In this document: in pieces, positions 1 to 5,615 of the stretch
How the letters are laid out: each line of letters begins with the position of its first letter
Position numbering within the stretch: position 1 is the first letter of the stretch
DNA from: a virus
Taxonomy: Duplodnaviria > Heunggongvirae > Uroviricota > Caudoviricetes
Strand: one strand, 5' to 3'
Length of the DNA: 5,615 nt
Virus record (IMG/VR): IMGVR_UViG_2606217104_000006
Span: 1-5,615 of that record
Notes under the pieces: generated by a model
Database searches by the model: none
What the model saw: the letters and a program-made list of their open reading frames with translations, nothing else
Told to the model about the DNA's origin: nothing
Program-made: the position numbers and the translations under genes

Positions 1-589
1 CGAGCTGTACCGGGATGGCCGGATAACGGAAGCCGCCTGTTGGGCTCACGCCCGCCGTAAAATCCACGATGTGCACGTTCGCACCCCGTCAGCCCTGACG
101 GAGGAAGCGCTGAAACGGATCGGCGAACTGTACGCCATCGAGGCAGAGATAAGGGGAATGACGGCGGAGCAGCGCCTTGCCGAACGTCAGTTGAAAACGA
201 AACCGCTGCTGAAATCCCTGGAAAGCTGGCTGCGTGAAAAGATGAAAACCCTGTCGCGACACTCAGAACTGGCGAAAGCGTTCGCATACGCCCTGAACCA
301 GTGGCCGGCGCTGACGTACTATGCGAACGATGGCTGGGCTGAGGCGGACAATAACATCGCTGAAAATGCGTTGCGGATGGTCAGTCTGGGCCGCAAAAAC
401 TACCTGTTCTTCGGTTCGGATCATGGAGGAGAGCGGGGAGCGCTGCTGTACAGCCTGATCGGGACGTGCAAACTGAACGGAGTGGAGCCAGAAAGCTACC
501 TCCGCTATGTCCTTGACGTCATAGCCGACTGGCCGATAAACCGGGTCGGCGAACTGCTCCCCTGGCGCGTAGCACTGCCGACTGAATAA
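1..589 (+). CDS. IS66-family transposase (TnpC/orf3 type), C-terminal ~195 codons; 5' end lies upstream of the window
   Basis: Open frame enters from the window edge (codon phase from nt 2) and ends at TAA 587-589. The translation contains [12 protein letters not shown] and [71 protein letters not shown], which I recognise as the conserved C-terminal region of IS66-family transposases. Family knowledge only, no search run. Confidence 0.88.
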
Positions 590-626
590 CACATCCCCGT
601 CAATACGGTTCTTGCTGCACGCTTAC
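1..626 (+). mobile_element. Right-hand end of an IS66-family insertion sequence (partial; the rest of the element is upstream of the window)
   Basis: The transposase stop at 589 is followed 37 bp later by a sequence whose reverse complement reads GTAAGCGTGCAGCAAGAACC (nt 626 back to 607). From memory this matches the GTAAGCG-type terminal inverted repeat of IS66-family elements. Immediately after nt 626 the sequence becomes phage tape-measure coding sequence. Confidence 0.75.
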
Positions 627-2079
627 GGCTGAGGCGGGTTCGGTGATCACCCAGTTCAGCCAGGCGCTGGCACAGGGTGTGTTGCGCGGTGAGGAATTTA
701 ATTCGGTCAATGAAAGTGGTGACCGGATCATTCGTGCACTGGCTGCAGGCATGGGCGTGGCCCGTAAAGATCTGAAGGCGATGGCGGACGATGGTCAACT
801 GACGGCGGATAAAGTCGTTCCTGCGTTAATCAGCCAGCTGGAGGTATTGCGTGATGAATACGCGGCCATGCCGGAAACGGTCTCTGACGGGATCACAAAG
901 GTGGAAAACGCCTTTATGGCCTGGGTGGGTGGTGCGAATGAGGCCAGCGGGGTGACGAAAACGCTCTCCGGCGTGCTGAACGGTGTTGCCGGACAGATTG
1001 ATAATGTGGCAACAGCCGTGGGGGCACTGGTTGCCGTCGGGGTTGCCCGGTACTTTGGCAATATGGCCTCCGGAGCGATGTCTGCCACGGCAGGACTTGT
1101 GACGGCTGCACGTAATGAAGTTGCACTGGCGGAAGCACAGTTCAGGGGAACGCAGATTGCCACGGCGCGGGCAAGGGCAGCCGTGTACCGTGCTCAGCAG
1201 GCCGTGGCGGCAGCCCGCGGGACGGAGATGCAGATTGCTGCAGAGGCCCGTCTGGCGGCCACACAGGAACGCCTGAACAGAAATATTGCTGCCAGAAGCG
1301 CCGCCCAGAATGCGCTGAACAGTACAACGGCGGTGGGCTCACGTCTGATGAGCGGTGCGCTGGGGCTGGTTGGTGGCGTACCCGGACTGGTGATGCTGGG
1401 GGCTGCAGCATGGTACACGCTGTACCAGAATCAGGAGCAGGCCAGGGAGTCTGCGCGCCAGTATGCACTGACGATAGATGAAATCGCGCATAAAACGCCG
1501 TCAATGTCTCTGCCTGAAGCCTCAGATAATGAAGGACGAACACGGGCGGCGCTGACAGAGCAGAACCGGCTGATTGATGAACAGGCCAGTCGGGTGAAAT
1601 CCCTGCAGGAAAAAATCGCAGGATATCAGTATGTTCTGGCGAACCCGGGCTGGACGACCGGTGACGGATTCATGATAAACCATCTGACATCGGTGAAGAC
1701 CGTAAATGCCCGTTTTCTGGATGCGGTGAATTTTGTGGCGGGCAATCCGGAAGCGGACCCGGAGCAGGAGCTGAGCGACCGCTGGGTGGTGGAGCAGATG
1801 TCAGAGCTGACGGCCATGACAGCCTCGTTTGTGCTGGCAACACCGACGGAGACGGACGGAGCGCTGTTTCCCGGTCGCATTATGCTGGCGAATACCTGTA
1901 TGTGGACCTACCGCTCTGATGAGTGTGGTTACACGGGCGGGGCTGTGGCGGATGAGTTCGATAAACCCACCACCGATATCCGTAAGGACAGATGCAGCAA
2001 GTGCATGCGCGGGTGTGAGATGCGCGGCATGGTGGCTAATTTTGGCGGTTTCCTTTCCATTAACAAACTTTCGCAGTAA
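627..2079 (+). pseudogene. Chimeric tail-gene remnant: tail tape-measure protein N-terminal fragment fused in frame to the C-terminal cysteine-rich domain of minor tail protein L (gpL-like); 5' end interrupted by the IS66 element
   Basis: Continuous ORF (ORF track 643-2079; coding phase is already open from nt 628). The N-terminal part (FSQALAQGVLRGEEFNSVNE...KDLKAMADDGQLTADKVVPALISQLE) resembles the conserved tape-measure N-terminal domain, followed by an Ala-rich coiled-coil region and a hydrophobic Gly-rich segment (LMSGALGLVGGVPGLVMLGAAAWY) typical of tape-measure proteins. From at least nt 1708 (ARFLDAVNFVAGNPEADPEQE...GRIMLANTCMWTYRSDECGY...DRCSKCMRGCEMRGMVANFGGFLSINKLSQ) it matches the C-terminal half of lambda gpL as I recall it, including the conserved Cys cluster. 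The junction lies roughly between nt 1560 and 1700 and cannot be placed exactly by eye. Confidence 0.75.
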
Positions 2080-2087
2080 TGGATTAT

Positions 2088-2112
2088 GCCCACCATCAGG
2101 TGGGTTTTTTGT
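2088..2112 (+). terminator. Rho-independent terminator downstream of the L remnant
   Basis: GC-rich inverted repeat CCCACC (2089-2094) / GGTGGG (2099-2104) with a 4-nt loop ATCA, followed by TTTTTT (2105-2110). The stop codon of the minus-strand Mnt-like gene (TCA at 2096-2098 on plus, read as TGA on minus) lies in the loop. Confidence 0.7.
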
Positions 2113-2470
2113 TGTCATCACCAAGATATTTCTGCTTATATTCCTCTGAAAGAGGAATTGATCTTTCAACCATGCTAATAAGTTTATCTACTTGTTTTTT
2201 CTGTTTTTCTATGATTTCTAAAAGTTGAGGTATAAGTTTTTCATGCTCGCTTTTATCATATTTTCTGTTTATCGCATCTAGTTGTTCTTTAAACTGCTGA
2301 ACGATAGGACCATCCTCCGGCCCAAAATCACGACAAACACGAATCGCCAACTCAAGCAGAGTGACAATCTCAGCATTCATAGAACGATTATTTTGTTTTG
2401 ATGACGCTTCAATTATTTTTTTTAATTCAACAGGAAGCCTAATCCGAAGTTGAGGGTCTTCTCTACTCAT
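2096..2470 (-). CDS. Mnt-like ribbon-helix-helix (Arc/MetJ superfamily) transcriptional repressor with an extended C-terminal coiled-coil region (124 aa)
   Basis: ORF track 2096-2470 minus. The N-terminus MSREDPQLRIRLPVELKKIIEASSKQNNRSMNAEIVTLLELAI has the beta-strand and two-helix pattern, including the N(G/N)RSMN(S/A)E motif, that I recall from P22 Mnt and Arc. The C-terminal half is charged and heptad-like (QQFKEQLDAINRKYDKSEHEKLIPQLLEIIEKQKKQVDKLISMVE), consistent with an oligomerisation coiled coil as in Mnt. It is transcribed divergently from the Arc-like/Ant-like genes. The Shine-Dalgarno is weak. Confidence 0.8.
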   Translation of the reverse strand: MSREDPQLRIRLPVELKKIIEASSKQNNRSMNAEIVTLLELAIRVCRDFGPEDGPIVQQFKEQLDAINRKYDKSEHEKLIPQLLEIIEKQKKQVDKLISMVERSIPLSEEYKQKYLGDDNKKPT

Positions 2471-2507
2471 ACCATTAGTCCAAACAGGAAAAATTCACAA
2501 TAAGTAA

Positions 2508-2536
2508 ATTATGCCCCACGGTGGGGTTGACTTCAA
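2508..2536 (-). promoter_or_regulatory. Predicted sigma70 promoter for the Mnt-like gene (Pmnt-like), arranged back-to-back with the plus-strand promoter
   Basis: On the minus strand: -35 TTGAAG (plus coordinates 2536-2531), 17-bp spacer, -10 CATAAT (plus coordinates 2513-2508). Its -35 overlaps the -35 of the plus-strand promoter by 2 bp, and the 13-bp palindrome 2514-2526 sits in its spacer. Confidence 0.45.
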
Positions 2537-2555
2537 TGACGCACGGTGTGACAAT
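2527..2555 (+). promoter_or_regulatory. Predicted sigma70 promoter for the Arc-like/Ant-like operon (Pant-like)
   Basis: -35 TTGACT (2527-2532), 17-bp spacer, -10 GACAAT (2550-2555) preceded by TG at 2547-2548 (extended -10). The predicted start near 2562 leaves a ~32-nt leader before the AAGGAG Shine-Dalgarno (2583-2588) and ATG 2594. Confidence 0.5.
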
Positions 2556-2593
2556 TTTGATTGCCCCACAGTGAGGCTATTTAAGGAGTGGAG

Positions 2594-2761
2594 ATGGAAA
2601 AAGCAAAAGACATGTATCAACGCAAGGTTCGTTTCCCAGAGGATGTAAGGAAGGCGATTGAAAGAAATGGAGAAAAAGAGTGTCGACAGTTCAACACGGA
2701 ACTTATTTATCAATTGAGAAAAGTGTACGGACTGATTGGAGAGAAGAATGCTAGGACATAA
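2594..2761 (+). CDS. Arc-like ribbon-helix-helix repressor (55 aa); not in the supplied ORF track, presumably below its length cutoff
   Basis: ATG 2594 is preceded by a strong Shine-Dalgarno AAGGAG (2583-2588, 5-nt spacing); TAA at 2759-2761. Translation: MEKAKDMYQRKVRFPEDVRKAIERNGEKECRQFNTELIYQLRKVYGLIGEKNART. The RKVRFPEDV strand followed by two short helices parallels P22 Arc (FNLRWPREV...NGRSVNSEIYQRV, recalled from memory). Small size and position immediately upstream of an antirepressor gene both fit. Confidence 0.7.
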   Translation: MEKAKDMYQRKVRFPEDVRKAIERNGEKECRQFNTELIYQLRKVYGLIGEKNART

Positions 2762-2830
2762 AAATAGCGAAGCCCGACAGTGCGCGAACACAAATCGGGC
2801 TTCTATGTCAGTAACTTCCAAGGAACTAAC
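2762..2830 (-). ncRNA. Predicted sar-like antisense RNA (~68 nt) complementary to the Arc-like/Ant-like intercistronic region and the Ant-like ribosome-binding site
   Basis: Minus-strand promoter with near-consensus elements inside the 5' end of the Ant-like gene (see next feature) predicts a start near nt 2830. A 9-bp perfect stem (2769-2777 / 2795-2803, 17-nt loop) is followed on the minus strand by GCUAUUUUUAU (plus 2768-2759), a plausible intrinsic terminator ending just after the Arc-like stop codon. The transcript would be antisense to the Ant-like Shine-Dalgarno (2819-2825). Confidence 0.4.
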
Positions 2831-2833
2831 GAA

Positions 2834-3754
2834 ATGAGTATAGCAACAGCGGTATCTACTATCAACGTGCCATTCCACGGCGCAGAGCTTTATGTCGTCA
2901 ATCACAACGGCGAACCGTACACCCCAATGAAACCTATCGTTGAGGGAATGGGTATGGATTGGGCTTCACAGTTTACAAAGTTAAAACAAAGATTTGCTAA
3001 AGGTATTGTGGAAATCGCAATACCTTCAGTTGGCGGTATGCAGACCATGATTTGCCTTGCTTTGCGTAAACTGAATGGTTGGCTCCAAACCATCAGTCCT
3101 AACAAAGTCCGCCCTGAAATCCGCGAGAAGGTAATCCAGTATCAGGAAGAGTGTGACGATGTGCTCTACGAGTACTGGACTAAAGGCCATGTGATTAACC
3201 CGCGCAAAGCTAAAAAGGCATTGCTGGGGAAAATCACCACTGAACAGCAGGAAGCCATTAAACAACTCGTCATGAGTCGCGGTCAGTCTCTGCCAAAAGA
3301 AAAACAGGCGAAGGCGATGATCACCATGTGGTCGTCACTGAAATCCCATTTTGGATGTTCGTACAAAGAAATTAGTGAGGAGCAGTTTACCGAAGCACTG
3401 TCACTTGCTGCTCGCGTTCCGCTTGAAGGTGAGTTCATTGGCAAACAAGAGAAGAAAACCAACGAGCTTTCTGCAAAAGAAGCAAACAGCCTTGTATGGT
3501 TATGGGATTATGCTAACCGCTCACAGGCATTATTCCGCGAACTGTATCCGGCGCTAAAGCAAATTCAATCGAACTATTCCTGCAGATGCTACGACTACGG
3601 TCATGAGTTCTCGTATGTTATTGGAATGGCGAGAGACGTTTTAATCAATCACACGCGAGATATTGATATTAATGAGCCAGACGGACCAACGAATCTTTCT
3701 GCATGGCTAAGACTTAAGAACAAAGAATTACCTCCTTCACTGCATCACTACTAA
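2834..3754 (+). CDS. Phage antirepressor (P22 Ant-like; P22 antirepressor N-terminal-type domain)
   Basis: ORF track 2780-3754, but the start is more likely ATG 2834, preceded by AAGGAAC (2819-2825); the GTG at 2780 lies inside a hairpin loop and has no Shine-Dalgarno. TAA at 3752-3754. The N-terminal region VPFHGAELYVVNHNGEPYTPMKPIVEGMGMDW...RPEIREKVIQYQEECDDVLYEYW matches my recollection of the N-terminal domain of P22-type antirepressors. It sits downstream of an Arc-like gene, as ant does in P22 immI. Confidence 0.72.
   Translation: MSIATAVSTINVPFHGAELYVVNHNGEPYTPMKPIVEGMGMDWASQFTKLKQRFAKGIVEIAIPSVGGMQTMICLALRKLNGWLQTISPNKVRPEIREKVIQYQEECDDVLYEYWTKGHVINPRKAKKALLGKITTEQQEAIKQLVMSRGQSLPKEKQAKAMITMWSSLKSHFGCSYKEISEEQFTEALSLAARVPLEGEFIGKQEKKTNELSAKEANSLVWLWDYANRSQALFRELYPALKQIQSNYSCRCYDYGHEFSYVIGMARDVLINHTRDIDINEPDGPTNLSAWLRLKNKELPPSLHHY
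2837..2865 (-). promoter_or_regulatory. Predicted promoter of the sar-like antisense RNA, located within the first codons of the Ant-like gene
   Basis: Minus-strand -35 TTGATA (plus 2865-2860), exactly 17-bp spacer, -10 TATACT (plus 2842-2837). Both hexamers are 5/6 matches to consensus. Confidence 0.5.
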
Positions 3755-3772
3755 CAGATTGCCAACGAAATG

Positions 3773-3796
3773 ACCCAGCTTCGGCTGGGTTTTTTA
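3773..3796 (+). terminator. Rho-independent terminator downstream of the Ant-like gene
   Basis: 7-bp stem ACCCAGC (3773-3779) / GCTGGGT (3784-3790) with a UUCG tetraloop (3780-3783), followed by TTTTT (3791-3795). Confidence 0.8.
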
Positions 3797-3808
3797 TCAG
3801 GAGTTCTC

Positions 3809-4546
3809 ATGCTCTATAGCAATATATTGGCGCACGCCCGGCGATGTGCGCCAGCGGAGTCGTGCGGCTTCGTGGTGAGAACGCCGGAGGGGGAAAGATA
3901 TTTTCCCTGCGTGAATATCTCCGGTGAGCCGGAGGATTATTTCCGGATGGCTCCGGAGGACTGGCTGCAGGCCAAAATGCAGGGTGAGATTGTGGCGCTG
4001 GTCCACAGCCACCCCGGTGGCCTGCCCTGGCTGAGCGAGGCCGACCGGCGGCTGCAGATAAAAAGTGCACTGTCCTGGTGGCTGGTCTGCCGGGGGGACA
4101 TTCATAAATTCCGCTGTGTGCCACATCTGACAGGACGGCGCTTTGAGCACGGGGTGACGGACTGTTACACGCTGTTCCGGGATGCCTACCATCTGGCGGG
4201 AATTGATATGCCGGATTTTGAGCGTGAGGATGACTGGTGGCGCAACGGTCAGAACCTTTACCTGGACAATATGGCGGTCACCGGCTTTTACCGGGTGCCC
4301 CTGTCCTCTGCACAGGCGGGCGATATCCTGCTGTGCTGCTTTGGCGCATCGGTGGCCAATCATGCCGCCATTTACTGCGGCAACGGTGAACTGCTTCACC
4401 ATCTGCCTGAACAACTGAGTAAACGGGAGAGGTATTCCGAAAAATGGCAACGACGAACGCATTCTGTCTGGCGTCACCGCCACTGGCACGCATCTGCCTT
4501 CACGGGGATTTACAACGATTTGGCCGCCGCCTCAGCCTGTACGTGA
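3809..4546 (+). CDS. K: Tail tip assembly protein K (lambda gpK-like; JAB/MPN plus NlpC/P60 domains)
   Basis: ATG 3809 with AGGAG (3799-3803) 5 nt upstream. The ORF-track start at 3770 would place the first 13 codons inside the preceding terminator hairpin, so it is rejected. The translation contains the JAMM-type motif VHSHPGGLPWLSEADR and an NlpC/P60-like Cys/His pair (GVTDCYTLF ... NHAAIYCG), and is collinear with lambda K as I recall it (ILAHARRCAPAESCGFVV...). Confidence 0.88.
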   Translation: MLYSNILAHARRCAPAESCGFVVRTPEGERYFPCVNISGEPEDYFRMAPEDWLQAKMQGEIVALVHSHPGGLPWLSEADRRLQIKSALSWWLVCRGDIHKFRCVPHLTGRRFEHGVTDCYTLFRDAYHLAGIDMPDFEREDDWWRNGQNLYLDNMAVTGFYRVPLSSAQAGDILLCCFGASVANHAAIYCGNGELLHHLPEQLSKRERYSEKWQRRTHSVWRHRHWHASAFTGIYNDLAAASACT

Positions 4547-5124
4547 ACACGGCAGCGGAAGCCATCCGGGCGCTGTCGTTACAGGTGCCGGGATTCCGCC
4601 GTCAGATGAACGAAGGCTGGTACCAGATACGTATTCGCGGTGAGGACACGGCACCGGAGGCGGTGTACGCCCGTCTTCACGAACCTCTGGGTGAGGGGGC
4701 GGTCATCCATATTGTGCCGCGACTGGCCGGAGCCGGAAAGGGCGGACTGCGGATTGTGCTGGGGGCGGCAGCCATCGTGGGCTCTTTCTTCACTGCCGGA
4801 GGCTCGATGGCGTTATGGGGTACAGCCCTGAGTGCCGGTGGTTTTTCTGCCACCACGATGCTGTTTTCACTGGGTGCCAGCATGATTCTGGGTGGTGTGG
4901 CCCAGATGCTGGCACCGAAGGCAAAAACACCGGATTACCGCGCAACGGATAACGGTAAACAGAACACGTATTTTTCGTCACTGGACAATATGATTGCCCA
5001 GGGTAACCCGATGCCGGTGCCTTACGGGGAAATGCTGGTTGGTTCACGACGGATATCCCAGGACATCAGCACCCGTGATGAAGGCGGGGGCGGAAAGGTC
5101 GTGGTTATCGGGCGGCAGGGGTAA
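4444..5124 (+). CDS. I: Tail tip assembly protein I (lambda gpI-like)
   Basis: ATG 4444, TAA 5122-5124. The translation (ASPPLARICLHGDLQRFGRR...VIHIVPRLAGAGKGG...GASMILGGVAQMLAPKAKTP...GKQNTYFSSLDNMIAQGNPMPVPYGEM) closely parallels lambda gpI as I recall it. Its 5' end overlaps the 3' end of K by 103 bp in a different frame; I recall a K/I overlap of about this size in lambda. Confidence 0.9.
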   Translation: MATTNAFCLASPPLARICLHGDLQRFGRRLSLYVNTAAEAIRALSLQVPGFRRQMNEGWYQIRIRGEDTAPEAVYARLHEPLGEGAVIHIVPRLAGAGKGGLRIVLGAAAIVGSFFTAGGSMALWGTALSAGGFSATTMLFSLGASMILGGVAQMLAPKAKTPDYRATDNGKQNTYFSSLDNMIAQGNPMPVPYGEMLVGSRRISQDISTRDEGGGGKVVVIGRQG

Positions 5125-5155
5125 AAAGAATAAAAAAATCCCGCAGAGTTGCGGA
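5125..5155 (-). terminator. Possible minus-strand intrinsic terminator in the I-J spacer
   Basis: Short GC-rich stem CCGCA (5141-5145) / TGCGG (5150-5154) with loop GAGT. On the minus strand it is followed by a run of 7 U (plus-strand A-run 5132-5138) and further U-rich sequence. The stem is only 5 bp, so this is tentative. Confidence 0.35.
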
Positions 5156-5294
5156 ACTGAGGGAGCGTTACGAAGATTAAGTGTAAGGAATTATTCTTAT
5201 GTCACGACAAAAAACATTAACGCAGAGAAATTATTAGCACCACAGTCAGTTTGTAAAAATGTGAAGATATTCAGAAGTTTTATTCAGTGATGAT

Positions 5295-5326
5295 ACAGGC
5301 ATCCTCAGGGATGCCTGTTGTTTTTG
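5295..5326 (+). terminator. Strong rho-independent terminator 34 bp upstream of the J start codon
   Basis: Perfect 10-bp stem ACAGGCATCC (5295-5304) / GGATGCCTGT (5309-5318) with loop TCAG, followed by TGTTTTT (5319-5325). Confidence 0.7.
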
Positions 5327-5359
5327 TGCGTAACAGTTATCACAGTAAAGGGTGAGACA

Positions 5360-5615
5360 ATGGGCAAAGGTGGCGGCAAGGCGCACACACCGCGCGAGGC
5401 GAAGGACAATCTCAAATCCACGCAGATGATGAGTGTGATTGATGCGATTGGTGAGGGACCGATAGAAGGCCCGGTGAAAGGCCTGCAGAGTATTCTGGTG
5501 AACAAAACCCCGCTGACGGACACGGACGGTAATCCCGTGATACACGGTGTGACGGCGGTCTGGCGCGCCGGGGAGCAGGAGCAGACACCACCGGAAGGCT
5601 TTGAGTCCTCCGGAG
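5360..5615 (+). CDS. J: Host specificity / tail tip central fibre protein J (lambda gpJ-like), N-terminal 85 codons; continues beyond the window
   Basis: ATG 5360 preceded by AAAGGGTGAG. Translation MGKGGGKAHTPREAKDNLKSTQMMSVIDAIGEGPIEGPVKGLQSILVNKTPLTDTDGNPVIHGVTAVWRAGEQEQTPPEGFESSG closely matches the N-terminus of lambda J as I recall it (MGKG..KGHTPREAKDNLKSTQ...GPIEGPV...RAGEQEQTPPEGFESSG). Open to the window end. Confidence 0.92.
   Translation, partial: MGKGGGKAHTPREAKDNLKSTQMMSVIDAIGEGPIEGPVKGLQSILVNKTPLTDTDGNPVIHGVTAVWRAGEQEQTPPEGFESSG

What the first reader, a model, noticed from the sequence alone, without database searches (positions are those of the whole stretch)
627..2079. In-frame chimera of tape-measure N-terminus and gpL C-terminal cysteine-rich domain
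A single 478-codon ORF begins as a tape-measure protein (conserved N-terminal domain, Ala-rich coiled coil, hydrophobic Gly-rich segment) and ends as the C-terminal half of minor tail protein L, including its Cys cluster (NTC...DEC...DRCSKC...RGC), which in lambda gpL coordinates an iron-sulfur cluster. This implies a deletion that removed the distal tape measure, gene M and the 5' half of L while preserving the reading frame. The junction is somewhere between about nt 1560 and 1700. It marks the prophage as cryptic, and a stable fusion protein could even be made if the gene is transcribed.
Basis: partly seen in the sequence, partly recalled or inferred. Interest (0 to 1): 0.45.

Follow-up and report, generated by a model that had tools for sequence, protein, structure and literature searches.

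The report
Deletion-made tape-measure/gpL fusion pseudogene
A 2,319-base deletion in a decaying lambda-like prophage of one E. coli strain joined the middle of the tail tape-measure gene, in frame, to the second half of tail-tip gene L; this is ordinary prophage decay, not a new kind of protein.

Summary
ORF 643-2079 (478 codons) consists of tape-measure (TMP) codons 174-527, one hybrid Asn codon, and gene L codons 110-232. The L part includes the complete Fe-S domain, with Cys at the lambda gpL ligand positions 173/182/205/212.

The breakpoint lies exactly between nt 1705 and 1706. Five intact relatives, including Sakai Sp6 and Stx2 phage 1717, all show the same missing segment: 2,319 bp (773 codons). 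It covers TMP codons 528-1080, all of gene M and L codons 1-108. The junction has no microhomology.

One correction. The ORF does not start at the TMP N-terminus. An ISEc22 (IS66 family) end at nt 626 cuts off TMP codons 1-168. The "start" is an internal GTG (Val174) with a chance GAGG 8 nt upstream.

The window is a whole draft contig, JNME01000105.1, of E. coli 3-267-03_S1_C3. A separately assembled sibling colony (S1_C1) carries the identical junction, so an assembly artefact is unlikely. The fusion occurs nowhere else in 5,426 complete E. coli genomes, 5.8 billion proteins, or the genome, metagenome and viral collections searched.

Verdict: a private, non-functional remnant that marks a tail-defective prophage. 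Interest is low.

The parts
1..626 (+). Right end of an ISEc22 copy (IS66 family). It holds the 3' part of the transposase gene (to nt 589) and the terminal inverted repeat, which ends ...CGCTTAC at 626.
   Evidence: Pfam DDE_Tnp_IS66 and IS66_C. About 99% identity to annotated ISEc22 copies. Flanks of independent copies diverge immediately after CGCTTAC.
627..1705 (+). Tape-measure gene fragment, nt 504-1582 of a 3,243-nt gene (codons 169-527 of 1080).
   Evidence: 99.2% identical to Stx2 phage 1717 TMP and 96-97% to O157/O55 prophage TMPs, ungapped.
631..634 (+). GAGG, a chance Shine-Dalgarno-like motif 8 nt upstream of the internal GTG used as the ORF start.
   Evidence: Read directly from the sequence. 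In intact phages this is internal TMP coding sequence.
643..2079 (+). Fused ORF of 478 codons: TMP 174-527, Asn355, L 110-232. GenBank annotates it as 'phage minor tail protein L' (KDT54032.1).
1342..1422 (+). Hydrophobic Gly-rich segment of the TMP part (residues 234-260).
   Evidence: Kyte-Doolittle maximum of 1.7. The segment is identical in the intact TMP.
1705..1707 (+). Deletion junction. The hybrid codon A|AT (Asn355) takes its first base from TMP codon 528 (ACG) and its last two from L codon 109 (TAT).
   Evidence: Base-by-base comparison with five parents. 2,319 bp is missing and there is zero microhomology.
1706..2079 (+). Gene L fragment, nt 326-699 (codons 109-232). It holds the last third of the HDI beta-sandwich and the whole Fe-S domain.
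   Evidence: 98.3% identical to the L gene of the DEC4E prophage. Aligns to lambda gpL 106-232 in PDB 8IYK. Domain limits are taken from PMC10721106.
1897..2016 (+). Cysteine cluster: Cys419, 428, 451, 454 and 458, equivalent to lambda gpL Cys173, 182, 205, 208 and 212.
   Evidence: The [4Fe-4S] ligands in lambda are Cys173/182/205/212 (PMC10721106).
2088..2105 (+). Terminator-like hairpin followed by a T-run just after the fused ORF. It is inherited from the L/Arc intergenic region.
   Evidence: The region aligns with intact relatives up to nt 2113.

Best explanation
The ORF is a pseudogene remnant left by two independent lesions in the tail operon of a lambda-like prophage of the HK97/Stx-phage-1717 tail type, in E. 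coli 3-267-03_S1. (1) An illegitimate, homology-independent deletion of 2,319 bp joined TMP nt 1582 to gene L nt 326. It removed TMP residues 528-1080, including the C-terminal part that anchors in the tail tip, all of gene M (the distal tail protein), and the first 108 residues of L. The deletion is a multiple of three and both genes enter the junction at compatible codon phases, so a continuous frame results. (2) An ISEc22 element lies at TMP nt 503/504 and separates or removes the first 168 codons. The prophage therefore lacks an intact tape measure, M and L and cannot build tails. The fused ORF most likely has no function. If it is transcribed at all, that would be by read-through from the co-oriented IS transposase gene. 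Shown here: the anatomy, the breakpoints, the size of the deletion, reproducibility in a second assembly, and uniqueness. Inferred: the mechanism of the deletion, and the lack of expression and function.
For: Collinear high-identity flanks and an identical 2,319-bp gap against five intact relatives. Protein alignments place TMP 174-527 and L 110-232. Pfam shows three truncated domains, while the intact TMP has TMP_3 at 83-272, HK97_TLTM at 395-686 and Tape_meas_lam_C at 862-933. Intact relatives have the gene order TMP-M-L-Arc-Arc-Ant-K-I-J. There is no in-register microhomology: the longest shared word within 40 nt either side of the two breakpoints is a 7-mer, and it is out of register. The contig of sibling colony S1_C1 is 100% identical over window 1240-4838, which includes the junction. 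The fusion was found only in these two isolates. The IS end was defined at nt 626. No sigma-70-like promoter lies on the + strand between nt 400 and the ORF start.
Against: There is no read-level or long-read confirmation. Both assemblies are short draft contigs of one clone and were probably made with the same pipeline. The two flanks have different closest relatives: the TMP part matches phage 1717 at 99.2% but the L part matches it at only 93.9%, whereas the L part matches the DEC4E prophage at 98.3%. The parent was therefore mosaic, or the join formed between two elements. Expression was not tested. A GAGG-N8-GTG start and the absence of any terminator-like hairpin between the transposase stop and the ORF leave translation possible.
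Confidence: 0.88

Rival explanations
1. Assembly artefact: the contig is a chimeric join of TMP and L reads, and the real genome has intact genes.
For: The window is a 5.6-kb draft contig bounded by repeats, an IS on the left and the start of J on the right. The 3' 780 bases differ from the sibling contig, which shows that repeat-path ambiguity exists in this region.
Against: The same junction, with 3.6 kb of identical surrounding sequence, was assembled independently from a second colony. The junction has no shared k-mer that could mislead an assembler.
Confidence: 0.04
2. The join arose by illegitimate recombination between two different co-resident lambdoid prophages, not by a simple deletion within one element.
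For: The closest relatives differ for the two flanks. Genomes in this collection that match the window carry a median of 4 and up to 36 matching places, so related prophages are often multiple.
Against: Lambdoid prophages are routinely mosaic, so differing nearest relatives are expected. All parents give the same 2,319-bp interval and the downstream gene order is unbroken. An exchange between two prophages would also rearrange the chromosome.
Confidence: 0.06
3. The fused ORF is an expressed protein with a function of its own, for example a membrane-associated Fe-S protein or a dominant-negative inhibitor of tail assembly in other lambdoid phages.
For: The frame is open for 478 codons, with GAGG 8 nt before the GTG. 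The complete Fe-S domain and the hydrophobic TMP segment are retained. The IS transposase gene is co-oriented, and no terminator-like hairpin lies between it and the ORF.
Against: The fusion is confined to one clone, with no spread or conservation. The break falls inside the L HDI beta-sandwich (residues 1-166) and inside two TMP domains, so misfolding is likely. No promoter-like site was found. One random deletion in three is in frame.
Confidence: 0.03
4. It is a naturally longer member of the L family with an N-terminal extension.
For: GenBank names it 'phage minor tail protein L'.
Against: Residues 1-354 are 97% identical to an internal stretch of a 1080-aa TMP. The L N-terminal 108 residues are absent. 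No other such architecture exists in the protein database.
Confidence: 0.005

Closest known systems
Tail operon of Stx2-converting phage 1717 (NC_011357; gp67 TMP, gp68 M-like, gp69 L-like) and of O157:H7 Sakai prophage Sp6
   Same: Same gene order: TMP, M, L, Arc/Ant module, K, I, J. The TMP part is 99.2% identical to phage 1717 and 96.8% to Sp6. The L part is 93.9% identical to phage 1717 and 94.6% to Sp6.
   Different: The window lacks 2,319 bp spanning TMP codons 528-1080, all of M and L codons 1-108. It also has an ISEc22 end at TMP nt 503/504.
Bacteriophage lambda gpL (PDB 8IYK; [4Fe-4S] tail-tip hub protein)
   Same: Fusion residues 352-478 align to gpL 106-232 (E 7e-61), with all four cluster-ligand cysteines conserved.
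   Different: The first about 108 residues of the HDI beta-sandwich, which forms the last tail ring together with gpJ, are missing and are replaced by TMP sequence.
IS-disrupted or truncated tape-measure genes in other defective E. coli and Shigella prophages, for example ISEc22 inside a TMP gene in strain Res13-Lact-PEB17-18
   Same: Prophage decay by IS insertion into the long TMP gene. Many truncated TMPs are present in the databases.
   Different: In that strain both TMP halves, M and L are still present. Here an additional internal deletion created a fusion of two genes.

Membership tests
Phage tail tape measure protein (HK97/lambda-like; Pfam TMP_3 + Phage_HK97_TLTM + Tape_meas_lam_C) | Complete N-terminal TMP_3 domain | tested here: not met
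   Only profile positions 94-191 of 192 are matched. The intact relative matches positions 2-191.
Phage tail tape measure protein (HK97/lambda-like; Pfam TMP_3 + Phage_HK97_TLTM + Tape_meas_lam_C) | Full central TLTM region and the C-terminal domain that docks in the tail tip | tested here: not met
   HK97_TLTM matches profile positions 1-130 of 295 only, and Tape_meas_lam_C is absent. TMP residues 528-1080 are deleted.
Phage tail tape measure protein (HK97/lambda-like; Pfam TMP_3 + Phage_HK97_TLTM + Tape_meas_lam_C) | Descent from a TMP gene (near-identity to bona fide TMP genes) | tested here: met
   99.2% nucleotide identity over 1,079 nt to the phage 1717 TMP.
Minor tail / tail tip protein L (Pfam PF05100; lambda gpL) | N-terminal HDI beta-sandwich domain (lambda residues 1-166) | tested here: not met
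   Only residues equivalent to 110-166 remain. Domain limits are from PMC10721106.
Minor tail / tail tip protein L (Pfam PF05100; lambda gpL) | C-terminal Fe-S domain with four ligand cysteines (173, 182, 205, 212) | tested here: met
   Cys419/428/451/458 align to these positions. Actual cluster binding was not tested.
Minor tail / tail tip protein L (Pfam PF05100; lambda gpL) | Position between gene M and gene K in the tail operon | tested here: not met
   Gene M is absent. K follows after the Arc/Ant module, as in the relatives.
Deletion-derived gene fusion in a defective prophage | Both flanks collinear with adjacent parts of intact relatives, with a defined missing segment | tested here: met
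   2,319 bp is missing relative to five relatives.
Deletion-derived gene fusion in a defective prophage | Junction real in the genome (independent sequence support) | tested here: met
   The junction is identical in the assembly of sibling colony S1_C1. Read-level support cannot be tested here.
IS66-family insertion sequence ISEc22 | IS66-type transposase and a terminal inverted repeat beginning GTAAGCG | tested here: met
   Pfam DDE_Tnp_IS66 and IS66_C. The element ends ...CGCTTAC at 626 and is about 99% identical to annotated ISEc22.
IS66-family insertion sequence ISEc22 | 8-bp target-site duplication, which would show a simple insertion | not testable with these tools
   The left end of the IS lies outside the contig.

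The most novel reading that the evidence does not exclude
The fused ORF is translated from GTG 643 by read-through from the IS transposase gene. The product, a TMP hydrophobic segment joined to a gpL Fe-S domain, is stable and acts as a dominant-negative decoy. It would interfere with tail-tip assembly of co-resident or superinfecting lambdoid phages, so a decay product would have been co-opted for phage exclusion.
Probability: 0.02. Interest if true: 0.45.

Novelty: new member of a known kind. Interest (0 to 1): 0.1.

Why it matters
It matters little beyond annotation. The GenBank entry KDT54032.1, named 'phage minor tail protein L', is really a TMP-L fusion pseudogene and should not be used as a family member or in domain-architecture surveys. 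The locus is a clean, precisely mapped example of homology-independent deletion combined with IS insertion inactivating the tail module of a lambdoid, Stx-phage-like prophage. The junction could serve as a clone-specific marker.

Tried and rejected
- **Microhomology or direct repeats at the breakpoints.** None is in register. The only shared word within 40 nt on either side is an out-of-register 7-mer, CGGTGAA, so slipped-strand or short-homology deletion is not supported.
- **The junction elsewhere.** There were no spanning matches in 5,426 complete E. coli genomes, in 50,697 phage records, in GTDB species-representative genomes or in JGI metagenomes. The single IMG/VR hit is the sibling contig itself.
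- **A promoter for the ORF.** No sigma-70-like site lies upstream on the + strand.
- **Position of the IS end.** I first suspected it might be at about 632, because many BLAST hits extend that far. Comparing independent copies shows it ends at 626. The extension comes from similar target sequences of the GCTGA type.
- **Origin of the isolates.** The literature search did not link the strain name to a study. The only full-text hit is an unrelated CDI paper. The volunteer-challenge paper I recalled does not evidently list this subject, so I make no claim about it.
- **Simple IS insertion versus IS-mediated deletion.** I could not tell whether TMP codons 1-168 survive on the other side of the IS, because the contig ends inside the IS.

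Full report
**What the window is.** The 5,615 bases are the complete draft contig JNME01000105.1 of Escherichia coli 3-267-03_S1_C3, assembly GCA_000700085.1. From left to right it contains:
- the 3' part of an IS66-family transposase gene and the IS end (1-626);
- the ORF in question (643-2079);
- an Arc-family gene on the minus strand (2096-2470);
- a small Arc-like ORF (2594-2761);
- a P22-type antirepressor gene (2834-3754);
- a gpK-like JAB/NlpC-P60 peptidase gene (3809-4546);
- a gpI-like gene (4543-5124);
- the start of a J-like gene (5360 to the contig end).

**Checking the observation.** The 478-codon ORF exists. Pfam finds three partial domains in one polypeptide:

| Pfam family | Residues in the ORF | Profile positions matched |
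|---|---|---|
| TMP_3 | 2-99 | 94-191 of 192 |
| Phage_HK97_TLTM | 222-352 | 1-130 of 295 |
| Phage_tail_L | 351-476 | 77-206 of 206 |

By comparison, an intact 1080-aa tape measure from Stx2 phage 1717 has TMP_3 at 83-272, HK97_TLTM at 395-686 and Tape_meas_lam_C at 862-933. An intact 232-aa L protein matches the whole L profile.

BLASTP places ORF residues 1-354 on TMP residues 174-527 at 97% identity. It places ORF residues 352-478 on L residues 106-232 at 95% identity, with true homology starting at residue 356, equivalent to L residue 110.

Against solved structures, residues 352-478 align to lambda gpL 106-232 in PDB 8IYK, E 7e-61. The five cysteines (419, 428, 451, 454, 458) correspond to gpL 173, 182, 205, 208 and 212. 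In the lambda tail-tip cryo-EM structure, Cys173, 182, 205 and 212 surround the iron-sulfur cluster, the iron-binding domain is residues 154-232, and the N-terminal HDI beta-sandwich is residues 1-166 (PMC10721106).

**The breakpoint.** I compared the window by BLASTN with five intact relatives:
- O55:H7 USDA5905 (L001);
- O157:H7 strain 4276 (L002);
- Sakai prophage Sp6 (L005);
- O157:H7 DEC4E (L007);
- Stx2-converting phage 1717 (L012).

Against the four E. coli relatives, window 627-1705 aligns without gaps to TMP nt 504-1582 at 96-97% identity, and window 1706 onward aligns to gene L from nt 326 at 89-98%. Phage 1717 shows the same two blocks, but its TMP alignment starts at window 624 (see "The left edge"), at 99.2% for the TMP part and 93.9% for the L part. 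Exactly 2,319 bp of the relative lies between the two blocks in every case.

2,319 is 773 codons. TMP contributes the first base of its codon 528 and L contributes the last two bases of its codon 109. Together they make a hybrid AAT (Asn355) and a continuous frame.

The junction reads ...GGTGAAGACCGTAA|ATGCCCGTTTTCTGG.... In the parents the base after the TMP breakpoint is C and the base before the L breakpoint is T, so there is no microhomology at all. The longest word shared by the 40 nt either side of the two breakpoints is a 7-mer that is out of register. This points to homology-independent (illegitimate) deletion, not slippage between direct repeats.

The deleted segment holds TMP residues 528-1080, the whole M gene (342 nt) and L residues 1-108, judged from the annotated relatives.

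**The left edge.** Sequence 1-626 is about 99% identical to annotated ISEc22 elements. Independent copies in other contexts all end ...CGCTTAC and diverge immediately afterwards. So the tape-measure portion is not the N-terminus. Codons 1-168 are cut off by the IS, and the ORF "start" is an internal Val174 GTG. It happens to be preceded by GAGG at a spacing of 8 nt.

Because the contig ends inside the IS, I cannot tell whether the upstream TMP part still exists on the other side.

**Real or artefact.** A contig from a second colony of the same sample, 3-267-03_S1_C1 (JNMP01000111.1, also held in IMG/VR), is 100% identical to window 1240-4838 and so contains the same junction. A zero-homology join is also not what a k-mer assembler produces by mistake. 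I rate the artefact reading at about 4%. Read mapping would settle it.

**Distribution.**
- No complete E. coli genome out of 5,426 has a match spanning the junction, although 1,866 carry one or both halves.
- No phage record spans it.
- The 28-mer across the junction is absent from the species-representative genomes and from the metagenome contigs.
- In the 5.8-billion-protein search, the only listed hits that combine PF06120 with PF05100 are this protein and the two annotations of the sibling contig.

The fusion is a private mutation of one clone.

**Function.** An intact lambda-like tail needs a full tape measure, whose C-terminus sits in the tip, plus the gpM ring and the gpL HDI domain that forms the last ring with gpJ (PMC10721106). 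All three are missing or truncated here, so the prophage cannot make tails. This last step is inferred from established lambda biology.

The break lies inside the L beta-sandwich and inside two TMP domains, so a well-folded product is unlikely, although the Fe-S domain itself is complete.

No sigma-70-like promoter lies on the + strand upstream. The only plausible route to transcription is read-through from the co-oriented transposase gene, since no terminator-like hairpin intervenes. One random deletion in three is in frame, so the open frame needs no selective explanation.

**Verdict.** It is a routine example of prophage decay, mis-annotated in GenBank as 'phage minor tail protein L'. It is of low general interest.

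Noticed in passing
window 2096-3754: A low-GC (35-47%) module sits between tail genes L and K and resembles the P22 immI region. It has an Arc-family gene on the minus strand (2096-2470), a small Arc-like ORF (2594-2761) and a P22-type antirepressor Ant (2834-3754). Overlapping divergent promoter-like sites lie at 2527-2555 (+) and 2536-2508 (-). Intact relatives, including Sakai Sp6 and phage 1717, carry such a module, but the 2113-2837 stretch here is a different allele. It matched only at about 92%, in strains CFSAN018748 and Res13-Lact-PEA14-20.
   Followed up: partly
window 4839-5615 versus L004 3600-4378: The sibling-colony contig is identical to the window up to nt 4838, then shows 108 differences through the end of gene I, the I-J spacer and the start of J. 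Either the assemblers took different paths through a repeat shared by several prophages, or the colonies really differ. Linkage of the last 780 bases of the window is therefore uncertain.
   Followed up: partly
window 620-634; L008, L009, L010: Independent ISEc22 copies are flanked by similar sequences next to the right end (GGCTGAGG, TGCTGATG, GCTGATTC, GGTTCAGG), which hints at a target preference. A different ISEc22 copy splits the tape-measure gene of another prophage in strain Res13-Lact-PEB17-18, where both gene halves are still present.
   Followed up: partly
window 627-2113: The two flanks of the deletion have different nearest relatives. The TMP part is 99.2% identical to Stx2 phage 1717. 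The L part is only 93.9% identical to phage 1717 but 98.3% identical to a DEC4E prophage. This indicates a mosaic parental prophage.
   Followed up: partly

Follow-up and report, generated by a model that had tools for sequence, protein, structure and literature searches.

The question raised by this locus was whether the AT-rich segment between tail genes L and K in a 5,615-nucleotide stretch of a Caudoviricetes record (IMGVR_UViG_2606217104_000006; the whole stretch is referred to as the window) is an antirepressor switch of the type found in the P22 immunity I (immI) region, with the gene order mnt-arc-ant, and whether it arrived there as acquired cargo. Both had been proposed from a sequence-only reading. 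Analysis of the window indicated that positions 2080-3829 probably (roughly 80%) constitute an intact immunity I-type cassette, homologous to P22 mnt-arc-sar-ant and forming an insulated moron in the L-K interval of a defective lambda-like prophage. As a kind of phage cargo the cassette is already annotated, both in RefSeq and in Stx-phage records; a search of the literature found no functional study of the L-K cassette, only tabulations of antirepressors (PMC2669165, PMC8136144) and the concept of the 'ant moron' (PMC2629481).

All three open reading frames were found at full length at 2096-2470 (minus strand), 2594-2761 (plus strand) and 2834-3754 (plus strand), and their order, orientation and families are those of P22 immI (NC_002371), as had been claimed. 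Exactly the same genes are called by RefSeq in two E. coli genomes where this DNA is part of intact prophages; in locus L003 these calls are at 8017-8391 (minus strand), 8515-8682 (plus strand) and 8755-9675 (plus strand). None of the three proteins reached any family cut-off in NCBIfam.

The 306-amino acid product of the third gene contains both antirepressor domains found in P22 Ant (P22_AR_N, E = 9e-45; P22_AR_C, E = 4e-29) and was matched to the PHROG anti-repressor Ant (E = 5e-97). It is 56% identical to P22 Ant over the full length (309 columns), with the C-terminal 110 residues nearly identical, 88% identical to the O55/O157-type Ant, and 96-97% identical to copies in P22-like phages that lie between the homologues of genes 16 and 9. 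A sequence search of the PDB identified no relative of Ant with a solved structure. The proposed identification as Ant-like was thus borne out, and the two domains and the homology to P22 Ant point to the antirepressor of an immI-type system.

The leftward gene (2096-2470) is predicted to encode a protein of 124 amino acids, with an N-terminal RHH domain followed by a long helical C-terminal domain. Its proposed relationship to Mnt held up: the protein scored above the cut-off for Pfam Arc (PF03869; E = 3e-7, 30.6 bits against a cut-off of 20.4), and its best match in the PDB was P22 Mnt (1mnt; E = 0.0015, residues 3-43), to which it is 33% identical over 43 amino acids. The AlphaFold2 model has helices at residues 14-26, 31-49, 55-70 and 74-115, and the top Foldseek matches to this model were RHH proteins (AmrZ, Arc and CopG) with a probability of up to 0.98 and weak E-values. 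The C-terminal residues KKPT are almost invariant in homologues which otherwise have different C-terminal domains. The model is consistent with a divergently transcribed RHH repressor with a C-terminal helical domain, as in P22 immI, and a role for that domain in oligomerisation is putative; P22 Mnt, however, has 83 amino acids.

The first gene of the ant operon (2594-2761; ribosome-binding site AAGGAG at 2583-2588) is predicted to encode a protein of 55 amino acids, in the position taken by a small RHH protein in P22. It had been called Arc-like, and this stood with regard to position and to PHROG, where it matched the Arc-like repressor family phrog_228 (E = 1.3e-5), while the Pfam Arc score of 19.2 bits was just under the 20.4 cut-off. 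A profile of the protein matched Arc in the PDB in register with weak E-values (0.05-0.14), and NCBI places homologues under the name Arc family. The AlphaFold2 monomer (helices 16-25 and 27-44) was of low confidence (pLDDT 66) and gave no fold match in Foldseek; since RHH proteins take up their fold as dimers, this result is uninformative rather than negative. The protein is therefore described as Arc-like by position and size, with moderate support from sequence. The DNA-contact residues of the two proteins are Q-R-R and Q-K-R, compared to H-N-R in P22 Mnt and Q-N-R in P22 Arc.

Divergent promoters and palindromic operators, which are also features of P22 immI, were predicted between the two repressor genes. 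The candidate Pmnt (2508-2536, minus strand; -35 TTGAAG at 2536-2531, -10 CATAAT at 2513-2508) matched the consensus at 9 of 12 positions, and the TTG of its -35 and the -10 are retained in loci of other genera. The candidate promoter of the arc-ant operon, Pant (2527-2555, plus strand; -35 TTGACT at 2527-2532, extended -10 TGtGACAAT at 2547-2555), also matched at 9 of 12 with the TG, and related loci show no variation in its elements TTGAC and TGTGACA. The best promoter match in the region (10 of 12 with the TG) was a candidate Psar on the minus strand inside ant codons 2-11 (2837-2865; -35 TTGATA at 2865-2860, -10 TATACT at 2842-2837), which shares its -10 hexamer with the annotated P22 Psar and lies where that promoter does with respect to the ant start. 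The region contained four promoter-like sites compared to 3.1 in shuffled sequences, which is no excess, and the promoter predictions consequently rest on conservation and position only. Whereas the promoters of P22 overlap almost fully, the predicted Pmnt and Pant overlap only at their -35 hexamers, and the two repressors may as a result share the work differently than in P22. A fully overlapping Pmnt of the P22 kind was ruled out by inspection of the sequence, which has no acceptable minus-strand -10 at the required place.

Three similar 17-bp palindromes resembling the P22 Mnt operator, Omnt, were identified at a spacing of 25 and 25 bp, whereas P22 has one Oarc and one Omnt. O1 (2512-2528, centre 2520; TGCCCCAC-G-GTGGGGTT) lies within the Pmnt spacer and adjoins the -35 of Pant, and its core CCACGGTGG is that of the P22 Mnt operator AGGTCCACGGTGGACCT; O2 (2537-2553, centre 2545; TGACGCAC-G-GTGTGACA) overlaps the spacer and -10 of Pant; and O3 (2562-2578, centre 2570; TGCCCCAC-A-GTGAGGCT) is located at about +1 of Pant, which is the position of the Mnt operator in P22. 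The palindromes are conserved in loci from Klebsiella and other Enterobacteriaceae. At the O3 site of related loci the palindrome is kept while the outer bases vary, and in locus L092 the equivalent of O3 is a perfect palindrome (TGCCCCAC-C-GTGGGGCA). The O2 18-mer ATGACGCACGGTGTGACA was found, along with the two RHH genes and the remainder of the control region, in 15 species representatives of the Enterobacterales, from Proteus to Pantoea and Yersinia, in which O1 is almost invariant with a free central base and the Mnt-like and the Arc-like protein show only 58-90% identity. Three of the 18 matches to this 18-mer (two in Streptomyces, one in Virgibacillus) had no neighbouring RHH genes and were rejected as chance, about 17 chance matches being expected in the 596 Gb scanned. 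The sites are predicted operators, and which of the two proteins would bind each of them is suggested by analogy with P22.

A candidate sar-like antisense RNA of about 71 nt (2760-2830, minus strand) follows from Psar. It would consist of a 5' hairpin, with an anti-Shine-Dalgarno sequence in its loop, and a terminator hairpin (2803-2769) with a U-run; the RNA is complementary to the ribosome-binding region of ant, and the U-run overlaps the arc stop codon, so that, as in P22, transcription would begin at a promoter located within the initial ant codons and finish at the arc stop. The predicted fold (-28.3 kcal/mol, z -4.9) has the two-hairpin shape of P22 sar, and this shape is kept in all ten sequence variants. 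As MAFFT misaligned the 5' stem, this hairpin was aligned alone and pairs were counted; 98.6% of cells in the 5' stem were paired, and compensatory changes were observed in three of its six pairs and in 6 of the 14 pairs of the terminator stem. At E <= 1 the window had no Rfam match, including to the sar model RF00262, from which the sequence has diverged too far: the gathering threshold of this model is 43 bits, P22 as positive control scored 97.8 bits, and the variants from O55, L010 and L064 scored about 29 bits. Given this null result, the sar-like unit is argued from promoter position, fold and covariation, which suggest an antisense RNA of the sar type by architecture and not as a member of the Rfam family. 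The sequence-only reading contained neither this RNA nor the operator set, nor the exact boundaries described below.

Comparison with lambda, where L is followed by TAA, ATCCC and the ATG of the real K start (a short non-coding gap, as had been stated), showed that the cassette stands in place of the 5-bp L-K spacer and the first seven codons of K. The cassette (2080-3829, 1.75 kb) has a GC content of 42.6% compared to 58-60% in its flanks (0.426 for 2080-3808; 0.585 for the preceding tape-measure-L fusion ORF, 0.587 for K and 0.599 for I), in agreement with the AT-richness noted earlier. Its boundaries are exact. The left boundary (2080-2112, plus strand) is not present at the lambda L-K junction, is common to the O55-type allele, and is identical at 31 of 31 positions in loci L003, L004 and L008; the right boundary (3797-3829, plus strand) supplies a new ribosome-binding site (CAGGAG) and new initial codons for K, whose N-terminus reads MLYSNI compared to MTQTESAI in lambda. 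From 3755 to 3829 identity is 75/75 in L003, L004 and L001, after which identity in K falls to 85-88% (L003, L004 and L008).

The segment had also been described as bracketed by intrinsic terminators, and a terminator scan detected both, although the left one faces the tail operon and not mnt. The left hairpin (stem 2088-2105, T-run ending at about 2112) shares sequence with the final four codons (KKPT-stop) of the Mnt-like gene; it points in the direction of the tail operon and is not the terminator of that gene. The right hairpin (3772-3791, followed by a T-run) forms the intrinsic terminator of the ant operon (3772-3796; 8-bp stem, loop TTCG), a feature also found after ant in P22. Both are on the plus strand, co-directional with the tail operon, and the region contained five terminator-like sites compared to 1.8 expected from shuffles. 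The right terminator is kept in all alleles at the L-K site, and similarity to P22-like phages stops there (window position 3795).

Compared to the cassette of prophage locus L004, 1749 of 1750 positions were identical, while the flanking genes were 77% (L), 87% (K) and 74% (I) identical. Among 5426 complete E. coli genomes the occupied L-K junction was found in 461 and the empty one in 4317. This presence/absence polymorphism, the predicted promoters and terminators, the deviant GC content and the near-identity within divergent flanks are those of a moron, and the proposal that the cassette is horizontally acquired cargo is strongly supported by these sequence comparisons. The 'ant moron' of P22-like phages (epsilon34, CUS-3, HK620 and others) has been described as variable, independently transcribed late-operon cargo, usually consisting of ant and its regulators and in rapid flux (Villafane et al. 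2008, PMC2629481). The near-identical Ant copies of P22-like phages and the location inside a late operon are in keeping with this description, which nevertheless concerns one podovirus site, the interval between genes 16 and 9, whereas the cassette in the window is located in the L-K interval of a lambda-type (siphovirus) tail operon.

That embedding had been singled out as worth a look. It is not unusual, as a sister allele is already annotated at the same L-K site in O157, O55 and O111 prophages and in the long-tailed Stx phages 2851, 1717, YYZ-2008 and Stx2a_WGPS8. The boundary sequences are identical and the three-gene layout is the same (two genes annotated as Arc family, and Ant). Within near-identical flanks, however, segment 2111-2923, comprising the Mnt-like gene, the operators, the Arc-like gene, sar and the first 30 ant codons, has been swapped for a different allele with 59% aligned identity; the EHEC/Stx version has a 106-amino acid Mnt-like protein and TGGCA-type repeats, compared to CCCCAC-N-GTGGGG in the window. 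The regulatory allele of the window was present in only two of the 5426 complete E. coli genomes.

By analogy with P22, the Mnt-like protein would be made leftward from Pmnt in the prophage state, bind O1-O3 and shut Pant. Where it is lacking, on entry into a naive cell or after loss of the repressor, Pant would transcribe the Arc-like gene and ant, and Ant may then bind and inactivate CI/C2-type repressors of its own or of co-resident lambdoid prophages. The Arc-like protein would subsequently close Pant, and pairing of the sar-like RNA with the ribosome-binding region of ant would keep Ant synthesis brief. The terminators at either end would separate the cassette from the tail operon, unless Q-modified polymerase reads through them in late transcription.

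The host prophage is defective: an IS66-family transposase fragment adjoins the truncated tape-measure gene, and ORF 643-2079 is an in-frame fusion of the N-terminal part of the tape-measure gene (H) to the C-terminal part of L (junction 1705/1706), with loss of M. This H-L deletion junction had no matches in one-genome-per-species contigs, and the whole window was not found in any one complete E. coli genome (best coverage 86%, in five pieces). The cassette could accordingly be an inert relic, unexpressed or non-functional and kept only through recent degradation, and this would agree with the absence of the cognate repressor gene from the window and with transcriptome data published for a P22-like E. 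coli prophage carrying an mnt-arc-ant locus, in which mnt was not expressed (PMC12922286). Against this, the three ORFs are intact, as are the promoter elements, the operators and the two terminators, and over 1750 bases the cassette has a single difference from copies found in intact prophages; the same pattern would be expected of a prophage inactivated recently, so intactness is weak evidence either way. Overall, such a relic was considered unlikely.

Repressor binding has been shown for P22 Ant only and neither Ant domain has a solved structure, and it is conceivable that the protein does not act on repressors but is a Bro/KilA-type regulator or functions in anti-defence or superinfection exclusion, with the two repressors silencing a costly gene. 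The same control region does drive different proteins elsewhere, as in Klebsiella loci L090 and L091, where it lies ahead of Bro-N + P22_AR_C proteins. The full-length identity to P22 Ant, with a nearly identical C-terminal region, argues for the antirepressor function, and PADLOC defence-system models were not matched, making such another role highly unlikely. It would be more surprising still if the main selected role were modulation of K, I and J expression by way of its terminators and its convergent promoters, an effect that has been suggested for the ant moron of P22 and the level of tailspike (precedent discussed in PMC2629481). Two plus-strand terminators do interrupt the tail operon and K takes its ribosome-binding site and first codons from the cassette, but most lambda-type tail operons are without it, and the cassette is found at several different sites in tail and baseplate operons, which speaks against a function linked to K. 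Relatives of the control region are located in baseplate clusters, ahead of tape-measure genes and downstream of K/I.

The immunity I-type antirepressor reading preferred here extends a known system, whose general picture is unchanged, to a rarely seen allele of documented mobility. By means of an antirepressor cassette one prophage can switch on others, and in E. coli with several lambdoid prophages, including toxin-converting ones, this bears on the timing of toxin and particle release. As summarised in PMC8044961 from Lemire et al. (2011), small antirepressors controlled by LexA (Gifsy GfoA/GfhA, N15 AntC and coliphage 186 Tum) act in trans to inactivate a prophage repressor, whether cleavable or not, and are able to couple induction across several prophages. 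These are unrelated proteins under the control of host LexA, whereas control of the cassette would fall to a pair of phage RHH repressors together with an antisense RNA; no LexA box was identified in the cassette.

More tentatively, and doubtful as a whole, the cassette may be active in trans from the dead prophage. In this case the Mnt-like repressor would confer an 'immunity I type' on which Ant expression by incoming or co-resident lambdoid phages, Stx phages included, would depend, and the cassette's own Ant would induce neighbouring prophages without SOS. The swappable 2111-2923 segment would define incompatibility groups of tail-operon antirepressor cassettes across the Enterobacterales, and both RHH repressors would read the shared half-site TGCCCCAC at three phased operators. 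The three operators, the two promoters and the sar-type RNA that the Rfam model fails to detect provide defined targets for experiment. The tail-operon cassette is a discrete exchangeable unit whose regulatory half exists in distinct alleles at one site, and across genera from Proteus to Yersinia and Pantoea the control region of the allele in the window hardly differs at the level of single bases.

The sequence-only reading had proposed a P22 immI-like switch between tail genes L and K, and its three ORFs were borne out exactly, at 2096-2470 (minus strand), 2594-2761 and 2834-3754 (both plus strand); the same three genes, with the same boundaries, are present in the RefSeq calls of two complete E. 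coli genomes (99.9% identical DNA). The leftward gene had been taken to encode a Mnt-like ribbon-helix-helix (RHH) repressor, in agreement with a match of its product to the Pfam Arc model (E 3e-7) at 30.6 bits, above the cut-off of 20.4 bits, and P22 Mnt was the top match among all solved structures (E 0.0015, residues 3-43). The AlphaFold2 model of this protein has an extended N-terminus, RHH helices at residues 14-26 and 31-49 and then helices at 55-70 and 74-115, with a block-mean pLDDT of 83-89 over residues 11-40; its top Foldseek matches were the RHH proteins AmrZ, Arc and CopG (target TM up to 0.81), with E-values kept weak by the shortness of the domain. Identification of the 2834-3754 product as an Ant-like antirepressor was likewise confirmed, with matches to P22_AR_N (E 9e-45) and P22_AR_C (E 4e-29) and full-length identity of 56% to P22 Ant, the C-terminal third being almost identical. 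The 55 amino acid Arc-like protein (2594-2761) is the weakest link in the immI comparison: it scored 19.2 bits against Pfam Arc, slightly below the cut-off, and its monomer structure model was poor. It matched the PHROG Arc-like repressor family (E 1.3e-5), its homologues carry the NCBI name Arc family, and a profile of 30 sequences aligned in register with the Arc chains in the PDB, yet only at E 0.05-0.14.

The control interval of 123 bp (2471-2593) contains three related palindromes, O1 to O3, centred on 2520, 2545 and 2570 with an exact spacing of 25 bp. A promoter scan predicted a promoter for the arc-ant operon (Pant) on the plus strand (TTGACT 2527-2532, TGtGACAAT 2547-2555) and one for the Mnt-like gene (Pmnt) on the minus strand (TTGAAG 2536..2531, CATAAT 2513..2508); as promoter-like sites were no more frequent in the region than in shuffled sequence, these assignments rest on position and conservation. 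O1 (TGCCCCAC-G-GTGGGGTT) lies in the Pmnt spacer, O2 (TGACGCAC-G-GTGTGACA) covers the Pant spacer and -10, and O3 (TGCCCCAC-A-GTGAGGCT) covers the Pant start, the place of Omnt in P22; their core, CCACGGTGG, recurs as that of the Mnt operator of P22, AGGTCCACGGTGGACCT. The promoters of the window overlap at their -35 hexamers only, whereas Pant and Pmnt as annotated in P22 overlap almost completely.

Conservation of this control region was striking. All three palindromes are kept in related loci of Klebsiella and other Enterobacteriaceae, and a search with the O2 18-mer returned 15 species representatives (from Proteus, Xenorhabdus, Kluyvera, Pluralibacter, Rouxiella, Yersinia pestis, Raoultella, Dryocola, Mixta and Pantoea), across which approximately 45 bp (Pmnt -10, O1, Pant -35 and O2) were almost unchanged, against only 58-90% identity for the adjacent Mnt-like and Arc-like proteins. 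Among these representatives the middle base of O1 varied freely, matching expectation for an odd palindrome. Both RHH proteins of the window's allele have Q-x-(R/K)-x-R in the predicted DNA-reading strand, in contrast to H-x-N-x-R in P22 Mnt and Q-x-N-x-R in P22 Arc, and a motif common to both repressors would fit one shared half-site. At a related locus elsewhere (L094, 2653-3000) the Arc-like gene, O2, O3 and ant are present, and unrelated sequence stands in place of the Mnt-like gene and O1; in this natural 'mnt-less' variant expression of ant would be expected unless Arc and sar suffice.

The best promoter match of the region was the predicted promoter of an antisense RNA (Psar), on the minus strand within ant codons 2-11 (TTGATA-17-TATACT, 10/12 with TG); its -10 hexamer is identical to that of annotated P22 Psar, and the two promoters are positioned alike with respect to the conserved AGTATAGCA codons. 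The predicted transcript runs from 2830 via a hairpin at 2803..2769 to a U-run overlapping the arc stop, giving approximately 71 nt compared with 70 nt for P22 sar. Its fold (-28.3 kcal/mol, z -4.9) comprises two hairpins as in P22 sar, the first loop holding an anti-Shine-Dalgarno sequence, and the shape was kept by all 10 sequence variants from 80 related loci. In the 5' stem 98.6% of cells were paired (slid controls at most 57%) with compensatory changes in three of six pairs, and 6 of the 14 pairs of the terminator stem were compensatory; many of the pairs are G-U and would read A-C in the mRNA, an indication that it is the minus strand that folds. The Rfam sar model scored P22 at 97.8 bits, two variants above threshold and three other variants at approximately 29 bits, with no match in the window. 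Judged by architecture the unit is a putative sar RNA; judged by the Rfam model it falls outside the family.

As annotated in NC_002371, P22 immI runs in the order mnt (minus strand), Pant/Pmnt with operators, arc, sar, ant, terminator and gene 9: the overlapping promoters carry one Arc operator and one Mnt operator, the 70-nt sar has its promoter inside the 5' end of ant and its terminator at the arc stop, and the terminator after ant is followed by the tailspike gene 9. Judged from the sequence, each of these annotated elements appears to have a counterpart in the window. The P22 mnt product (6520-6771 of L005, the P22 locus) is labelled 'partition protein ATPase' in NC_002371, a name also borne by phrog_795 and phrog_2685, which match the Mnt-like protein of the window; apparently a wrong label has been passed on to PHROGs.

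The cassette had also been described as AT-rich, and its GC content was 0.426 (2080-3808) compared with 0.585-0.599 for the tail genes on either side. The cassette extends from 2080 to 3829. The short L-K gap of lambda was found as the TAA of L, then ATCCC, then ATG, and the cassette therefore takes the place of 5 bp and the first seven codons of K. Bracketing by intrinsic terminators was confirmed: hairpins with a T-run behind them are present at 2088-2105 and at 3772-3791, and the two are plus-strand structures. The left hairpin therefore stops transcription coming from L, and is not the terminator of the leftward Mnt-like gene; it encodes the last four codons of that gene (KKPT-stop). In an alignment of homologues this KKPT end was nearly invariant among Mnt-like proteins with otherwise divergent C-terminal domains, because its codons (2096-2110) are the complement of the boundary hairpin and T-run that travel with the cassette; a terminator on one strand fixes the end of the Mnt-like protein on the other. 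The lambda reference (NC_001416; L006 1129-1280, against window 3809-3960) annotates a shortened K (start 14276, 199 amino acids), while lambda DNA aligns with the 245 amino acid K of the window from an ATG 5 nt past the L stop; lambda has one base fewer near GAGG(A)TTATTTCC, which shifts the N-terminal part with the JAB domain into a different frame, and the long form of K directly after L occurs in RefSeq prophage annotation.

The cassette (2080-3829) differed by 1 base in 1750 from that of a prophage of strain Res13-Lact-PEA14-20, to which the adjacent L, K and I segments were 77%, 87% and 74% identical. The flanks of the window were 92-98% identical to an O55:H7 prophage, whose cassette has its boundaries and most of ant in common with the window and, over 2111-2923, a different allele with TGGCA-type repeats and a Mnt-like protein of 106 amino acids. 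The occupied ant-terminator-K junction was found in 461 of 5426 complete E. coli genomes, the empty lambda-type L-K junction in 4317 and the window's regulatory allele in two. In P22-like phages an Ant 96-97% identical to that of the window lies between gene 16 and gene 9 homologues, and the Mnt-like/Arc-like control region was also found within a cluster of baseplate genes, together with Bro-N/P22_AR_C proteins ahead of a tape-measure gene, and downstream of K/I in Yersinia, Kluyvera and Xenorhabdus. Recombination moves regulators and cargo separately. Loci with other cargo or at other sites (in Klebsiella, Yersinia, Kluyvera and Xenorhabdus) are L090 and L091 (3302-4771), L089 (2582-4273) and L103 (Yersinia pestis, 3414-6916).

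The window (5615 bases) represents the tail region of a lambda-like prophage that has undergone degradation. An IS66-family transposase gene, present as its 3' end (1-626, 87% identical to ISEc8), adjoins a tape-measure gene without its 5' end; the N-part of the tape-measure protein continues in frame into the C-part of minor tail protein L (643-2079, junction 1705/1706, a chimera of 478 amino acids), and M has been lost together with most of H and L. This prophage cannot assemble tails. K (3809-4546, JAB and NlpC/P60 domains) and I (4444-5124) lie 3' of the cassette, and J starts near 5360.

A working immunity I switch is the best-supported reading of the cassette, with a probability of roughly 0.8. 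Its parts, their conservation and their mobility were shown; the regulatory logic and the action of Ant on repressors would follow P22, for which both are established (summarised in PMC2629481). That the cassette is instead an inert relic in a dead prophage is unlikely; it is intact, although intactness is compatible with a relic too. A role other than antirepression for the Ant-like protein is more doubtful still, and the PADLOC defence-system models gave no match to the cassette proteins, while tuning of tail gene expression by the cassette is scarcely credible.

As an immunity I switch the cassette is of a type already known, in an allele rare in E. coli. The sister allele at the L-K site is annotated in RefSeq as two Arc family proteins and Ant, and the records of Stx phages 2851, 1717, YYZ-2008 and WGPS8 call it antirepressor; a 2009 table lists the antirepressors of the Sakai prophages (PMC2669165), a count of Ant families covers 126 Stx phages (PMC8136144), and the 'ant moron' idea was proposed for P22-like phages (PMC2629481). 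No functional study of the L-K cassette was found in the literature searched. The mildly new points are limited to the variant control geometry and the diverged sar RNA.

The I-J gap (5125-5359) measures 235 bp (37% GC), compared with 60 bp in lambda, and contains a promoter-like site on the minus strand (TTTACA-16-AATAAT, 5257..5230, 10/12) and terminators, each with a T-run, at 5158..5137 on the minus strand and 5295-5318 on the plus strand. It looks like a second small AT-rich insulated cassette bracketed by terminators, possibly specifying a minus-strand RNA of 70-90 nt; a search of the gap against Rfam gave no match at E <= 1. In O157 strain 4276, ISEc8 sits inside this gap.

Follow-up and report, generated by a model that had tools for sequence, protein, structure and literature searches.

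The window, a stretch of 5,615 nucleotides forming positions 1 to 5,615 of the Caudoviricetes record IMGVR_UViG_2606217104_000006 in IMG/VR, belongs to a lambda-like Escherichia coli prophage and holds a small regulatory module that sits as a self-contained insert between the tail genes L and K. Within it, an mnt-like ORF (2096..2470, - strand, 124 aa) is read leftward, while an arc-like ORF (2594..2761, + strand, 55 aa, with identical coordinates in RefSeq) is the first gene of a rightward operon that continues into ant (2834..3754, + strand, 306 aa), a P22-type antirepressor gene; these genes are also annotated in RefSeq. Terminator-like hairpins on the + strand mark both borders of the module: the left one (2088..2105) directly follows tail gene L and reaches into the mnt-like gene at its 3' end, and the right one (3772..3791) follows ant and shares bases with the opening codons of the longest ORF of tail gene K (3770-4546). 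In a related prophage, the annotated K gene begins downstream of the 3770 ORF start. The prophage itself is damaged: an IS66 transposase fragment lies at 71-589, and tape measure and L are fused into one ORF, so the switch described here may be idle in the window copy. P22-type Ant was not detected in the available DNA of 38 of 80 related loci, and this same regulatory cassette drives different cargo genes.

The protein encoded by the mnt-like gene combines an N-terminal ribbon-helix-helix (RHH) domain with a helical C-terminal domain. It matched the Pfam Arc domain with 30.6 bits (cutoff 20.4), its best relative in the PDB was P22 Mnt (1MNT, residues 3-43, E 0.0015), and RefSeq labels it 'Arc family DNA-binding protein'. 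Its N-terminus, MSREDPQLRIRLP, was identical in 57/57 variants and can be matched residue for residue to that of P22 Mnt, MARDDPHFNFRMP, with both arginines kept and with His6 replaced by Gln and Asn8 by Arg. The C-terminal domains, by contrast, are mosaic, and protein length across the 57 variants ranges over 86-151 aa; this part of the protein is unrelated to its counterpart in P22, and no similarity to the tetramerisation region of P22 Mnt was detectable. The Arc-like protein is by sequence a borderline RHH protein, as its Pfam Arc score of 19.2 bits falls just below the cutoff of 20.4, and no Arc chain was found among its PDB sequence matches. Its family profile aligned in register with P22 Arc (residues 4-41, E 2.5e-4, hhalign probability 43%), with Asn11 of P22 Arc replaced by Lys, and a low-confidence AF2 monomer model (pLDDT 62.7) placed helices at 16-25 and 27-44, the positions expected for an RHH. 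The protein is under strong purifying selection: Q9, R13 and P15 are invariant, as is the helix-B motif (FNTE and QLRK). A word-indexed protein search with the Arc-like sequence returned only relatives of at least 65% identity and no intermediate specificity classes. The two flanking RHH repressors read by the first-pass annotation, which had been made from the DNA letters alone, are supported, the Arc-like one with a borderline Pfam score, and both lie upstream of a P22-type Ant.

Ant carries the Pfam domains P22_AR_N (9.4e-45) and P22_AR_C (3.8e-29) and is 56% identical to P22 Ant over its full length (E 3e-119). On the opposite strand, a candidate sar-like antisense RNA (2766..2830, - strand) would span the ant ribosome-binding region and terminate at a GC-rich hairpin followed by a U-run. 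Its predicted fold consists of two hairpins (-28.3 kcal/mol, z = -5.06) laid out as in P22 sar, and the hairpin GAAGCCC...GGGCTTC aligns with the P22 sar terminator; unlike P22 sar, which scored 97.8 bits against the Rfam sar family (RF00262), the element scored 15.6 bits at 2766-2830 (-), below the gathering score of 43. A candidate Psar-like promoter (2837..2865, - strand), read as TTGATA-17-TATACT with a TG extension, was the best match in the region (10/12), and its -10 TATACT shares aligned columns with the annotated P22 Psar -10. A palindrome found inside the sar-like hairpin (CCCCACGGTGG in phage TL-2011b, CCCGACAGTG in the window) was set aside as a coincidence in a GC-rich stem, as neither other relatives nor P22 conserve it.

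Between the two repressor genes, we predicted a pair of divergent promoters. The rightward promoter, Pant (2527..2555, + strand), has a -35 TTGACT at 2527-2532, a 17-bp spacer and a -10 GACAAT, which its TG extension makes an extended -10 (TGTGACAAT, 2547-2555), and its start is inferred near 2562. The leftward promoter, Pmnt (2508..2536, - strand), has a -35 TTGAAG at 2536-2531, a 17-bp spacer and a -10 CATAAT at 2513-2508, with a start inferred near 2501. The two -35 hexamers overlap by 2 bp (2531-2532), and the promoter scan recovered the back-to-back arrangement originally described from inspection of the letters. Both hexamers of Pant are invariant in the relatives and align without gaps to the annotated P22 Pant; on the Pmnt side, the -10, which reads ATTATG on the + strand, is likewise invariant, as is the TTG that opens the -35 (CAA, 2534-2536).

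Three related palindromes, to which we give no strand, are laid over these promoters as putative operators. Site 1 (2512..2528, TGCCCCACGGTGGGGTT, centre 2520) is a conserved repeat that includes the 6+1+6 palindrome CCCCACGGTGGGG at 2514-2526; relative to the predicted starts, its place is about -19 of Pmnt, within the spacer of that promoter, and about -42 of Pant. Site 2 (2537..2553, TGACGCACGGTGTGACA, centre 2545), with CACGGTG at 2542-2548, extends over both the spacer and the extended -10 of Pant, at about -17, and lies at about -44 relative to the Pmnt start. Site 3 (2562..2578, TGCCCCACAGTGAGGCT, centre 2570) falls at about +8 of Pant and includes CCCCACAGTGAGG at 2564-2576; in the window this palindrome is imperfect, as both its centre and its +4 position are A, and the family consensus of this site is TG(C/T)C(C/T)CACsGTGGGGCA. 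The palindromes and centres thus stand as the first-pass annotation had placed them, and the layout, with one site in the Pmnt spacer, one in the Pant spacer and extended -10 and one at about +8 of Pant, supports its proposal that binding would occlude one or both promoters.

All three sites share the consensus TGnCnCACnGTGnGnCA, and a repeat finder grouped them into a single family, with three copies of 15 nt at 2512, 2537 and 2562 (spacing 25 + 25 bp, 73-87% identity). Dinucleotide-preserving shuffles never placed three CACNGTG motifs within 60 bp (0/5000), and the 17-mer TGNCNCACNGTGNGNCA, allowing up to 2 mismatches, matched 4 times against 0.34 expected, with 0 mismatches at site 2. The CACNGTG count alone was not significant over the whole window, with 4 occurrences against 1.6 expected and 12/200 shuffles reaching 4. 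Chance does not account for the three-palindrome cluster. The fourth consensus match, TGATACACGGTGTGACG at 5538-5554, was rejected as a chance occurrence, as it lies inside tail gene J and is missing from a related prophage.

Conservation is stronger evidence for the site cluster than the shuffle statistics. We compared 57 distinct homologous intergenic regions from IMG/VR, representing at least 57 relatives, and found all three sites in 57/57. Nearly every base is kept across the blocks 2489-2556 and 2563-2577, whereas 2471-2488, 2557-2562 and 2578-2590 are scrambled; in both flanking genes third codon positions vary, and the palindromes are conserved more strictly than these. Among more distant relatives, the conserved bases shrink to the four promoter hexamers and the three sites, leaving no spare conserved element that could serve as a separate Arc operator. 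Strong purifying selection therefore acts on exactly the promoter hexamers and the three sites, and the earlier operator reading is supported by sites that are kept base for base while the adjoining stretches are scrambled. A 20-bp block at 2494-2513, TTCACAATAWGTAAATTATG, was considered as a fourth operator and dropped because it is clade-specific: in more distant relatives, conservation is reduced to AAATTATG, the -10 of Pmnt.

The three sites differ in how they are conserved. In the logo of site 1, positions -9 to +11 are almost invariant except for the central base, which is G or C and, in more distant relatives, A or T. The centre is free in this way at both sites 1 and 3 (G, C, A or T), as expected for an uncontacted dyad centre. 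A near-identical relative (L090) has CAT instead of CAC in site 3. Site 2 is nearly invariant in the 57 variants, with a central G in 57/57, and forms a distinct conserved subclass: its positions -6 and -4 carry the purines A and G, against pyrimidines in sites 1 and 3. Part of the conservation of site 2 is due to the promoter, because its right half is the extended -10. Covariation between the repressor strands and the operators assigned no protein to any site, since neither the recognition residues of the two repressors nor the three sites vary among the 57 relatives.

The spacing of the sites separates into two parts. The exact 25-bp interval noted at first sight holds between sites 1 and 2 in 57/57 relatives and fails between sites 2 and 3, where it is 24 bp in 16 relatives, 25 bp in 4, 26 bp in 34 and 27 bp in 3. 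The former interval is invariant because two 17-bp promoter spacers flank the overlapping -35 hexamers, and the drift of the latter over 24-27 bp means that helical phasing is not conserved. An importance of exact 25-bp, half-turn phasing, which had been raised as a question, is consequently unsupported, the one fixed interval being set by promoter geometry.

RHH-DNA recognition and antirepressor control have their textbook example in the immI region of P22, with its repressors Mnt and Arc. Judged by its sequence, the locus is a homologue of P22 immI, which goes beyond the analogy first drawn: gene order and orientation agree, with mnt leftward, arc and ant rightward and a putative antisense element between arc and ant, and the alignment runs without gaps from the Pant -35 to Omnt. 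The first-pass annotation had also called the operator sequence different from that of P22, which proved wrong. Site 1 contains the 9-bp core CCACGGTGG of P22 Omnt (GGTCCACGGTGGACC), and site 3 takes the position of Omnt, as each is centred 43 bp from where the Pant -35 begins, at about +8. The half-cores CCAC and GTG are present in both site 3 and Omnt, with A at the centre here and G in P22, and the P22 genome record annotates the homologous site as an Mnt-binding operator. The operators here differ from P22 Omnt only at ±5 and ±6, where GT is replaced by CC.

The regulatory region is nevertheless built differently. P22 has one Omnt and an unrelated 21-bp Oarc in place of the three related palindromes, and it is without a site in the Pmnt spacer. 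A TAGA-type Oarc or dyad is absent from the Pant spacer of the window, and TGACGCACGGTGTGACA (site 2) occupies the spacer where P22 has Oarc. Pmnt lies about 25 bp further left here and only the -35 hexamers overlap, whereas P22 Pant and Pmnt (14793-14821 (+) and 14826-14798 (-)) are fully superimposed, with each -35 over the -10 of the other. Pattern scans for natural hybrids found none, either of site 2 with a P22-type Omnt or of the P22 Oarc core with a window-type palindrome. Both modules are self-contained inserts in a late structural operon (for P22, PMC2629481), located between L and K of a lambda-like siphovirus here and between gene 16 and the tailspike gene of the podovirus P22.

Taken together, these observations make it very likely, in our view, that the neighbouring RHH repressors use the three sites as operators, and site 3 is probably bound by the Mnt-like protein. 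Whether site 2 is the preferred site of the Arc-like protein is an evenly balanced call. On the whole, we favour reading 2494-2578 as the promoter-operator region of a P22-type immunity-I module in which the Mnt-like and Arc-like proteins would divide the sites in this manner; transcription start points, binding and the assignment of proteins to sites are predictions. The functions of the P22 counterparts Mnt, Arc and sar are taken from PMC11016777 and PMC2629481.

We propose that two sigma-70 promoters would fire apart, Pmnt leftward into the gene for the Mnt-like repressor and Pant rightward into those for the Arc-like repressor and Ant, and that two RHH dimers would take each 17-bp dyad, as Mnt and Arc do in P22. 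During lysogeny, the Mnt-like protein would sit on site 3 at +8 of Pant, as P22 Mnt does on Omnt, keeping arc-ant off, and its presence there would also relieve Pmnt of competition from the stronger Pant. Surplus Mnt-like protein would then fill site 1 in the Pmnt spacer and limit its own synthesis, so that the three-site layout adds a predicted autorepression of the maintenance repressor. After infection, Pant would fire, and the Arc-like protein would build up, bind site 2 in the Pant spacer and extended -10 and turn the operon down, with the sar-like antisense RNA placing a further limit on ant translation.

An alternative that we regard as possible, though rather unlikely, is that each of the two RHH repressors binds every one of the three sites, but with its own ranking of affinities, like CI and Cro at OR1-OR3. 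For the Mnt-like protein, the order would be site 3, site 2 (at about -44, from where it could stimulate Pmnt) and finally site 1, for self-repression, while the Arc-like protein would follow a different order and shut both promoters. Such sharing is suggested by the similar DNA-contact residues of the two beta-strands, whose DNA-facing positions are nearly equal (Q-R-R in the Mnt-like and Q-K-R in the Arc-like protein), by the fit of all three sites to one consensus, with no mismatch at site 2, and by the lack of any other family-wide conserved element as a private Arc operator. The geometry points the same way, with three 17-bp sites, their centres 24-27 bp apart, between divergent promoters as in lambda OR, and the Stx2 phage 1717 pairs two repressors of the same triad (K-N-R) with one repeat family. 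We also count on this side that P22 Mnt on Omnt stimulates Pmnt, from a distance of about -45 from the Pmnt start. However, the triads of the P22 repressors are nearly the same as well (H-N-R and Q-N-R), yet their operators are quite different, which makes triad similarity a weak predictor, and the distinct conserved subclass formed by site 2 would fit a private specificity equally well. If the sites were shared, the bistable logic of CI and Cro at OR1-3 in lambda would have been reproduced by an unrelated DNA-binding fold, and the two unrelated operators of P22 would be one layout among several in the family.

It is doubtful, to a greater degree, that all three palindromes are operators of the Mnt-like protein only, with the Arc-like protein acting elsewhere, working at the RNA or protein level or being no longer a DNA-binding repressor. 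All three sites do bear the core of Omnt, the Mnt operator, the Arc-like protein is borderline against the Arc Pfam model, and a TAGA-type Oarc sequence is lacking. On the other hand, the invariance of Q9, R13, P15, FNTE and QLRK shows the Arc-like protein to be strongly selected, its profile is in register with P22 Arc, and the module offers it no other conserved non-coding element to bind. That the palindromes are not protein sites at all, but chance repeats, relics of local duplication or, for site 3, a 5'-terminal RNA hairpin stabilising the arc-ant mRNA, is very improbable: site 3 would lie at about +1 to +16 of the transcript and could form a 6-bp hairpin in which the C-to-T variants at -4 and -6 in relatives would retain G·U pairs, but sites 1 and 2, untranscribed from either predicted start, are the most strictly conserved, none of the 5000 shuffles gave such a cluster, the homologous P22 site is annotated as an Mnt-binding operator, and an RNA role of site 3 would be compatible with its role as an operator.

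Clusters of the Arc-like protein were found in Escherichia, Klebsiella, Salmonella, Enterobacter, Citrobacter, Raoultella, Cronobacter and other genera, one of them on 941 contigs, and the immI variant with three palindromes and back-to-back promoters is common and widespread. Among the papers searched, none dealt with this three-palindrome variant, and it is essentially the P22 version alone of immI that has been studied (PMC2629481). Read against P22, the Mnt strand (His6 to Gln, Asn8 to Arg) and the operator (GT to CC at ±5 and ±6, core unchanged) record a natural change of specificity, and since the paired changes in strand and operator occur on the same core, the rules of RHH recognition become directly testable. 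The contacts of Mnt residues with individual operator positions are reportedly set out in work of Knight and Sauer, Youderian, and Stormo. Because antirepressors are able to act in trans and induce resident prophages, among them Stx and effector-carrying ones, the setting of the switch bears on prophage induction in pathogenic E. coli.

Beyond P22, the closest arrangements in our comparison are those of the Stx2-converting phage 1717 and of CUS-3, which both have a divergent mnt-like gene, an arc-like gene upstream of a P22-type ant and short intergenic repeats; the module of phage 1717 also occupies the L-K slot, as in the window. The beta-strand residues differ, with KFNLRFP and KLNLRLP in phage 1717 and QVNLRLP and KTLRMP in CUS-3, and so do the repeat families, which are of ATGGTGCCAT-type and ATGCGTACC-type; these modules are separate specificity classes, and the joint change of strand residues and repeats counts in favour of the operator reading. 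Among isolated phages, the class of the window was represented by TL-2011b alone in 50,697 phage records.

In phage lambda, OR1, OR2 and OR3 lie between PRM and PR and are used by both CI and Cro. The layout of the window resembles this operator in several ways: a single family supplies three dyad sites of 17 bp, whose centres are spaced by about 24-27 bp and which lie between divergent promoters that oppose a lysogeny-maintenance repressor to a lytic-side operon led by a second small repressor, and one site lies in the maintenance promoter while two lie on the opposing promoter. The resemblance is one of layout only, without homology; RHH proteins are involved here and helix-turn-helix proteins in lambda. 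CI and Cro have their sites in common, such sharing being a possibility here, and the switch of the window controls an antirepressor rather than the whole lytic programme.

To the left of the three palindromes, on the minus strand, lies a gene for a 124-aa Mnt-like protein whose N-terminal 40 residues form an Arc/Mnt-type ribbon-helix-helix (RHH) domain (Pfam Arc, 30.6 bits) and whose best match among solved structures is P22 Mnt (1MNT, E 0.0015). The right neighbour encodes a 55-aa Arc-like protein that scores slightly below the cutoff for Pfam Arc (19.2 bits), and its profile, built from 24 homologues, aligns with P22 Arc in register over residues 4-41 (E 2.5e-4). The product of the next gene, an antirepressor of 306 aa, has both P22 Ant domains and is 56% identical to P22 Ant. 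Between arc and ant we detected a candidate sar-like antisense RNA (2766-2830, minus strand) with a GC-rich hairpin and a U-run. The region's best promoter match, TTGATA-17-TATACT (2865-2837, minus strand), lies inside the first ant codons; its -10 and the hairpin, as terminator stem, align with the annotated Psar and sar terminator of P22. The 71-nt minus-strand stretch 2830-2760 is predicted to adopt a two-hairpin fold (z = -5.06) laid out as in P22 sar, and the Rfam sar model falls at exactly 2766-2830 on the same strand with 15.6 bits, below its gathering score of 43. In the lambda-like prophage that carries it, the module is flanked by tail genes L and K, with a terminator-like hairpin at each border. 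The module is therefore a P22-type immunity-I region and an "ant moron" as PMC2629481 uses the term.

The host prophage is damaged: it carries an IS66-family transposase fragment (71-589) and a single ORF (643-2079) in which the N-terminal part of a tape-measure protein runs into the last 128 residues of tail protein L. An intact-looking prophage in E. coli Res13-Lact-PEA14-20 aligns to the window over 1708-5072 only, at 89.9% identity. This relative (L002, 24018-26100) is integrated in the lambda attachment region, beside ybhB and the bio operon, and downstream of its tail fibre genes lie espS and espJ, both type III effector genes. Tail genes I and J are separated by 237 bp in the window (5125-5361), versus about 60 bp in this relative, and the interval holds two hairpins, one of them (about 5299-5320) followed by a T-run; a small insert, an sRNA or a terminator might explain it.

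The first-pass annotation had described three CACNGTG palindromes on back-to-back promoters whose -35 hexamers overlap by 2 bp, and all of its coordinates were confirmed in the sequence. Site 1 is the 6+1+6 palindrome CCCCACGGTGGGG (2514-2526, centre 2520), site 2 has the core CACGGTG (2542-2548, centre 2545), and site 3, slightly degenerate in the window copy, is CCCCACAGTGAGG (2564-2576, centre 2570); a repeat finder grouped them as three 15-nt copies, 25 and 25 bp apart. A consensus promoter scan placed Pant, the predicted rightward promoter of arc-like and ant, at 2527-2555 on the plus strand (TTGACT-17-GACAAT, TG before the -10) and Pmnt, the predicted leftward promoter of the mnt-like gene, at 2536-2508 on the minus strand (TTGAAG-17-CATAAT), with predicted starts at about 2562 and about 2501, respectively. 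Sites 1, 2 and 3 thus lie at about -42, -17 and +8 from the Pant start, and sites 1 and 2 at about -19 and -44 from that of Pmnt, a measure not applicable to site 3. The count of CACNGTG in the whole window (4 vs 1.6 expected) is unremarkable alone; three within 60 bp occurred in 0 of 5000 dinucleotide-preserving shuffles, and the 17-mer TGNCNCACNGTGNGNCA with up to two mismatches matches the window 4 times vs 0.34 expected. The fourth 17-mer match, TGATACACGGTGTGACG (5538-5554, within tail gene J), has 11 contiguous bases, CACGGTGTGAC, in common with site 2; it is missing from the related prophage and is most likely due to chance.

IMG/VR scans with both repressors yielded 160 loci, and the 80 arc-anchored loci gave 57 distinct intergenic sequences, all of which (57/57) contain the three sites. 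Aligning these relatives revealed that almost every base is kept at 2489-2556 and 2563-2577, while 2471-2488, 2557-2562 and 2578-2590 are scrambled and third codon positions vary in both flanking genes. The logos have the common consensus TGnCnCACsGTGnGnCA: site 1 reads ATGCCCCACsGTGGGGTTGACA, its right flank being the Pant -35, site 2 reads TGACGCACGGTGTGACA, its right half being the extended -10, and site 3 reads TG(C/T)C(C/T)CACsGTGGGGCA. Sites 1 and 3 carry G or C at their midpoint, or, in relatives further removed, A or T, which fits a putative uncontacted dyad centre. The more divergent loci L017, L056 and the L029 group, in whose Arc-like proteins roughly one in four of the compared N-terminal residues is changed, conserve nothing in this region beyond the four promoter hexamers and the three sites. 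A further block that the close clade conserves to the left of site 1 is not maintained in them and is therefore clade-specific, and this comparison left no spare conserved element for a separate Arc operator. The three sites are very probably the operators of the adjacent RHH repressors.

Exact 25-bp spacing, as proposed initially, holds between sites 1 and 2 (57/57) and is lost between sites 2 and 3, where we counted 24 bp in 16 sequences, 25 bp in 4, 26 bp in 34 and 27 bp in 3. The invariant distance is imposed by two 17-bp spacers around the overlapping -35 hexamers. Because promoter geometry sets one interval and the other drifts over 4 bp, half-turn phasing as a requirement between operators is unsupported.

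The suggestion that the operators differ in sequence from those of P22 also fails. The P22 record annotates Pant at 14793-14821 (plus strand), Pmnt at 14826-14798 (minus strand), Oarc at 14798-14818 and Omnt at 14822-14844, the last reading ATAGGTCCACGGTGGACCTGT. Omnt and site 1 have the 9-bp core CCACGGTGG in common and differ solely at ±5 and ±6, GT in P22 and CC in the window. Since the two regions align without gaps from the Pant -35 up to and including the palindrome, and the centres of site 3 and Omnt each lie 43 bp from the first -35 base, site 3 is, as judged by alignment, the counterpart of Omnt in both position and sequence. The regions diverge elsewhere: the window has site 2 in place of the unrelated 21-bp Oarc, with no TAGA-type dyad present, and site 1 and the leftward promoter holding it are without P22 counterpart. 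Whereas P22 Pant and Pmnt are fully superimposed, the window Pmnt is shifted about 25 bp left and overlaps Pant only at the -35 hexamers.

The DNA-facing strand residues, aligned with P22, are Q-R-R in the Mnt-like and Q-K-R in the Arc-like protein, compared with H-N-R in P22 Mnt and Q-N-R in P22 Arc. The two arginines common to P22 Mnt and the Mnt-like protein go with the common CACGGTG core, and the changes His6 to Gln and Asn8 to Arg go with the altered outer operator positions; His6 of Mnt reportedly reads an outer position (Youderian; Knight and Sauer; Stormo). Binding of site 3 by the Mnt-like protein is likely. All 57 variants of this protein have the same 13-residue N-terminus, MSREDPQLRIRLP, and a similar RHH domain, while the remainder is mosaic, with several unrelated C-terminal types and lengths of 86-151 aa (86, 91, 117, 124, 143-151), which suggests that oligomerisation modules are freely exchanged on a single putative DNA-binding head. 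The Arc-like strand, MYQRKVRFP, hardly varies either. The mnt-like gene of phage TL-2011b has a frameshift after codon 9 (MSREDPQLRDQTSR*) and in L123 its product is truncated at 20 aa, while the near-identical L161-L163 have an intact 143-aa product; in Stx2 phage 1717 the gene is unannotated and looks disrupted after about residue 29. From these reading frames, the maintenance repressor seems to be lost recurrently.

Neither the strands nor the sites vary among relatives, so covariation yielded no protein-site assignment, and pattern scans found no natural hybrids of operator types. Site 2 forms a subclass with purines at -6 (A, 54/57) and -4 (G, 55/57) and an invariant central G, unlike sites 1 and 3, which have pyrimidines there and a free centre; we give even chances to site 2 being a private Arc-like site. 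The main rival, which we regard as rather unlikely, has both repressors using all three sites with differing preferences, like CI and Cro at lambda OR. It draws on the near-identical recognition triads, on site 2 being a perfect fit to the common consensus, and on the phage 1717 ant module, where two repressors share a single triad (K-N-R) and are paired with a single repeat family.

The preferred model, a division of labour patterned on P22 functions (PMC11016777), would run as follows. In a lysogen, the Mnt-like protein on site 3 would keep arc-ant off; this occupancy would lessen competition at the overlapping -35 region and let Pmnt run, and surplus Mnt-like protein would bind site 1 and repress its own promoter, an autorepression without equivalent in P22. 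After infection, the strong Pant would fire, Arc-like protein would accumulate and shut the promoter via site 2, and the antisense RNA would reduce ant translation.

The variant is widespread: Arc-like cluster names include Escherichia, Klebsiella, Salmonella, Enterobacter, Citrobacter, Raoultella, Cronobacter, Buttiauxella, Kluyvera and Rosenbergiella, and one cluster spans 941 contigs. Among isolated phages it occurs in TL-2011b only (50,697 records searched), exact window copies occur in 2 of 5426 complete E. coli genomes, and our literature search turned up no paper describing it. The mnt/arc regulatory cassette is tied to differing cargo and contexts (L084-L163, IMG/VR). Namely, it occupies the L-K slot in 14 of 80 loci and lies beside a P22-type gene 16 or tailspike gene in 3; P22-type Ant was undetected in 38/80 within the locus DNA examined, and L029 and L056 are among the loci where the gene after arc starts with a different N-terminus.

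The module is a variant of a well-known system and not a new kind. The ant modules of phage 1717, with ATGGTGCCAT-type repeats between mnt and arc (L164, 2050-2170), and of CUS-3, with ACTATsWATGCGTACC twice in that interval (L165, 2000-2115), have beta-strand residues unlike those of the window; they are distinct specificity classes and a possible source for RHH recognition rules. At lambda OR, CI and Cro differ in site preference, and the rival reading would give both window repressors the same logic.

Follow-up and report, generated by a model that had tools for sequence, protein, structure and literature searches.

A probable homologue of the P22 sar antisense RNA in the ant leader of a lambda-like Escherichia coli prophage

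The antirepressor module of the window and its counterpart in P22

Antirepressors decide whether prophages stay silent. In phage P22 the antirepressor gene ant is subject to a small antisense RNA, sar, which binds ant mRNA and prevents the synthesis of Ant (work by Liao et al. 1987, Wu et al. 1987 and Schaefer & McClure 1997, cited in PMC2629481, PMC11016777 and PMC13397905). The annotated P22 record places arc at positions 14861-15022 and ant from 15091 onwards, with the sar RNA at 15021-15090 on the minus strand, its terminator at 15021-15058 and its promoter, Psar, at 15097-15125, likewise on the minus strand. An 'ant moron' of the immI type has been described for P22-like phages (PMC2629481). 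Here we compare with P22 a stretch of DNA of 5,615 nucleotides (hereafter the window), which derives from among the tail genes of a lambda-like prophage of E. coli.

Over positions 2080-3780 the window shares 99.9% identity with a prophage of E. coli Res13-Lact-PEA14-20, where the matching segment sits between minor tail protein L and a K-like C40 peptidase. The left part of the window holds the C-terminus of an IS66-family (ISEc8) transposase (71-589) and an ORF fusing tape-measure sequence to the C-terminus of L (643-2079). These are followed by a divergently oriented mnt-like gene for a ribbon-helix-helix repressor of 124 aa (2096-2470, minus strand; Pfam Arc domain, 30.6 bits), an arc-like ribbon-helix-helix gene of 55 aa (2594-2761, plus strand; an annotated CDS in L004, an intact E. 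coli relative) and the antirepressor gene ant (2834-3754, plus strand; 306 aa, with the domains P22_AR_N, E 9e-45, and P22_AR_C, E 4e-29). The start of ant at 2834 agrees with the PGAP start in L004, where the corresponding position is 20755. Downstream of ant lie K-like and I tail genes, followed by the beginning of gene J, which accounts for what had looked odd at the right end of the window (5100-5615).

The window Ant is 56% identical to P22 Ant. The Mnt-like protein shows 33% identity and 74% similarity to P22 Mnt over its N-terminal 43 aa, and the Arc-like protein is 33% identical to P22 Arc over 40 aa, its score against Pfam Arc (19.2 bits) being slightly below the cut-off of 20.4. The mnt-like/arc-like/ant module is an 'ant moron' of the immI type inside a siphovirus tail operon. 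We consider it highly probable that positions 2830 to about 2760 of the window, read on the minus strand, encode a homologue of P22 sar, namely a cis-antisense RNA of about 70 nt that most likely blocks the translation of Ant.

The prophage carrying the window is degraded, as seen from the IS66-family insertion and the fused tape-measure/L ORF, and because this copy sits in such a prophage its present-day function in this genome is not guaranteed. One might therefore regard the element as a true sar homologue by descent that persists as a relic, in a module controlling nothing that matters, and the transposase end at 71-589, the fusion at 643-2079 and the confinement of the match with the intact relative L004 to positions 1708-5072 all agree with such a view. 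We nevertheless hold it to be improbable, given that all three ORFs of the module (mnt-like, arc-like and ant) are intact in the window, as is every sar element, and that the segment from -110 to +45 around the ant start, which spans all the sar elements, recurs unchanged in six viral contigs (L073-L078) and in L004, a lambda-like prophage that is itself intact. Moreover, the action of antirepressors in trans on further prophages resident in the host is established for the Gifsy phages.

Promoter-like sequence, predicted RNA and target in register with P22 sar

A promoter-like sequence does lie on the minus strand over the first codons of ant, at 2865-2837, where the initial annotation had placed a promoter of the form TTGATA/17/TATACT. 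Its -35 hexamer, TTGATA (2860-2865), is the antisense of Ile-Asn codons in the conserved TINVPF motif of Ant, and its extended -10, TGC-TATACT (2837-2845, with the -10 at 2842-2837 and the TG at 2845-2844), corresponds, on the opposite strand, to ant codons 2-4 (AGT ATA GCA). The -10 hexamer thus begins at ant codon 2 (AGT ATA), the ant ATG occupying 2834-2836. The two hexamers match the consensus at 10 of 12 positions and are separated by a 17-nt spacer. Promoter-like sites are not enriched in the window, a consensus scan finding 6 of them against 4.5 +/- 2.3 expected from shuffled sequence. Because the promoter-like match alone is not above chance, the case for Psar-like activity rests on homology and on the evidence for selection.

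The predicted sar-like antisense RNA (2760-2830, minus strand; about 67-71 nt) is delimited by its register with annotated P22 sar, by the alignment to the Rfam sar model, by matches of two covariance models of our own (R1 and R2, see below) and by its fold. Since P22 sar begins 7 nt after the -10, the 5' end in the window is placed at G2830, at the same distance; the 3' end is predicted to fall in the U run at 2764-2760. The RNA from 2830 to 2760 is predicted to fold into two hairpins with -28.3 kcal/mol (z = -5.0), a stability equalled by none of 200 shuffled sequences. Stem-loop I (2807-2830), present in both the MFE and the centroid structure, pairs GUUAGU (2830-2825) with ACUGAC (2812-2807) in a 6-bp stem and presents a loop of 12 nt, UCCUUGGAAGUU, which holds the anti-Shine-Dalgarno sequence UUCCUU. 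Stem-loop II (2769-2803), the terminator hairpin, is built on a perfect 9-bp inverted repeat, GAAGCCCGA at 2769-2777 and TCGGGCTTC at 2795-2803; in the minus-strand RNA a U·G pair extends the stem to 10 pairs, and a 4-bp inner stem follows. The terminator tail, GCUA-UUUUU (GCUAUUUUUAUG; 2760-2768), is succeeded by AUG. As a point against the sar reading, four nucleotides (GCUA) separate the stem from the U run; a spacer of 3-4 nt followed by a U run is common to the relatives, and a spacer of the 4-nt type is also found in P22. The target on the plus strand (2820-2836) comprises the ant Shine-Dalgarno, AAGGAA at 2820-2825, which is within the region complementary to the predicted RNA, and the start codon at 2834-2836, which is 4 nt outside it.

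Most of what the initial annotation had proposed for the RNA is borne out. The hairpin it had drawn at 2769-2803 is there, with its perfect 9-bp repeat, and the Shine-Dalgarno that it had the RNA pair with lies inside the complementary region (complementarity being complete by construction); the folding calculation that it had suggested as a check gave the stable fold described above. The U-rich tract is likewise present after the hairpin, but it overlaps the Arc-like stop codon TAA (2759-2761) instead of ending after it, as had been thought. The 5'-terminal stem-loop I is an element that the annotation did not contain.

The initial annotation had further drawn a parallel to the logic of P22 sar, while taking the arc-ant spacer itself to be beyond alignment. 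The parallel is upheld, and the reservation was unnecessary: the spacer aligns directly with those of P22, CUS-3 and TL-2011b, and the elements of the window are in register with the annotated Psar, sar RNA and terminator of P22. Both the arms of the stem, GAAGCCC...GGGCTTC, and the string ATG(nnn)AGTATAGCAA are invariant in the window and these three phages. The element lies between an arc-like gene and an ant gene with the P22_AR_N domain, antisense to the ant leader and spanning its Shine-Dalgarno. As in the window, the P22 -10 is TATACT with TGC before it, and in both cases TGC-TATACT is embedded in the first ant codons with the start of the RNA 7 nt downstream (in the window, the predicted start); the P22 -35 in the equal register is GTGTTA, weaker than the TTGATA of the window. 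Also shared, and backed by covariation, is the two-hairpin order, in which a 5' stem-loop that bears the anti-Shine-Dalgarno in its loop is followed by a 3' terminator hairpin whose stem includes G·U pairs.

On P22 the Rfam sar model (RF00262) reaches 97.8 bits; on the window element, in a search of 121 nt, it reaches no more than 15.6 bits (E 0.68), below the gathering score of 43, so that the element falls outside the Rfam family as delimited by that score. Despite the low score the alignment runs end to end, with model positions 1-68 mapping onto 2830-2766 of the minus strand and both helices kept. A scan of the whole window against Rfam at E<=10 returned no sar match, and among 20 diverse relatives the RF00262 threshold was reached by two, CUS-3 and TL-2011b. 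The failure at this threshold reflects the narrow Rfam seed and is not a biological criterion. Because 15.6 bits is compared with a threshold of 43, annotation pipelines leave the window element unannotated. A blastn search of the 201-nt region against phage genomes retrieved 7 records only.

Selection on the antisense strand and on the -10 codons

The structure of the element has been maintained by selection. In an alignment of 46 sequences, which was fitted to the model and therefore leans towards structure in its pair counts, 95.5% of the cells form standard pairs, and compensatory changes on both sides are seen in 15 of the 19 pairs (6/6 in helix I and 9/13 in helix II). Helix II, with its 13 pairs, has 99.2% of cells paired. 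The observed pairing and covariation values were reached in 0 of 500 shuffles, and sliding the partners by 1-3 columns lowers the pairing to 33-52%. Sequence-only MAFFT alignments combined with RNAalifold give the same picture for helix II; those alignments (of 33 and 13 sequences) misaligned the 5' stem-loop, with RNAalifold recovering helix II only, and for this reason the covariance model was built from four gap-free sequences with an explicit structure.

The alignment also tells which strand is selected. Read on the minus strand, the wobble cells comprise 138 G·U and 0 A·C, and the same positions read on the mRNA strand are paired in 79% of the cells. The predicted stability differs in the same direction, the window fold amounting to -28.3 kcal/mol on the minus versus -19.5 on the plus strand, and P22 sar exhibits the same asymmetry (-29.5 minus versus -21.0 plus). 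Given this G·U asymmetry, the asymmetry of the folds and a U run that occurs on the minus strand only, we conclude that the structure is maintained for the antisense transcript.

This bears on a different explanation, in which the hairpin would act in the sense arc-ant mRNA, as an attenuator, a stabiliser or an RNase III site, and the promoter match would be a by-product of the Ant codons, with no functional antisense RNA being made. Such a role would be in keeping with the hairpin forming on the plus strand too (-18.3 kcal/mol, z -3.9, compared with -22.1 on the minus strand), with the coincidence of the -35 with the conserved TINV codons and with promoter-like sites not being enriched in the window. 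It is hard to reconcile with all 138 of the 138 wobble cells being G·U on the minus strand, which leaves 16% of the cells mismatched in the mRNA, or with the plus strand carrying UAUGUCAGUAAC after the hairpin and no U run there. The homologous P22 element, furthermore, is a mapped antisense RNA (PMC2629481), and rare codons hold the -10 while the amino acids change (see below). A purely sense role thus appears very unlikely to us. A plus-strand terminator or attenuator was considered and is rejected on account of the missing plus-strand U run and the strand-asymmetric wobble pairs.

The codon evidence favouring an antisense RNA comes from the -10. The -35, found as TTGAT[A/G/T] in 32 of 45 relatives, is uninformative on its own with respect to conservation because TTGAT coincides with the conserved Ile-Asn codons. 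The -10, for its part, conforms to TAnAnT in 31/31 distinct Ant N-termini bearing the motif, the codons themselves reading A-N-T N-T-A throughout, even though the amino acids under it vary, the first codon specifying S, N, T or I and the second I, L or V. The second codon is always the rare NTA form (ATA in 18/18, TTA in 10/10 and GTA in 3/3 cases); elsewhere in the same genes these codons make up 17%, 15% and 22% of their respective codon families. The 31 N-termini are related and the codon counts are not independent events, yet the pattern indicates that the constraint is exerted on the DNA and not on the protein, with selection on the nucleotides of the -10.

From the P22 work we infer where transcription starts and stops and that the translation of Ant is repressed, and the elements of the window suggest how this would proceed. 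Sigma-70 RNA polymerase would start at the extended -10 supplied by ant codons 2-4, with the -35 in the TINV codons, transcribe back over the ant leader and stop over the arc stop codon, at a hairpin and U run expected to terminate in this direction only. The RNA would then fold into a 5' stem-loop exposing UUCCUU and a long 3' hairpin, and by pairing with the ant leader, to which it is complementary throughout from -4 to about -72, it would cover the Shine-Dalgarno and block Ant translation. Whether constitutive or coupled to Pant, the predicted ~70-nt RNA would amount to a post-transcriptional lock added to the repression exerted by the Mnt-like and Arc-like proteins.

Spread of the element and comparison with known systems

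We collected 148 loci encoding relatives of the Ant N-terminal domain, taking one genome per species along with viral contigs, and inspected the DNA upstream of these genes. The model R1 was seeded with four sequences (from Klebsiella grimontii, Erwinia sp., Yersinia pekkanenii and one viral contig), the window and P22 being excluded. It nevertheless scores 55.2 bits (E~1e-10) for positions 2758-2830 of the window minus strand and 46.3 bits (E~1e-8) for P22 sar as defined by experiment, with no further strong matches in the 41.7-kb P22 genome; the window and P22 sar are thereby linked by significant similarity to a model that contains neither of them. The broader second-round model, R2, scores 66 bits on the same interval of the window (2758-2830, minus strand) and yields a single match, at the same place, in the 41.7-kb locus L004.

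Model matches occur in at least 17 genera of Enterobacterales. The antirepressor genes that follow them are of at least three architectures, namely P22_AR_N+P22_AR_C, Rha+KilAC and P22AR_C-only, to which a KilA-N gene and, in a P4-like element, an Icd-like gene may have to be added. Inside the RNA, at the ant Shine-Dalgarno (position 2821 of the window), there is a recombination breakpoint. Outside Enterobacterales R2 gave nothing convincing, the best hit in Acinetobacter having an E of 0.014 and Paraburkholderia not being convincingly reached, and we make no claim of homology beyond that order. By eye, the Acinetobacter and Paraburkholderia loci do show, in front of ant, a minus-strand hairpin with a U run as well as a TAnAnT box. 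A lone match in an 'Armatimonadia' MAG contig may represent a binning error.

It may be asked whether a promoter-like hexamer pair and an ordinary hairpin could simply have come together by chance, promoter-like sites being about as many in the window as in shuffled sequence. Covariance-model E-values of ~1e-10 and the conservation of the position across at least 17 genera are at odds with this, as are the covariation and the codon evidence, so that a chance coincidence is hardly credible and, considering the covariance models, the covariation, the strand and the -10 codons together, effectively refuted already.

Judging from the model matches, the sar family is clearly broader than Rfam records. 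We would give an even chance to the more general idea that sar and the promoter-bearing first ant codons form a portable cassette far commoner than the P22-only family of Rfam, and that the RNA of a defective prophage such as this one could, through action in trans on the leaders of related ant genes, also determine cross-immunity among prophages that share a host. The sar-type mechanism has been known since 1987 and no new mechanism is added here; the useful points are that the family is wider than in Rfam, that the promoter is demonstrably embedded in coding sequence and that sar-like elements precede other antirepressor types as well. The antisense lock known from P22 accompanies ant into lambda-like prophages, and pathogenic E. 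coli, including Shiga-toxin strains, carry many prophages with Ant genes of this family. Most sar copies are missed by Rfam-based annotation, for which an improved model is now at hand, and the sar-like RNA offers a concrete, testable regulator of prophage induction.

Compared with P22 sar, the window element agrees in its position and strand between arc and ant, in the -10 TATACT with the TGC extension in the first ant codons and a start (here predicted) 7 nt after the -10, in its two hairpins, of which the first displays the anti-Shine-Dalgarno in its loop while the terminator stem contains G·U pairs, and, for the predicted RNA, in a 3' end over the arc stop, a length of about 70 nt and a similar fold energy, next to an Ant that is 56% identical. 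It differs in its diverged sequence (15.6 bits on the Rfam model versus 97.8 for P22), in its stronger -35 (TTGATA versus GTGTTA), in a larger, bulged apical part of hairpin II and in having one codon fewer between the ATG and the -10, owing to which 4 nt lie between the end of the predicted RNA and the ATG, compared with 1 nt in P22. The surroundings differ too: identity to the P22 proteins is no more than 33% for the Arc-like and for the Mnt-like protein, and the latter has 124 aa versus the 83 of P22 Mnt; the Pant-like and Pmnt-like promoters of the window stand back to back and share a -35 region, whereas those of P22 are face to face; and the module resides between the tail genes L and K of a lambda-like siphovirus prophage, P22-like phages being podoviruses. 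These differences leave the logic of the switch unchanged.

Two other phage RNAs invite comparison. The c4 RNA of P1 and P7 (immI: c4-icd-ant) is a small RNA of a secondary immunity region, where it prevents translation upstream of an antirepressor gene, and in this respect it resembles the RNA predicted here. Unlike a convergent, fully complementary cis-antisense RNA, however, c4 is processed from its target's own transcript and acts through short complementary boxes, and the Rfam scans of the window gave no match to c4 in sequence or structure. Like the RNA predicted here, the OOP RNA of lambda is a short cis-antisense RNA of a phage that is driven by a constitutive promoter of its own, ends at an intrinsic terminator and tunes a regulator of the lysis-lysogeny decision (PMC5415839). 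OOP, however, covers the 3' end of cII and brings about RNase III-dependent decay, whereas the RNA of the window would cover the 5' leader and Shine-Dalgarno of ant.

The sar-like element and its neighbourhood in related loci

The mosaic structure of the region is apparent at window position 2821, where a breakpoint falls at the Shine-Dalgarno sequence of the antirepressor gene ant, within loop I of the predicted sar-like antisense RNA. From this position on, ant is shared at 90-95% identity with CUS-3, the Salmonella phage S.Kent 1-2-1 and many E. coli prophages; upstream of it these same phages and prophages have different DNA, with a sar variant of their own.

Covariance models built from the sar-like elements of relatives also found matches upstream of other gene types (L032 357-427, L025 67-140, L153 1501-1577 and L154 1500-1569, in the coordinates of the collected loci). 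Such a match precedes an antirepressor combining Rha and KilAC (ANT) in Morganella, whose N-terminus, MSNLAV, also provides a -10, TAAATT; a gene for a KilA-N protein in Xenorhabdus; a gene in E. coli HS whose product has P22AR_C only; and, within a P4-like element, an Icd-like pseudogene, the match there being well conserved in hairpin II alone. The occurrence of these matches before several gene types suggests that the sar-like element is a portable cassette. Photorhabdus cinerea has another small RNA near its ant module: some 1 kb upstream there is a hok/sok-type antitoxin RNA (L019 111-256), which scores 98.7 bits with the Rfam model sok.

Prophage decay and additional hairpins

The prophage is degraded in window 71-2079. 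This interval holds the C-terminus of an ISEc8 (IS66-family) transposase (71-589) and a single ORF (643-2079) in which tape-measure sequence is fused to a C-terminal portion of the tail protein L. Compared with intact relatives, the prophage thus lacks gene M, together with parts of L and of the tape-measure gene.

Directly after the L stop codon, a hairpin with a T run (2088-2105) faces the 3' end of the mnt-like gene. In Rfam it weakly resembles a family of toxic sRNAs, scoring 20 bits where the gathering threshold is 50, and it is most likely no more than a terminator. At 3772-3791, 18 nt past the ant stop codon and directly upstream of the K-like gene, there is another hairpin, rich in G+C, with TTTTTTATC after it. 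This hairpin probably terminates the ant operon, given that P22 has a terminator after ant (16012-16035); late transcription of the tail operon runs across it.

The mnt-like repressor and its predicted operators

The divergently encoded Mnt-like repressor (2096-2470) comprises 124 aa, compared with 83 aa in P22 Mnt, and the similarity between them is confined to the N-terminal ribbon-helix-helix (residues 1-43 of the former); no Pfam family matches its C-terminal 80 residues. Between the mnt-like and arc-like genes (2508-2577) there are three operator-like 15-nt repeats spaced by 25 bp, TGCCCCACGGTGGGG (2512-2526), TGACGCACGGTGTGA (2537-2551) and TGCCCCACAGTGAGG (2562-2576), whose CAC-N-GTG core is also that of the Mnt operator in P22, GGTCCACGGTGGACC. 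The predicted Pant-like (2527-2555, plus strand) and Pmnt-like (2536-2508, minus strand) promoters have a common -35 region and are arranged back to back, whereas Pant and Pmnt of P22 stand face to face.

Follow-up and report, generated by a model that had tools for sequence, protein, structure and literature searches.

The region around the antirepressor gene ant in the stretch of DNA analyzed here (the window, 5,615 bp) is most probably, with a probability of about 0.8, an ordinary "ant moron", that is, a P22 immI-type secondary-immunity cassette located in the late operon between the tail genes L and K, recently acquired by a grounded prophage that was itself freshly broken. The window is a complete contig of the draft assembly of E. 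coli 3-267-03_S1_C3, in which 5.6 kb of prophage are visible. This reading builds on the gene content, homology, architecture and distribution of the cassette, on its sharp exchange boundaries and on the lack of point-mutational decay in its neighbors. The first-pass annotation of the same DNA had instead taken the preservation of an antirepressor in a tail-defective prophage as a sign of selection for a function in trans, either cross-induction or a role in defense or anti-defense.

Organization of the cassette and encoded proteins

The elements of the cassette follow the order mnt-like gene, divergent control region, arc-like gene, sar-like antisense RNA, ant and terminator, which matches the annotated immI map of P22 (Table 1). 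Together with the reading frame of ant and its Pfam matches, this comparison bears out the earlier view that Ant belongs to an intact immI-like module. The ribosome-binding site, promoters and terminators ascribed to the module are likewise present as predicted sequence features.

Table 1. Features of the window and the evidence used to assign them.
Feature	Positions	Strand	Evidence or remarks
IS66-family element, right end	1..623	+	Pfam DDE_Tnp_IS66 and DDE_Tnp_IS66_C
HK97-type tape-measure gene (H), internal fragment	624..1705	+	Pfam TMP_3 and Phage_HK97_TLTM
Minor tail protein L, C-terminal part, codons ~109-232	1706..2079	+	Pfam Phage_tail_L, profile positions 77-206 of 206, in H::L ORF
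Recently exchanged "ant moron" tract	2050..3812		Segment identities, mismatch maps
Terminator-like hairpin and T-run directly after L stop codon	2088..2112	+	Overlaps 3' end of mnt-like gene
Mnt-like repressor, 124 aa	2096..2470	-	N-terminal ribbon-helix-helix domain, long helical C-terminal extension
Control region	2508..2576		Promoter scan, repeats; between divergent mnt-like and arc-like genes
Arc-like small repressor, 55 aa, first gene of rightward arc-ant transcript	2594..2761	+	PHROG, weak Pfam, position
Predicted sar-like antisense RNA and its promoter	2757..2865	-	Promoter scan, fold, conservation
ant, P22-type antirepressor, 306 aa, intact	2834..3754	+	ATG 2834 to TAA 3754, Pfam, PHROG, public gene call
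Intrinsic terminator after ant, GACCCAGC-TTCG-GCTGGGTT then TTTTAT	3772..3798	+	Hairpin search
Tail tip protein K (JAB/MPN and NlpC/P60), 245 aa, intact	3809..4546	+	Profile matches, gene call
Tail assembly protein I, 193 aa, intact	4543..5124	+	Profile matches, gene call
Host-specificity gene J, 5' end, open up to contig end	5360..5615	+	Gene call, comparison with relatives

The ant reading frame has no internal stops, is preceded by the ribosome-binding site AAGGAA and has the coordinates given by the public gene call for this contig. Its ATG start is favored by the alignment with P22 Ant as well as by that gene call; GTG 2780 was considered as a start (324-aa ORF) and rejected, being located inside the arc-ant terminator hairpin and without a ribosome-binding site. 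The product matches the Pfam domains P22_AR_N (9.4e-45, 151.9 bits, cut-off 30.7) and P22_AR_C (3.8e-29, 101 bits, cut-off 22.4) and the PHROG family "anti-repressor Ant" (4.7e-97). It aligns end to end with P22 Ant over 309 positions, 173 of them identical (56%, E = 1e-116), and the C-terminal part from about residue 186 is nearly identical. Both Pfam domains and the full-length similarity identify the predicted protein as a genuine member of the P22 antirepressor family. Related homologue clusters number 4,666, and the matches listed, best scorers first, are all full length (302-394 aa). No relative of Ant was found among solved structures, and NCBIfam returned no family match for Ant or the Arc-like protein.

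The Mnt-like repressor matches Pfam Arc (3e-7, 30.6 bits, above the cut-off of 20.4) and, among solved structures, best matches P22 Mnt (1MNT, residues 3-43, E = 0.0015). In a pairwise BLASTP comparison it shows 33% identity and 74% positives with P22 Mnt over 43 aa (E = 4e-10), the similarity being confined to the N-terminal 43 aa. The Arc-like protein reaches 19.1 bits against Pfam Arc, under the 20.4 cut-off, and matches the PHROG family "Arc-like repressor" (1.3e-5); it shares 33% identity with P22 Arc over 40 aa, and its size and position fit P22 arc. Its only matches among solved structures are designed proteins, with no solved Arc among them. Identical copies of the two proteins occur on 351 contigs (Mnt-like, named "Arc family DNA-binding protein") and 499 contigs (Arc-like). 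The antirepressor and both its regulators are already known: hundreds of contigs in public databases carry them under the names "phage antirepressor Ant" and "Arc family DNA-binding protein". GenBank records also annotate the position of the cassette within the tail operon for Stx and O157 phages.

Control region, predicted antisense RNA and terminators

Two promoter-like sites are placed back to back in the control region, one rightward (TTGACT-17-GACAAT, 2527-2555) and one leftward (TTGAAG-17-CATAAT, 2536-2508). Both are overlapped by three operator-like repeats of 15 bp, located 25 bp apart (2512-2526, 2537-2551 and 2562-2576), with the core CCACGGTGG / CCACAGTG. This putative operator core corresponds to the center of the annotated P22 mnt operator GGTCCACGGTGGACC, and the motif CCACRGTG is present, within the window, in the control region only.

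A further promoter is predicted on the opposite strand in the first codons of ant (TTGATA-17-TATACT, 2865-2837; 10/12 matches, extended TG). The predicted antisense transcript would extend from about 2830 to about 2757, span the ant ribosome-binding site and form two hairpins followed by a T-run, with a calculated fold of -28.1 kcal/mol (z = -4.3). Its -10 element and stem are conserved, with compensatory changes, across six cassettes, and its geometry matches that of the annotated P22 sar. The Rfam model RF00262 (sar), which recovered P22 sar with 97.8 bits as a positive control, gave no match in the whole window at E <= 1 nor in a 300-bp slice at E <= 10; therefore, a shared sar architecture is claimed here and membership in RF00262 is not. 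Downstream of ant, the 54-bp end segment that holds the terminator (3755-3808) is 98-100% identical even in O157-type cassettes, and the match of the ant 3' flank with phage CUS-3 reaches about position 3795.

No LexA box (CTGT-N8-ACAG, one mismatch allowed) occurs in positions 2080-3808, so that SOS control of the Gifsy kind is rejected and the Gifsy parallel drawn in the first-pass annotation fails at the level of regulation, control here being of Mnt/Arc type. Since the cassette has no LexA box and the Mnt-like repressor is intact, Ant is expected to be off in the lysogen, and judging from P22 it is probably transcriptionally silent in this prophage. By analogy with P22, infection would open the rightward promoter for a brief burst of Arc and Ant, and Ant would bind CI/C2-type repressors non-covalently and inactivate them, and this would extend to the repressors of heteroimmune prophages resident in the cell. 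Arc would next close the promoter, and the antisense RNA would mask the ribosome-binding site of ant. Once lysogeny is established, the Mnt-like repressor, bound to the CCACGGTGG operators, would hold ant off and could likewise silence incoming copies of the cassette. We infer these biochemical steps, as well as the silence of Ant, from homology with P22.

Lesions in the tail region

The tail region is structurally broken, as the earlier description had it, by an IS66-family element in H and by an H::L fusion from which M is gone. The IS66-family element comprises the end of the transposase ORF (to 589), which encodes the C-terminal part of the protein, followed by the terminal inverted repeat ending ...GCACGCTTAC, shares 86.7% identity with ISEc8 of locus L002, and is directly abutted by tape-measure homology from 624 onwards. 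The H fragment corresponds to codons ~167-528 of a 1080-aa homologue (coordinates mapped on L002) and is 96.6-99.7% identical to intact tape-measure genes. It is joined to L at 1705/1706 within a fusion ORF of 478 aa (643-2079). Compared with the intact relative L002, 2,319 bp are gone, comprising all of M and the remaining parts of H and L, and the junction is clean, in frame and without microhomology.

The junction is supported by one draft assembly, and the fusion protein was found on a single contig, that of E. coli 3-267-03_S1_C3. None of the 5,426 complete E. coli genomes searched has a place covering at least 80% of window positions 560-2120; the best joined match to the H::L region, in O39:NM F8704-2 (80%), is a different H-L deletion. 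Both lesions, the IS66 insertion and the 2.3-kb H-M-L deletion, are private to strain 3-267-03_S1_C3. The tail genes are similar to those of STEC prophages.

Spread and recent exchange of the cassette

Patterns of sequence identity set the cassette apart from the genes on either side of it. Over the ~1.76 kb of the exchanged tract, the window shows 0-1 mismatches against the copies in five realigned loci, whereas the flanking tail genes are 70-90% identical; mismatch density is ~27 per 100 bp outside the tract and ~0 inside. The contrast between 0-1 base differences and flanks of 70-90% identity indicates that the tract was recently exchanged and not anciently retained. Its left edge is fixed at 2050; on the right it ends within the 5' portion of K at a point that varies, mismatches beginning at 3813, 3936 or 4036.

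The identical Ant protein is encoded on 118 contigs, and in 10 of the 10 loci listed it is accompanied between L and K by the same 124-aa and 55-aa neighbors. In those ten loci, gene calls are full length for H (853-1070 aa), M, L (232 aa), K, I and J. Matches to the cassette were recovered in 1,183 of 5,426 complete E. coli genomes, and related cassettes occupy the same L-K slot in the Stx-converting phages 2851, 1717 and YYZ-2008 and also in O157 prophages. The cassette type of the window occurs in non-O157 E. coli, in TMP_2-type and HK97-type tail backgrounds alike. E. coli lambdoid phages commonly carry such a cassette between L and K.

A selective sweep still under way, carrying one immI specificity through the lambdoid prophages of E. 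coli, could also account for the near-identity across tail backgrounds diverged by 10-30%, with grounded prophages acting as reservoirs. Their Mnt would then guard the lysogen against Ant-carrying invaders, and any de-repression of their Ant would lead to cross-induction of the other prophages in the cell, Stx phages among them. Such a scenario is regarded as improbable.

Origin of the intact antirepressor gene

The preservation of ant does not stand as a sign of selection, given the identical cassette in prophages with complete tails, the recency of the tract and the private nature of the defect. A comparison with decaying tail neighbors had been put forward to check that claim; K, I, the 5' part of J and the H::L ORF are all open, with no stops or frameshifts, and hence there is no differential decay relative to the cassette. 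The alignments hold no substitutions from which purifying selection along the defective lineage could be measured, the defect being found on one contig and the cassette copies differing at 0-1 positions. Between the cassette and its closest copies there are no non-synonymous differences and at most one synonymous difference, so that a lineage-specific dN/dS is not computable and values apply at the family level only. These are 0.18-0.32 for ant, 0.11-0.17 for K and 0.17 for I, according to which ant appears to be under no special constraint relative to K and I. Since the identical cassette occupies the same slot in many prophages with complete tails, its survival here is ordinary and provides no evidence for a new role. 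The gene is intact because it was recently acquired, and nothing has had time to happen to the cassette. More generally, an intact accessory gene beside a broken neighbor is not evidence of selection if the breakage is strain-private and the cassette recently exchanged.

Of the earlier proposal of a trans-acting inducer, the capacity to act in trans remains plausible by homology with P22 Ant, and the selection for it does not. Selection by the host or by co-resident phages to keep Ant in the grounded prophage, as a cross-inducer, anti-immunity or defense-related factor, is considered very unlikely. It would agree with the intactness of Ant and its regulators, with the reported action of P22 Ant on heterologous repressors and of Gifsy antirepressors on co-resident prophages (according to PMC3121763), and with the STEC-like tail genes, STEC prophages typically sharing their host with several lambdoid prophages. 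Also, the presence of two independent lesions in the same tail region suggests a prophage grounded some time ago, and host-level selection invisible to sequence comparison may have acted since then. Yet the identical cassette occurs with complete tail gene sets, the neighbors are just as free of point mutations, the defect is confined to a single draft contig and a tail-deleted relative (L003) carries no cassette, while with zero divergence selection is not measurable. The intact Mnt and the missing LexA box leave no obvious signal for de-repression, and a role in defense or anti-defense gained no support, with no PADLOC defense-system match for Ant, the Arc-like or the Mnt-like protein. A host benefit, if any, might come from the Mnt-like repressor, which, if constitutive, would shut off ant transcription in superinfecting phages with the same cassette and shield resident prophages from Ant-mediated induction (immI-type immunity), ant merely hitch-hiking. 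The mnt-like gene is intact, has its own leftward promoter-like site and faces putative operators that overlap the ant promoter; the abundance of both identical repressors in E. coli (on the 351 and 499 contigs above) makes encounters plausible, and phage L has an mnt-like gene without ant (PMC8022706). This benefit is nonetheless unlikely: its selection signal is likewise not measurable, recency by itself accounts for retention, and the C-terminal half of the protein is unrelated to P22 Mnt.

The lesion itself could be questioned, the H::L fusion being in this case a short-read assembly artifact among near-identical lambdoid prophages and the prophage perhaps not tail-defective in that way. 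The window is a whole contig ending in repeats (IS and J), its junction shows no microhomology, the fusion protein is on no other contig, and no complete E. coli genome has both fragments so arranged. Against this, the junction is clean and in frame, genuine H-L deletions of a similar kind occur in complete genomes (e.g., O39:NM F8704-2), the sibling isolate 3-267-03_S1_C1 has a 5,728-bp contig with the same adjacent gene call, and the IS in the tape-measure gene would inactivate the tail regardless. An artifact is therefore held to be highly improbable, and the recent acquisition of an ordinary ant moron by a freshly broken prophage is the reading retained.

Comparison with known systems

Modules of the immI type have been studied in P22 since the 1970s, and the ability of P22 Ant to act in trans on foreign repressors is textbook knowledge. 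The window resembles P22 immI (mnt, Pmnt/Pant, arc, sar, ant) in gene order and orientation, in the N-terminal ribbon-helix-helix domain of Mnt and the operator core CCACGGTGG, in the predicted antisense promoter within the first ant codons with a predicted two-hairpin RNA over the ribosome-binding site, and in the terminator after ant and the placement of the module inside the late operon. It differs in belonging to a long-tailed lambda/HK97-type siphovirus, with the slot between L and K versus gene 16 and tailspike gene 9 in P22. Also, the Mnt-like protein (124 aa) is longer than P22 Mnt (83 aa) and has an unrelated C-terminal half, the operator-like repeats number three where P22 has one Omnt and one Oarc, and the promoters lie back to back, whereas those of P22 overlap fully. 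The similarity of the Arc-like protein is only marginal, and the antisense RNA is missed by the Rfam sar model.

P22 Ant is reported to inactivate the repressors of phages L, lambda and 21 in addition to that of P22 itself (Susskind and Botstein 1975, as cited in PMC3121763). The Gifsy/Fels antirepressors of Salmonella are LexA-controlled and SOS-responsive (Lemire et al. 2011, PMC3121763). They share with the window the concept of one prophage's antirepressor acting on the repressors of co-resident prophages; in contrast, the Ant of the window belongs to the P22_AR family and is under Mnt/Arc-type control.

Villafane et al. (2008, PMC2629481) described the "ant moron" for P22-like phages as a part of the late operon with high genetic flux, a variable, independently expressed gene set that often includes an ant homologue and is exchanged between phages. 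The sharp identity boundaries of the window's cassette represent the same behavior, although the concept comes from short-tailed P22-like phages and the cassette is found here in a lambda-type tail operon. Phage CUS-3 shares the ant 3' flank with the window, and "boundary sequences" are annotated there in CUS-3.

Ant morons in polylysogenic STEC could couple the induction of several prophages, Stx phages included. The L-K cassettes of the Stx/O157 phages (2851, 1717, YYZ-2008 and O157:H7 prophages) resemble that of the window in their slot, in a small divergent repressor and in a small upstream gene. The regulatory halves (mnt-like gene, control region and arc-like gene) are without detectable DNA similarity, their proteins being 21-32% identical, whereas the 16 bp after L match at 15 of 16 positions, the 54 bp before K are as conserved as noted above, and the Ant proteins are 87% identical.

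Organization of the contig

The window is the whole of contig JNME01000105.1 (5,615 bp), from assembly GCA_000700085.1 of Escherichia coli 3-267-03_S1_C3, and the view of the prophage is limited to these 5.6 kb. The contig ends inside an IS66-family element, the exact type and left junction of which lie beyond it. This element, only 86.7% identical to ISEc8, occupies the tape-measure gene (H) and not the I-J spacer, where a copy of ISEc8 is found in eight complete genomes, of which seven are O157:H7 (about 11000-13440 in the intact relative L002). In one complete genome, MINF_7C, an ISEc22-family element adjoins a tape-measure gene, the joined match being 95.6% identical. The spacer itself is AT-rich and is missing from lambda-type relatives.

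Coordinates of the features of the contig
Feature	Position	Remarks
IS66-family element, right end	1-623	Transposase C-terminus (Pfam DDE_Tnp_IS66 and DDE_Tnp_IS66_C)
HK97-type tape-measure gene, internal piece	624-1705	Codons ~167-528 of a 1080-aa homologue
Minor tail protein L, C-terminal part	1706-2079	Codons ~109-232
Cassette	2080-3808	1.7 kb
Operator-like repeats	2512-2576	TGCCCCACGGTGGGG, TGACGCACGGTGTGA, TGCCCCACAGTGAGG; 15 bp each, exactly 25 bp apart
Predicted antisense RNA with promoter	2757-2865	Minus strand; RNA ~70 nt
ant	2834-3754	Intact, 306 aa
Tail gene K	3809-4546	
Tail gene I	4543-5124	
I-J intergenic region	5125-5359	Hairpin and T-run at its end (~5291-5330)
J start	5360-5615	

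The mechanical ORF list opens K at ATG 3770, which falls within the terminator hairpin of ant; homology supports ATG 3809, which has AGGAG as its ribosome-binding site. The ant terminator therefore sits between ant and K, within the late operon, so that an antiterminated polymerase must read through it.

The antirepressor cassette

The first-pass annotation described an intact, immI-like Ant module beside damaged tail genes, and on both counts it was right. The antirepressor contains both P22 antirepressor halves (Pfam P22_AR_N, 9.4e-45; P22_AR_C, 3.8e-29), matches the PHROG family 'anti-repressor Ant' at 4.7e-97 and can be aligned with P22 Ant over the full length (56% identity, E 1e-116), the C-terminal part being nearly identical from about residue 186 onward. 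Its gene is followed by a clean terminator. The divergent ribbon-helix-helix protein encoded upstream (124 aa) scores above the Pfam Arc cut-off, and its top match among solved structures is P22 Mnt (1MNT). The position of arc upstream of ant is occupied by a 55-aa protein with a marginal Arc assignment (Pfam Arc 19.1 bits, under the 20.4 cut-off; PHROG Arc-like 1.3e-5; 33% identity to P22 Arc over 40 aa).

The 117-bp control region has promoter-like sites placed back to back and contains the three operator-like repeats. Their core, CCACGGTGG, coincides with the middle of the mnt operator as annotated in P22, and their core motif CCACRGTG is found nowhere else in the window. In P22 a single Omnt is accompanied by an Oarc of unrelated sequence; here all three repeats share this core, and the division of work between the two small repressors may therefore differ from that in P22.

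A strong antisense promoter (TTGATA-17-TATACT, extended TG) is predicted within the opening codons of ant. The predicted RNA spans the ant ribosome-binding site and would form two hairpins with a T-run after them, which is how P22 sar is laid out. Six divergent cassettes, that of P22 among them, were aligned: neither the -10 element nor the outer terminator stem varies, and compensatory changes are seen in inner pairs. Rfam model RF00262 for sar, which scores P22 sar at 97.8 bits, gave no match to this predicted RNA and thus appears too narrow for the versions of sar found in lambdoid prophages.

Distribution and recent exchange of the cassette

The public collection lists the identical 306-aa Ant in 156 blocks. 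All 10 loci shown from these place it in the L-K interval, next to the same 124-aa and 55-aa proteins, and in every one the gene calls for the tape measure (853-1070 aa), M, L (232 aa), K, I and J are full length. Exact copies of Ant, the 124-aa protein and the 55-aa protein are present on 118, 351 and 499 contigs, respectively, and the cassette is matched in 1,183 of 5,426 complete E. coli genomes. Stx phage 2851 and O157:H7 prophages have a cassette in the same L-K slot, and Stx phages 1717 and YYZ-2008 contain ant-matching DNA. In E. coli EC12 (NZ_CP070229.1, locus L016, 3017-5102) this slot holds a 269-aa LexA-family protein in place of the Mnt-like repressor, with a 95% identical ant downstream, an arrangement that could place Ant under SOS/self-cleavage control.

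Recombination boundaries are very sharp. Against five loci (L004, L006, L008, L011 and L013) the window shows about 27 mismatches per 100 bp through position 2049, then 0-1 mismatches from 2050 up to the point where the sequences diverge again, which begins with a mismatch at 3813, 3936 or 4036 according to the locus compared. The left edge is at the same place throughout, 30 bp ahead of the L stop codon, and the right edge varies within the initial 230 bp of K. The tail genes closest to those of the window are of the O157/STEC type, and their cassette is a different one, with unrelated mnt and arc; its end segments are nonetheless conserved (15 of 16 bp matched after L; 98-100% identity over the 54 bp before K) and resemble the 'boundary sequences' of the phage CUS-3 annotation. 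The cassette is thus a recently exchanged tract, and it behaves as P22-like phages' 'ant moron' has been described to do (PMC2629481). Since it is near-identical across loci while the relatives with the closest tail genes hold another cassette, the module is, if anything, younger than its flanks at this position.

Tail lesions and selection on ant

The tail damage is real in the contig, the evidence for the H::L junction being a single short-read draft contig; a sibling isolate carries a similar contig, and comparable deletions are present in finished genomes. The junction is in frame, lacks microhomology and reflects a loss of 2,319 bp that takes in the whole of M. The fusion protein was found on this contig alone, and none of the 5,426 complete E. 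coli genomes has H and L fragments arranged as in the window, so the lesion is private. An independent tape-measure-to-L deletion occurs in a closely related prophage (E. coli O39:NM F8704-2, locus L003, 7223-7387; tape-measure fragment 98.3% identical), and H-L deletions therefore seem to recur within this prophage group; in that prophage K is frameshifted and the antirepressor cassette is absent.

That Ant is preserved although the prophage around it is decayed had been taken to suggest selection for a function in trans. In the comparison of module and tail genes among relatives that had been put forward as a check, this is not supported: the identical cassette accompanies complete tail gene sets, and differential decay is absent, K, I, the J start and the H::L fusion ORF being free of stops and frameshifts and the tape-measure fragment sharing as much as 99.7% identity with intact genes. 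Family-level dN/dS values (ant 0.18-0.32, K 0.11-0.17, I 0.17) show ordinary purifying selection on ant, no stronger than on K or I. The proposed defence or anti-defence role found no backing either, as the Ant, Mnt-like and Arc-like proteins had no matches among known defence families.

Proposed mode of action and comparison with known systems

The analysis establishes sequence, architecture and distribution, and the biochemistry is inferred from these. By homology with P22 immI (PMC8022706, PMC11016777, PMC2629481), the rightward promoter of an infecting phage would produce an arc-ant transcript, and Ant would bind and inactivate CI/C2-type repressors. Later, Arc would close the promoter and the antisense RNA would block translation of ant; in the lysogen, Mnt would keep the promoter shut. 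Given that the Mnt-like gene and the operator-like repeats are intact and that a motif search found no LexA box in the cassette, Ant is expected to be off in this prophage. Should the grounded prophage act in trans at all, Mnt is a likelier agent than Ant, through immI-type immunity to incoming copies.

The cassette is an element of an already known kind at an already annotated position. P22 Ant is reported, as cited in PMC3121763, to inactivate not just its own repressor but those of L, lambda and 21 too, so that action in trans is a known property of the family and not a new idea. The parallel drawn with Gifsy antirepressors holds in this respect and fails as to control: those antirepressors are SOS-controlled, whereas the Ant of the window is accompanied by an intact Mnt-like repressor.
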